Assembly: GCA_037446915.1 (NCBI GenBank)
Contig: JBBIHP010000003.1
Location: 2,123-66,122 of the forward strand
Reading direction: 5' to 3'
Length of the DNA: 64,000 nt
From: Ignavibacteria bacterium
Lineage (GTDB): Bacteria; Bacteroidota; Ignavibacteria; Ignavibacteriales; Melioribacteraceae
Positions 1-64,000 of the stretch are shown in pieces. Below the pieces are notes generated by a model. It did no database searches, was not told the DNA's origin, and was given only the letters and a program-made list of their open reading frames with translations. Numbering within the stretch: the first letter of the stretch is position 1; every line of letters begins with the position of its first letter. A program made the position numbers and the translations under genes.

Positions 1-191
1 TAATATACTGCATTTAAACAAAATTTTTTTCATTTATTCTCTTTAATAAATTGTTAGATGATTTACTGAAAAGTAACTGAAAAATTTGTTATTTTTTTCA
101 TGATTAAAATTGTATACCAAACAAGTTTTTAAAACAAAACATATAAAAGCAGCACATCTTAATTATTTGGTAATTACAAAAAGGAGGTTAA

Positions 192-557
192 ATGAAAAAA
201 CAATTATTAGTTCTATATACCGGATTTTTATTTTTCTTCTCAATTACAAATTTTGCTCAAGAAGCTTTACAGAATTTTACTTTAATTAATAAAACCGGAG
301 TAGTAATTCATAGCGTGTTTATTTCACCTAATGATTCTGAAAACTGGGAAGAGGACATTCTCGGTCAAGATGTCTTGGGAGATGGTGAAGAATGCGAGGT
401 AAAATTTAGCCCACTTGAAAATATTTGTCTTTGGGATCTAAAAATATCCGACTCTGATGGGAATGAAATAATGTGGCAAGATATTGATTTGTGCAAGTGG
501 TTAAAAATTACATTGCATTGGGATGGTAAAAAGGCCACTGCAACTTTTGAAGAATAA
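192..557 (+). CDS. Small secreted protein, unknown function
   Basis: 121-aa ORF. It has a signal-like N-terminus (MKKQLLVLYTGFLFFFSITNFAQ) and an AAGGAGG Shine-Dalgarno a few nt upstream of the ATG. No family recognised. Confidence 0.6.
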   Translation: MKKQLLVLYTGFLFFFSITNFAQEALQNFTLINKTGVVIHSVFISPNDSENWEEDILGQDVLGDGEECEVKFSPLENICLWDLKISDSDGNEIMWQDIDLCKWLKITLHWDGKKATATFEE

Positions 558-578
558 TATAACTTATTTTAATTATAG

Positions 579-671
579 AGCTGTCTCATTATTCGTTTTT
601 CTGAAATATCTTAAATCAATTCAATACTACAACAGTTTTATTTCCTTTAATATCTTGAAAATGAGACAGCT
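579..671. repeat. Inverted repeat with 12-bp perfect arms (AGCTGTCTCATT / AATGAGACAGCT) and a 69-nt loop
   Basis: The arms at 579-590 and 660-671 are exact reverse complements. The repeat lies between the stop codons of convergent genes 192..557 (+) and 689..3271 (-). Confidence 0.8.
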
Positions 672-688
672 TTAATATAAAAATTCGA

Positions 689-3271
689 TTACTTCAACCC
701 CGCCGAATGTATAGCGTTAAATAATAATTTGAAAGTTCCAAAAGTCCAGTGTCTGTTCTGCACTTTGAATCCGAACAAAATAACATGACCGTTTTTTTGT
801 TTAACATCTACAACAGCGGCTCGCTTAAATAAATAATCCTCGCCAAGTAAAAATCCCGATTTCAACAATTCCTTGTCCGGAAAACGAACAACAACACTCC
901 TATCAAATTTACCGAATGGAGTTGTGGTTGCAAATGCAATCTTATCGCTCACATAACCAAGACTCTCCTCTTCCATTCCGTAACCGATTGGTTGAGTGTT
1001 ATCAACATTTATCCGTAACAATGAACCGGGACAGAAGAAATCATCATTCCTCAAATTCTTCAATGTATTATTAACCCTAAGTCCCAGATCCTCAATTGCG
1101 AAATTGCATGCCTGACCAATTGTAAGAAGGTAGCCTCCATCCTTCTCAACAAAATTTTTCAGGTTCTCTAATCCAATCTTACCAAGTCCGCTGTCATATT
1201 CAGCCGGTCTAGGTCTTGAAAATCTTGCAGCATCACCGCTCGGTTTACCACTCTTAATCAAGTCCCCATTCATGTCAGGAATTATAATTACATCAAATTT
1301 CTTTTTAAGATTTTTGTCCTTGAAATCTTTGTTGTGCATAGTAACAAAGTTAAACTCATAATTCTCCAAAGCTAATCTCGTCCATCCTTCGTCCATATTA
1401 GCAGTCCATGGCTGATAAAGCCCAACTTTAAGTTTCTTAATCTCCTTTATCTTTTCCTTTTCAATCTGGTCTGCAACATCAAATTGAAGATGAAGATCTT
1501 CCGCCGCTTTCTTAATTATATCTTTGGATTTGAGATTGGCATCAACAAAAACTGATCCCTGGTTATATGTTTTGCTGTTTATTACAATTTTTTCTGTGTT
1601 CCAATAAACAGGAATGTTTGCTTTATGAAGTCTATTTATTAAAGTCGAATTTACATTCAATCCAGATTTTGCAACATAATATTCACCTGAATTTTCATTC
1701 ACCGAACCTTGCTGATATTTTGCATCGCTTAATTTTATAGAAGCAACCTCAAACGGTTTATCAACCTGAAAACTTTTTACTCCCATTAAATACGGCAATG
1801 TCCAGCCGGCAACATCATAAGGAACAATTGGAGATTCAGTGCGTGATTTTCTTAAATCAGGATAACTCTGTTCTTCCATCAAATCTTTTGCATATCGACC
1901 GTTTGGCTGAGCCAGATAAACTATATAACTGTTAGCGGGATAAATAATATTATCAACAATAAATTCTTTCTCGCTAAAGTTTACTTCAACTGCTCCCATC
2001 TGAAGTATCTCGATCATTTTAGAAGTTGTAACGGGATCATTCTGATCTCGTGGAATTACATAAGCAAATGGCTTTTCATTCTTCCCTTTTTCAATAGCTT
2101 CTTTAGTCATTCTATAATAGTTACTCAAAATTTCATTTTTGTGTTGAGAAGAAATTTTTATTAAAGCTTCAGTTAATGCGAGTTCATAGTTTACAATATC
2201 GCGCAGCCGCCACCAACCACCACGCCATGGATTTGGGTAATTGGTTCTTATATCATATGTAGTAATTTCGCTGGTTGCTCTTACTTCCGAAGGATCAATA
2301 AAAACAGGACTTGCGACATTAACGCTTGCCATTTCAGATAAAAGTGAAATTTGATTATGCCACATTCCGCAATCGCTTGCTGGACCTTCCCACCAACCTT
2401 CAAAAAGTGCATGACTAATAACTCCGTTGTAACCTTGTTGTTCGAGATCGAGCGCGGTGTAGCTTCCAATTAATCCGGCCCATCGCCAGATAAGAGGATT
2501 TACATTAGGATTAATAGGATCTTTATACGGCACTACAAATAAACGAGCACCGTTGTTTCCCATCTGATGCTCATCCAGCCAGATTTGCGGAAGCCAATCG
2601 TGGAATGCAACCTTAACAACATTTTTAGTTTCCTGAAGATTGAACATAAACCAGTCGCGGTTATTATCGTGTCCGGCATAAGTCTGATAAAGCCATGGCA
2701 TTTGTGCGCCGTCGTATTCGGTGTTTAATGTTTTGTTGTACCAGTCAACAACCATCGTTGTACCATCAGGATTAATTGACGGCATCAGAATAAAAATGAC
2801 GTCGCTCAAGGAATTAATAACTTCCTGCGAAGCTTTGCCAGTTATTAAATTGTAAGCAAGCTCCATCGACATTTGTGCTGAAGCAATTTCCGTTGAGTGA
2901 ATATTACAGGTAACCAGCACAATTGTCTTTCCTTCTTTAACAAGTGGTTCGGCTTCTGCATCGGAGGTTATACGCGGATCGGAAAGTTTTTTTATTATGT
3001 CCCGGTATTTATCGACATTGCGGATATTTTCCTCGGAGCTAATAACAGCCATGAACATATCGCGCTTCTGCGAGGTCTTGCCGATTTCCTGATAAATAAT
3101 TTGTTTGGAAAATTCAGCAAGGTGTTTAAAATATTTTTGAATGGTTTCGTAATCAGCAATTTTATAGTCAGCACCAACTTTGTATCCTAAGAATTCCTCG
3201 GGTGATTTTAATTGCTGTGAAAAAATAAATGATGAAACAGTAAGAAGAAGTATTAGAGAACGTTTTAACAT
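689..3271 (-). CDS. Secreted M14-family zinc metallocarboxypeptidase-like protein
   Basis: 860 aa with a signal peptide. The M14 motifs appear in order: NIHSTEIAS (HxxE zinc ligands), SINPDG, HDNNRDW, and LDEHQMG (third zinc His). Confidence 0.85.
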   Translation of the reverse strand: MLKRSLILLLTVSSFIFSQQLKSPEEFLGYKVGADYKIADYETIQKYFKHLAEFSKQIIYQEIGKTSQKRDMFMAVISSEENIRNVDKYRDIIKKLSDPRITSDAEAEPLVKEGKTIVLVTCNIHSTEIASAQMSMELAYNLITGKASQEVINSLSDVIFILMPSINPDGTTMVVDWYNKTLNTEYDGAQMPWLYQTYAGHDNNRDWFMFNLQETKNVVKVAFHDWLPQIWLDEHQMGNNGARLFVVPYKDPINPNVNPLIWRWAGLIGSYTALDLEQQGYNGVISHALFEGWWEGPASDCGMWHNQISLLSEMASVNVASPVFIDPSEVRATSEITTYDIRTNYPNPWRGGWWRLRDIVNYELALTEALIKISSQHKNEILSNYYRMTKEAIEKGKNEKPFAYVIPRDQNDPVTTSKMIEILQMGAVEVNFSEKEFIVDNIIYPANSYIVYLAQPNGRYAKDLMEEQSYPDLRKSRTESPIVPYDVAGWTLPYLMGVKSFQVDKPFEVASIKLSDAKYQQGSVNENSGEYYVAKSGLNVNSTLINRLHKANIPVYWNTEKIVINSKTYNQGSVFVDANLKSKDIIKKAAEDLHLQFDVADQIEKEKIKEIKKLKVGLYQPWTANMDEGWTRLALENYEFNFVTMHNKDFKDKNLKKKFDVIIIPDMNGDLIKSGKPSGDAARFSRPRPAEYDSGLGKIGLENLKNFVEKDGGYLLTIGQACNFAIEDLGLRVNNTLKNLRNDDFFCPGSLLRINVDNTQPIGYGMEEESLGYVSDKIAFATTTPFGKFDRSVVVRFPDKELLKSGFLLGEDYLFKRAAVVDVKQKNGHVILFGFKVQNRHWTFGTFKLLFNAIHSAGLK

Positions 3272-3377
3272 ATAATACCTCGATGAAGTTTTTTAGATTT
3301 ATTCGTGCTCAAATTATGAAATCAATTAATGAAAGGACACAAATATTTTTGAAAAGAATATTTAAGAGAAGTAATAA

Positions 3378-4010
3378 CTATAAGAGTTCAAGAATGGAAT
3401 CGCATACTTGAACACCGCACTCAAGTAATACTTTTTTATTCTGGTGTCCGCTTGCCAGCAAGATACAATCAGCACCTATTTCCGATGCGACTTCAAAATC
3501 GTGAACGGTATCGCCAATCAAAAGTGTTTCCCCTTTACCATTGCCAAGCCGCTTCATCAAATCTTTACCGAGGTGAAGTTTACTTGCAGCATAAATATTA
3601 TCGAGTCCAACAACATGTGTAAAATATTTTTTCAACCCGTAATGTTCAACAAGTTCATCCAGTGTGTGCTGTGAGTATGCTGAAAGTATCGATTGACCAA
3701 TTGCTGCGTTCTCAATTTTATTGAGTAGAACCGTAACACCTTTATAAAGATTACACTCAAATTTTCTGCACTCATATTCATCCATCCATATTTTACCCAG
3801 CTTCTCAAAAGATTCCTTTTCAAAATTGAAACCGAGTGCAGCATAATAATTTTTTACAGGGATAGTGAATACCTCCCGGTATCTATTTATGTCAATTTCT
3901 GGAATCGAGCGGGATTGTGCGAGCCAGTTGATTAACTCAACACATAACTCAACATCATTAAGAATTGTCCCGTTCCAGTCCCAGATTATATGTTTGTATT
4001 TTTCTATCAT
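3378..4010 (-). CDS. HAD-superfamily hydrolase (phosphatase-like)
   Basis: 210 aa. It has an N-terminal HAD motif I variant (IIWDWNGTILND) and a C-terminal GDTVHDFEVA motif IV-like acidic patch, which is the typical HAD-IA layout. Confidence 0.75.
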   Translation of the reverse strand: MIEKYKHIIWDWNGTILNDVELCVELINWLAQSRSIPEIDINRYREVFTIPVKNYYAALGFNFEKESFEKLGKIWMDEYECRKFECNLYKGVTVLLNKIENAAIGQSILSAYSQHTLDELVEHYGLKKYFTHVVGLDNIYAASKLHLGKDLMKRLGNGKGETLLIGDTVHDFEVASEIGADCILLASGHQNKKVLLECGVQVCDSILELL

Positions 4011-4326
4011 GGGTGCAAATTTATTGGATAATTTTTAATCGGCAAAATATTATTTCATAAATAACAAATAATGTAAAAGAATTTAGAAACATTTATATAA
4101 ACCCAAACAACCCTTTTTTGAAAGTTTTAAAAATTGTTTTTGCACCAAAGATATCAATTCGATAAGTTACCTCCGGTTGCTATTCATTTTCCCTATTACA
4201 ATAACGTAGTTCATAACAAAGTTAATTGATTATTTCTTTCCACATTTGAAGGGGATTCTGTAGTGGGCATAATACCATCAGGATTTCTATTCTTCTTAAC
4301 TCCAATTAACATATATTATAAGTTGA

Positions 4327-4545
4327 GAATCACATAAGAACAAGAATAATTTTCGGTTTGCTCTTTATCTTTTTGTCATTGCTGAATTTAGTTGCCCGGG
4401 AAAAATCTATTCTGGGGATCTGTCTACAATAAAATTACCTATGCCAGATCACAGTCACAACCCGATATTGTCGGGCGGAATTTACTTCAATCAGTTGTGA
4501 GACGGAGGGTTTGTACAAACACAAAAGATGATTTTCCTCCGTTAA
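4327..4545 (+). pseudogene. Decayed remnant of a T9SS C-terminal sorting domain (gene fragment)
   Basis: One frame reads ...PGKIYSGDLSTIKLP..ILSGGIYFNQL*DGGFVQTQKMIFLR*. This matches the terminal strands of T9SS CTDs (compare the neighbour's ...LYSGIYFYRLTAGNNSQTKKMVYLK), but it carries an in-frame TGA near 4498 and no upstream ORF. Confidence 0.4.
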
Positions 4546-4570
4546 AAAAATAATTACTAAAAGGTGAACA

Positions 4571-5965
4571 ATGATAAAAATTGCGCATTTAATAATTGCC
4601 ATAAACACATTAGTTATTGCTCAAGAAAGCTATACTCTCTCCTGGACGGGAAATCATTCAGGTTACGTTAGAACAGTTGCAATAAGTTCTAATGGTTCCA
4701 AAGTTTTTTCCGGTAGTGATGATAAAACTGTAAAAGCATGGAATGCAGCTACAGGAAGTTTATTATGGTCAAGCCCGTTCGATGGAAGAGTAAACTGGAT
4801 TGATGTAAGTCTGGATGGAACTCGTGTTGTTGCAGCAAGTGCAGATAAAACAGTTAGAATGCTCGATGCAGAAACCGGTGCACAACTCTGGATAATGACC
4901 GATGTTGATGTTGTAATAGCAGCGCTCTTTTGTTCATTTGATACCCGCGTAATGATTGCAAACGAGGATAATCTGGTTAAATGTTTAAATGCAAACAACG
5001 GAAATGTAGTGTGGCTTGGTGTTCACGATTCAAACCTTAATTCCGGTATTCATTTTCTTTCGATAAGCAGTAACGGTAATTTTGCCGTTTCTGGTTCAAC
5101 TCAATATATAAAAGTATGGAATATAACAACACAATTACCGGCGTCTATTGCTTCAATTGGATCTACTGTTTCTACAGTCTATTTCAATCCTGATTACTCC
5201 AGGGTTGTTTCTGCTGATTGGAGCGGTAATGTAAGGATATGGAATGCAACAACAGGCGCACCGATTACTACTATGAATCATTCCGGGATTGTTAATGCGG
5301 CAAGATACATTCCCGATGGATCTAAAATTGTATCTATTGGTAACAACAGAATTGTAAAATTATGGGATGTTGGAACCGGACAACAATTGTGGAGTGGTAA
5401 TCATAACGATGAAGTAGTGTCGGTTACATTCAGTCCGGATGGAAGCCGTATAGCAACGGGAAGCGGTTCTGCAGAAAGTTTGATTAGATTGTGGAATACT
5501 TCTAATGGAAATCTAATATGGACAAGTCCAGTTGGTGAAGCCGGTCAGACAGTCAGCAAAATTATTTTCAGCCCTGATGGAAATAAAATTATTAACGCCA
5601 ACTTCCAGAGTAATTCAATTAAATGCTGGACAAAAGTTCCAACAAGTGTAGGGCAGCAAGGAAATATCCCGATTGAATTTTCACTTTCCCAGAATTACCC
5701 TAATCCATTTAATCCGGGAACAACAATAAAATATACAATTCCAAACGTGGAGTCGAGGCATGCCTCGACCTTACAGCATGTAACATTAAAAGTATATGAT
5801 ATTCTGGGAAGAGAAGTTGCAACGCTTGTTGATGAATACAAACTACCGGGGCTTTATAATTGCGAATTTAGAATTGAGAATGGAGAATTATACAGTGGAA
5901 TTTATTTTTATAGACTAACAGCCGGAAATAATTCACAAACAAAAAAGATGGTTTACTTGAAATAG
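4571..5965 (+). CDS. Secreted WD40-repeat beta-propeller protein with T9SS C-terminal sorting domain
   Basis: 464 aa with a signal peptide. It has repeated WD40-like units (SGSDDKTVKAWN, DKTVRMLD, GNVRIWN, IVKLWD, LIRLWN). The C-terminus is FSLSQNYPNPFNPGTTIKY...VTLKVYDILGREVATLVDE...GIYFYRL...KKMVYLK. Confidence 0.8.
   Translation: MIKIAHLIIAINTLVIAQESYTLSWTGNHSGYVRTVAISSNGSKVFSGSDDKTVKAWNAATGSLLWSSPFDGRVNWIDVSLDGTRVVAASADKTVRMLDAETGAQLWIMTDVDVVIAALFCSFDTRVMIANEDNLVKCLNANNGNVVWLGVHDSNLNSGIHFLSISSNGNFAVSGSTQYIKVWNITTQLPASIASIGSTVSTVYFNPDYSRVVSADWSGNVRIWNATTGAPITTMNHSGIVNAARYIPDGSKIVSIGNNRIVKLWDVGTGQQLWSGNHNDEVVSVTFSPDGSRIATGSGSAESLIRLWNTSNGNLIWTSPVGEAGQTVSKIIFSPDGNKIINANFQSNSIKCWTKVPTSVGQQGNIPIEFSLSQNYPNPFNPGTTIKYTIPNVESRHASTLQHVTLKVYDILGREVATLVDEYKLPGLYNCEFRIENGELYSGIYFYRLTAGNNSQTKKMVYLK
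5752..5769. repeat. 18-bp perfect palindrome GTCGAGGCATGCCTCGAC embedded in-frame in the T9SS domain
   Basis: Read directly from the sequence. It encodes part of VESRHAST, between the IKYTIP and VTLKVYD strands of the sorting domain. Confidence 0.85.
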
Positions 5966-6025
5966 TTATTTTGATTTCCGCTGCTTGTTGATAAATCTGC
6001 GCATTAATCTTTTTTGAAAGTAATT

Positions 6026-7717
6026 TTAGAAGTTAAACATCATTCTAAGGCAAGCATAACTTGTGTTTAATAAAGTTTCTTTAGTTACATTTCTTTCTGC
6101 AACATATCTATAGAAGAGATCAAACCAGACTTCTCTTACCGGCTCAATTCTAAAGTTGAACGAAAAAATATTCTGGTTTATTCTCTCGCCATCTAAAAAA
6201 TTAATATACTTTGCATCTATCAATTCTCTGTGCCCGGTCATATAATCACCCCCGGCATTAAAAATAAGGTTGCCCTGTCCATCATAAATATTTTCGCCGG
6301 AGCGGACATGCTGAAATTCAAAATTAACTTTCATCTTTTCATTGATGTTATAAGTAACAGCAGTATGAATTTCATCTGCATTAGGGCCGATTCTATGACC
6401 AAGATTCTGTGCATGCGATGTATAAGAATTTTTTATATTGACATGTGAATAAACATAAGGACGGATTCTTGTGTATTCAAGGACGAGAGACAGATCATCT
6501 ATAGAAAACGGTGAATACCAGAATGCACCAACCTGATATGCTGTTTTGTTTGAGAAAAGATCCAGCTCCTGTAAGTGCGATAGAATATTTTCATCAAGAA
6601 AAAATGTTGCCTGGAATTCAAGATTCTTTAAAAAGTTCGATTGAAAATCTAAAAATACTAATCCGTTATCTCTATCCTGAAGAGACATCTCAACATATTT
6701 ATAGAACACAAAAGGATTGAGGTAAGCAAGGTCAAGTCCCCTACCACTATAAATAACTGATTCACCGAATCCCAAATCAAATAGATTTTCGAATGAAAGT
6801 TTGAACCGGTTATATGCAATATTTTTTGTGTAATTCAATTCCCTATCAAAATGAAACTCCCCAATAGTTGAAGCATGAAGGGAAGTGAAGCTAAATATTC
6901 CGTAATTGAAATCTATTTTAATAAAATCGAGAACAGGGTGATCGCCTGATAAGACGAGTTTGCTGCCGTAGCCGTAACCAAGCTTCAATTTTTCTCTACC
7001 AATTTGAAACGCGAGGTTCATACCATAAGCCGGTTCAGTATAATAACGCAGATAACCTTCTGCAAAATCGTAATTACCGATATTTTCGAAGCGTTCGTAA
7101 TATTTGAAATTGTAATTCAGCCGCGGATCAAAAGTCGGCGCCAGATCCTGAGAGCCGGCAATACCGCCTTTTTGTGCCGTTAAACTATAACCGATTTTAT
7201 CGAATACGGTTCCTCTGAATCTGAATCCGATATCAAACAATGAAGAGTTGTTTACAAATGGTTTGAACTGCTGACCCTGTAATGCTCTTCCGAGTATTTC
7301 GAGATAATAATTTGCATTATCATCTCGGTAACTATACATATGTTTAATCTTATCTGAGAAGAAATCGGAATAATCCGATGAAAAGCCGGAGCCCGTTCCA
7401 AAGAACTGAAATGTATTAGAGCTGTCGGCTTTATCATCATAAAATTCATTTTGATATTTTATTAAGAACCGTTTCTCATTCGCGCTTAACTCATTTATTT
7501 TCTCATTCAAAAATTCAAGATGTTTTCTAACTTCATACCTGGACATAACCGGATTATCATCATGAACATCTTTAATTATTCCTTTCACCTTCATCTCTTT
7601 AAGAAAGTGATAAACATAATGATCAATCGGGACATTATCGTGCTGACCAAAAATTTGTAAACATAATAAAAACAAAATAAATACTGTCTTAGAGAAAATA
7701 CTTTTGAGTCCGGTCAT
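6026..7717 (-). CDS. Outer-membrane beta-barrel protein, capsule-assembly Wzi-like
   Basis: 563 aa with a signal peptide. It has an N-terminal helical YxxLxxLxxxGxI-type motif (HYVYHFLKEMKVKGII), alternating aromatic/Gly-rich beta-strand composition and a C-terminal F. Confidence 0.45.
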   Translation of the reverse strand: MTGLKSIFSKTVFILFLLCLQIFGQHDNVPIDHYVYHFLKEMKVKGIIKDVHDDNPVMSRYEVRKHLEFLNEKINELSANEKRFLIKYQNEFYDDKADSSNTFQFFGTGSGFSSDYSDFFSDKIKHMYSYRDDNANYYLEILGRALQGQQFKPFVNNSSLFDIGFRFRGTVFDKIGYSLTAQKGGIAGSQDLAPTFDPRLNYNFKYYERFENIGNYDFAEGYLRYYTEPAYGMNLAFQIGREKLKLGYGYGSKLVLSGDHPVLDFIKIDFNYGIFSFTSLHASTIGEFHFDRELNYTKNIAYNRFKLSFENLFDLGFGESVIYSGRGLDLAYLNPFVFYKYVEMSLQDRDNGLVFLDFQSNFLKNLEFQATFFLDENILSHLQELDLFSNKTAYQVGAFWYSPFSIDDLSLVLEYTRIRPYVYSHVNIKNSYTSHAQNLGHRIGPNADEIHTAVTYNINEKMKVNFEFQHVRSGENIYDGQGNLIFNAGGDYMTGHRELIDAKYINFLDGERINQNIFSFNFRIEPVREVWFDLFYRYVAERNVTKETLLNTSYACLRMMFNF

Positions 7718-7737
7718 ATTTAGTCGTTTATCATTAA

Positions 7738-9027
7738 TTATACATTTTTAGTTTTTGGTGCAAGATATTTATTATATAACAAGAGTCCGATAATTGTAAC
7801 CACACCAATCATACTGAAAATAATCCACAATAAACTCGGCTGGTTAAGATTATCAACAAAGTGGACATAAAGATTAGCGCCAAGAATTCCTCCAATACCG
7901 CTTCCTAAAACTCCATATAAAAATGAGTAACCCAGGTACAAAGCTTTTTTATCTTCGGGTGCAATTAACCCTACATAACTAATAAATTTTGGATGCGCGG
8001 TCATCTCGCCGATAGAGAATACCATAATGCCAATCATAAAAACCCAGATATTTGTAGATATTGCAAGAACCGCCATACCTACTGTTCCCATTGTTATGCC
8101 GGTAATCATTGTAGGAAGTGCTTTTTTATTCTTCACAATATTCGAAACAATTATTTGAAGAAGGATAATTGTTCCGGCGTTTATAACCGTAACATGTTCA
8201 ACATCAAATTTCCAGTTTAGATTAATTCCGATTGCTGCAAACAAACCATTAACCGCACCATCAAGCGAAGATGCATCAACATATTTCTGAACATACCAGA
8301 GCACAGAATCGAACATCTGGAAATATAGAATCCAGAAACCAGAGTAAATAACAATCAGCCCTATAAATCTGAAATCTGTTAAAACAAGAACCATCCCTTC
8401 TAATACTTCAGATAATTTTTTTGTGTTCTCGGGTTTTTTAGGTTCTTTATAAATAAGATAAGTTGGAATTAACATTGCTGCAGTGCAAATTGCGGAAGCC
8501 ATCATTACATATTGCCATCCGAATGCACTTTTAATGTAAGGAACCAGAATCAAAGGGAATAAAAATGCACCAAGATTTATTGACCAGTAAAAAATTCCAA
8601 ATCCTACTGTAGAATTAGATTCATTGGTTTCCCGTGCAATTGTTCCTGAAATCATTGGTTTGAAAGCACCGGCACCGAACGCCATTATTACTAAACTTGC
8701 AAATACCATTGCGTACTCGGTTGTTTGACTTGTAAGAAAATATCCGAGTCCGAGAAACAGGAATGCAAAAGTTAATGTCTTTCTGTATCCATATCTATCC
8801 CCTATTGCACCGGATAAGATTGGAAGAATATAAAGAAGAGGTTGAATTGTGCTTTTAATTACACCAACAGACTCTTTGGAAAAACTTAATTGATCTGTCA
8901 TATAAACAGATAGAATGCTCATCATTCCATAATAAGAACCGCGTTCAAAAAACTCCATCACAATTACGGTCCAGAAATTCTTTGAAAAGGATTTGAATAC
9001 GTTTGTTTTGGGTGTGGTTTCTGCCAT
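7738..9027 (-). CDS. POT/PTR2-family (MFS) di-/tripeptide:proton symporter
   Basis: 429 aa and polytopic. It carries the POT signature ExxERxxYYG as EFFERGSYYGMMSILSVYMT, plus GAIGDRYGYRKT. Confidence 0.75.
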   Translation of the reverse strand: MAETTPKTNVFKSFSKNFWTVIVMEFFERGSYYGMMSILSVYMTDQLSFSKESVGVIKSTIQPLLYILPILSGAIGDRYGYRKTLTFAFLFLGLGYFLTSQTTEYAMVFASLVIMAFGAGAFKPMISGTIARETNESNSTVGFGIFYWSINLGAFLFPLILVPYIKSAFGWQYVMMASAICTAAMLIPTYLIYKEPKKPENTKKLSEVLEGMVLVLTDFRFIGLIVIYSGFWILYFQMFDSVLWYVQKYVDASSLDGAVNGLFAAIGINLNWKFDVEHVTVINAGTIILLQIIVSNIVKNKKALPTMITGITMGTVGMAVLAISTNIWVFMIGIMVFSIGEMTAHPKFISYVGLIAPEDKKALYLGYSFLYGVLGSGIGGILGANLYVHFVDNLNQPSLLWIIFSMIGVVTIIGLLLYNKYLAPKTKNV

Positions 9028-9099
9028 AGGATGCCTTTTTTAGTGTGCAAGATAGGTCGGCATTGGCATTTTTGCAAAGAGAAATGAATGTTATATGAA

Positions 9100-9122
9100 G
9101 AGACGTTCCGATGAAACGTCTC
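9100..9122 (-). terminator. Stem-loop 11 nt downstream of the RND pump stop (GAGACGTT-7 nt-AACGTCTC)
   Basis: 8-bp perfect stem. The U-tract on the minus strand is weak, so terminator function is tentative. Confidence 0.35.
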
Positions 9123-9133
9123 ATTTAATAAAA

Positions 9134-12100
9134 TTATTTTGAAACTTCAGCCATTTCTTCAATATGAAGCATTTCTTTTTCTTCTTCACCTATGGCAACA
9201 TTGCTAACTGTTTTAGTCTTTTCTGAGAAATAGGAATAGATTGCCGGAATAACAAATAATGTTAGAACTGTAGAGAATATTAATCCGCCGATAACAGCAA
9301 TACCCATTGAAACACGGCTTTCTGAACCGGCACCTAATGCAAGTGCTATTGGTAATGTGCCCAATACAGTTGATAAACTTGTCATAAGAATAGGACGCAA
9401 TCTTAAACGTGCTGCTTCTTTAACTGCATCAACTACACTTAATCCCTGTGCTTTTTTCTGATTTGCAAATTCAACTATAAGTATTCCATTTTTAGTAACA
9501 AGACCTATCAACATTATTTGTCCGATCTGACTGAAAATGTTTAATGTCTGTCCGAAGTACCAGAGTGATAAAACTGCACCGGCAATAGCCAGAGGAACAG
9601 TAAACATTATAATGAAAGGATCGCGGAAACTTTCGAACTGTGCCGCCAATGTTAAGTAGATTAATACAAGCGCAAGTATGAATGTGAATAGTAAGCTTGA
9701 TGAGCTCTCAACAAAGTCTTTAGATGCACCTTCAAGTGCTGTTGAAAATTTATCATCAAGAACTTTCTTTGCAATCCGATCCATTGCTTCAATTCCGTTG
9801 CCAATAGTTTTACCGGGTGCAAGAGATGCAGATACCGTTGCGCTTGCATAACGGTTGAATCTGTATAATTGCGGCGGACTGCTTCTTTCTTTCATTGTGA
9901 TAAGATTATCGAGCTGAATTAATTCGCCACGGTTATTTCGAACATATAACGACGCGAGATCGAGCGGCTTGTTTCTATTCTCCCTGAATACCTGTCCGAT
10001 AACCGAATATTGTTTTCCGTTCATCACGTAAAATCCGAACCGCTGACCGCTGTAAGCAAGCTGCATGGTTTGAGCAATATCTAAAGCCGAAACACCAAGT
10101 TCACGTGCTTTTGTTCTGTTTATTTCAACAAGAATTTCAGGTTTGTTGAATTTAAGATTTATATCAACATTAGCAAACGTCGGATCGTCCTGAGCAGCTT
10201 CTAAAAATTTAGGAATAACCTGACGGAGCCGCTCAATATCTGGAGCTTGAATAACATATTGAACCGGTAACCCGCCTCTTCTTGTACTAATAGATTGACT
10301 TTGCACGACGAATGATCGAGCATCGTTATATCTGGCAGCTAACCGTGTAAGTTGATCTGCAATTTCCTGTTGCGAGCGTTTTCTTTGATCACGTTCTTTT
10401 AGAACAACTCTGACAAATCCACTATTGGAAGAACCTCCTCCTCCTCCTCCGGCAGTAACAGAAATTACTGCTTCCGATTCAGGAACCGCATCCTGAACTA
10501 CACGTGTCATGTTCATTATATAATTATCCATCATTTCATACGAAGTTCCTTCCGGCATTGTAGATTGAATTCTTACTTCACCTCTATCTTCAATCGGAGC
10601 AATTTCAGATTCCAGACTTGTACCAATAAAATAAATCATCAATCCGGATATTAACATAATAACAAACGCAAGCCATCTTTTTTGCATAAACGAATCGAGT
10701 GTGTTTTTATAACTCGTTTCCATCCACTTAAAGAATGGCTCTGTTTTATAGTAGAACCAGCTATGTTTTTCTTTCTGCTTTAGAATCCGGGAACTTAGCA
10801 TCGGCGTTAAAGTCAATGCAACAAAAGATGAAATTATAACCGAGCCGGCAATTACTACGCCGAATTCAACGAATAATCTTCCTGTTATTCCCTGTAAAAA
10901 CATTATTGGTAGAAATACAGATGCAAGAGCAATCGTTGTAGAAATAACCGCAAAGAAAATTTCGGATGTACCTTTAACACCGGCTTCTACGGGATGCATT
11001 CCGTTTTCAACTTTTTTGTAAATATTTTCGAGTACAACTATAGCGTCATCTACAACTATACCAATCGCAAGGACAATTCCGAGAAGTGTTAAAACGTTGA
11101 CTGTAAAGTTGGCAAGATACATTATAAAGAATGCACCAATTAGAGAAACCGGAATAGCTATTATAGGAATAATTGTTGTGCGCCAATCTCTTAGAAAAAA
11201 GAAGATAATTAATATTACAAGCGCGAAAGCAAGTAATATTGTTTCTTCAACTTCCTTAATTGAATTACGGATATATTTTGTAACATCAAACCCGATTGAG
11301 AGATTAATGTCTTCCGGTAGATCCTTTTTAATCTGGTCAACCCGTTTATAAAATTCATCGGCTATTTGAATATGATTGGCGCCCGGTTGTGGAATTACAA
11401 TTACACCCACCATGGGAATTCCATCACGCCTTAGAATTGATCTATCATTTTCAGGATATAATTCGGCATAACCAACATCTTTGAACCGGACAATAATTTT
11501 ATCCGATTCCTTAATTATAAGATTATTGAATTCTTCTACTGTTGTCAATCTTCCCAATGTTCTAACAGTAAGTTCTGTATTGCTTCCTTCAATTCTTCCA
11601 GATGGCAATTCAATATTTTCTCTTGCAAGAGCATTTCGGATATCGAGAGGGGTAACTTTATAAGCGCCGAGTTTTGCGGGGTTCATCCAGAGGCGCATCG
11701 AAAATCTTCTCTCTCCCCAGATACCAACCTGACTTACACCCGGAATAGTTTGTATTCTTTCCTTAAATGCATTCTGTGCAATATCAGAAAGTTCTAAAAG
11801 ATTTCTAGTATCACTCTTTACACTTAAGAATAAAATGGGGAATGCATCTGCATCTGCTTTAGATACAGTAGGCGGATCAACATCTGCTGGAAGACTTCTT
11901 TGAGCACGCGAAACTCTATCGCGCACATCATTTGCTGCAGCTTCAATATCCATTGTTACATCAAATTCAACAGAAATAGAACTTCGTCCGTCCCGGCTTA
12001 CAGATGTTAAAGATCTTATTCCGGCAATTCCGTTAATTTGTTCTTCTAATGGCTCTGTTATTTGAGATTCGATAACATCAGCATTAGCGCCAACGTAACT

Positions 12101-12247
12101 TGTAGAAACTGTTATAATAGGAGGATCGATACTCGGATATTCGCGAACACCAAGATATGTATAACCGATAATTCCAAATAAGACTATTGTAATAGACATC
12201 ACCGTTGCAAGAACGGGGCGACGAATACTAATTGATGATAAACTCAT
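9134..12247 (-). CDS. RND efflux transporter permease (AcrB/HAE1-like)
   Basis: 1037 aa. It has the typical RND N-terminus (SISIRRPVLATVMSI), 12-TM topology with two large periplasmic loops, and VVDDAIVVLENI. Confidence 0.9.
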   Translation of the reverse strand: MSLSSISIRRPVLATVMSITIVLFGIIGYTYLGVREYPSIDPPIITVSTSYVGANADVIESQITEPLEEQINGIAGIRSLTSVSRDGRSSISVEFDVTMDIEAAANDVRDRVSRAQRSLPADVDPPTVSKADADAFPILFLSVKSDTRNLLELSDIAQNAFKERIQTIPGVSQVGIWGERRFSMRLWMNPAKLGAYKVTPLDIRNALARENIELPSGRIEGSNTELTVRTLGRLTTVEEFNNLIIKESDKIIVRFKDVGYAELYPENDRSILRRDGIPMVGVIVIPQPGANHIQIADEFYKRVDQIKKDLPEDINLSIGFDVTKYIRNSIKEVEETILLAFALVILIIFFFLRDWRTTIIPIIAIPVSLIGAFFIMYLANFTVNVLTLLGIVLAIGIVVDDAIVVLENIYKKVENGMHPVEAGVKGTSEIFFAVISTTIALASVFLPIMFLQGITGRLFVEFGVVIAGSVIISSFVALTLTPMLSSRILKQKEKHSWFYYKTEPFFKWMETSYKNTLDSFMQKRWLAFVIMLISGLMIYFIGTSLESEIAPIEDRGEVRIQSTMPEGTSYEMMDNYIMNMTRVVQDAVPESEAVISVTAGGGGGGSSNSGFVRVVLKERDQRKRSQQEIADQLTRLAARYNDARSFVVQSQSISTRRGGLPVQYVIQAPDIERLRQVIPKFLEAAQDDPTFANVDINLKFNKPEILVEINRTKARELGVSALDIAQTMQLAYSGQRFGFYVMNGKQYSVIGQVFRENRNKPLDLASLYVRNNRGELIQLDNLITMKERSSPPQLYRFNRYASATVSASLAPGKTIGNGIEAMDRIAKKVLDDKFSTALEGASKDFVESSSSLLFTFILALVLIYLTLAAQFESFRDPFIIMFTVPLAIAGAVLSLWYFGQTLNIFSQIGQIMLIGLVTKNGILIVEFANQKKAQGLSVVDAVKEAARLRLRPILMTSLSTVLGTLPIALALGAGSESRVSMGIAVIGGLIFSTVLTLFVIPAIYSYFSEKTKTVSNVAIGEEEKEMLHIEEMAEVSK

Positions 12248-12300
12248 ATTGTTTCTTTTTCTTATTTAATAAATTTTGAAAACAATTTGTGTGCTAAAAA

Positions 12301-13371
12301 TTATTTTGCTGCATTAATTTTGACCGGCATGTTAGGTCTAAGCTGAATTATACCGGATACTATTAATGAATCCCCTTTTTCCAATCCCGATATAATTTGG
12401 ACATCTCTTTCAGTTCTTATTCCAGTAGAAACTTTTTGTAATACTGCTTTTCCTTTTTTATAAATGAAAACCTTTTCTCCCTCTATATCCGGCACTATTG
12501 CAAACGATGGGACTAAAAGAGCCGAACCAATATCTTCAAGAATAATCTCTACTTCAACGTAAGCGCCCGGGGTTAATTCATTCTGTTCATTTGCAACTGT
12601 TGCTCTTGCTTTAACTGTTCGTGTATTTTCCTCAATCTTCGGTTCAACAGCATAAATCCTTCCATAAAAAGTTTTGGCTGTATTCGGAAGTTTAATATTT
12701 ATAGTTTTCCCCTCTTTCAAAACACCAAAGTATTTTTGAGGAACAGAAAAATCTATTTTAATAGGATTGATACTCTGAAGCTTTGCAATATTATTCTGGG
12801 TGGAAATAAAACTTCCAACACTAACTGACCTCAAGCCAATTACTCCATCAAACGGAGCGCGGACTTCAGTTTTTTCAATTTGTGCACGTGTAAATTCAAC
12901 ATCGGCTAAAACAGAATTTAATTCGCTTAATGCAACATCATATTCCTGCTGACTTGTCATATTTTTTACGAGCAATTGCTTAAATCTTGCTTCCTTATCT
13001 CTTGCAAGAGTTTCCCTGGAAAGATTTTTCTTTAATGTTGCTTGAAGTTCGGAATCGTTAATTTTAACCAGGAGATCGCCTTTCTTAACACGTTTACCTT
13101 CTTCAAATAAAATTTCAATTATTTTTCCGGAGGTTTCGCTTCGTAATTCTACCTCTTCATTGCTTAGTGTGGTTCCATTTGTAAATATTTTGTTCTGAAG
13201 TTTTTGAGGTTCAAGGAGCGCAATATCGACCAATACCTGGCGTCTTGGTCCACCCTGACCGGGTGTATTAACAGTTTCATCACTTCCGGAAAAGTCAACT
13301 TTAAGTAGAATAAGAATGGCAACAATTGCAACTACGGAGATAATCGAAATAAGTCTCTTTTTGTTTTTCAT
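12301..13371 (-). CDS. RND efflux periplasmic adaptor (membrane fusion protein)
   Basis: 356 aa with a single N-terminal TM. It shows a lipoyl/hairpin/beta-barrel pattern (GDLLVKIND...RAPFDGVIG). It lies 53 nt upstream of the RND permease on the same strand. Confidence 0.85.
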   Translation of the reverse strand: MKNKKRLISIISVVAIVAILILLKVDFSGSDETVNTPGQGGPRRQVLVDIALLEPQKLQNKIFTNGTTLSNEEVELRSETSGKIIEILFEEGKRVKKGDLLVKINDSELQATLKKNLSRETLARDKEARFKQLLVKNMTSQQEYDVALSELNSVLADVEFTRAQIEKTEVRAPFDGVIGLRSVSVGSFISTQNNIAKLQSINPIKIDFSVPQKYFGVLKEGKTINIKLPNTAKTFYGRIYAVEPKIEENTRTVKARATVANEQNELTPGAYVEVEIILEDIGSALLVPSFAIVPDIEGEKVFIYKKGKAVLQKVSTGIRTERDVQIISGLEKGDSLIVSGIIQLRPNMPVKINAAK

Positions 13372-13566
13372 AATAAAGATTAGTCCAAATTATTTTTGTG
13401 AATTAGGGTTATTAAAATATGAATTCTCCCTTTTATTAAGTAACATAAAAAAACCAATGGGAGTGCATTTATTTTGAACGGGATATTTTTTTAAATATCG
13501 TTAGTTAGATGCAGAAATGCTTATCCGGGTTTAACTGGACTTTTAGAAAATGTGGAAAATGATAAT

Positions 13567-15276
13567 TTATTTTTCTGATTCTCTTCGAACTGAAGGCACA
13601 AAATCGGCCGGTCTTCCCTTTTTAGGAAGGCCAATAATTTCTCTGGCTCTATCAAGAGCATCATCAATGTTGCCAAAAACATTTTCTTCGCCAAATAGAT
13701 CGAGTAATCCGGCTTGTGTCATTGCATAAAGCGGTTGAGTATGAACGCCTGATAAAACAATAGTTGTTCCCTGTTTTTTAGAATCTTTATAAAACTCTTC
13801 AAGTGTATGCAGACCCGTTGCATCAATTGCCGGCACATTACGCATTCGTATTATTCTAACCTTTGGCGGTTCTTCAATAACATGCATTGCATCCTTAAAA
13901 GTTGATGCGGCGCCGAAGAAAAATGGTCCGTTCACTTCAAAAACTTCAACACTTTTTGGAACTTCTCTTCTATTAATTGAATTTGGATCATACGATTCCT
14001 CTTCATCAGCAAGTTCGCGAGTAATTACTCCAACATTTGTAACCATTGCCATTCTGCGCATGAAAAGTATTACTGCCAATATCATTCCGATTTGAATTGC
14101 AATTGTAAGGTCAAAAATTACTGTTAACAAAAATGTTGTAAGCAGAACCACAACATCGCTTCGGGGACTTTTTAATAAACTTTTAAATGAACGCCACTCG
14201 CTCATATTATATGCAACAATTACAAGAATTGCTGCCAGCGTTGCCATGGGAATAAGTTTTGCAAGTTTTCCAAAAAAGAGCATAATTAAAAGAAGTGTTA
14301 ATGAATGAGCTATTCCGGCAACGGGAGTTCTTCCGCCATTCTTAATATTAGTTGCGGTTCGTGCAATTGCACCGGTTGCTGGTATTCCACCGAATATTGG
14401 TGATGCAATATTTGCCAATCCCTGTGCAATTAATTCCATGTTGCTTCTGTGTTTACCTCCAATCATTCCATCTGCTACCACTGCGGATAATAAAGATTCT
14501 ATTGCAGCAAGAATTGCTATTGTTGTTGCCGGTGCAATTAGATTTTTAATAACAGCAAAATTAATTTGATAAAAGTGCGGTTCGGGAATATTCGAGGGAA
14601 TTTCACCAAACCGGCTTCCAATAGTTTCAACAGGTATGTGTAGTAAATGGACTAAAAGGGTCGATACAATTATCGCAATTAATGAGCCGGGAATTCTATG
14701 CGTTACTTTCGGCCAGAGGATCATAATTAGAAGCGAAAGTGCGGCTATACCGAAAGCGTAATAATTCAGAGTAGCTAAGCTCTCTCCATAGGCAATCCAT
14801 TTTTCATGAAATTCGGAAGGAACCGATTTCATTGTAAGTCCAAGTAGGTCTTTAATCTGTGTAGAAAAAATCAACAGTGCAATTCCGGATGTAAATCCAA
14901 CCACAACTGGATACGGAATAAATTTTATAATTGAACCGAAGCGTGCAAAACCCATTATAACAAGTATAATTCCGGCCATTATTGTTGCAACCATTAACCC
15001 GGTCATTCCATACTGTTGAATAATGCCGTACACAATTACAATGAATGCACCGGTAGGACCGCCAATCTGAACCCGGCTTCCGCCAAATGCAGAAATAATA
15101 AATCCAGCTATTATTGCAGTTATAATTCCTTTTTCGGGAGTAACACCACTTGCAATACCGAATGCAATTGCTAATGGAAGGGCAACAATACCAACTATCA
15201 CCCCGGCCGTTAAATCGGATGTGAATTGCTGCTTGTTGTAATCTTTTAAAGTGGTAAAGAGTTTTGGTTTCAGCAT
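13567..15276 (-). CDS. SulP-family anion transporter with C-terminal STAS domain
   Basis: 569 aa. It has a SulP core ([33 protein letters not shown]) and a C-terminal STAS-like alpha/beta domain. Confidence 0.9.
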
Positions 15277-15349
15277 CTTTTATAGACTTATTATTTCCGT
15301 CCCAAACTTAAATCTATTTATTAATAGATGTTGAATAAGAATTAAAAAA

Positions 15350-16432
15350 TTATAAACAATTATTCGACGTTTTAACCGTTCCTACTTCAACTTTTCCGAA
15401 ATATTTTTTCTGTATCCACAAGGCTACATTAACAAGACTTATTAGAACCGGTACTTCTACTAAAGGACCAATAACAGCAGCAAAGGCTTCACCGCTATTT
15501 ATTCCGAAAACTGCGATTGCAACTGCAATAGCTAACTCAAAATTATTGCTTGCTGCTGTGAATGAAAGCGTAGCTGACTTTGAGTAATCCGCACCGATCT
15601 TTCTCCCCATATAAAAAGAAACCAGAAACATTATTACAAAATAGAGAAGGAGAGGAATTGCAATCCTTACGACGTCAAGAGGAATCTTTACAATGTATTC
15701 CCCTTTAAGTGAGAACATCACAACAATTGTAAAAAGAAGTGCTATAAGCGTTACAGGAGAAATCTTCGGAATGAATTTCTTCTCGTACCATTCCTTGTTC
15801 TTCAACATCAGCATAGCAAAACGGGTTATCATTCCGGCAATGAAAGGAATACCAAGATAGATGAAAACCGATTCCGCTATTTGTCCGATTGTTATATCAA
15901 CTGCGAATGTTTGTAGTCCGAGCCATGAGGGAAAAACCATTAAAAAAACATAAGCATACACAGAGAAGAAGAGGACTTGAAAAATCGAATTGAAGGCAAC
16001 GAGTCCCGCAGCATATTCAGTATCACCTTTAGCAAGTTCATTCCATACAATAACCATTGCAATGCAGCGAGCGAGCCCGATCATTATTAATCCCGCCATG
16101 TACTCAGGATAATCGGGAAGAAAGACTATAGCAAGAACAAACATAAGAACCGGACCGACCACCCAGTTCTGAATAAGTGATAGCGAAAGTACCCTTACAT
16201 TTCTGAATACATCGCCGAGTTCTTCATATTTAACTTTGGCAAGCGGGGGATACATCATCAAAATTAATCCGATCGCAATCGGGATATTAGTTGTACCGCT
16301 CTGAAATGTATTCCAGAAATCGACTATTCCGGGATATAAGTAACCCGAGAAAACACCTATGAACATTGCAAGAAAAATCCATAATGTTAAATATCGATCA
16401 AGGAACGATAGCTTCTTAGTAAGTTTACTCAT
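15350..16432 (-). CDS. acr3: ACR3-family arsenite efflux permease
   Basis: 360 aa. It has the characteristic N-terminus [16 protein letters not shown] and a 10-TM BART-superfamily layout. It is the last gene of the ars operon. Confidence 0.9.
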
Positions 16433-16439
16433 TATCTCT

Positions 16440-16474
16440 GTGGTTCTCCGTGACTACTCAGTGGTTCTCTGTGA
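16440..16474. repeat. Two 14-bp direct repeats (GTGGTTCTCCGTGA / GTGGTTCTCTGTGA), 21-bp period, in the arsC-acr3 spacer
   Basis: Read directly. The copies match at 13 of 14 positions and fill most of the 48-nt intercistronic gap. Confidence 0.8.
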
Positions 16475-16480
16475 AATTTA

Positions 16481-16903
16481 TTAAGCAATATTGGTTTTAT
16501 AAAAGTCATAAAAATCATTTTTAATTTGATCTCTTATTTTTCTGAAAACAGTAAGTACTTCTTCTTCGTTGCCGGTGGCTTCTGCAGGATCTTCAAAACC
16601 AATGTGAAGCTGCTTACCGACCTTTCCAATGAAGATTGGACATGATTCTTTAGCATTGCCACATACAGTAATAACATAATCGAATGAATCATTTATGAAC
16701 TGATCGGAATGTTTTGGATAATTTCTACTTAGGTCAATTCCGACCTCCTTCATCACCTGAATCGCTTTTGGATGAACGTAGGATGACGGTTTTGTTCCGG
16801 CAGAATAAACTTCCAGTTCAGGGTTGAATGATTTTAGAAATCCCTCCGTCATCTGACTGCGACATGAATTTCCTGTGCACAGAATTAGTATTCTTTTCTT
16901 CAT
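16481..16903 (-). CDS. arsC: Arsenate reductase, LMW-PTP (thioredoxin-coupled) type
   Basis: 140 aa. It has the P-loop ILILCTGNSCRSQM and downstream Cys residues (VCGNAKESCP) typical of Trx-coupled ArsC. Confidence 0.85.
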   Translation of the reverse strand: MKKRILILCTGNSCRSQMTEGFLKSFNPELEVYSAGTKPSSYVHPKAIQVMKEVGIDLSRNYPKHSDQFINDSFDYVITVCGNAKESCPIFIGKVGKQLHIGFEDPAEATGNEEEVLTVFRKIRDQIKNDFYDFYKTNIA

Positions 16904-16923
16904 TTAATTCCACTTCGTTAATG

Positions 16924-17008
16924 GCACACAGATCAAACTGATTCAACAGATAAGAACTGATTTTTAAATATTTTTTTTAAATCAGTTTCATCTATTCTAT
17001 CTGTGTGC
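16924..17008 (-). other. Nested intercistronic stem-loop between arsM and arsC
   Basis: The outer 10-bp arms are GCACACAGAT (16924-16933) and ATCTGTGTGC (16999-17008). The inner 9-bp stem is AACTGATTT (16955-16963) paired with AAATCAGTT (16979-16987). The right outer arm touches the arsM stop codon. Confidence 0.6.
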
Positions 17009-17811
17009 TAAATATTTTTATAAGAAGTAACCGTAATACTGAAAATTCCTGTTTTGTTCTCTCTGAATGATCTTATTTCATCCTTTGATAGATACTGTTC
17101 CAGCACCTCATCCGGTAATTCAATTACTTTTGTTTTATTAATCACCGTATTTACAAATCCCGCATCCGCAATCAACTTAAGATATTCCTCCTGCTGGACA
17201 GCACCGGCGACACAACCGGCATACATCTCGGCAGATTTTTTCAGATTTGCCGGTAATTCTCCTTTAATCACTATGTCCGAAACGCAAAAATGTCCGCCTG
17301 GTTTAAGTATCCTGAAAATTTCTGTGAATGCTTTTTGTTTATCCGGCACAAGATTCAATACACAATTGCTTACAACTACATCAACAGTAGAACTTTCAAC
17401 CGGCATTTCTTCAATCTCGCCAAGCCTGAATTCAACATTTTTATAACCAATTTTTTGAGTGTTTCTATTAGCTTTTTCAATCATCTCTTCCGTAAAATCG
17501 AGACCGATTACTTTTCCTTTTTCACCGACTATTGCTCTTGCAACAAACACATCATTGCCGGCGCCGCTACCAAGATCTAAAACTGTATCGCCTTCTTTGA
17601 TCCCTGCATATTCCGTTGGCAGACCGCAGCCCAATCCTAAATCGGCTTCGGCTACATAACCATCAAGATTAGAATACTCATCGTTCATAATAGTATAGCC
17701 AACAATCTTATTTGAAGTGCCGCATCCACAGCCACAGCCGGATTGAGATTTTTTTGCAATTGCACCGTATTTCTCTTTTACAACTTCCTTTATTTCTTTT
17801 TCGTTTTGCAT
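17008..17811 (-). CDS. arsM: Arsenite S-adenosylmethionine methyltransferase
   Basis: 267 aa. It has an N-terminal Cys cluster (SGCGCGCGT), SAM motif I (VLDLGSGAGNDV), and conserved Cys residues in SNCVLNL and YAGCVAGA. Confidence 0.85.
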   Translation of the reverse strand: MQNEKEIKEVVKEKYGAIAKKSQSGCGCGCGTSNKIVGYTIMNDEYSNLDGYVAEADLGLGCGLPTEYAGIKEGDTVLDLGSGAGNDVFVARAIVGEKGKVIGLDFTEEMIEKANRNTQKIGYKNVEFRLGEIEEMPVESSTVDVVVSNCVLNLVPDKQKAFTEIFRILKPGGHFCVSDIVIKGELPANLKKSAEMYAGCVAGAVQQEEYLKLIADAGFVNTVINKTKVIELPDEVLEQYLSKDEIRSFRENKTGIFSITVTSYKNI

Positions 17812-18137
17812 GAGATTGCCCCCTTCTTTGTTAGATGTGAAAAAATTTTTTCCATTTCTGTTTTTGCTTTTATAAGGTTACCCGGATTAACACAGTAGCA
17901 TACTTTTGGACCGTCAATATCACCTTGAATGAGTCCAACACGTTTAAGTTCTTTAAGATGCTGCGATACTGTTGCCTGAGCAAGCGGCAGAAGATCAACA
18001 ATCTCTCCGCACATGCAGACGTTCATCTCGGTAAGTATTTTCATAATACGTAAACGCGCTGGGTGGGACAGCGCTTTTGCAACGTCAGATAGATAGATTT
18101 CGTCGGGCGTAAATTCTTCTGTTTTCGGTTTAGCCAT
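17790..18137 (-). CDS. arsR: ArsR/SmtB-family arsenic-responsive repressor
   Basis: 115 aa. It has a winged HTH (LSHPARLRIMKIL...VSQHLKELKRVGLI) and a CxC metalloid site (NVCMCGEI). Its 3' end overlaps the arsM start by 22 nt. Confidence 0.85.
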   Translation of the reverse strand: MAKPKTEEFTPDEIYLSDVAKALSHPARLRIMKILTEMNVCMCGEIVDLLPLAQATVSQHLKELKRVGLIQGDIDGPKVCYCVNPGNLIKAKTEMEKIFSHLTKKGAISCKTKKK

Positions 18138-18146
18138 AAATTTCTC

Positions 18147-18173
18147 TTATCGTTCATCGCAAATATACGATAA
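18147..18173. promoter_or_regulatory. 7-13-7 inverted repeat (TTATCGT...ACGATAA) just upstream of the arsR start
   Basis: Read directly. It lies about 10 nt 5' of the arsR ATG on the minus strand and is a candidate ArsR operator. Confidence 0.3.
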
Positions 18174-18320
18174 AACAAATTATCAAAACAAGTAACAAAT
18201 AATTTTTCCTTAGAATGATTATCCTGTATTTTCAAGAGGTCTTTCATTTGACAATCGCTGTTCATTGTTTTAGATTTATCAGCAAATTTGATTAATAAAG
18301 CGGAATATTATTTTAGATTT

Positions 18321-18358
18321 TTACTAACATCATTGTTAGTAACAACCTTGTTAGTAAC
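18321..18358. promoter_or_regulatory. Three copies of a 9-10 bp motif TGTTAGTAA(C): one inverted and two direct
   Basis: The copies are TTACTAACA (18321-18329), TGTTAGTAAC (18334-18343) and TGTTAGTAAC (18349-18358). They lie 53-90 nt upstream of the R-M gene ATG, in the divergent arsR / R-M intergenic region. Confidence 0.5.
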
Positions 18359-18410
18359 CATCGTTTTAGACATTCCAACTTTTATTCAAACAAAATATAT
18401 GTGATATAAC

Positions 18411-21335
18411 ATGCCAGCACCTCAACAGATTATTGACCTTGTTAACCGCTTCGAGCGGAATTATGAATCCTATACCAATGCAAATTATAACGAAACCCAA
18501 ACACGCCGCGAATTTATAGACCCATTCTTCGAAGCGCTCGGATGGGACATTTCTAACCGACTTGGTTACGCCGAAGCTTATAAAGATGTTGTCCACGAAT
18601 ACTCTCAGAAAACTACCGACTCGGTTGAAGCGCCCGACTACCTTTTCCGTATCGGCGGAACAAGAAAATTCTTTGTTGAAGCTAAAAAACCAAACATAAA
18701 ACTTGCGGATGATATTTCCCCCGCTTTCCAGCTGCGTAGATATGCATGGACGGCCAAATTACCTTTAAGCATTCTTACCGACTTTGAGGAACTTGCTGTT
18801 TACGACTGCCGCATTAAACCGAATAAGAACGATAAACCTTCCACTGCAAGAATAAATTACTACACTTACAAAGATTATATTGACAAGTGGGACGAAATTG
18901 AATCCGTATTTTCCAAAGATGCCGTGCTTAAAGGTTCATTCGATAAATTCGCTGAATCAAAAAAAGGAAAACGCGGAACCGCCGAAGTTGATGACGAGTT
19001 CTTAAAAGAAATTGAACATTGGCGCGAATTACTCGCCAAAAATATTGCGCTCAGAAACTCCAAACTTTCCAATCGCGAACTCAATTACTCCGTTCAGAAA
19101 ATTATCGACCGTATTATTTTCCTCCGTATCTGCGAAGACCGCGGCATTGAAGAATACGGACAATTACTTAATCATCTTAACGGAACAAATGTTTATAAAC
19201 GCCTCTTACAAATCTTTACACGTGCCGATGAAAAATATAACTCCGGTCTTTTCCATTTCGAAACCGAGAAGGACCGACCTGAATCACCCGATGAAATTAC
19301 ACCCGATCTTAACATAGACGACAAAACCCTTAAAGATATTATTAGAACACTCTATTATCCCGATAGCCCTTACGAGTTCTCCGTTCTTCCCGCAGATATA
19401 CTGGGACATGTTTACGAACAGTTCCTTGGTAAAGTAATCCGTTTAACACCGGCTCACCAGGCAAAGATTGAAGAAAAACCCGAAGTTAAAAAAGCCGGCG
19501 GCGTTTATTATACGCCAACTTATATTGTCGATTATATTGTTAAGAACACACTTGGCAAATTATTGACCGATGATAAAAAACCGAACCACATTAGTAAATT
19601 AAAAATTTTAGACCCGGCTTGCGGAAGCGGTTCTTTTCTTATTGTTGCTTATCAATATCTGCTGGACTGGCATCTTAAATATTATATTAACAGTGATCCC
19701 GATAAACATGCTCAATCTAAAAATCCGCCAGTCTATTCCTCGTCTAACGGCGAATGGAAACTTACTACTTCTGAGAGAAAGCGGATTCTGCTTAATAATA
19801 TCTACGGCGTTGATATCGATCCTCAAGCTGTTGAAGTAACAAAACTCTCTCTTCTGTTAAAAGTTCTTGAAGGTGAAACCGAAGAAACTCTCTCTTCTCA
19901 ATTTAAGTTTTTTAGAGAACGGGCATTACCGGACCTTGGCAGCAATATTAAATGCGGTAACTCTCTTATTGGTCCCGATTTCTATCAGCAGACTGAACTG
20001 AATCTTATTACTGATGAAGAACGGATGCGGATTAATGTATTCGATTGGCATAAAGAATTTCCGGAAGTTTTTAATGATAGTCCTTCGGCAAGCTCAGGAC
20101 AAGGATTTGATGTTGTGATTGGAAATCCACCGTATGGTGCTACATTTACACAAAACGAAATGAATTATCTAAGGAACAAATTCACAACAACTCAAGGGGA
20201 AATAGACAGTTATACACTTTTTTTAGAAACAAGCTTAACTTTATTGAAGAGTAATGGATTTTTTTCCATGATTCTTCCCGACACATGGCTTACAAATTAT
20301 ACGACTGAGATTTTTCGAAAATGGATATTATTTAATTTTTCACTTCTTGAAATAATACATCTTAATGAGTATATATTTAATAAAGCAACTGTTGATCCAG
20401 TAATCGTTACGATGGAAAAATTAAAGCCACATACTAATCATATTGTTTCTATTAGAACTATTCCTAAAAACCATAAACTAACTTCAATAGATTCAATTAC
20501 TAACACAAACTACTTTAATCAAGAAAAGTGGTTGTCAAATCACAATGCACAGATAAAAATTTATTTAACTAACGAACTTGAAGATTTCTTTGTTAAATTG
20601 GAAAACAATAGTATTAAACTAGAAAAACTGTTAGACTATAAAGCTGGTTGTAAACCATATGAAGTTGGTAAAGGTAATCCTGCTCAAACTCGAACTATTT
20701 TAGACGAAAAACCCTTTACATCATTCAAACAATTTTCGAAAGATTGGAAAAAATTAATAAGAGGAAATGACGTAAAAAGATATTGTGTTAAAATTAAGAA
20801 ACCTGAATGGATAAATTATGGTGACTGGCTCGCCGCACCACGTGATCCTAATATTTTTCAAGGTGAGAGATTACTAGTGCAAGCCATCCGAAATCCATCG
20901 TTAAAAAATAGAATTATTGTATCATTTGAAAATGAAGAGCTTATTTCACGCATTAATGTTTATACTCTATTAAAAAAGGATGGTGTTGATGTTCATTATT
21001 ATTATTTACTAGGCATTTTAAACAGTGCATTAATGAACTGGTTTCTCAAACGAAATTATGGGCTGCATACATATATTATTACCGGATTATTACAGTTACC
21101 TATTAGAATAATTAACTTCTCAGCTAAAAAAGAAAAAGAAATACATGACGCCATAGTACACTCGGCATCAAAAATAATTAATCTGAATAAAAGCTTAATC
21201 AAGGCTAACACCCCCCAAGAAAAAGAATCCCTTCAGCGGCAGATAGACGCAACGGATAGAGAGATAGACCGGCTTGTTTATGAGTTATACGGATTAACAG
21301 AAGAAGAAATAAAAATTGTAGAATCCATATCGTAG
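18411..21335 (+). CDS. Type IIG restriction-modification enzyme (fused PD-(D/E)xK nuclease + N6-adenine DNA methyltransferase + target-recognition domain)
   Basis: 974 aa. The N-terminus is an HsdR_N-like nuclease with NETQTRREFIDPFFEALGWD and PD76...E90-A-K92. It has SAM motif I (LDPACGSGSFL) and motif IV (VVIGNPPYG). The C-terminal tail (DREIDRLVYELYGLTEEEIKIVE) is typical of the Eco57I/MmeI-like family. Confidence 0.85.
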   Translation: MPAPQQIIDLVNRFERNYESYTNANYNETQTRREFIDPFFEALGWDISNRLGYAEAYKDVVHEYSQKTTDSVEAPDYLFRIGGTRKFFVEAKKPNIKLADDISPAFQLRRYAWTAKLPLSILTDFEELAVYDCRIKPNKNDKPSTARINYYTYKDYIDKWDEIESVFSKDAVLKGSFDKFAESKKGKRGTAEVDDEFLKEIEHWRELLAKNIALRNSKLSNRELNYSVQKIIDRIIFLRICEDRGIEEYGQLLNHLNGTNVYKRLLQIFTRADEKYNSGLFHFETEKDRPESPDEITPDLNIDDKTLKDIIRTLYYPDSPYEFSVLPADILGHVYEQFLGKVIRLTPAHQAKIEEKPEVKKAGGVYYTPTYIVDYIVKNTLGKLLTDDKKPNHISKLKILDPACGSGSFLIVAYQYLLDWHLKYYINSDPDKHAQSKNPPVYSSSNGEWKLTTSERKRILLNNIYGVDIDPQAVEVTKLSLLLKVLEGETEETLSSQFKFFRERALPDLGSNIKCGNSLIGPDFYQQTELNLITDEERMRINVFDWHKEFPEVFNDSPSASSGQGFDVVIGNPPYGATFTQNEMNYLRNKFTTTQGEIDSYTLFLETSLTLLKSNGFFSMILPDTWLTNYTTEIFRKWILFNFSLLEIIHLNEYIFNKATVDPVIVTMEKLKPHTNHIVSIRTIPKNHKLTSIDSITNTNYFNQEKWLSNHNAQIKIYLTNELEDFFVKLENNSIKLEKLLDYKAGCKPYEVGKGNPAQTRTILDEKPFTSFKQFSKDWKKLIRGNDVKRYCVKIKKPEWINYGDWLAAPRDPNIFQGERLLVQAIRNPSLKNRIIVSFENEELISRINVYTLLKKDGVDVHYYYLLGILNSALMNWFLKRNYGLHTYIITGLLQLPIRIINFSAKKEKEIHDAIVHSASKIINLNKSLIKANTPQEKESLQRQIDATDREIDRLVYELYGLTEEEIKIVESIS

Positions 21336-21357
21336 GGAACGGTCTCAGACCGTTCCC
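21332..21357 (+). repeat. REP-like element: GTAG head + perfect palindrome GGGAACGGTCT-C-AGACCGTTCCC
   Basis: 11-bp perfect arms with a 1-nt centre. The GTAG overlaps the TAG stop codon of the R-M gene (21333-21335). Confidence 0.7.
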
Positions 21358-21425
21358 AATCCGGTATCAAACCGTTCCCAATCCGGTATCAGACCGTTCC
21401 CAATCCGGTATCAAACCATTCCCCA
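21349..21425 (+). repeat. 22-bp tandem repeat ACCGTTCCCAATCCGGTATCA[A/G], three full copies plus a degenerate partial copy
   Basis: The units are 21349-21370, 21371-21392 and 21393-21414, then ACCATTCCCCATT. Each unit starts with the right half-site of the adjacent REP palindrome. Confidence 0.9.
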
Positions 21426-21470
21426 TTTATTTAATATTTGTTTATTTTTTGTCAACCTCATTTATATTTT

Positions 21471-21965
21471 ATGAATAATTCATTACCCAATCGTAAACGG
21501 AACCGGCTGCAGAATTTTGATTATTCATCTACCGGTTATTATTTCATTACCATTTGCGTTAAGAACAAGAAAAAAATATTCGGCAATATTATCAACGGTA
21601 AAATTTCTCTAAATTTATTCGGTATAATTACCGAAGAATGCTGGAACGATTTACCAAATCATTACAATTGCTCTATCGATTATTATTCAATTATGCCCGA
21701 CCATTTTCATGGAATTCTGATAATTGAAAAATTACAAGACAAAAAAAATTATTCTCTCTCCGAAATCATTCGCGGATTTAAAACATTTTCATCAAAAAGG
21801 ATTAATCTGGAAATTAAAAACAATAACCGTTTTCAATGGCAGAAATCTTTCTACGATCGCATTATTCGTAATGAGAAAGAACTTTACCAAATTAGAAAAT
21901 ATATCGAACAAAACCCCTTGAAATGGGAATTATCGCAAGAACTGCCGGAAAACCTTGATATCTAA
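21471..21965 (+). CDS. REP-associated tyrosine transposase (RAYT; IS200/IS605-like Y1 HUH enzyme)
   Basis: 164 aa from the internal ATG (the track ORF starts at a TTG at 21438). It has the HUH motif PDHFHGILI, a C-terminal WQKSFYDRIIRNEKELYQIRKYIEQNP block and an N-terminal RKRNRL...YYFITI. No TnpB or other IS genes are present. It is flanked by GTAG palindromes. Confidence 0.8.
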   Translation: MNNSLPNRKRNRLQNFDYSSTGYYFITICVKNKKKIFGNIINGKISLNLFGIITEECWNDLPNHYNCSIDYYSIMPDHFHGILIIEKLQDKKNYSLSEIIRGFKTFSSKRINLEIKNNNRFQWQKSFYDRIIRNEKELYQIRKYIEQNPLKWELSQELPENLDI

Positions 21966-21988
21966 TAATTTTTACTTTTGTGGGGAAC

Positions 21989-22019
21989 CGTAGGGAACAG
22001 TTTCAAACTGTTCCCTACG
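21989..22019 (+). repeat. REP-like element: CGTAGGGAACAGTTT-C-AAACTGTTCCCTACG
   Basis: 15-bp perfect arms with a 1-nt centre, 24 nt downstream of the RAYT stop. It has the same GTAGGGAAC.GT.T core as the upstream copy. Confidence 0.7.
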
Positions 22020-22176
22020 ATGTTGTTCCATACCAGTACCAATATTTTTAAAAACACAACCAAATAATTTTGAAACCGTCCAAACTAATTCATAATTTAG
22101 ACACAAAAGAAAGACCTTCTATTTGAAATACATGCTTTTAATTAACAGATCTAAAACACACCACATAAGGGGGCTT

Positions 22177-25100
22177 ATGAAAAAACTCTTTTATTCAACT
22201 GTAATTCTATTTTCGTTTGCGGCTAATTACTATGCCCAGATGGATGCAAAAATGCTGCAATATCCCGATGTATCTAAAACGCATATTGTGTTTTCCTATG
22301 CCGGAGATTTATGGACGGTTCCTAAAGAAGGCGGAACTGCAACAAGGTTAAGTTCTCCCAAAGGTCAGGAAGTCTTTCCAAAATTTTCTCCTGATGGTTC
22401 CCAAATAGCATTCAGCGGTAATTACGACGGCAACATGGATGTTTATGTAATGCCAACTACCGGTGGAATTCCAACACGGGTTACTAATCATGGTATGGCA
22501 GATCGTATTATTGATTGGTATCCGGATAGCAAGAACCTTCTATTTGTTAACTCAAGTGAAAGCGGCAAGCAGCGATTCAGTCAATTCTACAAAGTTTCTC
22601 CCAAAGGTGGTTTGCCGGAAAAACTTCCCATTCCGTATGGTGAACACGCTTCACTATCACCAGATGGAAAACAGATTGCTTACACAAACAAAACAGAATC
22701 CTTCCGCACATGGAAACGTTACCGCGGAGGCGATGCGGCTGATATCTGGTTATTCGATCTTGAAAAACTAACCGTTGATTACATTATTGTTAATCCCGCC
22801 GGTGATGAACTGCCAATGTGGAGCGGTAGAAAAATTTATTTTATTTCCGACCGCGGACCGGAAATTAGAATGAACATCTGGTCATATAACCTCGATACAA
22901 AAGAATTGAAACAGGTTACAAAGTTTACAGATTTCGATATTCACTTTCCATCACTCGGTCCATCCGAAATTGTATTCGAAGCTGGTGGAAAACTTTATCT
23001 GCTTAGTTTGGCAGATGAAAAATACCGTGAGGTAAAAGTTAATGTTGTTACAGATGCAATTACTTTAATGCCCCGTAACGAAAAAGTTTCAAACTTAATT
23101 CAGAGTTTATCACTTTCGCCAGACGGTAAACGCGCAATGATTGAAGCACGCGGAGAAATCTTTAACGTGCCGGCAGAAAATGGTGCGGTTATAAACGTTA
23201 CAAAAACCTCCGGTGTTGCAGAGCGATATCCCGCATGGTCGCCTAATGGTAAGTTTGTTGCATACTGGAGCGATAAATCCGGCGAATATGAGTTAACAAT
23301 CCGCGATATGGAAAAACCGGATGATGAAAAGAAACTTACTTCTTACGGAGAAGGTTATCGGTATAATCTTTTCTGGTCACCTAACAGCAAGATGATTGCG
23401 TTTGTTGATAAAGCGATGGATATAATGATCTATGATATGGATAAGGATAAAACATTTAAGGTTGATAAAGGAAAATTCTGGTACCAGGGAAATCTTACTC
23501 AATTCAAACCGGGCTGGTCTTCCGATAGCCGCTGGCTTGCATATCAGAATGATCTTGATAACAGAAGCAGCGCGATCTTTATTTATGATACTAAAGAACA
23601 GAAAACTGTTCAGGCAACTTCCGGGTTTTATACGGATACTAATCCTGTTTTCGATCCCGATGGAAAGTATTTATTCTTTATGACAAACAGAAACTTCACG
23701 CCGGTTTATAGCGACTTTGATAACACCTGGGTTTATCCGAATGCAACAAATTTAGCACTGGTTACATTAACACCCGATATTCTTTCGCCTCTTGCACCAA
23801 AGAATGATACTACTGCTATTAAAAAAGATGAAGTAAAGAAGGAAGAAAGTAAAGAAGTAAAGAAGGAAGAACCGAAGAAAGAGGAACCCAAAAAAGATGA
23901 TAAAACAAAAGAAGTTAAAATCACTTTCGATAATTTTGAGAATCGTATTGTAGTTCTTCCACCTGCATACGGAAATTTTGCGGGGCTCGCTGCTGTTAGC
24001 GGAAAATTAATTTTCCACAGAACACCAAATACAGGTTCGGCAGATAGAAACAGACCTCTCTTCTTTTATGATATCGAAAAACGTGAAGAGAAAAAAATTG
24101 TTGATGATGTGGATGGATTTACTGTTTCTGCTGACGGTAAAAAATTAGCAGTTGTAAAATCCGGTTCGTTCTCCGTAATTGATGTTGCAGAGAACCAGAA
24201 GCTTGATAAGAAGATGCCAACCGCAATGATGGAAATGACAGTTGATCCTAAACTGGAATGGAAGCAGATATTTAATGACGTCTGGCGTCTTGTTAGAGAT
24301 CTATTTTACGATAAAAATATGCATGGCGTCGATTGGAAAGAAATGGGTGACCGTTACGGTAAATTAGTTGACTACTGTGTAACACGCTGGGATCTTAATT
24401 ACATTCTTGGTGAACTGATTTCCGAATTAAATGCATCGCATACATATCGGGGCGGTGGTGATACAGACGAAGCTGATTTCAGAAACGTTGGTTATCTTGG
24501 CATCAATTGGGAAATTGCTAACAACGCTTATAGAATTAAAAAGATTATTAGCGGTGCACCCTGGGATAGTGAAGTTCGTTCGCCTTTACTAATGCCGGGA
24601 TTAAAAGTAAAAGCCGGTGATTATATCCTCGCAGTTAACGGTGAAAAACTTGATGTTAACAAAGCACCGTGGGCTGCATTCGAAGGACTTGCTGATAAAT
24701 CCGTTGAGCTTACAATAAACGACAAACCCACAATGGATGGGGCTAAAAAAATTCTTGTGCAGACATTATCATCAGAAACCCGTTTGCGTAACCTGGAATG
24801 GATTGAACAGAACAGAAAATATGTTGAAGAGAAAACTAACGGGCGCGTCGGTTACATTTATGTTCCGAGTACGGGTGTTGGAGATGGACAATATGAATTA
24901 GTTAGAATGTTCTATCCACAATTAAATAAAGAAGCATTAATTATTGATGAACGCTTTAATAATGGTGGACAGATTCCTGATCGTTTCATCGAACTATTAA
25001 ATCGTAAACCGCTTGCATACTGGGCAGTTCGCGATGGTAAGAACTGGCAGTGGCCTCCTCAAGCTCACTTCGGTCCAAAAGTAATGTTGATAAACGGATG

Positions 25101-25443
25101 GAGCGGTTCCGGCGGCGATGCATTCCCGGATTATTTCCGTAAAGCTGGATTAGGTCCAATAATCGGCACAAGAACATGGGGCGGATTAATTGGTATTACC
25201 GGTGCACCAACTCTAATTGATGGCGGAAGTTTATCTGTGCCTACTTTCAGAATGTATGACCCGGACGGTAAATGGTTTAAAGAAGGTCATGGTGTTGATC
25301 CTGATATCGAAGTTGTTGATGATCCATCAAAACTTGCAAAGGGAGTTGATCCTCAACTTGAGAGAGCTGTTCAGGAAATTTTGAAAGCACTTGAGAAGAA
25401 TCCTTATAAAGAGCCGAAACAACCGGCTTATGAAAAACGGTAA
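22177..25443 (+). CDS. Tricorn protease homologue (beta-propellers + PDZ + S41 peptidase)
   Basis: It has the characteristic N-terminus YPDVSKTHIVFSYAGDLWTVPKEGGTATRLSS, TolB-like propeller repeats and a C-terminal S41 core (GWSGSGGDAFP...TWGG). The start was moved to the ATG at 22177, which follows AAGGGGG and gives a clean signal peptide (MKKLFYSTVILF). The track ORF begins at 22123. Confidence 0.85.
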   Translation: MKKLFYSTVILFSFAANYYAQMDAKMLQYPDVSKTHIVFSYAGDLWTVPKEGGTATRLSSPKGQEVFPKFSPDGSQIAFSGNYDGNMDVYVMPTTGGIPTRVTNHGMADRIIDWYPDSKNLLFVNSSESGKQRFSQFYKVSPKGGLPEKLPIPYGEHASLSPDGKQIAYTNKTESFRTWKRYRGGDAADIWLFDLEKLTVDYIIVNPAGDELPMWSGRKIYFISDRGPEIRMNIWSYNLDTKELKQVTKFTDFDIHFPSLGPSEIVFEAGGKLYLLSLADEKYREVKVNVVTDAITLMPRNEKVSNLIQSLSLSPDGKRAMIEARGEIFNVPAENGAVINVTKTSGVAERYPAWSPNGKFVAYWSDKSGEYELTIRDMEKPDDEKKLTSYGEGYRYNLFWSPNSKMIAFVDKAMDIMIYDMDKDKTFKVDKGKFWYQGNLTQFKPGWSSDSRWLAYQNDLDNRSSAIFIYDTKEQKTVQATSGFYTDTNPVFDPDGKYLFFMTNRNFTPVYSDFDNTWVYPNATNLALVTLTPDILSPLAPKNDTTAIKKDEVKKEESKEVKKEEPKKEEPKKDDKTKEVKITFDNFENRIVVLPPAYGNFAGLAAVSGKLIFHRTPNTGSADRNRPLFFYDIEKREEKKIVDDVDGFTVSADGKKLAVVKSGSFSVIDVAENQKLDKKMPTAMMEMTVDPKLEWKQIFNDVWRLVRDLFYDKNMHGVDWKEMGDRYGKLVDYCVTRWDLNYILGELISELNASHTYRGGGDTDEADFRNVGYLGINWEIANNAYRIKKIISGAPWDSEVRSPLLMPGLKVKAGDYILAVNGEKLDVNKAPWAAFEGLADKSVELTINDKPTMDGAKKILVQTLSSETRLRNLEWIEQNRKYVEEKTNGRVGYIYVPSTGVGDGQYELVRMFYPQLNKEALIIDERFNNGGQIPDRFIELLNRKPLAYWAVRDGKNWQWPPQAHFGPKVMLINGWSGSGGDAFPDYFRKAGLGPIIGTRTWGGLIGITGAPTLIDGGSLSVPTFRMYDPDGKWFKEGHGVDPDIEVVDDPSKLAKGVDPQLERAVQEILKALEKNPYKEPKQPAYEKR
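23830..23871 (+). repeat. In-frame 24-bp tandem duplication (GAAGTAAAGAAGGAAGAA x2) inside a Lys/Glu-rich linker
   Basis: The 18-bp cores are at 23830-23847 and 23854-23871. They encode EVKKEESK / EVKKEEPK within KKDEVKKEESKEVKKEEPKKEEPKKDDKTKE. Confidence 0.85.
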
Positions 25444-25547
25444 AAAAGACGTGCCTTCTGAGAGAGCATCGAAGTAGGCATGTCTAAAAAACGGAAGCTT
25501 TGCTTTAATGCTAAGGCGGTGGACTTAGTTGGACGCCGCTGCTTCCG

Positions 25548-26594
25548 CTAATTAAAAATTTTATCCCAAAATTCTTTCCAGAAATTTGTGCTTTTACCGC
25601 TTCTACTTTTTCTGTAATACTTTGAATAATTATCATCTGTTAAAATTGAAACAGGACCCTGGTATATACCTCCGAATCTGTATCCGTCATAAACACGTAT
25701 TGCAATTGTATTCATTGAACCAAATCTTAATAATCCTTCGGGAATTCCATATACTCTCTCTTTATCAAAATCCTTCGAATTATTCCATCGCTTTGGAGGA
25801 TTATTAATTTGTCCGGTAGTACCAATTAATTCTCCATTAATATATGTTTCGTCAAAATCATCAATCTTGCCGGCAACAAGAAGAAGCTTCTTCCCCTTTA
25901 ACTTTTCCGGAACAAAAAACTCTAATCGATACCAGCAATAACCGTCGTGTTCTTTATAGCCTTGATACTCCCAATAACCGGGGACAAACATTTTATCCCA
26001 GTTAGAATCATCATAATCTTCTTTGCTCCACAGTGGATTGTCGGAAGTTCTAAATTTCCAGACTCCTGTAAGGTTAATATCAAAGTATGGAACTTCAAAA
26101 ATTCCGATGTCGCCTTCAACAATTCCGCCTACTTGCTGTGAATCATAAACTCGGACGGCGATCAGGTTGGTATTATCAAAATTGATTAACTCTTCAGGAA
26201 TTGGATACTGCCGCCATACATTGTAAGTAGATGAATAATTCGGAGGGAAAGAACCCGAAAACCCGATGAGTGTGTTGTTAAAATAGACTTCATCAGTATC
26301 ATCAATTCTTCCTAGAACAAGTGTCAGACTTCGTCCTTTTGCTTTGGATGGAATTACAAAACTTTTTCTGTACCATGCGTAGCCATTGTATCCGTGGAAT
26401 CCCTCATCTTCCCATGATGATGGAACCTTAACAACTTCCCAGTTACTATCATCATAATCCGGTTTCTTTCTATCGATATCATCGCCGATAGAAAATTTCC
26501 AGCGCCCTTTAAGCTCCACAATTTTATTCTGTGCCAGAAACGGATCCTTGCAAATCAATAAAACAAAATAAACGAGTATTAGTCTGTATTGCAT
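25548..26594 (-). CDS. Secreted protein with two tandem GH2-N-like galactose-binding (jelly-roll) domains
   Basis: 348 aa with a signal peptide. One pattern is repeated twice: W.F.....DYDDSNW..(V/F)VP..WE..G...(Y/H)(N/D)GY.WYR..F.(I/V)P...KG..L.LV.G.IDD.DE.Y.N..LIG. Confidence 0.5.
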   Translation of the reverse strand: MQYRLILVYFVLLICKDPFLAQNKIVELKGRWKFSIGDDIDRKKPDYDDSNWEVVKVPSSWEDEGFHGYNGYAWYRKSFVIPSKAKGRSLTLVLGRIDDTDEVYFNNTLIGFSGSFPPNYSSTYNVWRQYPIPEELINFDNTNLIAVRVYDSQQVGGIVEGDIGIFEVPYFDINLTGVWKFRTSDNPLWSKEDYDDSNWDKMFVPGYWEYQGYKEHDGYCWYRLEFFVPEKLKGKKLLLVAGKIDDFDETYINGELIGTTGQINNPPKRWNNSKDFDKERVYGIPEGLLRFGSMNTIAIRVYDGYRFGGIYQGPVSILTDDNYSKYYRKSRSGKSTNFWKEFWDKIFN

Positions 26595-26669
26595 TTTCGT
26601 GTCGATTCTATTTTCTTCAAAATAATTTACAAGAGCATTTTGTGAATTAAGTAATTCATTAAAAATATG

Positions 26670-27125
26670 TTACCGTTTTGCATCAACAATTGAACTTATA
26701 AAAGGATTATTTATATCTACAGACTTAACAAATTCATTATACATTGTTCCATAGATATGATTTAAGTTACTATCGGGTTGAATCTTAGTTAAATTAAATA
26801 CCGCTTCAATTCCTTCTTCGGAACCGATCATAAATAGAGAGAGTGCAATTAACACTTTACAATTATCGTCAATATTGGAATTAAGTTTTTCAATTAACGC
26901 CGGCACAGTTTCTACTAACCTGTATTTACCAGCTAAATAAGCTGCACTTTTCATTAGACCGGTATTATCAGATTTAATTCCTTCAATCAACATAGCTACT
27001 GCAGCTTTTCTGTTTTTGCACTTAAAATCATCCGGCATGGTTGCATTCATAGACGTAGTTAAAAGAGCCAGAGCAAAAAGAAATAAGATTCCTTTTCTTA
27101 CTGAGTTTTTTTCTAACGATTTCAT
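26670..27125 (-). CDS. Small secreted helical-repeat (HEAT-like) protein
   Basis: 151 aa with a signal peptide. It has a HEAT-like segment (VPALIEKLNSNIDDNCKVLIALSLFMIGSEEGIEAV). The family call is weak. Confidence 0.35.
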   Translation of the reverse strand: MKSLEKNSVRKGILFLFALALLTTSMNATMPDDFKCKNRKAAVAMLIEGIKSDNTGLMKSAAYLAGKYRLVETVPALIEKLNSNIDDNCKVLIALSLFMIGSEEGIEAVFNLTKIQPDSNLNHIYGTMYNEFVKSVDINNPFISSIVDAKR

Positions 27126-27261
27126 TTTGAACCTCCTTTGTCCATTGTGAACTTATTTTTTGTTTACTTCGGTTCTTTAGACAAGATGGTTCAAAACAAA
27201 GTTGTCATACTCAAGTAATCAATTGTAAAAAGATGTCACAACCAAATAGAACACAAAATTT

Positions 27262-27942
27262 TTAACCGCTTATTAATTTATATCCGATACCGTGAACAGT
27301 AAGAATTATTTTTGGATGATCCGGGTCTGCTTCTATTTTCTGTCTTAACCGCAAAATAAAATTATCTACTGTTCGTGTAGTTGTTGCTTCCTGTTTCCAG
27401 ACATATTTAAGAAGAGAATCGCGGCTGACTGTTTGATTGCGATGATTCCACAAATACTCTAAGAGTTCGAATTCCCTGTGAGACATTTGTATCTCGGTTC
27501 CGTTTTCGAATGCGTTGAAAGTTTTAAAGTGAAGTTCAAGTTTACCGATCAATATTGAATCCAAATTATTGTCAAGTTCACCCGAACGTCTTAACACAGC
27601 TTTAATTCTTGCAATCAATTCCCGCAAGCTAAATGGTTTTGTAATATAGTCATCGGCGCCAATTTCAAGTCCTACAACCTTATCTATTTCTTCTCCTTTT
27701 GCAGTAAGCAGAATAATCGGCGTTTTATTTTTTGCTTCACGGACTTTTTTGCATACATCAAATCCGGAAAGTCTGGGCAGCATTACATCTAATATTATCA
27801 GATCATATTTACCGTTGTTAATTTTTTCTAAACCCGCAACACCATCATCGGCAGAATCAGTTTCATAACCTTCGAATTCAAGATTATCAATCAATCCCAT
27901 TCTCATCGAAGGTTCATCTTCTATAATTAATATCCGAGCCAT
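27262..27942 (-). CDS. OmpR/PhoB-family response regulator
   Basis: 226 aa. It has a receiver domain (ILIIEDEP...DLIILDVMLP...LTAK) and a winged-helix output domain (REFELLEYL...TVHGIGYKL). Confidence 0.9.
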   Translation of the reverse strand: MARILIIEDEPSMRMGLIDNLEFEGYETDSADDGVAGLEKINNGKYDLIILDVMLPRLSGFDVCKKVREAKNKTPIILLTAKGEEIDKVVGLEIGADDYITKPFSLRELIARIKAVLRRSGELDNNLDSILIGKLELHFKTFNAFENGTEIQMSHREFELLEYLWNHRNQTVSRDSLLKYVWKQEATTTRTVDNFILRLRQKIEADPDHPKIILTVHGIGYKLISG

Positions 27943-27969
27943 TTTTACTCCGGACTAAAATTTGCAAAT

Positions 27970-29514
27970 TTATTTAAGAGGAAATTGAAGGCGGAAGATA
28001 CTTCCTTTTCCCGGTTCACTTTCTACCTCGATAATTCCTTTATGTGCATCAATTATATGTTTGGTAAGAGAAAGGCCAAGCCCCGTACCTTTGGTGTTAT
28101 GAACTAATCCTTTTGAAGCTCTATAAAATTTCTCAAAGATTTTTTTCTGTTCCTCTTTAGGAATACCGATCCCCTTGTCTTCAACTTCAACAACAGCATT
28201 ATTACCTATTTTATTTAACCGAAGAAGAATTACCTTGGAATCCCGGGTGTATTTCACGGCATTATCTATCAGGTTAATTACTGCTTCCGAGACTGCTTCT
28301 TCATCTGCATTGATAAATAATTTTTCGTTGGTTTGATCAAGATTAAATTCGAATCCCTTATTCAATAAATGAAAACTGTATGAGTCCGCAACACTTTTTA
28401 TAAGTTGGTTAATGCAAACTTCCTTAAAATGATAATTTCTTTTACCGGCTTCGATTTGTGAGAAGCTTAAAATCTTATTAACAATACTGCTTAGCCGACC
28501 GGTTTCATTGCTTATTATTTTATAATACTCATTTTTCTTCTCATCAGTTTTTACTCTTCCCATTTCAAGAGTTTCTGCAAACAAACTAATTAATGCAAGC
28601 GGTGTGCGCAGTTCATGCGAAACATTAGAAACAAAATCCGTTCTTATCTGTGCAAGTTCAATTTCTTTTTTGATATTACGGTAAGCAAAATAAGCTGTAG
28701 CAATCATCATAAATGCAAAGACAAAAAATATGATAAGGTTTGATGACGTTCTTTTATCAACAAGATCCGCAACGGTTTGTTCTTTAGGTTGAATTCCCAT
28801 TTGATAACCGGGCATAAGCCACAAATTTTTTCTTATCAACTGTCTTCCGGTTTCAATTGGAGCTGTCTGATAAATCTCTTCACCGCTTAAGGAATCTGAA
28901 ATACTAACTAAAAATTGATCCCTGGCTACACTTTGAATTTTAGACGCAATTGTTATTTCAATAAAACTTCTTTTATCAACAGACATTAAACAAAATTTCT
29001 CTTCTGAAAGAACAAACAGTAAATGAAGTTCTTCTTTAGATCCTGAAGAAACCGGTTCTATTTTCATAAAGTCGGATTCTCTATATCTAAAAAGCTTATT
29101 CAATATTCCTTTGTTTTCTTCAATCAGTTTTTCTAAATATTCATTTTCTTTAACGGAAGATAATTCACCTTTATCAAATTTCAGGTAAATCTGTTTAGAA
29201 AACGAACTATCGGATAGATAAATGGATTGGACGGATTGAGATTCCCGGAAGAATTTATTTAAATCCGATTGCAATTCATTCGGGGCGGGTTTGTTCTCTA
29301 GAATTGATTCAATACGTAAAGCCCAGCTTCTTACAATATCGTCGGAATATTGATTAACAGAGAATAAAATAGATTCGAGCTGGCTGTTATAAATTTCCTC
29401 TAAAATTTCTTCATCCCTGTTTAAGGAAGTAATTTCATAAACGCTTAAAAATAAAACGGGTAGTATGAGTACAATTAATAGAATTAGAATAATTTTTTTT
29501 ATAGGTTTGTTCAT
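27970..29514 (-). CDS. Membrane sensor histidine kinase
   Basis: 514 aa with two TM segments. It has the H-box FVSNVSHELRTPL and the N, G1 and G2 boxes (NLIDNAVKY, DKGIGI, GTGLGLS). It lies immediately upstream of the response regulator. Confidence 0.9.
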   Translation of the reverse strand: MNKPIKKIILILLIVLILPVLFLSVYEITSLNRDEEILEEIYNSQLESILFSVNQYSDDIVRSWALRIESILENKPAPNELQSDLNKFFRESQSVQSIYLSDSSFSKQIYLKFDKGELSSVKENEYLEKLIEENKGILNKLFRYRESDFMKIEPVSSGSKEELHLLFVLSEEKFCLMSVDKRSFIEITIASKIQSVARDQFLVSISDSLSGEEIYQTAPIETGRQLIRKNLWLMPGYQMGIQPKEQTVADLVDKRTSSNLIIFFVFAFMMIATAYFAYRNIKKEIELAQIRTDFVSNVSHELRTPLALISLFAETLEMGRVKTDEKKNEYYKIISNETGRLSSIVNKILSFSQIEAGKRNYHFKEVCINQLIKSVADSYSFHLLNKGFEFNLDQTNEKLFINADEEAVSEAVINLIDNAVKYTRDSKVILLRLNKIGNNAVVEVEDKGIGIPKEEQKKIFEKFYRASKGLVHNTKGTGLGLSLTKHIIDAHKGIIEVESEPGKGSIFRLQFPLK

Positions 29515-29653
29515 ATAAGAGTAGAAATACGAGATCTAATTTGTTTCTTGCACCGGCAAAATATCAAAAATCCGGAATAAATACCTTCATTAATTCATTC
29601 GTTCACAATTCTATTAATAGTAATTTAGTGTATAATAAATCATTGGAGTAATC

Positions 29654-32600
29654 ATGAAAATAGCACGCACCCTGTTTCTAATTATAATTGCATTATCAAT
29701 TAATATTTACGCGCAAAAGGATAAACAGCCGCCTAAGAAGGAAACATTTAAATCTTCTACTTTTTCCGGATTGAAGTGGCGTGGTATCGGTCCCGCTTTT
29801 ACAAGCGGCAGAATTGCGGACTTTGCAGTTAATCCTAAAAATCACAGTGAATATTATGTTGCTGTAGCAAGCGGACATGTATGGAAAACAACAAATGCCG
29901 GAACAACATGGGCTGCAGTTACAGACACACTTCCGTATTCAATAGGTGTTGTTGTAATGGATCCCAATAACTCGCATGTTGTATGGGTTGGAACCGGAGA
30001 GAATAACCACCAGCGCGCTCTTGGCTGGGGCGATGGTGTTTATAAAACAACCGACGGCGGTAAATCATGGAAGAACATGGGATTGAAAGAATCACGTCAG
30101 ATAGGTGGAATTATTATCGATCCGAGAAATTCCAATGTTGTTTATGTTGCTGCAGAAGGTTCCGCATGGGGACCCGGTGGTGAACGCGGTTTATACAAAA
30201 CTACAGATGGCGGTAAAACATGGAATAAAGTTTTAAACATCAGCGAGAATACCGGTGTTAATAATGTTGTGTTCGATCCAAGAGACCCCGATGTAATTTA
30301 TGCAACATCCGAGCAGCGCCGGAGACATATCTTTACAAAAATTGGCGGCGGACCGGAGAGTGCTGTTTACAAATCTACTGATGCCGGTGCAACATGGGAA
30401 AAAATTATGAGCGGTCTTCCTAAAGTTGATATTGGCGGAATGGGAATTGCAGTTTCGCCCGTTAATCCGGATTATGTTTATTTGATTATGCAAGCGGCGG
30501 AAAACGGAAGCGGATTTTACCGTTCAACAAATCGCGGCGCTTCTTGGGAAAAAATGAGCGACCACCATGAATCAGGGCAGTACTATAATGAAATTTTTTG
30601 CGACCCTAAGAACGTAGACAAAGTCTATTCGGTTGAAACAGTATCTCATGTTACTGTTGATGGTGGAAGAACATGGAAAGCACTAAGTCTTAATAACCGT
30701 CACGTTGATGACCACGCTATCTGGATCGATCCGAACGATACAGATCATTTCTTAATCGGCGGCGATGGTGGAATTTATGAAACATGGGATGGCGGAGATA
30801 CTTACGATTTCAAAGAAAATCTACCCATTACTCAATTCTACAGAGTTAACGTTGATAACGATTATCCATTCTACAATGTTTACGGCGGAACACAGGATAA
30901 TAACAGTTTCGGCGGTCCATCACAAACCATTAAAGTAGATGGAATTGTAAATGATGACTGGATTGTAACAAACGGCGGCGATGGTTTCTGGACTGCAATC
31001 GATCCTACAAATCCTAATATAGTTTATGCAGAATCTCAATACGGCGGAATGGTTCGTTTCGATAAAAAAAGTGGTGAAGCAGTTGGCATCCGTCCAGAAC
31101 CGGGCAAAGGTGAAAAAACTTATAAATGGTACTGGGATACTCCACTTTTTATTAGTCCCCATTCCCCAACAAGAATCTATTGTGCTGCAGAAAGAGTTTT
31201 TAGAAGTGATAACAGAGGCGATAGCTGGGCTACAATTAGCGATGATCTTTCTACTCAAACCGATCGTAATACATTTCCTGTGATGGGTAAATACTGGCCA
31301 TATGAATCGGTAGCAAAAGATGTCAGCACATCACTATTCGGATTAATCGTTTCACTCGCAGAATCACCGGTTAAAGAAAATCTATTATGGGCAGGAACAG
31401 ACGACGGATTGATTCAGGTTACAGAAGATGCAAAGACCTGGCGCAAGATTGAAATTCCCGAAGTTCCTAAATACACTCTCGTAAGCGATATTCTTCCGGA
31501 TAAGTTCAATGAAAACATTGTGTATGTTTCATTTAATAATCATAAACGTGATGACTTCAAACCATACATTTTTAAGAGCGCTGACAAAGGCAAGACTTGG
31601 AAATCGATTGCTGCAAATCTCCCTGTTAACGGACCAGTTAATACAATCGAACAGGATTTTGTAAATCCGAATCTTTTATTTGTCGGAACCGAGTGGGGAT
31701 TCTATTTCAGTTTAGATGGCGGTGAAAAATGGATTGAACTAAAAAGCGGATTACCTAAAGTAAAAGTCTGCGATATCGTTCTTCATAAACGTGAAAACGA
31801 TATTATCATTGCAACATTCGGCAGAGGATTTTACATAATTGATAATTACACACCTCTCCGTCTTGCATCAAAAGAAATTATGGACATGGATTCTTACATC
31901 TTCCCTGTTAAAGATGCTTTAACATATGTTCAAATTGGAGGACGTTACGGACAGGGTTCAACATATTTCAAATCTCCTAATCCCGAATTCGGTGCAACAA
32001 TTACTTATTATGTAAAAAATGTTCCTAAAACTTTAAAAGCTGAGCGTAAAGAAAAAGAGAAAGAATTATTTAAAGACGGTAAGCCGATACCTCAACCATC
32101 ATTTGATGATTTACGTGCCGAACAGGAGGAGAAAGCACCTTATTTTATTTTCACCATAAAAGATGAAACAGGAATGGTTGTTAAGAAAATTACAAGGTCT
32201 GCTTCTGCCGGAATCAACAGAATTGTTTGGGATTTACGGTACGAAAGTACTTCACCCGTAATGGCAAGCAATAATAAGTTCGATCCGGTTGCCAGACAGA
32301 ACAGCGGAATTTTTGCAATGCCCGGCAAATATAGTGTTGAGCTTTCAATGGTTTATAGAGGTGAAGAAAAGAAACTTGCCGGTCCGGCTGAATTTAATGT
32401 TGTTGTTTTAAACAATACAACGTTACCGGCTGAAAATAGAGCAGAGCTTGCTGCATTCCAGAAGAAAGGTGCAGAACTTGTAAGAACTGTTATGGGTGCT
32501 CAAAGATTTGCAAATGAACTTGCAAATAAGGTTGAAACAATCCGTCAGACAATCAACAACTCGCCGGGTGCCGCTTTTGACCTGATGAAGAAAGCAAATG

Positions 32601-32911
32601 CAATTGCAAAGGATCTGGATGAAATTCAATTCAAATTCAGCGGACCTCCGGTTGCAGCAAGTGCAGAAGAAACACCTCCAAGAGAAGTTACATTAACCGG
32701 AAGATTAAGAACCATGATCGGCTCGCAAATGCGTTCAACATCAAATGTAACTGAAAAGCAGAAGGTTGCTTACGATGTACTTTATGAAGAGATTCAACCG
32801 GTTCTTCAGCAGCTTAAGAAAATAAGTGAAGTTGATATTAAAGGATTGGAAGCCGAACTTGAAAAAGCCGGTGCACCATGGACTCCCGGAAGAACACCTG
32901 AATTGAAATAG
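29654..32911 (+). CDS. Secreted BNR/Asp-box repeat protein, sortilin/VPS10-like
   Basis: 1085 aa with a signal peptide. It has at least 8 Asp-box motifs (TTDGGKSW, TTDGGKTW, STDAGATW, STNRGASW, VDGGRTW, DNRGDSW, ADKGKTW, LDGGEKW). Confidence 0.8.
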   Translation: MKIARTLFLIIIALSINIYAQKDKQPPKKETFKSSTFSGLKWRGIGPAFTSGRIADFAVNPKNHSEYYVAVASGHVWKTTNAGTTWAAVTDTLPYSIGVVVMDPNNSHVVWVGTGENNHQRALGWGDGVYKTTDGGKSWKNMGLKESRQIGGIIIDPRNSNVVYVAAEGSAWGPGGERGLYKTTDGGKTWNKVLNISENTGVNNVVFDPRDPDVIYATSEQRRRHIFTKIGGGPESAVYKSTDAGATWEKIMSGLPKVDIGGMGIAVSPVNPDYVYLIMQAAENGSGFYRSTNRGASWEKMSDHHESGQYYNEIFCDPKNVDKVYSVETVSHVTVDGGRTWKALSLNNRHVDDHAIWIDPNDTDHFLIGGDGGIYETWDGGDTYDFKENLPITQFYRVNVDNDYPFYNVYGGTQDNNSFGGPSQTIKVDGIVNDDWIVTNGGDGFWTAIDPTNPNIVYAESQYGGMVRFDKKSGEAVGIRPEPGKGEKTYKWYWDTPLFISPHSPTRIYCAAERVFRSDNRGDSWATISDDLSTQTDRNTFPVMGKYWPYESVAKDVSTSLFGLIVSLAESPVKENLLWAGTDDGLIQVTEDAKTWRKIEIPEVPKYTLVSDILPDKFNENIVYVSFNNHKRDDFKPYIFKSADKGKTWKSIAANLPVNGPVNTIEQDFVNPNLLFVGTEWGFYFSLDGGEKWIELKSGLPKVKVCDIVLHKRENDIIIATFGRGFYIIDNYTPLRLASKEIMDMDSYIFPVKDALTYVQIGGRYGQGSTYFKSPNPEFGATITYYVKNVPKTLKAERKEKEKELFKDGKPIPQPSFDDLRAEQEEKAPYFIFTIKDETGMVVKKITRSASAGINRIVWDLRYESTSPVMASNNKFDPVARQNSGIFAMPGKYSVELSMVYRGEEKKLAGPAEFNVVVLNNTTLPAENRAELAAFQKKGAELVRTVMGAQRFANELANKVETIRQTINNSPGAAFDLMKKANAIAKDLDEIQFKFSGPPVAASAEETPPREVTLTGRLRTMIGSQMRSTSNVTEKQKVAYDVLYEEIQPVLQQLKKISEVDIKGLEAELEKAGAPWTPGRTPELK

Positions 32912-33000
32912 TTAGTGTCGTTTTTTGTTTTAGTGATTTGGTGGAAGGAAACACCTTCTTTTCTGCCACTAAAACACAAAGGCACAAATATCCACAAAGA

Positions 33001-33035
33001 GAACCCTCTCTAATATTAGGAGAGGGTTTTTTATT
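33001..33035 (+). terminator. Rho-independent terminator (AACCCTCTC-loop-GAGAGGGTT + T-tract)
   Basis: A 9-bp stem and 9-nt loop followed by TTTTTTATT, about 90 nt downstream of the 29654..32911 stop. Confidence 0.7.
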
Positions 33036-33248
33036 ATACTTTGGTCAATCTTAATTCTGTTCTGATTAATCTATCTATTATTTTACATACTAGGTAAGTT
33101 ACCCTAAATGATTTTATATAGGATATTATTTAAATAAATTCACCGTTTCATAAACAACTATTGATTATTTGTTGAGTATAAACGAAATTCAAATAGGGGA
33201 TTCGGGTTAAGGATTAATTAAATAGATTAATAGGTAAAGGAAATTATA

Positions 33249-33599
33249 ATGGATAATACAAGAGTTTACAAAATGCCATTTGCAAGTGTCTATCCGCATT
33301 ATATAAACAAAGCGGAGAAGAAAGGACGCACCAAAGCCGAAGTAGATGAAATTATTTTCTGGCTGACAGGATATAATAAAAAAACTTTGCAAAAACTGAT
33401 TGACAACAAAACCGACTTCGAAACATTCTTCAACAAATCCCCTCGGTTCAATCCCAACGCTTCAAAAATTACAGGTCTAATTTGCGGTTACCGCGTAGAG
33501 GAAATTGAAGATCAACTTATGCAGAAGATTCGTTACCTTGATAAATTGATAGATGAACTAGCAAAAGGTAAACCGATGGAAAAAATTTTAAGGAAGTAA
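33249..33599 (+). CDS. DUF2200-family protein
   Basis: 116 aa. The N-terminus ([37 protein letters not shown]) matches my recollection of the DUF2200 consensus. Confidence 0.55.
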
Positions 33600-33627
33600 T
33601 TAACTGTAATTATGAATTGCATGGAAA

Positions 33628-34353
33628 ATGAAACAACTTACAAAAACACTGACAAAATACTTCCCTAATGCTGCATCAGTTGCAATAGGTCTAATTCCAA
33701 TTTTAATATTAGTCCTTTGGTTCGATGTATCAAGAAAAATAATTGGAAAAGGAGCTATAGCTTACGCAGTGGGAACAGTAGCGTTAAAACTTCCGTTATA
33801 TCATCTGGTCGTTGTAAAGTTCGTTCATCAAAAATTTTCTCACAAATGGATTGCAGTAATTCAAGGAATTGTTTCTGCTTTTTCAGAACTTGGTGCTGCA
33901 TTGTTCTTTTTTATTTTTGTTGTAAAGGAACTAACATTTGCAGAGTTAATCGGTTTTGGAGTTGCTGCTGGATCAATCGAAGCAATTATCCTACCCTTTA
34001 TGAAAAATCCTTTAGAGGGAACACCCCTTCAGCAGCATTCTGATGAAACAATTAAAAAATCCGAGGAGAATCAGGTTGTTCAATGGATGGGTGTTTTGGA
34101 AAGAATCCTTGCATCTATAGTGCATATTGCTTCTCGTGGACTTGTATATATAAGCTATGTTACCGGAAATATCGTCCCGATTATTATTGGGTTATCGGGA
34201 TTCGCATTAATTGATGGGCGTGCATATTTTGCCCACCTCGAAAAATGGGCATTCGACGACGTTCGCGTTCTAAGTAAATTTTATCTGTTTCTTGGAATGG
34301 TTGCACTTTCATTGACGACACTATTTCTCTTCTTTTATTATTTATTAATATGA
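33628..34353 (+). CDS. Polytopic membrane protein (possibly YhfC-like intramembrane protease)
   Basis: 241 aa with about 7 TM segments. It has conserved-looking SAFSELG and LERILASIVHIASRG (E...ER...H pattern). The family assignment is tentative. Confidence 0.4.
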   Translation: MKQLTKTLTKYFPNAASVAIGLIPILILVLWFDVSRKIIGKGAIAYAVGTVALKLPLYHLVVVKFVHQKFSHKWIAVIQGIVSAFSELGAALFFFIFVVKELTFAELIGFGVAAGSIEAIILPFMKNPLEGTPLQQHSDETIKKSEENQVVQWMGVLERILASIVHIASRGLVYISYVTGNIVPIIIGLSGFALIDGRAYFAHLEKWAFDDVRVLSKFYLFLGMVALSLTTLFLFFYYLLI

Positions 34354-35411
34354 CAAAGCTCGTAACAAATAAATCACTACTTACTATCTTAATCTTAACA
34401 TGTGGTTTACATTCATTTGCTCAGACTTCTGCCGGTTCATATAAAGCAGATATTATAACGGATGAATTAATTTTCAGAGAAGCTCATTTTAAGCAATGCC
34501 ATGCATCATCTCTAGTTGAACTTTCTGATAACAAAATTTTGGCTGTTTGGTTTGGCGGATCATACGAACGGCATCCCGATGTAACTATCTGGTGTTCAAT
34601 AAGAGGTATAAACGGTTGGAGTAAACCGGAACAAATTGCAGATGGAATTATAAACGACTCTCTCCGTTACCCATGCTGGAATCCAGTTCTCTTTAAATCG
34701 AGTAAAGGTGAATTGTTTTTATTTTACAAAGTTGGTCCTTCACCAGATGAATGGTGGGGTATGATTAAAAAATCTAAAGACGATGGCAAAACATGGTCTG
34801 CACCTGAAAAGTTACCAGAAGGAATTTTAGGTCCAATCAAAAATAAACCGATTTACACTTCAAGCGGAAAAATTATCAGTCCCTCCAGTTTTGAAAATGG
34901 AAGCGTCTGGAACGCTCACATGGAAATTTCTGACGATGATGGAACGACATGGAAAAAAGTTGTACTTGATACAACGACCGGTTATAAGCTTATTCAACCG
35001 GCGTTACTAACACTTATTGACGGGACAATTCTTGCATTGATGAGAAGTAATCAGAATTATATTGTTGAGAGCCGTTCTACCGATGATGGAATTACCTGGA
35101 GTAAACCATGTAAAACAAATGTTATGAACCCGAATTCAGGAATTGATGCCGTTACATTAAGCAATGGATTACATTTGTTGATCTATAATCCTTCCGTATC
35201 AGGGAAGGAATGGTTCGAAGGACGCAGTAAACTTTATCTTGCACTTTCTACCAACGGCGATACTTGGATTGATCTCCTTCGCCTAGAAGAAAATAAATTA
35301 GGAGAATACAGTTACCCGGCAATCATTCAATCCAGCGATGGACTTGTTCATATCACCTATACATTCAACAGGATTAGTATTAAATACGTTATATTAAGAA
35401 TAAGAACTTAG
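34350..35411 (+). CDS. BNR/Asp-box sialidase-like beta-propeller protein
   Basis: 353 aa with a signal peptide. It has Asp-boxes SKDDGKTW, SDDDGTTW and STDDGITW, plus an N-terminal FREAHFKQCHASSLVEL...AVWFGGSYE block typical of BNR_2 'sialidase family' proteins. Its start overlaps the upstream stop by 4 nt. Confidence 0.7.
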   Translation: MTKLVTNKSLLTILILTCGLHSFAQTSAGSYKADIITDELIFREAHFKQCHASSLVELSDNKILAVWFGGSYERHPDVTIWCSIRGINGWSKPEQIADGIINDSLRYPCWNPVLFKSSKGELFLFYKVGPSPDEWWGMIKKSKDDGKTWSAPEKLPEGILGPIKNKPIYTSSGKIISPSSFENGSVWNAHMEISDDDGTTWKKVVLDTTTGYKLIQPALLTLIDGTILALMRSNQNYIVESRSTDDGITWSKPCKTNVMNPNSGIDAVTLSNGLHLLIYNPSVSGKEWFEGRSKLYLALSTNGDTWIDLLRLEENKLGEYSYPAIIQSSDGLVHITYTFNRISIKYVILRIRT

Positions 35412-35424
35412 GATAATCTTATTT

Positions 35425-36411
35425 ATGAAGAAGATATTATTTTATATAATAATTCTTTCACTGACTTTTTCGGCAAGTTTTTATCATCAGCCAAATAATT
35501 TTATAAATGAAAGGGATAGAATGGCATCAACAAATAAAATCGTTCCGCACCTCTGGTTCGATAAAGAAGCTAAGGAAGCCGCAGAGTATTATGCTTCAAT
35601 ATTTCCAAATTCAGAGGTAATAAACGTTACAACAAATTCAGGAACACCTTCGGGCGATGTAGATATAGTAAGTTTTAAACTCTGGGGTGTTGAATTCGCA
35701 GCAATAAGTGCTGGACCGTATTTTAAAATAAATCCTTCCATTTCCTTCTTTGTTTATTGCGGTTCGGATAATGAGATCGAGCGACTCTACAACAAACTAA
35801 TAGAGCACGGATTCGCACTAATGCCATTAGATAAATATCTATGGAGCGAGAAGTATGCCTGGGTACAGGATAAATACGGTGTTTCATGGCAGCTCGATGT
35901 TGACTCAATTAATTCTGATCAGAAGATTGTTCCGGCAATTTTATTTGCAAATGAAAAAGCCCCACGGGTAAAGGAAGCAGTAAGTTTTTACTCAACAGTG
36001 TTCTCGAATTCACAAATATTATTGGAATCTCCATGGGATGATTCTGCCGGTATGCCTACAGGATCCCTCCTCTTTGCTCAATTCAAACTGAACGGTTACA
36101 TATTCAATGCGATGAGCGGCGGAACAATGAAACATGAATTTGATTTTAATGAGGCGGTTTCATTTATGGTCTATTGCAAAGATCAGAATGAGATTGACTA
36201 TTACTGGACTAAACTTTCAGATGGTGGTAGTGAACAGCAATGCGGGTGGCTGAAAGATAAATTCGGCGTCTCGTGGCAAATTGTTCCGATTGAGATTGAT
36301 GAAATGATGCATACAAAAGATAAAGAACAGCTTGCAAGAGTTACAGAAGTAATGCTTAAGATGAGCAAACTTAATCTTAATGAACTAAGAAATGCATATA
36401 ATGGTAAATAA
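35425..36411 (+). CDS. Tandem PhnB-like / VOC-superfamily protein (two 3-demethylubiquinone-9 methyltransferase-like domains)
   Basis: 328 aa. Two repeats share the pattern I.P.L.F...A.EA...Y...F.NS......KFGVSWQ (KYGVSWQL and KFGVSWQI). The start is either 35425 (signal-like N-terminus) or the ATG at 35521. Confidence 0.6.
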   Translation: MKKILFYIIILSLTFSASFYHQPNNFINERDRMASTNKIVPHLWFDKEAKEAAEYYASIFPNSEVINVTTNSGTPSGDVDIVSFKLWGVEFAAISAGPYFKINPSISFFVYCGSDNEIERLYNKLIEHGFALMPLDKYLWSEKYAWVQDKYGVSWQLDVDSINSDQKIVPAILFANEKAPRVKEAVSFYSTVFSNSQILLESPWDDSAGMPTGSLLFAQFKLNGYIFNAMSGGTMKHEFDFNEAVSFMVYCKDQNEIDYYWTKLSDGGSEQQCGWLKDKFGVSWQIVPIEIDEMMHTKDKEQLARVTEVMLKMSKLNLNELRNAYNGK

Positions 36412-36433
36412 TTATTTCAATGGTTTATAGTTT

Positions 36434-38059
36434 TTGAAAAATTTTGTTATTATACACTGGTCAATAATTAGTGCTGTTATTCTTCTATACTTAATAATCG
36501 GAATACTTCTAACTATCTCCATCACTAATAATCAGTCGAATTTTATTTATTCTTTGGATGACACTTATATTCATCTTAGCATTGCAAAAAATTTTGCCGA
36601 ATCAGGTAATTGGAGTGTTAACAGTTCATCGTTTACATCTTCAACATCATCACCATTGTGGACGTTTATTATTTCAATTACTTATTTAATACCATCTTTT
36701 AATTTATACTCGCCGTTCGTCTTAAATATATTAATCTCTGCTTTACTTCTAATAATTTGTTACAACTTATTGAAAAAAATAAATCTCTCGAGTTCTTTAA
36801 TCTTTATCGTATTGCTCTCCTTAATTTTTTTCATCCCAATTCCTTTCCTGGTCTTTACCGGTTTAGAACATTTACTGCATACTCTATTGATAATCTTATA
36901 TGTTTATTTATCGGCGGATTTAATTTCAAATGTAGATTCTGTGATTCCCGGAAATGAATCCCGTTATTTTAAAAAATACAAATATTTGGTGTTGCTTACT
37001 TTATTAATTGTGTTGATACGTTACGAAAGTTTGTTTTTTGTCTTCACATCGGGTATTCTTTTTATTTTTCGAAGAAAATATCTTCTCGGTATAACTATAA
37101 TATTAAGCGGTCTTATTCCAATTACTATTTACGGAATAATTTCTATTGCTAATGGATGGCCATTTATACCTGCTCCCATTTTGCTAAAAGCTAATTTACC
37201 GGATTTCAGCACAATAAAATGGATTTTAAAATCTTTGGGGCTTAACAGTTTAATTCAATTAACCAACTGTATCCCTTTATTATTATTATTTATTGCATCA
37301 CTTTTTTTACTTTTAATTCGTTACAACACTGAAAAAAATCTTTGGAATACTTCCACCGTTTTTCTAATCATATTTATTACCGGACTATTACTTCACATGC
37401 AATTTTCCTCTTTATCAATAAGGTATGAGGCCTATTTAATTGGTTTGGGAATAATAGGTGTTGTATTCGAAGGTAATCAATACTTAACAAACTCAAAATT
37501 TTTTGCAATTACCAGGAAGCATGTAATATCTCGTTTGATATTTCTTCTTGTGGTATTATTTATTTTATTGCCATTTTTCCGCAGAGGGCTCTTAAATATT
37601 GAAAAAACAATTAGAGCTACAAATAATATTTACGAACAACAATATCAGGTAGCATCGTTTTTAAATTCGTATTTCAATCATCAATCGGTAGCAGCAAATG
37701 ATATCGGCGCCATTAATTATTTTAGTTACACAAAATGCCTTGACCTCTGGGGAATATCAAACAGAGAAATTCTTTTATTGAAGCTTGCAAACAACTACAA
37801 CACTGAAAAAATCAATCAAATTTCTAATTCAAATAGCGTTAAAATCGCAGTGGTTTATGAAAAATGGTTTAAGAGTTATGGCGGATTACCCGACTCCTGG
37901 GAAAAAATATGTAGCTGGACTATTTCGGATAACGTAATATGTGGCGATAGTATTGTAACTTTCTATTCTACTAAATCATCTTTTTCCGATTCACTTGCAA
38001 ACTCTCTTAAAGAATTCTCTCTAAAGCTTCCCAAAGGAGTTAAAAGTTATTTTTATTAA
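36434..38059 (+). CDS. Large polytopic membrane protein, GT-C-like glycosyltransferase candidate
   Basis: 541 aa with a TTG start and at least 10 TM segments. It has a first-loop acidic motif (SLDDTYIHLSIAKNFAESGNW) and a C-terminal soluble domain. It is very AT-rich: 18/60 G+C in line 36781-36840. Confidence 0.4.
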   Translation: MKNFVIIHWSIISAVILLYLIIGILLTISITNNQSNFIYSLDDTYIHLSIAKNFAESGNWSVNSSSFTSSTSSPLWTFIISITYLIPSFNLYSPFVLNILISALLLIICYNLLKKINLSSSLIFIVLLSLIFFIPIPFLVFTGLEHLLHTLLIILYVYLSADLISNVDSVIPGNESRYFKKYKYLVLLTLLIVLIRYESLFFVFTSGILFIFRRKYLLGITIILSGLIPITIYGIISIANGWPFIPAPILLKANLPDFSTIKWILKSLGLNSLIQLTNCIPLLLLFIASLFLLLIRYNTEKNLWNTSTVFLIIFITGLLLHMQFSSLSIRYEAYLIGLGIIGVVFEGNQYLTNSKFFAITRKHVISRLIFLLVVLFILLPFFRRGLLNIEKTIRATNNIYEQQYQVASFLNSYFNHQSVAANDIGAINYFSYTKCLDLWGISNREILLLKLANNYNTEKINQISNSNSVKIAVVYEKWFKSYGGLPDSWEKICSWTISDNVICGDSIVTFYSTKSSFSDSLANSLKEFSLKLPKGVKSYFY

Positions 38060-38128
38060 TATTATTCTGGAGACAAATAGTAGATTCAAATCTAGATTGT
38101 GATGGACTAGAAACCAATTATACTAAAC

Positions 38129-38455
38129 TCACATTAATCTATAATACCGTTCAATTTCTAACTCAAGCTCGTCAAAATTTATAATCCTTGCTTTCCGAAT
38201 GTATTCCTTTCCATCAAAGTAAAATAAAATTGTCGGAACGGTAAAAACACTTTTCTGTGCAGCTAGTTCTTTTGCTTCTGCAATGTTTACATAAATGAAT
38301 TTTATCTCGGGATATTTATCTGCAAGAAATTCTTTCATCTTGGGCTTCAGCACTTTACATACGTTGCAGTCGGGTGTGCTCATATAGAATGCCGCAGCAT
38401 ACTTCGATTTAATTACTTCATCAAATTCTAATTGAGTTGTAATTTCATTTTGCAT
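38129..38455 (-). CDS. Thioredoxin-fold protein (CxxC)
   Basis: It has a CNVC active-site-like motif in STPDCNVCKVLKP and the VPTILFY cis-Pro loop region. The start was moved to the ATG at 38455 (MQNEITT); the track ORF starts at a GTG at 38494. Confidence 0.65.
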   Translation of the reverse strand: MQNEITTQLEFDEVIKSKYAAAFYMSTPDCNVCKVLKPKMKEFLADKYPEIKFIYVNIAEAKELAAQKSVFTVPTILFYFDGKEYIRKARIINFDELELEIERYYRLM

Positions 38456-38526
38456 CGTTTGGATATTTCTCCGTAATAGAATGCGGAAGAACACGAATTA
38501 TATTGATTTCCGCGGATAAACAATAA

Positions 38527-38958
38527 TTAAGAAGAATGATCTGCAACAACAAGCCAGTTGCCCTTAATCTTCTTATAAAGCAAAGTAAAATATCCTTCTA
38601 CCGAAGGTTTATCCGGGTAATCGAGTTTCCATTTACCAATCATAAATGCAGAATCGTTTCCGAGCCCTTCAAGTGAAATTACCTCGAAAGAAAGTTTTCC
38701 CATCGCTTCTTTATCGGGATAACCTTTCCTGTAATTTTCTAAAGTCTCGTTCCATCCATATTGAACACCGCGCTTACCAATAAACCTTAATGAATCCGAA
38801 TTCCAGTATCCATCCATATAACCTTCAAGGTCACCTTTGTTCCATGCAATTCTTTGTTGTTCAAGAGCTTCAAGAATTTTAGCTTGATCTACTTCGGAAA
38901 ACATCTGGGCAATTATTGCAGATGATAAAAACATCAAAGCAAAAATAACTTTTCTCAT
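38527..38958 (-). CDS. SnoaL/NTF2-like (DUF4440-like) secreted protein
   Basis: 143 aa with a signal peptide. It has a W.KGDLEGYMDGYW...GKWKL...GYFTLLYKKIKGNWLVVADHSS pattern typical of NTF2-fold DUF4440 proteins. Confidence 0.55.
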   Translation of the reverse strand: MRKVIFALMFLSSAIIAQMFSEVDQAKILEALEQQRIAWNKGDLEGYMDGYWNSDSLRFIGKRGVQYGWNETLENYRKGYPDKEAMGKLSFEVISLEGLGNDSAFMIGKWKLDYPDKPSVEGYFTLLYKKIKGNWLVVADHSS

Positions 38959-39413
38959 TTTGGCTCGTTAATTTTAAAACGGACTCTTAATACACCGTCA
39001 TTAAAATCGGTCGATATAATTCTGAATCCACCGATCTCTTTTGTTGATGTTACATGCAGACCGCTACACAAACATTTATCATAATCACCAATACTGATTA
39101 CCCTTAAATTATCCCCGGAATCTTCGGGCAGCCGACCAAGATTAAAATAATTCTGAGCTTCATCTTTACTCATAAAACTTTCGGTAACGGGAAGATCAAG
39201 AGCAATTTTCTCGTTTACAATCTCTTCAATCTTTTTTATTTCTTCAGTAGCTAAATTGCGATCGAAGTGATAATCGCATTTCGATTTTTTCTTTTCGATG
39301 TGCGCACTGAAAGCTCTGCCCCGTTTAAACATCTGATCCATTGTTCCATTAAGAAGATGCTCTGCGCTATGCATCGGGGCATAATAAGATTTAGGGTTTT
39401 CGTTGTATTCCAT
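38955..39413 (-). CDS. AlaX-type Ala-tRNA(misacylated) editing domain protein
   Basis: 152 aa. It has the zinc motifs HSAEHLL (HxxxH) and CSGLH (CxxxH) of the alanyl/threonyl-tRNA synthetase second additional domain. Confidence 0.7.
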   Translation of the reverse strand: MEYNENPKSYYAPMHSAEHLLNGTMDQMFKRGRAFSAHIEKKKSKCDYHFDRNLATEEIKKIEEIVNEKIALDLPVTESFMSKDEAQNYFNLGRLPEDSGDNLRVISIGDYDKCLCSGLHVTSTKEIGGFRIISTDFNDGVLRVRFKINEPK

Positions 39414-39442
39414 ATTTTATTCTTGCTCTTAATCTTGCTCTC

Positions 39443-39470
39443 GATCATGATCAGGATTAAGATCATGATC
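39443..39470. repeat. Two copies of the 10-bp palindrome GATCATGATC spaced 18 bp apart
   Basis: The copies are at 39443-39452 and 39461-39470, giving four GATC sites in 28 bp. They lie in the 70-nt gap upstream of the AlaX-like gene. Confidence 0.85.
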
Positions 39471-39483
39471 AAGAAGCTGAAGT

Positions 39484-41685
39484 TTAATCTTTAGCTGTAT
39501 CCAATTCCCTATTAAGCAAGTGTTTAAACCAGAATTTTACTCTTTCTCTTGTTGCGTGCTGAGCAAGCGGCATTCCGATACCATGACGCTGATTTGGATA
39601 AAGCATCATCTCAAAGTCTTTATTTAATCTTTGCAATTCAAAAATCAGCTGGATGGAATTCTGCATATGAACATTGTCATCAATTGTTCCGTGAGTAATT
39701 AGCATTTTACCTTTGTATTTATCAACATAGCTAAGAACCGAGCCGGCTTTATATCCATCTGGATTTTCTGCTGGTGTATCCATGTAACGTTCCGTGTACA
39801 CATTATCATAAAGTTTCCAATCCATTACGCCAAACTCCGCAATACCGTGTGTAAAATAATCCGCTTCTCTTGTAAGAGCCAGGGCAGTAACATAACCGCC
39901 GTAGCTTCCGCCGGTAATTCCAATTTTAGTTGTATCGATAAATGATTTAGTCTTCAGCCATTTTACAGCAGCCGTGTAATCATTCATTTCCCATTTACCT
40001 AAATTGCGATGCATAAGTGCAACACCTTTTTTACCAAAATGACCTGCGCCACGATGATCGACAGAAATTGATATTATACCGTTTTGTGCAAGAAAACTTT
40101 GAGCTAATCCCATCGAATAAGAATTTCTAACGGATCCTGAATTTGGTCCGCCATATTCATTGAATATTACAGCATACTTTTTATTTGGGTCGAAATCTGC
40201 CGGCAGATACCATATAGCTGGAAGTTCGTAACCATCGCCGGAAGGGATTGTGAAGAGTTCAACTTTTGCAAGCTCAATTTCATCATTAGCCGGATTTCGA
40301 GAATCGCTAAGTGTTCGGATCAATTTCCCATCCAGAGAATATAATTCCGATTTGGATGGAGTTGTAATGTTACTATATGAATCGATATAATATTTTCCAC
40401 CCGGAGAAACAGAAATGTTATGCGTACCGGGAACAGTGGTTAATTGTTTGAATCCGCTTCCGTCCAGATTAACTACAAATAAATGTCGTTCAGTACTTTT
40501 CTCTTTCCATCCAGTAAAGAATATTCTCTTATTGGCTTCATCAACAAGATTTATGCTTGTTACTTCCCACTCACCCTGAGTCAATCTTTTCTTGAGTTTT
40601 CCATTCATGTCGTAATAATAGAGATGTGCAAATCCATCAACATTTGAATGAAGTATGAATCCGCTTTTATTATCGAAGAAATAGAGATTCTCAAACCATT
40701 CAACCCATTCCTTCTGCTTTTCATTATAGAGTTCCGATTTCTTACCAGTTTGCGTATCTACATTATAAATAATGATGTTATCCTGGCCCCGGTTCATCCA
40801 TTGAACAGTTAACTTGTTTTCTCGAGTCCAGGTAGGCCAAGCAATGTAGTGATCGGCTTTCTCATCAAAATCTGCCCAAACAACTTTGCTATCAGTTACA
40901 TTTGCAATACCAAATTTTACATATGGATTAGGATCGCCGGCTTTTGGATAGCGCTGCTTTTCAAGTTCGCCATGCTGACCATCTGCCCTGGTAATAAAGA
41001 ATTCCGGGACAGGATGATCGTCGAATCTTAAGAATGCAATTTTGTCGCTATTAGGGGACCACCAGAATGCTGAATACTGTGTAGCACGACCGAGAATTTC
41101 TTCCATGTATACCCACGAAGCCCAGCCGTTATATATTAAGTCGGTCCCATCATTTGTTATCTGAATTTCTTTATCGTTATCAATATCAAAAACAAAGAGA
41201 TTATTATTTTTTACATAAGCTGCTTTTTTACCATCGGGAGAAAGTTTAGGAACCTTTTCCTCTTTGTCATCTTGTGTTAATTGTTTGAAGGAATTATCCG
41301 GGCGTGAATAAAAGTAGAGATTATTTTTCTGATTGAACAGATAATAATTATAATCTTTACTAACAGCCGAAGGCCGTTCAATTGAAAATCCTTCTGGTAA
41401 TTCTATTCCGCTGTTATCAACATATAAAGAGGATTCGCCGGTGAGAACATTTGTTTTCATAAGTTGAGGACGGGAACCGGGTTTAGCCGGATCGGCTTTT
41501 GTTTCCAGGTAATGATTCTCGTCTGCCCAGCCCTGAGGACGCGCCATCATCATCATTGCGCGCATGTCTCTGCCACCTTCGTAAACCTGCTTGTAGGTGA
41601 GCTTTTTCTTTTGTGCGGATGAGTCTTGTATAACAATAATTGATAATACTAATATCAACAATAAAAATAATTTTGATTTTTTCAT
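39484..41685 (-). CDS. Dipeptidyl-peptidase IV (S9B prolyl oligopeptidase family)
   Basis: 733 aa with a signal peptide. It has an N-terminal DPP-IV beta-propeller and the catalytic GITGGSYGGY, with downstream D and H (GTIDDNVH...QRHGI). Confidence 0.9.
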   Translation of the reverse strand: MKKSKLFLLLILVLSIIVIQDSSAQKKKLTYKQVYEGGRDMRAMMMMARPQGWADENHYLETKADPAKPGSRPQLMKTNVLTGESSLYVDNSGIELPEGFSIERPSAVSKDYNYYLFNQKNNLYFYSRPDNSFKQLTQDDKEEKVPKLSPDGKKAAYVKNNNLFVFDIDNDKEIQITNDGTDLIYNGWASWVYMEEILGRATQYSAFWWSPNSDKIAFLRFDDHPVPEFFITRADGQHGELEKQRYPKAGDPNPYVKFGIANVTDSKVVWADFDEKADHYIAWPTWTRENKLTVQWMNRGQDNIIIYNVDTQTGKKSELYNEKQKEWVEWFENLYFFDNKSGFILHSNVDGFAHLYYYDMNGKLKKRLTQGEWEVTSINLVDEANKRIFFTGWKEKSTERHLFVVNLDGSGFKQLTTVPGTHNISVSPGGKYYIDSYSNITTPSKSELYSLDGKLIRTLSDSRNPANDEIELAKVELFTIPSGDGYELPAIWYLPADFDPNKKYAVIFNEYGGPNSGSVRNSYSMGLAQSFLAQNGIISISVDHRGAGHFGKKGVALMHRNLGKWEMNDYTAAVKWLKTKSFIDTTKIGITGGSYGGYVTALALTREADYFTHGIAEFGVMDWKLYDNVYTERYMDTPAENPDGYKAGSVLSYVDKYKGKMLITHGTIDDNVHMQNSIQLIFELQRLNKDFEMMLYPNQRHGIGMPLAQHATRERVKFWFKHLLNRELDTAKD

Positions 41686-41741
41686 TCCAACCCCTGATTA
41701 TTCATATAAAATGTTATTTGCCAAATTGATAAATTAAAATA

Positions 41742-42713
41742 TTACCATGCATAGGCTTCAGGTGCCTGTCCCCCCGGACCCGGCCATATTTCATCAAGCT
41801 TTTTTAATGTTTCTTCGCTCAATTTAAGTTCAAGTGCTTTAGCATTTTCTTCAAGTTGTTCAACTGTTCTCGGACCGATAATCGGAGAAGTCACCACCGG
41901 ATTATTCAGCACCCATGCAAGTGCAACATCTGCTGGTCTTTGATTAATTTCTTTACACAAATTTTCATATGCTTCAATTAGAGGACGTAATTTCTCAACC
42001 GACTTCTGCAGTGGCTCTCTTGTTCGTCTACCTTCGGCTGCTTTTTCCAGAACGCCGCACAAAATTCCTCCGCCTAATGGACTCCATGGAATCAATCCGA
42101 TACCAAAAGCTTTACACGCTGGAATTACCTCCAGCTCTATATGTCTATTACGCAGACTATAAATACTTTGTTCGGAAACAATTCCAAGCGCGTGTCTCTC
42201 TTTTGCCTTGTAAAATGCCTCAGCTAAATTCCATGCGGCAAAATTACTGCTGCCGACATAAAGCACTTTACCTTCAGTAATTAACTGATCCATTGCCTGG
42301 TAAATTTCGTCCCAGGGGGAATTCCTATCAATATGATGCATCTGATACAGATCTATGTGATCTGTCTGCATTCTCTTTAAACTATCTTCGCATGCTTTCT
42401 TGATATGATACGCAGAAAGTTTTGCATCATTAGGACCATCGCCCATTTTACCGTAAACTTTTGTAGCAAGAACAACCTTGTCTCTACGGTTTTTATCTTC
42501 AGCAAACCAGCGACCAATAATATTCTCTGTAACACCAACACCTTTTTCCCATCCATATACATTCGCTGTATCAAAAAAATTAATACCGAGTTCAAGAGAA
42601 CGGTTCATAATCTTAAAACTATCTTCTTCCGATGTATAAGGACCGAAGTTCATTGTCCCCAGGCAAAGCTTACTTACTTTTAATCCTGTTCTTCCTAAAT
42701 ATGCATATTCCAT
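41742..42713 (-). CDS. Aldo/keto reductase
   Basis: 323 aa. It has LGRTGLKVSKLCLGTMNFG, FFDTANVYG, DLYQMHH and VSEQSIYSL, the classic AKR layout. Confidence 0.9.
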   Translation of the reverse strand: MEYAYLGRTGLKVSKLCLGTMNFGPYTSEEDSFKIMNRSLELGINFFDTANVYGWEKGVGVTENIIGRWFAEDKNRRDKVVLATKVYGKMGDGPNDAKLSAYHIKKACEDSLKRMQTDHIDLYQMHHIDRNSPWDEIYQAMDQLITEGKVLYVGSSNFAAWNLAEAFYKAKERHALGIVSEQSIYSLRNRHIELEVIPACKAFGIGLIPWSPLGGGILCGVLEKAAEGRRTREPLQKSVEKLRPLIEAYENLCKEINQRPADVALAWVLNNPVVTSPIIGPRTVEQLEENAKALELKLSEETLKKLDEIWPGPGGQAPEAYAW

Positions 42714-42738
42714 TTTAATTACCTTTCATAAATTAGCA

Positions 42739-42771
42739 TAAAAAAATATACCGGATTAAATTATAAATCCG
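42739..42771 (-). terminator. Rho-independent terminator (CCGGATT-8 nt-AATCCGG then U-rich tract on the minus strand)
   Basis: It lies about 10 nt downstream of the metalloprotease stop. A 7-A run on the plus strand gives the U-tract on the minus strand. Confidence 0.6.
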
Positions 42772-42781
42772 GCACATCACT

Positions 42782-45247
42782 TCATTTATCCTTCTTCAAT
42801 ATTACATCTATTGCAGCGGCAAGATCCTGTAAGTGATATTTAGTAATATCATCTTTTGATTTTGCAGCTGATACTGTTAATTTATTTTTTAATTCGATCA
42901 GTTTACCTCTGGCAACTGGTGGTAAATCTGTAAATTGAGTTGCCTGTTGAACCGGTGCCTGGGTTGGTCTTCCGGTAGTTACTGGTGTTTGCAGTGCTGG
43001 TTTTTCCGGATTTATTTTATTTCCAAGTTCTTCAATAAGCGCCCGTTGAATTTTGCGGCGGTATGGATCGATGCTAACACTCTTATCATTCAACTCTCCG
43101 AAAATACCGTTTGTTAGATCCCCAATAAATTCACTAACCGAATAAATTTTTTCTCCTTTATATGCTTTCGATTCTGCATCAGACATCCTTTGAATTCTTG
43201 CATCGATTAATAAGTTTTTTATCAGACTTATCTGATCATTTGTAATTCTATCAACATTACCAAACGGTTGAATCAAATCGAGCAATTCTCTTTTAACTAA
43301 TATCGGGTTGAATTTAAAACCTTCTTGCAACAGAAGGTTCATTGCTTTTTTCTGTCGTTCATACGGAACAAGACTGTAAACAGCGCCGGATTGTCCTATA
43401 TGCTTATCAATTTTATTAACACCACCAATAATCATAGCAACATGACCTAACTCTCTTGCTCTTTGCTGCAATACTCTTTCATAGAGTAAATTCAACATTG
43501 AATAATCGTCACCTTCTTTAGTTGTTCCGGCTGGAATGATAAAATCCATAATCCTATAAATATTTTTCAATCCAAGTTCTGTTGCTAAAATTCCATCGTC
43601 ACCCATATCCTCTGTTTGCGCAGAGGGATCGTATTGAGAGAAATTACTGAATTGAAGAAATGGATTTGTGTCCTGGCGTCTTACAATTTTTTCTAAGAAT
43701 GGTCTTTCTTCATCGGGAGTTTTAGCTTCCGGAATTGGTGAATAACCCCACTCAGTTGCAAACTTATCGTAAATACTTATCATGGGATAAAGTCTAACGT
43801 TATCTCCGGGTTGCGCAACATAATTAAATCTTCCGTAATCCATAATTGATGCTTCATTGCCATACTTTTCAGTGAAGGATTTACTTCTTAGACTATCAAC
43901 CGGAAAGACAGAGCTTGCGCGCCCATTATGAGGAAATCCGAGTGAGTGACCAACCTCGTGAGCAACAACGTACCTTAGCAATTCACCCATTAAATCATCG
44001 GGAAGTGGAATTCTTTGAGCGCGTGGATCGAGTGGTGCAACCTGACTAAAATACCATGTGGTAAGTAAATTCATAACATTATGATAGATTTTAATATCAG
44101 CTTCAAGAATTTCACCTGTTCGCGGATCGTGCACATGAGGACCGTAAGCATTCTCAATTGTACTTGGCAGCCAACTTATAGATGAAACTGTTGCATCTTC
44201 AGTATTCCAGTTTGGATCCTCTTCAATTGTAGGAGCGTACCTTGCAATTATTGCATTTTTAAATCCCGCCTGTTCGAAAGCAACCTGCCAATCTTCTACT
44301 GCTTGCTTAAAATAAGGTTTCCATTTTTCTGGAACCGATCGATCAATGTAAAATACAATTGGCTTAATGGGTTCAGAAAGTTTTAATGAAGGATCCTTTT
44401 TATCGAGGCGCCATCGTGTAATATAGGTTCTAATTTCTGTCCGGTGGGAATCATAACCGTAATCTTCCTGTGAAATACTAAAAAATCCAACGCGGGAATC
44501 TGAGAGACGTGGCATCATTGGTTCTTTTGGCAAATGAACCATGCTGTAATGCATCATTACAGATACTGTTCCAAGTGTATTATCTGTTGGAACTACATCA
44601 ACATCAAAAGTAAGAACAACATCTGCTTCAACATTTTCCGGGTAAGCAGTAATTTTTTCTATGAATGTGCGTTTCGGATCGAGTCTTCTGGCATTATAGT
44701 TTTTCTTGGGAACGAATTCTGTTTTTTCGGCAGTTAGAAATTCTGTTACATCAATTACAGAAGAGCTATCCTGTCCGTATGCCTGGACATCGAACGACAT
44801 TAATATCGGAGGAAATGTTGAGGCATCGACCGCATTATAAACTGCTTTTTCTTCATCTGAAACAACAGCATACTGAATTTGGCGAAGTAATATTTGATCG
44901 TTTCGTTTGTCCCATCTAACCACCTGATTATTGTAGGCAACTCCGCCATATCCAAGTTTCGATTGAACTTTTTTAATCTGAGAAACCCATAGAAATAATC
45001 TTCCTATTTCATTTTTAGGAATTTCATAAAACCATTTTCCATCTACAAAATGAACAGTAAAAACACCATTGCTTGATTTAGCTTCTTTTGTAATAACTTC
45101 TGCATAAGATTTGATTTTTGATTTCTTAACTTCCTGTTTTTGTTCCTGTCCATAGATAAAATTAGTTGAGAAAAAAGAAATAATTATGATTAGCGATAAT
45201 GATTTTAAGAGTGGTGAGAAATACTTTTTCATATCAGCCCCGTTCAT
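42782..45247 (-). CDS. Secreted zinc metalloprotease (HExxH..H; DUF5117/DUF4953-type)
   Basis: 821 aa with a signal peptide. The zinc site is VVAHEVGHSLGFPHN. An alternative start is MKKYF at 45232. Confidence 0.75.
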   Translation of the reverse strand: MNGADMKKYFSPLLKSLSLIIIISFFSTNFIYGQEQKQEVKKSKIKSYAEVITKEAKSSNGVFTVHFVDGKWFYEIPKNEIGRLFLWVSQIKKVQSKLGYGGVAYNNQVVRWDKRNDQILLRQIQYAVVSDEEKAVYNAVDASTFPPILMSFDVQAYGQDSSSVIDVTEFLTAEKTEFVPKKNYNARRLDPKRTFIEKITAYPENVEADVVLTFDVDVVPTDNTLGTVSVMMHYSMVHLPKEPMMPRLSDSRVGFFSISQEDYGYDSHRTEIRTYITRWRLDKKDPSLKLSEPIKPIVFYIDRSVPEKWKPYFKQAVEDWQVAFEQAGFKNAIIARYAPTIEEDPNWNTEDATVSSISWLPSTIENAYGPHVHDPRTGEILEADIKIYHNVMNLLTTWYFSQVAPLDPRAQRIPLPDDLMGELLRYVVAHEVGHSLGFPHNGRASSVFPVDSLRSKSFTEKYGNEASIMDYGRFNYVAQPGDNVRLYPMISIYDKFATEWGYSPIPEAKTPDEERPFLEKIVRRQDTNPFLQFSNFSQYDPSAQTEDMGDDGILATELGLKNIYRIMDFIIPAGTTKEGDDYSMLNLLYERVLQQRARELGHVAMIIGGVNKIDKHIGQSGAVYSLVPYERQKKAMNLLLQEGFKFNPILVKRELLDLIQPFGNVDRITNDQISLIKNLLIDARIQRMSDAESKAYKGEKIYSVSEFIGDLTNGIFGELNDKSVSIDPYRRKIQRALIEELGNKINPEKPALQTPVTTGRPTQAPVQQATQFTDLPPVARGKLIELKNKLTVSAAKSKDDITKYHLQDLAAAIDVILKKDK

Positions 45248-45379
45248 TTGAAATTAAAGGGATAATTAACAAAACCATTTTTAACAATATAAACTTATAG
45301 TCAAAAAAAGAGATTCTCAAGAAACAGTTTTACTAAATATTATTATATTTTCTTTGAAAAAAATTAAAACCGTGTAATA

Positions 45380-45853
45380 ATGAGAAAAAAGAGCTACCCC
45401 ATTTTTTTAATTTTTATTCTATTAACTTTCTGCTCGAAAGATCAGGAGATATTTCCCGAATATTTTTTTGAATTAAATTTAACAAGGAAGCTTACCGGTT
45501 CCGAAGCAAAAAATTTTGTTAACCGGCTCCATTTTAATCCGGTTACAATCGAAAGGAATGAAATTGGTTTTTACGGTGGAGTTAAAGGCAATGCCATAAT
45601 TTATGTTACATTTTATGATAATGAATCTGCTTCTAATAATAATTATAAAAAGATGACTGAAAAGATCTCTCCCGAAAATTCCGTCTTTACTAATGGAACT
45701 TACATTAGCGTTTCCGGAAGAAACATTTATCGAACATATGGTATGGGACAAACCCATTATGTGTTTACGTCGTCAAACATGCTGTTCTGGGTTTCAGTCG
45801 AAACGAATTGGGCACAAGATTTTTTAACTGAGTATCTGAAAATTCTTGATTGA
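45380..45853 (+). CDS. Hypothetical lipoprotein
   Basis: 157 aa with a lipobox-like LLTFCS after a hydrophobic N-terminus. No family recognised. Confidence 0.5.
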   Translation: MRKKSYPIFLIFILLTFCSKDQEIFPEYFFELNLTRKLTGSEAKNFVNRLHFNPVTIERNEIGFYGGVKGNAIIYVTFYDNESASNNNYKKMTEKISPENSVFTNGTYISVSGRNIYRTYGMGQTHYVFTSSNMLFWVSVETNWAQDFLTEYLKILD

Positions 45854-46032
45854 TAGAATAAAGTTTATTTATTGTCAGATGTAATTGGGGATGGGAAAGG
45901 GGAAAGAGTTCTGTTTTGGAATCTCCGGCTATTGAAGGATCAATTATTTTATAGAATTTTATTCTGGTAGTACTTCCTTTAGTGGATTCTCTTCAACTGA
46001 AGACGAACTTACAAAACTAATAAGGAGAATTT

Positions 46033-46443
46033 ATGGATCAATTAGATGGTATTAATATGGAATCGGAAGGTACTTTAAAACAGCCAACATTTTTCCAGAT
46101 GATCTTCACACAAATGATTAAGGACATGAAGTTCGTAGGCATGTTTGTAATAATAATGGGCGCTCTTAATTGCCTTTCAATAATCGGTGCCATTGTTGGC
46201 ATTCCATACATATTTATCGGTATACGAATTCGTGAAGCCGCCGAACAATTCGAAATTTTTAAGATGACTAATGATGCAAGAGCTATGCGAGCCGGATTCG
46301 AATTACAAGCCAAATACTTTAAGATAATTAAGATACTTATTATTATCGGATTGGTTTTAATGGTTCTTGGTATAATACTTTTCTTTGCGCTGCTTATACC
46401 ATTTATCTCTACAATATATGAATATCAGCAGTACGGATCGTAG
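46033..46443 (+). CDS. Small membrane protein (DUF5362-like)
   Basis: 136 aa with two TM helices. The GALNCLSIIGAIVGIPYIFIGIRIREAA pattern resembles DUF5362 (from memory). Confidence 0.45.
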   Translation: MDQLDGINMESEGTLKQPTFFQMIFTQMIKDMKFVGMFVIIMGALNCLSIIGAIVGIPYIFIGIRIREAAEQFEIFKMTNDARAMRAGFELQAKYFKIIKILIIIGLVLMVLGIILFFALLIPFISTIYEYQQYGS

Positions 46444-46501
46444 AGAACATTATATCATTAATAAAGAATAGAAATTCTGTAGTAATAGCGACATAAATTA
46501 T

Positions 46502-46531
46502 AAAGCCCTCTCAATTAGAGAGGGCTTTTTA
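46502..46531. terminator. Bidirectional terminator hairpin (AAAGCCCTCTC-AATTA-GAGAGGGCTTT + T-tract)
   Basis: An 11-bp perfect stem between convergent genes 46033..46443 (+) and 46537..47241 (-). Confidence 0.7.
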
Positions 46532-46536
46532 TTTGC

Positions 46537-47241
46537 CTAATCAAATACCTTCTCTAATTCCTGATATTTATTATGCACTTTATCAACTGCAGAAATAATT
46601 GCATCCTTATTCCCTTTAGCAACAGTATTATTCAATTCATTTACCGCTTTATTAAGATCATTTCTTGCAGCAGTGAATTTTTCTGTTCTCGATTCCAAAC
46701 GTTTTGAAAGTTGTGATTTCAAAACATCTTCAATTTTTAATTTCATTTCTGCAGCCGCTTCTTTAATCTTAGCCAGGTTATATTCAGGTGCATAATAGTG
46801 ATACAACATATAAAGAACCTGGTGAAAAGCATCAACTTCTTTAACCATCGGTTTTACGACGCGAACCAGACCTTCGTAAAGAGCGTGAAGTTTTTCTGCC
46901 TCATCCAATATTGCTTGCGTATTATCTTTATCAATGGCAGTTTTGTAAGCAACCACACAATCATTCAGTTTCTTAAGCCCCTCTTCCCATTTCGGCTTTT
47001 TGTCCTGTAATATTCCCTTTAATTCAACCGAATTAATTTTCTCCATCCCTTTTTGAATATCCGGTAAGAGAGATTTAAGCATGGAAATATTTTTTTCCGG
47101 CCATGCCGTATGCCATAACTGATAAATAACTTCATGGAATGCGGTTAATTCAGGAACATCCGACGATGTTTCGTGTTCATGTTGTGCTAAAACCGGAAAT
47201 GAAATAAACACAAATAATAATATTACTACTAACTTCTTCAT
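46537..47241 (-). CDS. Secreted all-helical protein with internal duplication, unknown function
   Basis: 234 aa with a signal peptide. It has two repeats, each with an FH.V.Y.L(W/Y)H...P motif followed about 70 aa later by K(L/V)H..Y. It starts 20 nt downstream of the hppA stop. Confidence 0.55.
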   Translation of the reverse strand: MKKLVVILLFVFISFPVLAQHEHETSSDVPELTAFHEVIYQLWHTAWPEKNISMLKSLLPDIQKGMEKINSVELKGILQDKKPKWEEGLKKLNDCVVAYKTAIDKDNTQAILDEAEKLHALYEGLVRVVKPMVKEVDAFHQVLYMLYHYYAPEYNLAKIKEAAAEMKLKIEDVLKSQLSKRLESRTEKFTAARNDLNKAVNELNNTVAKGNKDAIISAVDKVHNKYQELEKVFD

Positions 47242-47261
47242 TTACTACCTCTTCATTTATG

Positions 47262-49457
47262 TTATAGAATATGATAAGTAACAATTAATCCGGACATAAC
47301 AATAGAAACCATACTCATAAGTTTAATAAGAATGTTTAAACTTGGGCCCGATGTATCTTTAAAAGGATCACCAACTGTATCGCCAATAACAGCGGCTTTA
47401 TGAGCTTCAGAACCTTTACCGCCGAGGTTACCCTCTTCAATATATTTTTTTGCATTATCCCATGATCCGCCTGAATTGGCCATGAAAATAGCGAGAACAA
47501 ATCCGCTTGCCAGACCGCCGGTTAATAATCCCATTACACCAGCAACACCAAAAATAATTCCTGTAACAATTGGAATTGTTATGGCAAGAGTTGATGGGAG
47601 AATCATTTCTATCTGTGCACCTTTAGTAGAAATTTCAACGCAGCGAGCATAATCCGGTTCTGCTTTACCTTCTAATATTCCTGCAATTTCTTTGAATTGT
47701 CTTCTAACTTCATCAACCATTCTTGAAGCAGCGCGTCCTACAGCATTCATTGTTAACCCGCAAAATAAAAACGCCATCATCGATCCAATAAATACACCAA
47801 CTAATACTTTCGGATTCATCAGATTTATTTCATAGTATTCCATCAAATCCATAATACCGGCTTTTTGTGTTGAAACAATAACTCCGTTACCAAGTTCTAT
47901 TATTTCTTTTCCTGCCCTTACCAGTCCTATTTTAATTTCTTCAATGAATGATGCAAGCAGAGCAAGAGCTGTTAATGCCGCTGAACCGATAGCAAATCCT
48001 TTACCTGTTGCAGCGGTTGTGTTACCGAGTGAATCCAATGCATCTGTTTTCTTTCTAACTTCTTTACCAAGACCGCTCATTTCTGCATTACCACCGGCGT
48101 TATCTGCAATTGGCCCGTAGGCATCAGTTGCTAATGTAATCCCAAGCGTAGAAAGCATTCCAACTGCAGCAATACCTATTCCATACAATCCCATATTTAT
48201 ATTTGCAAAATTAAATCCCGCGGCAAATAAATATGCTAATATAATTGCAACACCGACAGCCAATACCGGTATTGCAGTAGACATCATTCCAACACCCAGT
48301 CCAGAAATAATTACAGTAGCGGGTCCTGTCTTTGCATTATCGGCTACAAATTTTGTAGGTTTATATTCATAGGCTGTAAAATATTCAGTTGCTTTGCCAA
48401 TTATTATTCCGGAAACCAGACCGGTAACAATAGAGCCCCAAATTCCAATCGCATTATCAAAACCGAGCATTTTAACTATTATAAAGGAAAAGATTACAAT
48501 CAGGATTGAGCTGAAATTAATACCGCGGTTTAAGGACTTAAGTAAATCCCCTAGTTTTGCATCTTCTTTTGTTCTTACAGAATAGATACCAACTATTGAA
48601 AGAACAATTCCAATGGCAGCAATTAACATAGGTGCTAAAACCGATTTGAATTGTAATTCTGGGTTTCCTAAAAATGCGGCAGATCCAAGAGCAGCAGTAG
48701 CTAAAATTGAACCACAATAAGATTCATAAAGGTCGGCACCCATTCCAGCAACATCACCAACATTATCGCCAACGTTATCTGCAATAGTAGCCGGATTACG
48801 TGGATCATCTTCCGGAATACCGGCTTCAACTTTACCAACGAGGTCGGCACCAACATCAGCAGCTTTCGTAAAAATTCCACCACCAACACGCGCAAACAGA
48901 GCTTGTGTGGAAGCACCCATTCCGAATGTTAACATTGTAGTCGTTATAATAACAAGATTATGTCCATCATTTAATTCGGCTGGATAAAAATGATTAAGAA
49001 TTAAAAACCATATTGATATATCTAATAAACCAAGTCCTACAACAACCAATCCCATAACAGCACCGCTTCTAAATGCAACTTTCAAACCGGCATTTAGAGA
49101 TTCGCGAGCAGCATTAGCGGTTCTTGCAGATGCCTGGGTTGCGGTCTTCATTCCGAAAAATCCAGCTAAACCAGAAAAGAAACCACCCGTAATAAATGCA
49201 AACGGGACCCAGGGATTTTGAACATTTAATACATATGCAAGGAATGCAAAAATTAATGTAAGTCCAACGAAGAATAATCCAACAATTTTATACTGTTGTT
49301 TAAGATAAGCCATTGCGCCTTTACGAACATAAAGAGCAATAGTTGCCATCCTTTCAGTACCTTCGCTTTGCTTCATCATTTGACGGTAAAAAAGATAAGC
49401 AAATACTAAGGCGGCAGCAGATGCAATAGGAACAAACCAAAAAAGACTGCTTTGCAT
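47262..49457 (-). CDS. hppA: Membrane-bound H+/Na+-translocating pyrophosphatase
   Basis: 731 aa. It has the signature [19 protein letters not shown], plus [17 protein letters not shown] and [23 protein letters not shown]. Confidence 0.95.
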
Positions 49458-49645
49458 AAAGACTCCCTATTTAATTTGAGAATTTATTGTGAACCGCATC
49501 CGGTTTTTTATTCAGCGTTGAATTTACGCGAAAGATTTGTTCATTCAAACAAATTTTTGAAACAATGTAAATTTATCAAAAAAAATGTTGCCGCAAATTT
49601 AAGAAAAATAGAAATGATTTTATCTTATAAAAAACATTCAATTGC

Positions 49646-49682
49646 AAATAAAAAAGCCGGGTAACATATTGATTGCCCGGCT
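49646..49682 (-). terminator. Rho-independent terminator (AGCCGGG-14 nt-CCCGGCT + UUUUU on the minus strand)
   Basis: It lies about 30 nt downstream of the 49714..49968 stop. A 7-bp GC-rich stem is followed by TTTTTTATTT on the minus strand. Confidence 0.75.
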
Positions 49683-49713
49683 TTGCTTTTCTAAGAGGAG
49701 TATCTATGTGGGG

Positions 49714-49968
49714 TTAACTTTTGGGCTGATAAACAATTTTTCTGATGGTATCGAACTGAAGATATGGATACTCTTCTCTCAATCTTTCAATTGCATCACT
49801 TGCACTAACTTTGCTAGAGCGAAGAGTTTTAAATTTCTTCCTTATTATATAATCGCGGACAGACTTTTCATCTATTAGACCGCGGCTTGTTAAGAGAGAG
49901 TAAACATCATCTGGAATCAATTCCGAAAGTGGATTTTGATTTAATCTTTCTTCCATTTGCCCCTCCAA
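49714..49968 (-). CDS. Small hypothetical protein
   Basis: 84 aa, with a GGAGGGG RBS 5 nt upstream of the ATG and its own terminator. No family recognised. Confidence 0.45.
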   Translation of the reverse strand: MEGQMEERLNQNPLSELIPDDVYSLLTSRGLIDEKSVRDYIIRKKFKTLRSSKVSASDAIERLREEYPYLQFDTIRKIVYQPKS

Positions 49969-49995
49969 TCTATTGTTAGGTTTTTGTTGTCAATT

Positions 49996-50020
49996 GCTGG
50001 ATTTCCCCTCACAATCCAGC
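49996..50020 (-). other. 5'-leader stem-loop (GCTGGATT-9 nt-AATCCAGC)
   Basis: An 8-bp perfect stem about 30 nt upstream of the 49714..49968 start. Confidence 0.5.
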
Positions 50021-50271
50021 CAAACATAATTTGTATTGTTTCTGAGTTCTAAATATTAATTGCAAAACGGTTTTTCAACAGCACAGATGTGTAGTTTTTT
50101 TGAAAAAGGAGATTAAAAAATGCACCGACCTACATGATTATGCGGTAGGATTATTGGTGAACTGGTTGAAGGTTGCCAGTTTTTCGATTAATGGGTTATC
50201 GATTGCTGGTTATTTGATAATCGACTGCTTGTAATTTAACTTCGATGAGAAGGAATTCGTGTTTCCCCACC

Positions 50272-50571
50272 CTACTTTTTTCTTTTCCTTGATAAAGAAA
50301 TTCCACCAAATCCGCTTATGATTGCAGCATAAAAGCCAAGATCGTACCACCAGCCGGTGTTTTCCTTTTCATATATTTTAATAGAAGGATTAAATAATCC
50401 AACGACTAACGAGACCGGTGCAATCCAACCGTGCCATACTCCCATAAAAAATCCGGCTGGACTTTTTTCGCTCATTGCAACACTGCCGGGCATACAGCTG
50501 CTGATAGTTAAGGCAAGAAATGAAATTAAAACAAATTGAAGTAATTTTTTCCTGATCACTCTGGATCTCAT
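50272..50571 (-). CDS. Small membrane lipoprotein
   Basis: 99 aa with a lipobox (LTISSC) and two further hydrophobic helices. It lies 21 nt downstream of the LuxR-type regulator. Confidence 0.5.
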   Translation of the reverse strand: MRSRVIRKKLLQFVLISFLALTISSCMPGSVAMSEKSPAGFFMGVWHGWIAPVSLVVGLFNPSIKIYEKENTGWWYDLGFYAAIISGFGGISLSRKRKK

Positions 50572-50592
50572 TTCAATTCCCCTTTATTTTAT

Positions 50593-51231
50593 TTAAATAA
50601 TTCCTTTTCTTATAGCTTTAGCGACAGCTTCGGACTGTGAATGAACATGAAGCTTACGGTAAATATTACGTATATGATGTCGGACGGTATCAACACTAAT
50701 AAAAAGTTTATCTGCTATAGATTGATAATTATTTCCATCAGCAAGTGATGTTAGTACTTCTTTTTCCCGGGATGAAAGCTGAGAATCTTTATCTTCGTTT
50801 TGCTGACCAACATTCTGCTGGAAGAGTGTGATAACCTGGCGAGCAATTAAAGAACTCATTGGAGCTCCCCCTTCAAACGCATCTTTAATTGCTTCTAATA
50901 ATCTGATGGGAGGAGTTTTTTTTACAAGATAACCGCAAGCTCCGGCACAAAGTGCATTAAATACCGATTGACTATCCTCGTAAACAGTAAGCATTAGAAT
51001 ATTCAGATTCGGTTTAATTTTTTTTGCACGTGAAATTCCGTCTATTCCGCTCATGCCCGGTAACCCGATATCCATTAATACAACATTCGCATCGAGTGTG
51101 GGAATTTTATATAGGAACGACTCACAATCCGGGAATGAGCCGACACAACTGTAACCAGACGTGCCATTAATTAGAGCAGCAAGACCATCTCTAATTGTTG
51201 TGTTGTCTTCTATTATTGCTACTTTTATCAT
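50593..51231 (-). CDS. NarL/LuxR-family response regulator
   Basis: 212 aa. It has a receiver domain (VAIIEDN...VVLMDIGLPGMSG...MLTV) and a LuxR HTH (LSSREKEVLTSLADGNNYQSIADKLFISVDTVRHHIRNIYRKL). Confidence 0.9.
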   Translation of the reverse strand: MIKVAIIEDNTTIRDGLAALINGTSGYSCVGSFPDCESFLYKIPTLDANVVLMDIGLPGMSGIDGISRAKKIKPNLNILMLTVYEDSQSVFNALCAGACGYLVKKTPPIRLLEAIKDAFEGGAPMSSLIARQVITLFQQNVGQQNEDKDSQLSSREKEVLTSLADGNNYQSIADKLFISVDTVRHHIRNIYRKLHVHSQSEAVAKAIRKGII

Positions 51232-51330
51232 TCTAAGAAAAAAATGTTACACAACAAAAGTAAGTTATTTTAGACAATTATGGGATTGAAATATTGCATA
51301 ACAGGTAAAAGAAATTAATTGCAGAGTGGA

Positions 51331-54300
51331 TTATTTTAATCGTCCGATTTTTCCACTAAATTTTATTTTTGTACCGGAATTATCGGACTCAATTTCAAGC
51401 GATCCGCCGATAAGTGTTGCCCGGCTTTTCATATTCAAAATTCCATTGCCATATTTTATTTTTTCAAGATCCATTCCAAGTCCATCATCAACTAGAATTA
51501 ATTCTAAAATATCTTTAACGATATTAGCTTCTAAAGTAATTGATTTACACCCGCTATGCTTAAGGGAATTATTAATTGCTTCCTTGAAGATCAAAAATAA
51601 ATTCTGCTTGTATTCCATCTGAAGTTTAACAGAAGAGAACTTTTCGAGGTTTACTGTAGCGAAGGAAATACCCATAGAATTGAGCAGATCGCTGTATGAA
51701 TCTTTAAGACGGAGAATAACATGATAGAGTGAATCGCGCTGTGGATTAACCATCCACACAATGTCGCTCATGTTGTCTATAAGCATTCTTGCTTTCTCGC
51801 TAATTGTATTAATCTTGCGTATAGAATCAACGTGGTTCAATTTTATTTCGTTAGCTGCCAGCTCACTAAGTATCGAAATTTCCGTGAGTCCGGACCCGAC
51901 GTTGTCATGTAAATCGGCAGATAATTTACTTTTCAGTTTCTCAATTGATAGTAGATTTCTATAACGAATAGTTCCTATATAATAGATTATAAACGCAGCG
52001 AACATAACCGCAAGCGTAATAAACCACCATGTTTGCCAGTATGGCGGAGAAATAAATATGTGGAGTTCTGTTCCAACATTGTTCCACACACCATCATTAT
52101 TAGAACCTCTTACACGGAAAACATATTCGCCGGGAGTTAGATTAGTATAACTTGCAACTCTTCTTCTCGAATCTACAAAATGCCATTCGTCTTCTATTCC
52201 CTCTAAAATATATGCATACTGGTTATCAGAGGGACTTGTGAAATCGAGAGCCGAAAATTCAATAGACAGAAAATTCTGATCATACGATAAATAGACAGAA
52301 TCAATTTCACTTTTTAACGGTTCATTAAAAACCCTGATTGAACTAATAGCTATTGGCGGGACAAAATAATTTTCTTTAATGCTGTCCGGATGGAAATAAT
52401 TTAGTCCGTTAATTCCACCAAAGAACATTTCGCCCGATCGTGATTTGAAGTAAGCACCTCCGCTAAACTCAAGACTTTGCAATCCATCGCTCAGGTCGTA
52501 TTGAGTAAAGAGTTCCGATATTGGGGAGAATTTAAAAATACCGTTATCTGAACTTATCCAGAGATTTCCATTATTATCTTCAAGAACTCCATAAACAACC
52601 GAGCTGTAAATTCTGTTCTTTTTGTCATAGCGTATAAATTTTTCTTTTCGTTTGTCAAATTTTAATAATCCGCCGCCATAAGTAGTAATCCAGAGATTTT
52701 TAGATTTGTCTTCATAAATTCCCATTACGCGGTTATCACTTAAGCTCGATTCATCTCCGGCAATATTTTTATAACAGATAAAATGCTCTCTGTTTTTATC
52801 AAACTTGTTCAACCCGCCGCCGAATGTTCCAATCCATAATATTCCCTCGCTGTCTTCAAAAACGGTGTACACTCTATTATCACTTAAACTGAATGGATCG
52901 TTTGAATTATTTTTATAATTCTTAAAAGATAATTTACCGGGAAGATTAAAAAACGGTTCTATTTTGTGAAGCCCTCCGCCAAATGTTCCAATCCATGTAT
53001 TCAATTCTTTATCAACGAAAACAGATTGAACTTGATTAGCGCGCAGACTTAAACTATCGCGTGGATCATTTTTAAAGTTGATAAAACGATTATTGTGAAA
53101 AAGATTTAGTCCGCCATTAAATGTTCCAATCCATAAAAGATTTCTGCTATCAAATAATATTGTTCTAATATGATTGTCGCTTATTGAATTAGGATTTTGA
53201 GGATTAAATTGATAGCTGAAGAATTGATTCTTTTTTCTGTCCCAGATATTTAAACCTCCTTTGTAAGTCCCAATCAACAGATTACCATCACCAGCTTCTG
53301 CAATTGCCCATACCACATCATCATTAAGACCATTTTTATTTAATGGGTCTCTGCTCAGTTGTTTGAATTTTAGACCAAAGGGTTCATACTTGCTTAACCC
53401 TTTTCCTAAATGCGAACCGATCCAAATATTCCCGGAAAAATCTTCTAGTAAAGAGAGAATTTCGTTCTTGGAAATAGTTGTTGATATACCGGGATCATTT
53501 CGGAAGCTTATAAATTTATTTTTTCCAAAATCAAATTTATTAAGCCCGCCGCCGAATGTACCAATCCATATTGAACCTGATCTATCCTGAATTAATGCTG
53601 TAATAAAATTACTTGAAATGGAATTCTTTACAACGGGATTATAAATGAATTTTCTGATATTAATTTTTTCAGGTGGTAAAAGTTTGTCATTTTTCAATAA
53701 TAGATTTAATCCGCCACCATAAGTTGCAATCCAAAGGTTTCCATCTTTATCGTTTAATAAATCAATTATTTGGTCGCTGTTAATACCTGTTTCAAATTTG
53801 TTATTGTAATGTGTAAACGTAATTTTTCCATTACTCTCAATTAATTTATATAATCCGGAATCGATTGTTCCTACCCAGAAATCATTTACCTCTTTAATAA
53901 TTTTTTTAATTCTATTAGAATTAAATCCGGTTAGATTATCAGATTCGCTACTGAACCTGATTATTTTTCCGGAATTTCTTTCGTACTTAAAAAGACCCAG
54001 CCCCCAAGTTCCTATCCATAGCGAGTTATCATTTCCTGTTTTTATTGCTGTAATAGATCTATCATTATACCGTGAATAAGGCAATGGAAAATCAAAATTG
54101 AATTTTTCTGGAGAACTGACTGCTTTAACTCCGGAAGTGATATTTATCCTCTTGAACATTCCGGTTTTACGGTCATAACGATTCAATATTCCATCCGTTG
54201 TTCCGATCCAAATAATTCCGTTTTCATCTTCATCAATTGATAAAATACTATTGTCCGAAATTGTTGTTGTATCAAGCGGGTCGTTAGAAAAAACTTTAAA

Positions 54301-54537
54301 ATTATATCCGTCGTAGCGGTTCAATCCGTTTGCTGTTCCAAACCAGAGATATCCTTTTTTATCCTGGTGCATGCAATAAATAGAACTCTGTGAAAGTCCT
54401 TCTTCCAGTTTAATTTGATTGAACCGGTAATTTTTCTCCTGACCGAATAACAATGAAAAATTCGTCAGGAGAATTAAAATGATTGGCAGATAATATTTGT
54501 GCAGGATTATTTTCAAAACTTTGAAAAATCTTTGCAT
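51331..54537 (-). CDS. Sensor histidine kinase with periplasmic two-component-regulator propeller / Y_Y_Y domains
   Basis: It has many repeats of the G.LWIGT..GGLN.(F/Y) type, then a TM segment, a HisKA_3 H-box (LSADLHDNVGSGL) and an HATPase domain. The start was moved to the ATG at 54537 (MQRFFKVL...); the track ORF starts at a GTG at 54600. Confidence 0.85.
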   Translation of the reverse strand: MQRFFKVLKIILHKYYLPIILILLTNFSLLFGQEKNYRFNQIKLEEGLSQSSIYCMHQDKKGYLWFGTANGLNRYDGYNFKVFSNDPLDTTTISDNSILSIDEDENGIIWIGTTDGILNRYDRKTGMFKRINITSGVKAVSSPEKFNFDFPLPYSRYNDRSITAIKTGNDNSLWIGTWGLGLFKYERNSGKIIRFSSESDNLTGFNSNRIKKIIKEVNDFWVGTIDSGLYKLIESNGKITFTHYNNKFETGINSDQIIDLLNDKDGNLWIATYGGGLNLLLKNDKLLPPEKINIRKFIYNPVVKNSISSNFITALIQDRSGSIWIGTFGGGLNKFDFGKNKFISFRNDPGISTTISKNEILSLLEDFSGNIWIGSHLGKGLSKYEPFGLKFKQLSRDPLNKNGLNDDVVWAIAEAGDGNLLIGTYKGGLNIWDRKKNQFFSYQFNPQNPNSISDNHIRTILFDSRNLLWIGTFNGGLNLFHNNRFINFKNDPRDSLSLRANQVQSVFVDKELNTWIGTFGGGLHKIEPFFNLPGKLSFKNYKNNSNDPFSLSDNRVYTVFEDSEGILWIGTFGGGLNKFDKNREHFICYKNIAGDESSLSDNRVMGIYEDKSKNLWITTYGGGLLKFDKRKEKFIRYDKKNRIYSSVVYGVLEDNNGNLWISSDNGIFKFSPISELFTQYDLSDGLQSLEFSGGAYFKSRSGEMFFGGINGLNYFHPDSIKENYFVPPIAISSIRVFNEPLKSEIDSVYLSYDQNFLSIEFSALDFTSPSDNQYAYILEGIEDEWHFVDSRRRVASYTNLTPGEYVFRVRGSNNDGVWNNVGTELHIFISPPYWQTWWFITLAVMFAAFIIYYIGTIRYRNLLSIEKLKSKLSADLHDNVGSGLTEISILSELAANEIKLNHVDSIRKINTISEKARMLIDNMSDIVWMVNPQRDSLYHVILRLKDSYSDLLNSMGISFATVNLEKFSSVKLQMEYKQNLFLIFKEAINNSLKHSGCKSITLEANIVKDILELILVDDGLGMDLEKIKYGNGILNMKSRATLIGGSLEIESDNSGTKIKFSGKIGRLK

Positions 54538-54683
54538 TATCATAACAATCGGCTTAATTAAAATCCACACTAATACCGGGATATAGAAAATAAATAGCAC
54601 AAAAATTGAACTGGTAATTTGTTCTATTGGTGATTTAAAAGTAATCTTCTATATTTACCGGGTATTAAGATTAAGGGTCTTAG

Positions 54684-55193
54684 ATGCTTAAAAAACTATT
54701 AGCTCTATCATTAGTTCTAATTATTTGTTTGAATGGATGTGATAAAGGGATAGAGCCCGGAGAACCAATTATACCGGGCGGATTTAGCGGGAATGTTAAT
54801 TTTACCGGAACATGGCCGGATGGAATTAAGAGAACTCATATAGTTGTATTCAAAAACCCGATTCTAAAAACTGAGGATTTTTTCCTTCCAAATTTAAGTT
54901 TTGTGGTTGACTCAATACCTTATAAGAGTCAGACTTTTAACTATAACTCACTGGAAAAAAGTTTTGTAAATATTCTTCAGTTATGGCCCGGTGAATATAA
55001 ATATGTAGTTGTTGCTCAATCCAAAACTCCTGAAATTTCTTTCCAGAGAAAAGATTGGAATGTAGTTGGTGTTTACTGCATAAATAATGATCAAACAAAA
55101 CCGGCAAGTTTGATAATCCGTTCCAATCAGGTTTCACCGAATATAAATATAAATGTTGATTTTAATAATCCTCCGCCTCAACCGCCAATGTAA
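54684..55193 (+). CDS. Hypothetical lipoprotein
   Basis: 169 aa with a lipobox (LNGCD). It ends 15 nt before the TonB-dependent receptor gene on the same strand. Confidence 0.55.
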   Translation: MLKKLLALSLVLIICLNGCDKGIEPGEPIIPGGFSGNVNFTGTWPDGIKRTHIVVFKNPILKTEDFFLPNLSFVVDSIPYKSQTFNYNSLEKSFVNILQLWPGEYKYVVVAQSKTPEISFQRKDWNVVGVYCINNDQTKPASLIIRSNQVSPNININVDFNNPPPQPPM

Positions 55194-55208
55194 CCGGAGG
55201 AGTTTATT

Positions 55209-57401
55209 ATGAACGCTAAAGAGAAATTCATGAAAAAAATATTATTACTGTTCTTGCTTCTACCACTGATTAATTCATTTGCTCAAACAGCATCAATTAA
55301 AGGAAAAGTAATTAGCGACAAAGCACAGCCAGTTATTGGTGCAAATCTAATTTTATCCGGGACTTCATTTGGCGACGCTTCCGATATAAAAGGTAATTTT
55401 GAAATAAAAAATATTCCGTTTGGTGTATATGATCTGGAAATCTCTTCCATCGGTTATGGAAAGAGAATAGTTAGGAACATAAAAGTTGATCAATCAACCA
55501 AACCACTAACTGTAGTATTAAAAGAAACAACTTACGAAACCGAACAGGTTATTGTTAGTGCCTCTAAATATGAGCAGAAGTTAGAAGACCTTACTGCAAG
55601 CACAACCATAATTAAACCTGAATATATTAACCGCAAGAACTTTATCACCTTTGATGAGATGCTTAGATACATTCCGGGTGTTCAGGTTAATTTGGAACAG
55701 GTTAGTATTCGCGGTTCAAGTGGGTACAGCAAAGGTGTTGGTGCAAGAGTACTCGTTGCCATCAACGGAATTCCACTTTATGCCGGTGATAACGGTGATG
55801 TAGTTTGGGAATTAATTCCACTTTCCGATATTGAGCGCGTTGAAGTAATTAAAGGTCCTTCCAGTTCTCTATACGGTTCTTCTGCAATAGGCGGTGTAAT
55901 TAATATCATTACAAAATCTAAAGTACAAACACCAGTTACTTATGTTAAGACTTACATGGGTGCTTATGATAAAACCACTCATGATTCATGGAACTGGGAT
56001 AATAAATACAGAACTTATTACGGCGCTGAAGTTACTCATTCCGGTTCATTTGATAATTTAGGTTATACTTTGTCTTTGAAAAAATTCGATAACATGAGTT
56101 ACCGCCAGAATGATTACTATAAACGCTACCTCGGTCATATAAAACTAAATTACAATTTTACACCGGAAAACTATCTCCTTTTCTTTTCAAACTATCTCTA
56201 TTCAAACCGCGGTAATTTTTTATACTGGAAAGATTCTCGTAACGCACTTGTTCCTAAAGACGATGAAAACGGGAACTATGTTTTATCGAACAGAATTTTT
56301 AACGGGTTGATTTATCATCACCGCTTAAATGAAAAATTATCGGGAGAAATTAAAGGAAGTTATTACAGAACACATTTTGACGGTTACGGATTGGAGGTTA
56401 CGAGTTCAACAGCAAATCTTTTTAGAGGGGAAGTATTGTCAAATTATATTGCATCGGATGATTTTGTGTTGACAACAGGGTTAGAAGCTTCGTATGCAGA
56501 TGTAACTTCAAACATTTTCAAGAATCCACAATTCTTTGGAAGCGGCGCATACTTTCAGGCTGAGTTTAAGGGAATAGAGCGAATGATTGCAACAATCGGG
56601 TTGCGTTACGATTTTATAAAAATTGATACACTTACCGGTAAACATGCCATAACCCCGCGACTTGGATTAAACTATAAGCTGAGTGATGATTTAATTTTGC
56701 GTGGATCTATAGGAACGGGATTTCGAGCACCTACCCCGGCAGAAGTCTTTACATCGACGGCTGTTGGCGGCGGAGTGGGAATTAAAGAAAATCCCAATTT
56801 AACATCGGAAACAAGTTTGTCATTTGAGCTTGGCGGTCAATATAAATACTCATCAAATCTGAATTTTGACGTGACATTCTTTCAAACCGAGTATAATAAC
56901 TTTATTGAGCCCAATCTTACAAAAGAAGGTGATATTCAATTTATAAATTTAACCAAAGCTCGCATCCAGGGAATTGAAACTATTGCTGAGTGGTTTCTAA
57001 TTCCGGATGAATTAAAAATTACAATTGGTTATAACTACTTATGGGCACGGGATATCGAAAAAAACATTTCTATGAAATACCGTCCAAGAAATTCTGTTTA
57101 TGCACAAATTAGATATTCGCCCGGACAGTTTGATTTTGGAATTGACTTCAGGCATTGGAGTAGAATAGAAGAAATTGATAACCAGTTAGTTGAGCCGCCA
57201 CTTGCACTAGTTGTAGATGGCGATAAACGTGTTCCAGTTTATGTTACCGACATAACCACCGGTTATAATTTCCTTCTATGGAATATTCCCGCTAAAGTTT
57301 ACTTGAATGTTAAAAATATTTTTAACTATTACTACATAGAGTTTTTAGGTAATCTTGCGCCTGTCCGGAATATTTCCTTGAGCACTGAAATCTATTTCTG
57401 A
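55209..57401 (+). CDS. TonB-dependent receptor with N-terminal CarboxypepD_reg-like domain
   Basis: 730 aa. It has IKGKVISDKAQPVIGANLILSG...GNFEIKNIPFGVYDLEISSIGY, a plug domain (IERVEVIKGPSSSLYGSSAIGGVINI) and a beta-barrel ending in an aromatic residue (EIYF). An alternative start is at 55230. Confidence 0.85.
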   Translation: MNAKEKFMKKILLLFLLLPLINSFAQTASIKGKVISDKAQPVIGANLILSGTSFGDASDIKGNFEIKNIPFGVYDLEISSIGYGKRIVRNIKVDQSTKPLTVVLKETTYETEQVIVSASKYEQKLEDLTASTTIIKPEYINRKNFITFDEMLRYIPGVQVNLEQVSIRGSSGYSKGVGARVLVAINGIPLYAGDNGDVVWELIPLSDIERVEVIKGPSSSLYGSSAIGGVINIITKSKVQTPVTYVKTYMGAYDKTTHDSWNWDNKYRTYYGAEVTHSGSFDNLGYTLSLKKFDNMSYRQNDYYKRYLGHIKLNYNFTPENYLLFFSNYLYSNRGNFLYWKDSRNALVPKDDENGNYVLSNRIFNGLIYHHRLNEKLSGEIKGSYYRTHFDGYGLEVTSSTANLFRGEVLSNYIASDDFVLTTGLEASYADVTSNIFKNPQFFGSGAYFQAEFKGIERMIATIGLRYDFIKIDTLTGKHAITPRLGLNYKLSDDLILRGSIGTGFRAPTPAEVFTSTAVGGGVGIKENPNLTSETSLSFELGGQYKYSSNLNFDVTFFQTEYNNFIEPNLTKEGDIQFINLTKARIQGIETIAEWFLIPDELKITIGYNYLWARDIEKNISMKYRPRNSVYAQIRYSPGQFDFGIDFRHWSRIEEIDNQLVEPPLALVVDGDKRVPVYVTDITTGYNFLLWNIPAKVYLNVKNIFNYYYIEFLGNLAPVRNISLSTEIYF

Positions 57402-57509
57402 GCTATAGTTAATTAAGTATGGTTGCAAGCATCTGTGTAATTTTACTTCAACTTTTGTATAAATATTTATCTACTTTATAATTATTCCTGATTCTCTATT
57501 AAATAAAAA

Positions 57510-57530
57510 AGCGTGAGATGGACTCACGCT
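57510..57530. terminator. Bidirectional terminator hairpin (AGCGTGAG-ATGGA-CTCACGCT) flanked by A- and T-tracts
   Basis: An 8-bp perfect stem between convergent genes. There is a strong U-tract on the minus strand (gene 57568..57900). Confidence 0.7.
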
Positions 57531-57567
57531 TTATATTGGCATTATTGGGGGGGAATATTTTGGAAGC

Positions 57568-57900
57568 TTACTTTCTACCGCCGCGATTTGCACTACCTTT
57601 TGGACCTGTTCCGTCACATGCTCCTGTACCAGTTGCATTACCGCCTTTTTTACCAAATCCAGTTCCGTCCTGTGGTTTTACCGGATTTCCAGAACCATCT
57701 TTCTTACCGTAGCCTTTTCCTGATCTGTTAACACCTTGCTGGGATGTACCTACGTTATCGCAGATTCCATCGCCATCTGCATCAACCCAGTTTAATTTTG
57801 CACCTTTACCGTTACCGGATGGTGTGGTTTGTGCATAACTATTTGATGCGAAAAAGAATACTAAAAAAAGAACTGATGTTAATAATGCTAAGCGTTTCAT
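57568..57900 (-). CDS. Small secreted Gly/Lys-rich protein with DxDxDG-like motif
   Basis: 110 aa. It has an AAGGAGG RBS 6-8 nt upstream and a signal peptide ending SYAQ. The mature part contains VDADGDGICDN and repeated DGTG/GKG units with 2 Cys. Confidence 0.6.
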   Translation of the reverse strand: MKRLALLTSVLFLVFFFASNSYAQTTPSGNGKGAKLNWVDADGDGICDNVGTSQQGVNRSGKGYGKKDGSGNPVKPQDGTGFGKKGGNATGTGACDGTGPKGSANRGGRK

Positions 57901-58088
57901 TTTGTACCTCCTTTTGTTTATAAATAATGTTTCGCTTCTTATATATTAATTATTGTGCCAATGATATTATTTGGAAAAATGAAACAAAAAGACGATTTTC
58001 CTCTAAGCTATTTCGCTTGATGTGACAGTGAAGTCGAAATGTTCGTCAATGATGTCGAAATAATTTTAAAAATTATGTTGGATGTATA

Positions 58089-58424
58089 ATGGCAAATGCA
58101 TGGTTAAAAGAATTTTCCGTTGCAGTTACAGTTTGTGATCTTAATGGAGATATTATTGAAATGAATGATAGCTCCGCCGAAGTGTTTAAAGATGATGGCG
58201 GATATCAATTAATCGGCAAGAGTTTATTCGATTGCCATTCGGATAATTCTGTAGCAATTATTAAAGATCTGATTGCAAACAAAAGTGTTAATATTTATAC
58301 AATAGAAAAGAACGGGATAAAGAAACTAATCTATCAATCCCCGTGGTTCGAAAACGGCGAGTTGAAAGGATTAGTAGAATTATCCCTCGTAATTCCATTT
58401 GATATGCCGCATCATAAAAGGTAA
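58089..58424 (+). CDS. Small stand-alone PAS-like domain protein
   Basis: 111 aa. The pattern (VAVTVCDLNGDIIEMNDSSAEVF...GKSLFDCH...) resembles a PAS fold. The call is weak. Confidence 0.4.
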   Translation: MANAWLKEFSVAVTVCDLNGDIIEMNDSSAEVFKDDGGYQLIGKSLFDCHSDNSVAIIKDLIANKSVNIYTIEKNGIKKLIYQSPWFENGELKGLVELSLVIPFDMPHHKR

Positions 58425-58428
58425 GGTT

Positions 58429-58704
58429 TCAGTTATCCGTTTTCACACTGTCGGTTGATTGAGGTTCGACAGAGTCTTTTCTAATTACCTCTACCGTAAA
58501 ATTTGCCGCAACACCGGCAAGTGCGCCAACCGCAGTTAATATCGGTGCAAACAATGCCCCCAACACTCCAATGGTTACTGGGATTTCGATGAATGTATTC
58601 CCCTTTTCATCCTTAATTATAATTCTACGGGCATTTCCCTCTTTGATAAGTTCTTCAACTTTATCAATCAGTTCCTGTCCCTTAACTTTGAATTCGTTTA
58701 CCAT
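58429..58704 (-). CDS. DUF4342-like small protein
   Basis: 91 aa. KVKGQELIDKVEELIKEGNARRIIIKDEKGNTFIEIPVTIGVLGA matches my recollection of the DUF4342 consensus. It has a hydrophobic central segment. Confidence 0.5.
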   Translation of the reverse strand: MVNEFKVKGQELIDKVEELIKEGNARRIIIKDEKGNTFIEIPVTIGVLGALFAPILTAVGALAGVAANFTVEVIRKDSVEPQSTDSVKTDN

Positions 58705-58823
58705 TTTAATCTCCGTTCGTTTGATAGTTTAGATGCCCCTAATACCTCATTGGTTCCGGACAATATTAAATATTTTATTTCGATATTTATAGAAACAGAT
58801 TGACGGGTATCTGCAAAACGTTT

Positions 58824-58855
58824 ATATTTGTTTCGACAATTATCGAAACAAATAT
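58824..58855. promoter_or_regulatory. Near-perfect 32-bp palindrome ATATTTGTTTCGA-CAATTA-TCGAAACAAATAT (candidate operator)
   Basis: 13-bp perfect arms with a 6-nt spacer. It ends 10 nt upstream of the ATG of the ArsR-DUF2087 gene. Confidence 0.6.
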
Positions 58856-58864
58856 TGAAAAATT

Positions 58865-59434
58865 ATGGACATAACAAAATCTATTACAATTATGAAATCA
58901 TTGGCCGATACATCACGGCTAAGAATAATCAATTCATTGATAGATAAACCGCAGTATGTGGAAGAGATTGCTCACCGCTTGAAACTTGCTGCTTCTACAG
59001 TTTCGTTTCACTTAAAGAAACTGGAAAGTGCGGGACTTGTAACCCAAACAAAGGAGCAATATTATATTATCTATAAAATTAATGAAGACATTTTCAAACT
59101 AACTTTAAAAGAAATAACCGATTTTGAAGATATTGAAAAGTACTCTCACGAAGAGCGTCTTGAGAAGTATAGACAGAAAGTTCTGCACGCTTTCTACAAA
59201 AAGGATAGACTAATTCGCATTCCTGTTCAAAGGAAGAAAAGAAATATTGTACTGAACGAGTTTGCAAAAAAGTTTAAACCGGATTTCAAATACAGCGAAG
59301 AGGATGTTAATAAAATAATTATGAAAAATTATGATGATTATTGCACAATACGACGGCTGCTGATTGAGGAAAAAGTTCTTAAACGGGATAATCATATTTA
59401 CTGGCTTAATAATGAAAATATTAAAGGATTCTAA
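58865..59434 (+). CDS. ArsR-type winged-HTH regulator fused to a DUF2087 domain
   Basis: 189 aa. It has an N-terminal ArsR HTH (LADTSRLRIINSL...VEEIAHRLKLAASTVSFHLKKLESAGLV) and a C-terminal DUF2087-like block (EEDVNKIIMKNYDDYCTIRRLLIEEKVLKRD). Confidence 0.7.
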   Translation: MDITKSITIMKSLADTSRLRIINSLIDKPQYVEEIAHRLKLAASTVSFHLKKLESAGLVTQTKEQYYIIYKINEDIFKLTLKEITDFEDIEKYSHEERLEKYRQKVLHAFYKKDRLIRIPVQRKKRNIVLNEFAKKFKPDFKYSEEDVNKIIMKNYDDYCTIRRLLIEEKVLKRDNHIYWLNNENIKGF

Positions 59435-59437
59435 ACA

Positions 59438-59779
59438 ATGGATAAAAGAGAAATTAAAAGAGAATATAAACAGTCCTTGCGGCAGATGGGTGTTTATCAA
59501 ATCCGCAATCTGGTAAACGGTAAAATTTTTATTGGCGGGAGTAAAAATATTCCGGCTAAGTTTAACGCTCATCTGTTCACTTTAGAAACCGGAACTCACA
59601 TTAACAAGAAGTTACAGGATGAGTATAATCAATTTGGAAAGGATAATTTTTCTTTCGAAGTTCTTGAGATTGTAAAACCGCGCGAGGATCCGGCTTACGA
59701 TTATTCGTATGATATCAAAGCTCTCGAAAAAGTTTGGCACATTAAGTTAAATCCATTTAACGAAAGAGGATATAACTAG
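59438..59779 (+). CDS. Small stand-alone GIY-YIG nuclease-family protein
   Basis: 113 aa. It has GVYQIRNLVNGKIFIGGSKNI (the GIY...YIG strands), a downstream H.N..LQ and a FSFEVLE acidic residue. It starts 3 nt after the upstream stop. Confidence 0.65.
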   Translation: MDKREIKREYKQSLRQMGVYQIRNLVNGKIFIGGSKNIPAKFNAHLFTLETGTHINKKLQDEYNQFGKDNFSFEVLEIVKPREDPAYDYSYDIKALEKVWHIKLNPFNERGYN

Positions 59780-59825
59780 AAATGTAATCGGATTACTTCT
59801 ATTCAAAAGAAATTTTGAGACAATA

Positions 59826-60986
59826 TTATTGAAGTAATCCAGTTCCGTTTTCAATCGTACAAATATAGGTATCGGGTTTTTTGCCAAATTCTATCTGATA
59901 TTTCCCCGATACTTCTGAGATGAACTCATTCACTTTGCGGTGTTCAATTATATTGATCGTGCAGCCGCCAAATCCACCCCCCATCATTCTTGATCCAAAA
60001 ACACCCTTCTGACCGGATGCAATTTCAACAAGAAAATCGAGCTCTTTACAGCTTACCTCGTAAAGATCCCGTAGTCCTTCGTGTGATTGATACATTCTGC
60101 TGCCAAAAGAAATAAAATCATTTCTGCCAAGATCCTGGCATCCATTGATGAGTCTCTCGTTTTCACATACAACGTACTTACATCTGTTATAAACATCTTT
60201 AGTCAATTCTGATTTGAATTTTTCAATTAAATCAATATTTGCATCGCGCAGACTTTTTATTCCGGAATTGTGCCGTTGTAATATTTTAACACCTTCTTCG
60301 CATTCAGCTCTTCTCCTGTTATATTCGGAAGATGCAAGTGAATGACTAACCATCGTATTACAAAGTACTATTCTCAAATCCTCTCTTTCAAATGGATGAT
60401 ATTCATACTCAAGTGTGCGGCAGTCTATTCTTAAAACTTTTTTTTCACTTCCAAAAATATTTATATACTGATCCATGATTCCGCATTTTACACCTACAAA
60501 TTCATTCTCGGCACGCTGAGCTAATTTTACAAGTTCAAGTTTTCCTATACCCAGATTAAAAATATGATTGATTGCAAAAGCCAACCCCGCTTCAATTGCT
60601 GCCGATGATGAAAGCCCGGCGCCAATAGGAATATCACCGCCAAATACACAGTTAAATCCTTTTATTGTGTATCTCAACTTTTGTATTTGATCAACCACAC
60701 CAAGCAAATAATTTGCCCAGTGTTTTTCTTGATGCTGGATTTTGGATACTGGATGCTGGCTGCTTTCATTAAAATCGACCGAGTGAAGATTACAGATATC
60801 ATCGCTTCGTGGTGTGATAGCAAAATAAATTGCTTTATCAATTGCTGCGGGAAGAACAAATCCCATATTATAATCAGTGTGTTCACCAATAAGGTTAACG
60901 CGGCCGGGAGAACGAACAAGAAGCGGTGTTTCGTTGAATAATTCTTTGAATTTCTTTTCAACTTTTTCAACAGTGTTCATAAACAA
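59826..60986 (-). CDS. galK: Galactokinase
   Basis: 386 aa. It has the galactokinase signature GRVNLIGEHTDYN and GHMP motif II (GAGLSSSAA). Confidence 0.9.
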   Translation of the reverse strand: MFMNTVEKVEKKFKELFNETPLLVRSPGRVNLIGEHTDYNMGFVLPAAIDKAIYFAITPRSDDICNLHSVDFNESSQHPVSKIQHQEKHWANYLLGVVDQIQKLRYTIKGFNCVFGGDIPIGAGLSSSAAIEAGLAFAINHIFNLGIGKLELVKLAQRAENEFVGVKCGIMDQYINIFGSEKKVLRIDCRTLEYEYHPFEREDLRIVLCNTMVSHSLASSEYNRRRAECEEGVKILQRHNSGIKSLRDANIDLIEKFKSELTKDVYNRCKYVVCENERLINGCQDLGRNDFISFGSRMYQSHEGLRDLYEVSCKELDFLVEIASGQKGVFGSRMMGGGFGGCTINIIEHRKVNEFISEVSGKYQIEFGKKPDTYICTIENGTGLLQ

Positions 60987-60991
60987 ATCCG

Positions 60992-61957
60992 CTAATTCTT
61001 AGAGTTCTTTACTTTAATTATTTGTGCGGCAATGCTGACTGCTATTTCTTCAACTGTATTGCTATTTATTTCTATTCCTATCGGTGCATTAACTTTTTTA
61101 AATAACGATCTCTTAATTCCTTCGGATTCCAACTCACCAAATATTCTTTTCAACTTTGCATCGCTTCCCATCAATCCGATGTATTTGAGTTTTTTATTAA
61201 TAATTTGTTTAAGCGCTATCTTATCAGTGGGTAAAGCCGATGTTACAATTGCTGCATAAGAGTAATCACCTTCTTCTATGTAACTTCCGACTTCATCATA
61301 CGAAGCAATTACTATCTCATCAGCAGATCTGTTTTCATTTATTGTTTGAACATCTGCACGGTTATCAAAAACAACAATGTGAAATCCGAGTAATTCCATT
61401 TGATTTGAAAGAGCAAGACCTACATGACCGCCTCCTATTATATAAAGTGTATCTTTTGCACCGATATTTTCTTCATACCTCCAATCACTCTCTGATTTGT
61501 AATTGTAATTGATGTGTTCATCATTCTTAAAACTCTTTTTAATTTTTAAACCATCAGGAGATAATATTAAAATTGCTGGTTCTTTTTTTTCAAATGCTTT
61601 TATTATGAATTCAACTCTCTCATAATCTTTTTTTTCAAGCGATAATGTAAAATTGGTTTGAGTGCCCTGGCAGACCAGTCCGGACTGTAATTTTTTTACT
61701 TTTTTACTATGATACAATTTTCGGTGAAGATGTATTTTCTTTTTTGAATCCAGAAGTTTATTACATTCATTCAACAAGTTAAATTCCATTTCACCGCCGC
61801 CTATTGTACCAATATGCTTGCCGTCTTCTGAAACAGCGATTTTAAATCCAGCTTTACCAGGTGAGCTTCCTTTGGATTCCAAAACTGTTGTAAGAATTAC
61901 TTTTTTGTTTTTTTTGATATTATCCAGAACGAAGTTCCATAGTTTCAGATCTTTCAT
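60992..61957 (-). CDS. XdhC/CoxI-family accessory protein
   Basis: 321 aa. It has an N-terminal XdhC_CoxI block (VILTTVLESKGSSPGKAGFKIAV...GTIGGGE) and a C-terminal Rossmann block (LYIIGGGHVGLALS...VVFDNR). Confidence 0.75.
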   Translation of the reverse strand: MKDLKLWNFVLDNIKKNKKVILTTVLESKGSSPGKAGFKIAVSEDGKHIGTIGGGEMEFNLLNECNKLLDSKKKIHLHRKLYHSKKVKKLQSGLVCQGTQTNFTLSLEKKDYERVEFIIKAFEKKEPAILILSPDGLKIKKSFKNDEHINYNYKSESDWRYEENIGAKDTLYIIGGGHVGLALSNQMELLGFHIVVFDNRADVQTINENRSADEIVIASYDEVGSYIEEGDYSYAAIVTSALPTDKIALKQIINKKLKYIGLMGSDAKLKRIFGELESEGIKRSLFKKVNAPIGIEINSNTVEEIAVSIAAQIIKVKNSKN

Positions 61958-62547
61958 AAATCAATTCCTTCCCGTGAAAGGAGCTTCTTAAACTCTTTCG
62001 GTGTATCCAGATCATCATGAATCTGATGATAATTACAGCTCCAGACAAGTTTTTTGATAAAGCTATTTGAACTAACACTTCTCAAAGATCCTCCATCGCT
62101 CTCATTTAATATGATTTGATAAACTGATCTGCTAATAAGAATTGGATGACCTTTGACCGAGTTAAATTCCGGTTGGATCCAGTTATAATTCTGATCTATC
62201 CGGGTAACAAAATCTGAATAAAAACTCTCTGGTAAAAATGGCTGATCTACAAAATGATAAATCGTCCAATCTGAATTACCCGATTCACCCAATCCTTTTT
62301 TCAGTGATGAAAACATTCCTTTTTCATATTCTGCATTATTCACAAATTTTATTCGGTCGGATTTTATAATTGCATTTTTAATTTCATCAGACTTAAAACC
62401 AGTTACAATAACAACATCATCACATACATTCAGCAGTTTATCGACAATTACTTGAATTATTGTTTGATCCTTAATTCTAAGAAGCGGTTTGAATGAATTC
62501 ATTCTACTAGATAGGCCGGCTGCTATAATGAGTCCGCTTATTTTCAT
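61954..62547 (-). CDS. MobA/MocA-like nucleotidyltransferase
   Basis: 197 aa with an N-terminal GLIIAAGLSSRM NTP-transferase loop. It has ATGA start/stop overlaps with both neighbours. Confidence 0.7.
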   Translation of the reverse strand: MKISGLIIAAGLSSRMNSFKPLLRIKDQTIIQVIVDKLLNVCDDVVIVTGFKSDEIKNAIIKSDRIKFVNNAEYEKGMFSSLKKGLGESGNSDWTIYHFVDQPFLPESFYSDFVTRIDQNYNWIQPEFNSVKGHPILISRSVYQIILNESDGGSLRSVSSNSFIKKLVWSCNYHQIHDDLDTPKEFKKLLSREGIDL

Positions 62548-63794
62548 TTTACTCGGAACAATTTTCTAAGCTGCTCGGAGGTATATATTTTCGGTTTTAA
62601 ATTCAATTTTAACATCGCAGAGGTATCTTTCAATCCATTTCCAGTCATCATCAACATAACATTCGATTTGACAGATATCTGATTATTTTGAACATACTCT
62701 TTATGAGCAGCGTAAGTAACCGCGCACGATGGCTCAACTAGAATACCCAACTCTGACGAAATAATTTTTTGTGCTTCCAAAATATCATTGTCACTTACAC
62801 GCAATGCTTCTCCGTTTGTTAATCGAATTGCAGCTGCTGCCATATAAAGATTTCTGGGTGCCGCCGCACAAATACTATCAGCAACTGTTGAGGCACTACG
62901 GAAAACAAATTCCCCTTTTTCTAAATACCGGACAATTGCATCACTTCCTTTTGCTTGCACCCCAATAAGCCGGGGATATTTTTTAATCCAGCCGAGTTTT
63001 TTCAAATCATAAAATCCTTTGAACAATCCAGAGATTATAACTCCATCGCCTACAGGAACAAAAATATAATCCGGCAAATTCCCTTTTAGCTGAATAAACA
63101 TATCAAATGCAGCCGATTTCTTCCCTTCAATTGTTAATGGATTATATGCTGTGTTTCTGTTGTAAATATTTTTCGCTGATGATATTTCCAGACAAAGATC
63201 GAATGCATCGTCATAACTTCCATCAACAAGATAAATAAACGCTCCAAAGGATTGAATCTGAATCCGCTTTGCGTCTGGAATTGTTGAAGGAACAAAAATG
63301 TGAGATTTAATTCCGAGTCGTGCGCAAATACCCGCAAGCGACGAACCGGCATTTCCGGTTGAAGCTGCTGAAATCTCGCTAATACCTAACTCAAGTGCTT
63401 TCAATGCAATAAGAGAGCTGGCACGGTCCTTATATGATAACGTAGGATTTCGGGTATCATCAAACAAGAGTAGTTCTTTACAATCTATTTTATAATTTAA
63501 TATCGGCGAGTTGCAAAGTTCTAAACGTGCAAGAATTTTATTTGATGGATATTTTTTAAGAGGCAAGAGCGATTTATACTGCCATAATTTTCCCGGGGTG
63601 AGTTTTAGGAATTTCTCTTTCGATAGTTTTTTTTTCAACAACTTATAATCATATTCGATAGTCAGAACCCCCTTCAAGGGTTTATTACGTTCTGCTTTTC
63701 CACATACCGGGCATAGATAAATAAAATTTTCTTCAATCTGTTTAGAAGAGAATTCTTTCCCGCAATCGAAACATTTGTAAAAGTATGCTATCAT
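62544..63794 (-). CDS. Threonine-synthase-like PLP (fold-type II) enzyme with N-terminal zinc ribbon
   Basis: 416 aa. It has CFDCG...CPVCG, a PLP-lysine motif (NPTLSYKDRAS), STGNAGSSLA and a Gly-rich loop (VPVGDGVIISG). Confidence 0.7.
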   Translation of the reverse strand: MIAYFYKCFDCGKEFSSKQIEENFIYLCPVCGKAERNKPLKGVLTIEYDYKLLKKKLSKEKFLKLTPGKLWQYKSLLPLKKYPSNKILARLELCNSPILNYKIDCKELLLFDDTRNPTLSYKDRASSLIALKALELGISEISAASTGNAGSSLAGICARLGIKSHIFVPSTIPDAKRIQIQSFGAFIYLVDGSYDDAFDLCLEISSAKNIYNRNTAYNPLTIEGKKSAAFDMFIQLKGNLPDYIFVPVGDGVIISGLFKGFYDLKKLGWIKKYPRLIGVQAKGSDAIVRYLEKGEFVFRSASTVADSICAAAPRNLYMAAAAIRLTNGEALRVSDNDILEAQKIISSELGILVEPSCAVTYAAHKEYVQNNQISVKSNVMLMMTGNGLKDTSAMLKLNLKPKIYTSEQLRKLFRVK

Positions 63795-63880
63795 TTTAAT
63801 TCCTGAGAAACTATGTGTAGCAAGGATTTCTCACTAATGTTTATTTAGATTCTTCACTTTACTAAGAATGACCCTTCAAG

Positions 63881-64000
63881 TCACATTGTTAAACCCATTA
63901 TTGCTTTAGCAGTATGTAGACGGTTTTCTGCCTCGTCGAACACAATAGAAATATTCGGGTTATCTAAAATTTCATCTGTTACTTCATTGCCTCTATCCGC
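63881..64000 (-). CDS. Partial CDS (C-terminal 39 aa): ornithine/aspartate-type carbamoyltransferase-like
   Basis: My own translation of the minus strand is [39 protein letters not shown]. This resembles the OTCase-family C-terminus (..RG.EVT.EV.D...S.V.D.AENR.H..KA). The gene runs off the window. Confidence 0.45.

Follow-up and report, generated by a model that had tools for sequence, protein, structure and literature searches.

Analysis of a 64-kb stretch of DNA (the window) from a Melioribacter-like member of the Ignavibacteriota revealed a locus that we interpret, with a probability of roughly 0.8, as a REPtron of the TnpA-Y1 subclass 2.4 (Bertels Group 4) type, in which a domesticated, single-copy gene for a REP-associated tyrosine transposase (RAYT) is located between its cognate REPs. 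The RAYT gene (21471..21965, + strand) codes for a TnpA-REP-like Y1/HUH enzyme of 164 amino acids and lies between a restriction-modification (RM) gene and a gene coding for a Tricorn-type peptidase. The RM gene (18411..21335, + strand) is of type IIG and encodes a single polypeptide of 974 amino acids with the Pfam domains HSDR_N, N6_Mtase, Eco57I, and TaqI_C. As the initial annotation had proposed, the RAYT gene has no tnpB partner. A second copy is absent elsewhere in the window.

The RAYT gene and its product

The assignment of ORF 21471..21965 to the REP-associated class of Y1/HUH enzymes, made in the initial annotation, was borne out by profiles, motifs, and fold. The translation matched Pfam Y1_Tnp (PF01797) with 49.3 bits (cutoff 23), and its best NCBIfam family was REP_Tyr_transpos (NF047646), with 77.0 bits, 3 bits below the cutoff of 80. 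It includes, in this order, IMPDHFHGILII, WQKSFYDRIIRNE, and KYIEQNP. The HUH motif corresponds to H78-F-H80, followed by W123, Q124, D129, and R133, and by Y144 in YIEQNP (Y-x3-NP). In homologue alignments of 27 and 41 sequences, H78, H80, and R133 do not vary, and W123, Q124, D129, and Y144 vary rarely or not at all. The HUH, W-Q, and Y motifs align with the HUH motif, W94, Q95, E100, R104, and the Y motif of E. coli TnpA-REP (4ER8). In the GTAG-contacting segment, where WQKSFYDRIIRN of the RAYT is aligned to WQPRFWEHAIRN of the E. coli protein, W123, Q124, and R133 are retained and E100 is replaced by D129; an E-to-D change at this foot-reading site is known for subclasses 2.5 and 2.7 (PMC6006769). 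It should be noted that 4ER8 was missed by a single-sequence phmmer search against the PDB and that a family profile was required to match it (E 7e-4). The AF2 model of the RAYT (pLDDT 87.9, pTM 0.81) had 4ER8_A as its top PDB match in Foldseek (E 1.6e-7, TM 0.63, rmsd 3.3 A). The protein is thereby predicted to have the HUH/Y1 fold with the full set of catalytic and GTAG-contacting residues. Comparison with the closest orthologue gave a dN/dS of 0.16, which places the gene under purifying selection.

If it works as E. coli TnpA-REP does (Ton-Hoang 2012, Messing 2012), the enzyme would bind the folded hairpin on single-stranded DNA, such as the lagging-strand template, and would read the GTAG foot through the W-Q...D-R..R segment. 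Tyr144 would then cleave nearby, forming a 5'-phosphotyrosine link before rejoining, and such cleavage and rejoining would copy, delete, or rearrange REPs.

It had been stated that no REP/RAYT system is known in this lineage. This did not hold, as subclass 2.4 (Quentin, Siguier, Chandler & Fichant 2018, PMC6006769), which is RAYT Group 4 (Bertels et al. 2017, PMC5581495), has the same REP architecture and was found computationally in Bacteroidetes, Chlorobia, Cyanobacteria, and other phyla; the Melioribacter-like host family is not listed in the supplementary files of PMC6006769. Subclass 2.4 is characterised by the motifs NH[IFV]H / WQ / YIxNNP, by long and double-foot REPs, and by in-frame REPs in the gene (PMC6006769). 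The RAYT of the window resembles it in WQ, Y...NP, the absence of a C-terminal tail domain, a low gene copy number, and flanking REPs that start with GTAGGG, including a double-foot GTAG...CTAC palindrome; membership was judged from these motifs and from relatives, not from the authors' HMMs. Homologues at 50-58% identity read NHVH / WQ / YI[LIV]NNP. The RAYT of the window departs from the subclass consensus in reading DHFH and YIEQNP, and it is shorter than the subclass median (164 versus 194 amino acids) because it contains no internal REP.

Hairpins, repeat array, and the RM stop codon

Two GTAG-footed hairpins of one family bracket the RAYT gene, at the positions given in the initial annotation. 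The upstream REP (21332..21357, + strand; GTAGGGAACGGTCTCAGACCGTTCCC) has a single 5' GTAG foot and an 11-bp stem, GGGAACGGTCT/AGACCGTTCCC, with a C at the tip. The downstream, double-foot REP (21989..22019, unstranded; CGTAGGGAACAGTTTCAAACTGTTCCCTACG) is a perfect palindrome with a 15-bp stem, C-GTAG-GGAACAGTTT-C-AAACTGTTCC-CTAC-G. Folded as single-stranded DNA, they gave -11.6 kcal/mol (z -5.5 versus shuffles) and -15.3 kcal/mol (z -7.9), respectively. A degenerate 23-mer for the family had two matches in the 64 kb, the two REPs themselves, and none in 100 shuffles; the pair is far above chance expectation. Rfam and tRNA scans of the window returned no match.

The RM stop codon (TAG, 21333-21335) lies within the GTAG foot of the upstream REP, an overlap that had already been recognised. 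The accompanying statement that REP insertion shaped the 3' end of the gene was too strong. The contribution of the REP is limited to the TAG and the third base of the Ser codon before it. The RM orthologue of L005 terminates in the same REP, those of L126 and L001 terminate with their own TAA, and the relatives' proteins stop 1-3 residues past the same ...IVES. GTAG termini of REPs frequently supply a TAG stop (Di Nocera 2013, PMC3733652).

Alternatively, the hairpins might serve the RM and RAYT genes as ordinary transcription terminators or mRNA-stabilising stem-loops and have no connection with the enzyme. The downstream hairpin is weakly terminator-like, passing a loose terminator scan, and E. 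coli REPs are known to act on mRNA 3' ends (PMC3479197). However, the upstream hairpin has no T tract, the GTAG...CTAC palindrome accompanies RAYT homologues across phyla, even within their ORFs, and in L001, where a DUF559 gene is inserted between RM and RAYT, the hairpin stays with RAYT and not with RM. We consider this explanation very unlikely.

The initial annotation was silent on a tandem array and on nested partial arms present around the two REPs. The array (21340..21423, + strand) consists of 3.8 copies of a 22-bp unit with consensus CGGTATCAAACCGTTCCCAATC (TRF score 140, 91% matches). Its layout is one left arm followed by four right arms (AGACCGTTCCC, AAACCGTTCCC, AGACCGTTCCC, and AAACCATTCCC) starting at 21347, 21369, 21391, and 21413, and the units after the first retain just a CGGT/ACCG mini-stem. 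The inverted second REP of L005 (GGGAACGGTTTCCAACCGTTCCCTAC) can be aligned to the final unit, and we read the array as the second REP of a former inverted pair, decayed and amplified. At the other end of the gene, two partial REP arms, GTGGGGAAC (21980-21988) and GTTCCATAC (22025-22033), are nested around the downstream REP (21980..22033, unstranded) and form an outer stem in a 66-nt fold. Similar leftover arms are found in L005 and L126, and those of the window are probably remnants of an older copy. Both the array and the half-arms resemble scars left by enzyme-driven REP events of the type outlined above or by replication slippage at hairpins.

Orthologous loci and REP copy number in the lineage

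GTAG hairpins also accompany the orthologous RAYT genes in L005, L001, L126, L127, and L170, a check suggested with the initial annotation. The RAYT orthologues in four related Melioribacter/Ignavibacteria-like assemblies retain the hairpins, with the gene in the same position in three of the four. The order RM - RAYT - Tricorn is conserved in L005 and L001, and L126 conserves the upstream RM - RAYT portion. Between the window and L005, the upstream (29/29) and downstream (31/31) REPs are identical, whereas the RAYT genes share 69% nucleotide identity; the hairpins stay identical as the gene between them diverges. These comparisons support the view that the flanking hairpins are the cognate REPs of the RAYT. 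At the amino acid level, identity to L005 is 74% for RAYT and 71% for RM versus 95% for the flanking Tricorn and 96% for ArsR. Since the RAYT-RM segment is far more diverged than these flanking genes, its strictly vertical descent is not certain.

This divergence relative to the flanks, together with the presence of the L127 homologue (68% identity) in a different gene neighbourhood and a hairpin-gene-hairpin layout similar to that of IS200, could be taken to mean that a segment of ~690 bp moves whole as an autonomous IS200-like insertion sequence, with the hairpins as its left and right ends. The enzyme does share the HUH/Y1 fold with the TnpA proteins of IS200/IS605 elements (IS608, ISDra2), which recognise subterminal hairpins on single-stranded DNA, as is predicted for the enzyme of the window. 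However, it scored only 31.2 bits with the IS200 equivalog HMM (NF033573, cutoff 55), and its Y motif is the class 2 form, Y...NP, not Y...Q. IS200/IS605 TnpA genes occur in multiple copies, frequently have a tnpB beside them, and move as a unit. None of this applies here: there is one copy in the window, and identical copies were seen nowhere. In three other assemblies, too, the gene lies immediately 3' of this RM gene, and two of the three have Tricorn on the other side; the dS of the flanking genes is 0.66-1.2. Mobility of this kind is therefore highly improbable.

The initial annotation expected dozens of intergenic copies of the hairpin. This was not the case in the ~135 kb covered: no copy was found away from the RAYT flanks in the 64-kb window or in ~70 kb around the relatives' genes. 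That this organism has a genome-wide REP population is consequently unproven, and a mobilising role has no visible product in the ~135 kb scanned from this lineage. The RAYT resembles E. coli TnpA-REP (subclass 2.2, Group 2) in its fold, its HUH and Tyr motifs, its GTAG-contacting W-Q...R segment, and its setting as a single-copy gene (here, within 64 kb) between GTAG-footed hairpins. However, sequence identity is ~20%, and the REPs of E. coli, present in hundreds of copies as BIMEs, have long stems with bulges, whereas those of the window have perfect stems of 11-15 bp. No Ignavibacteriota were among the matches listed (at least 120) in a hairpin scan of a genome collection. A metagenome scan for the GGTCT.AGACC variant returned 39 loci, of which only L144 is a Melioribacter-type RAYT locus. 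Low-GC metagenome hits were considered as dispersed Ignavibacteria copies and dropped, as the trpS beside the L138 REP is closest to Omnitrophota. The one possible exception in the FCB group is L091, in a MAG labelled Bacteroidetes: there, an intergenic REP doublet and a truncated RAYT of another type are 3.4 kb apart. REPs seem to be few in this lineage, with all copies seen at RAYT flanks.

Such scarcity would also be expected of a relic, in which the RAYT is retained for another host function or drifts, the hairpins are only remnants beside it, and the genome keeps up no population of REPs. The visible decay of the upstream second REP to half-units fits this scenario, as does the report that 16-mers flanking Group 4 genes have only ~14 occurrences per replicon (Bertels 2017, PMC5581495). 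Yet a genome with one copy per 250 kb would likewise yield zero in our sample, the dN/dS is low, and the catalytic residues are all intact. In addition, the flanking REPs show no differences between genomes in which the dS of neighbouring genes is 0.66, which argues for continuing constraint or turnover. Overall, a relic seems improbable to us, and the REPtron remains the preferred reading.

The same palindrome in other phyla

The hairpins of the window are a local variant of a 29-bp palindrome, GTAGGGAACGGTTT-N-AAACCGTTCCCTAC, which is dispersed almost unchanged in ~10 other phyla, including Omnitrophota, Desulfobacterota, Goldiibacteriota, and Patescibacteria, among the matches listed. It occurs at no fewer than eight sites in one 5.2-Mb Smithellaceae chromosome. 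Of 127 related sites in other genomes, 75 are of the double-foot type, and 93 pair perfectly at the three stem positions that the search pattern had left open. Both REPs of the window deviate from the prevailing form through compensated substitutions (G-C to A-T, T-A to C-G). This pattern indicates that the hairpin structure, and not just its sequence, is selected. A CRISPR repeat was ruled out, as the matches are single sites rather than regularly spaced arrays with unique spacers. A literature search for the REP sequence returned unrelated PCR primers only, and the sequence is not in the supplementary tables of PMC6006769 or PMC3733652.

In the homologues at 50-58% identity, an in-frame REP (VGNGLKPFPT) lies inside the RAYT itself, at the same alignment position in L008, L012, L040, L053, L077, L081, L083, L117, P0036, P0043, P0060, and P0105. 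Every synonymous position of this in-gene copy is frozen across phyla. The RAYT of the window and its closest orthologues lack it and have HGILIIEKLQDKKNYSLSE there. In other phyla, the palindrome is also found within many other long open frames. It is conceivable, if doubtful, that a RAYT lineage is spreading horizontally with a seed copy of its own substrate in the coding sequence, with the Melioribacter-type locus as a settled descendant from which the internal copy was lost. If true, this would depart from the common view that REPIN-RAYT pairs are lineage-specific and inherited strictly vertically.

On its own, the locus contributes little, because intragenic REPs, the overlap with a stop codon, and the architecture itself have already been published. 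With it, the hosts of subclass 2.4 RAYTs come to include a Melioribacter-like lineage of the Ignavibacteriota. To our knowledge, no enzyme of this subclass has been biochemically characterised, and a 164-aa protein with perfect hairpins of 11-15 bp is a compact test case suited to a first such study. The cross-phylum conservation of one REP sequence is the part that could merit dedicated study.

The RAYT protein and its probable subclass

The open reading frame at 21471..21965, which starts with ATG and encodes a protein of 164 aa (...IMPDHFHGILII...WQKSFYDRIIRNE...KYIEQNP...), had been read as a Y1 enzyme in the initial annotation, and HMM searches bore this out (Pfam Y1_Tnp, 49.3 bits; cutoff 23). 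Among NCBIfam families, REP_Tyr_transpos scored highest, with 77.0 bits, 3 bits below its curated cutoff; the IS200 equivalog HMM gave only 31.2 bits (cutoff 55). A protein search returned 1337 homologs, many of them labelled RayT, the closest named ones being from Melioribacter and Ignavibacteria MAGs. In alignments of 27 and 41 homologs, H78, H80, and R133 were invariant, and W123, Q124, D129, Y144, N148, and P149 were invariant or nearly so. The family profile matches E. coli TnpA-REP (4ER8) with an E-value of 7e-4; the HUH and Y..NP motifs align between the two, as does WQKSFYDRIIRN with WQPRFWEHAIRN. The best PDB match of an AlphaFold model (pLDDT 87.9) was likewise 4ER8_A (E 1.6e-7, TM 0.63), followed by the IS608, ISDra2, and IS200 transposases. 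The gene is under purifying selection, with a dN/dS of 0.16 relative to the related locus L126, synonymous sites being saturated against the other orthologs. The identification as a RAYT is correct.

The initial annotation knew of no characterized REP/RAYT system in this FCB-type lineage. The system is nevertheless not new in kind: REP/RAYT systems of this sort were published as subclass 2.4 (Quentin 2018, PMC6006769), which corresponds to RAYT Group 4 (Bertels 2017, PMC5581495). Subclass 2.4 proteins carry the motifs NH[IFV]H, WQ, and YIxNNP and lack the tail domain; their REPs are "long" and "double-foot" (a palindrome with a 5' GTAG and a 3' CTAC), REPs inside the gene have already been described, and the hosts are Cyanobacteria, Bacteroidetes, and various other phyla (PMC6006769). 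Group 4 hosts include Chlorobia and Caldilineae (PMC5581495). The tabulated REPs, such as GTAGGGACAGACTTTATGTCTGTCC (PMC6006769), have the same build as those found here. The RAYT of the window reads DHFH, WQ, and YIEQNP and contains no internal REP; it is therefore probably a slightly atypical member, or a sister, of subclass 2.4. A literature search found no paper naming Ignavibacteriota or the REP sequence of the window.

Hairpins and arrays flanking RAYT

Both GTAG hairpins said to bracket the gene were found in the sequence of 21100-22300: the upstream REP (GTAGGGAACGGTCTCAGACCGTTCCC) at 21332-21357 and the downstream double-foot REP (CGTAGGGAACAGTTTCAAACTGTTCCCTACG) at 21989-22019. The hairpins are not random: a degenerate 23-mer of the hairpin matched nowhere else in the 64 kb and had no match in 100 shuffles, and folding as single-stranded DNA gave -11.6 kcal/mol (z -5.5) for the upstream and -15.3 kcal/mol (z -7.9) for the downstream REP. 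Two features were absent from the initial annotation: a tandem repeat at 21340-21423 (22-bp unit, 3.8 copies), built of a single left arm followed by four right arms, and nested partial arms surrounding the downstream hairpin. No extra hairpin, half-site, or RAYT gene copy was detected elsewhere in the 64-kb window.

By analogy with E. coli TnpA-REP, RAYT would bind the folded hairpin on single-stranded DNA, read the GTAG foot through its W-Q...D-R..R segment, and cut and rejoin the DNA via Tyr144. Four arrays look as if the hairpins had been cut and joined repeatedly, or had undergone slippage: the 22-bp array of the window, a 71-bp doublet array in L127, a 103-bp array in L165, and a 144-bp array with RAYT fragments in L171. 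The related locus L127 has tandem REP doublets, four upstream and two downstream of RAYT; the related locus L170 has one doublet on each side. In L171 (9200-10800), a RAYT is preceded by six tandem 144-bp units and followed by two similar ones, and those examined consist of a REP plus fragments of the RAYT coding sequence, a striking local amplification beside the gene.

Neighboring genes and orthologous loci

RAYT has no tnpB partner, as had been noted. Its upstream neighbor is a type IIG restriction-modification (RM) gene (18411..21335; 974 aa; HSDR_N, N6_Mtase, Eco57I, and TaqI_C domains), and its downstream neighbor encodes a Tricorn-type S41 peptidase. The RM stop codon does lie within the upstream REP, TAG at 21333-21335 falling inside the GTAG foot. 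The proposal that REP insertion shaped the 3' end of the RM gene is overstated. The RM proteins terminate in ...IVESIS* in the window, ...IVESTS* in L005, ...IVESAK* in L126, and ...IVESS* in L001; the REP thus gives a single base of the final codon plus the stop. TAG stops are often supplied by GTAG REP termini (Di Nocera 2013, PMC3733652). The RAYT genes of L081, L117, and L170 likewise take their stop codon from a REP, and in L170 so does the upstream PhoU gene, the TAG stops of both genes coming from GTAG feet.

Hairpins of the same family flank each of the following orthologs, as the initial annotation required of them. The RAYT of L126 (85% amino acid identity to that of the window) directly follows the same RM gene, with another gene downstream; that of L005 (74%) lies in the order ArsR, RM, RAYT, Tricorn, as in the window; those of L001-L004 (71%) occupy the same slot beside the Tricorn gene, with RM reduced to a fragment; and that of L127 (68%) has a different neighborhood. 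In L005, an additional inverted second REP upstream forms a REPIN-like pair, and the last unit of the 22-bp array of the window aligns with it. In L126 (2311-5420), two ORFs share what is a single RM gene in the window; in L001 (1-1117 and 1357-1758), RM is cut down to a 301-aa TaqI_C fragment, with a DUF559 gene inserted between it and RAYT, and the hairpin remains beside RAYT. With RAYT intact at both loci, the defense gene thus decays faster than RAYT.

Comparison with L005 set the RM-RAYT segment (18411-21965) against its flanks (17790-18137 and 22177-25443). Protein identity was 95% for Tricorn and 96% for ArsR (dS about 0.6), vs 74% for RAYT and 71% for RM. Both REPs of L005, the upstream one overlapping the RM stop and the downstream double-foot one, are identical to those of the window (29/29 and 31/31), so the hairpins are constrained or homogenized despite the divergence of RM and RAYT. 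The history of the RM-RAYT segment is thus deeper or faster than that of the DNA around it, and the pattern points to a variable island, or an allele replacement, between conserved flanks.

Upstream of RM, on the minus strand (17008-18137), are genes for an ArsM-like SAM methyltransferase and an ArsR-family regulator, both conserved in L005 and L126. Just before the RM start, a 15-bp repeat with inverted copies (TTACTAAC / GTTAGTAAC; 18317-18369), kept in L005 and missing in L126, could serve as operator of either RM or the divergent ArsR-like gene. The ~135 nt that separate the Tricorn start codon from the downstream REP (22040-22176) are 94-96% identical among the window, L005, and L001, next to a Tricorn gene with a dS of 0.66-1.2. 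This stretch could contain a promoter/leader or encode a small RNA; it had no Rfam match, and the three sequences showed no covariation.

REP dispersal and a palindrome shared across phyla

The window and the related loci L001, L005, L126, L127, and L170 (about 135 kb in total) contain no REPs away from RAYT flanks. In a REP-rich genome such as that of E. coli, several copies would be expected in ~135 kb. The dozens of copies predicted initially are unsupported by the sequence examined. The 16-mers flanking Group 4 genes have only about 14 genome-wide occurrences (Bertels 2017, PMC5581495), which would fit REPs being seen at RAYT flanks only. Among the sequences examined, the sole hint of REP dispersal in the FCB group comes from a MAG labelled Bacteroidetes (L091), in which a REPIN-like doublet (GTAGGGAACGGTCTATGACCATTCC - 10 nt - GGGAACAGTCACAAACTGTTCCCTAC) occupies an intergenic site at 835-905. 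A truncated RAYT lies 3.4 kb away from it; this RAYT belongs to a different type and has a different internal palindrome.

A genome-collection scan gave at least 127 sites in at least 120 stretches, Ignavibacteriota not being among the matches listed. Among these matches, 90/127 sites carry the palindrome GGGAACGGTTT-N-AAACCGTTCCC, 75/127 have GTA...TAC on both sides, and 93/127 show perfect pairing at the three stem positions that the pattern did not constrain. The carriers listed, several with many sites each, are MAGs and complete chromosomes of Omnitrophota, Desulfobacterota, Goldiibacteriota, Patescibacteria, Spirochaetota, Planctomycetota, and others. Across the listed genomes, of about ten phyla, one 29-bp palindrome (GTAGGGAACGGTTT-N-AAACCGTTCCCTAC) recurs at dispersed sites with almost no change; our literature search found no published description of this cross-phylum identity.

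Only ~10 of the 120 stretches listed contain a RAYT homolog. In eight (L008, L012, L040, L053, L077, L081, L083, and L117), the palindrome lies in frame inside the RAYT ORF, encoding (V)GNG[LF]KPFPT a few to ~15 residues past the HUH motif, and several of the eight have a second palindrome at or over the stop codon. These RAYTs share only 56-70% identity with one another, yet their internal palindrome, which lies in frame at the same position (VGNGLKPFPT), varies only at the loop base and, in a single gene, at one foot base, so even synonymous sites are frozen. In other phyla, double-foot copies also lie in open frames (e.g., L010, L013, L057, L059, L101, L103, and L124). About half of the double-foot copies (31/65) fall in frames that stay open for 150 codons or more (up to 928), which suggests that such copies frequently reside in frame within host genes; for random positions the share is 85%.
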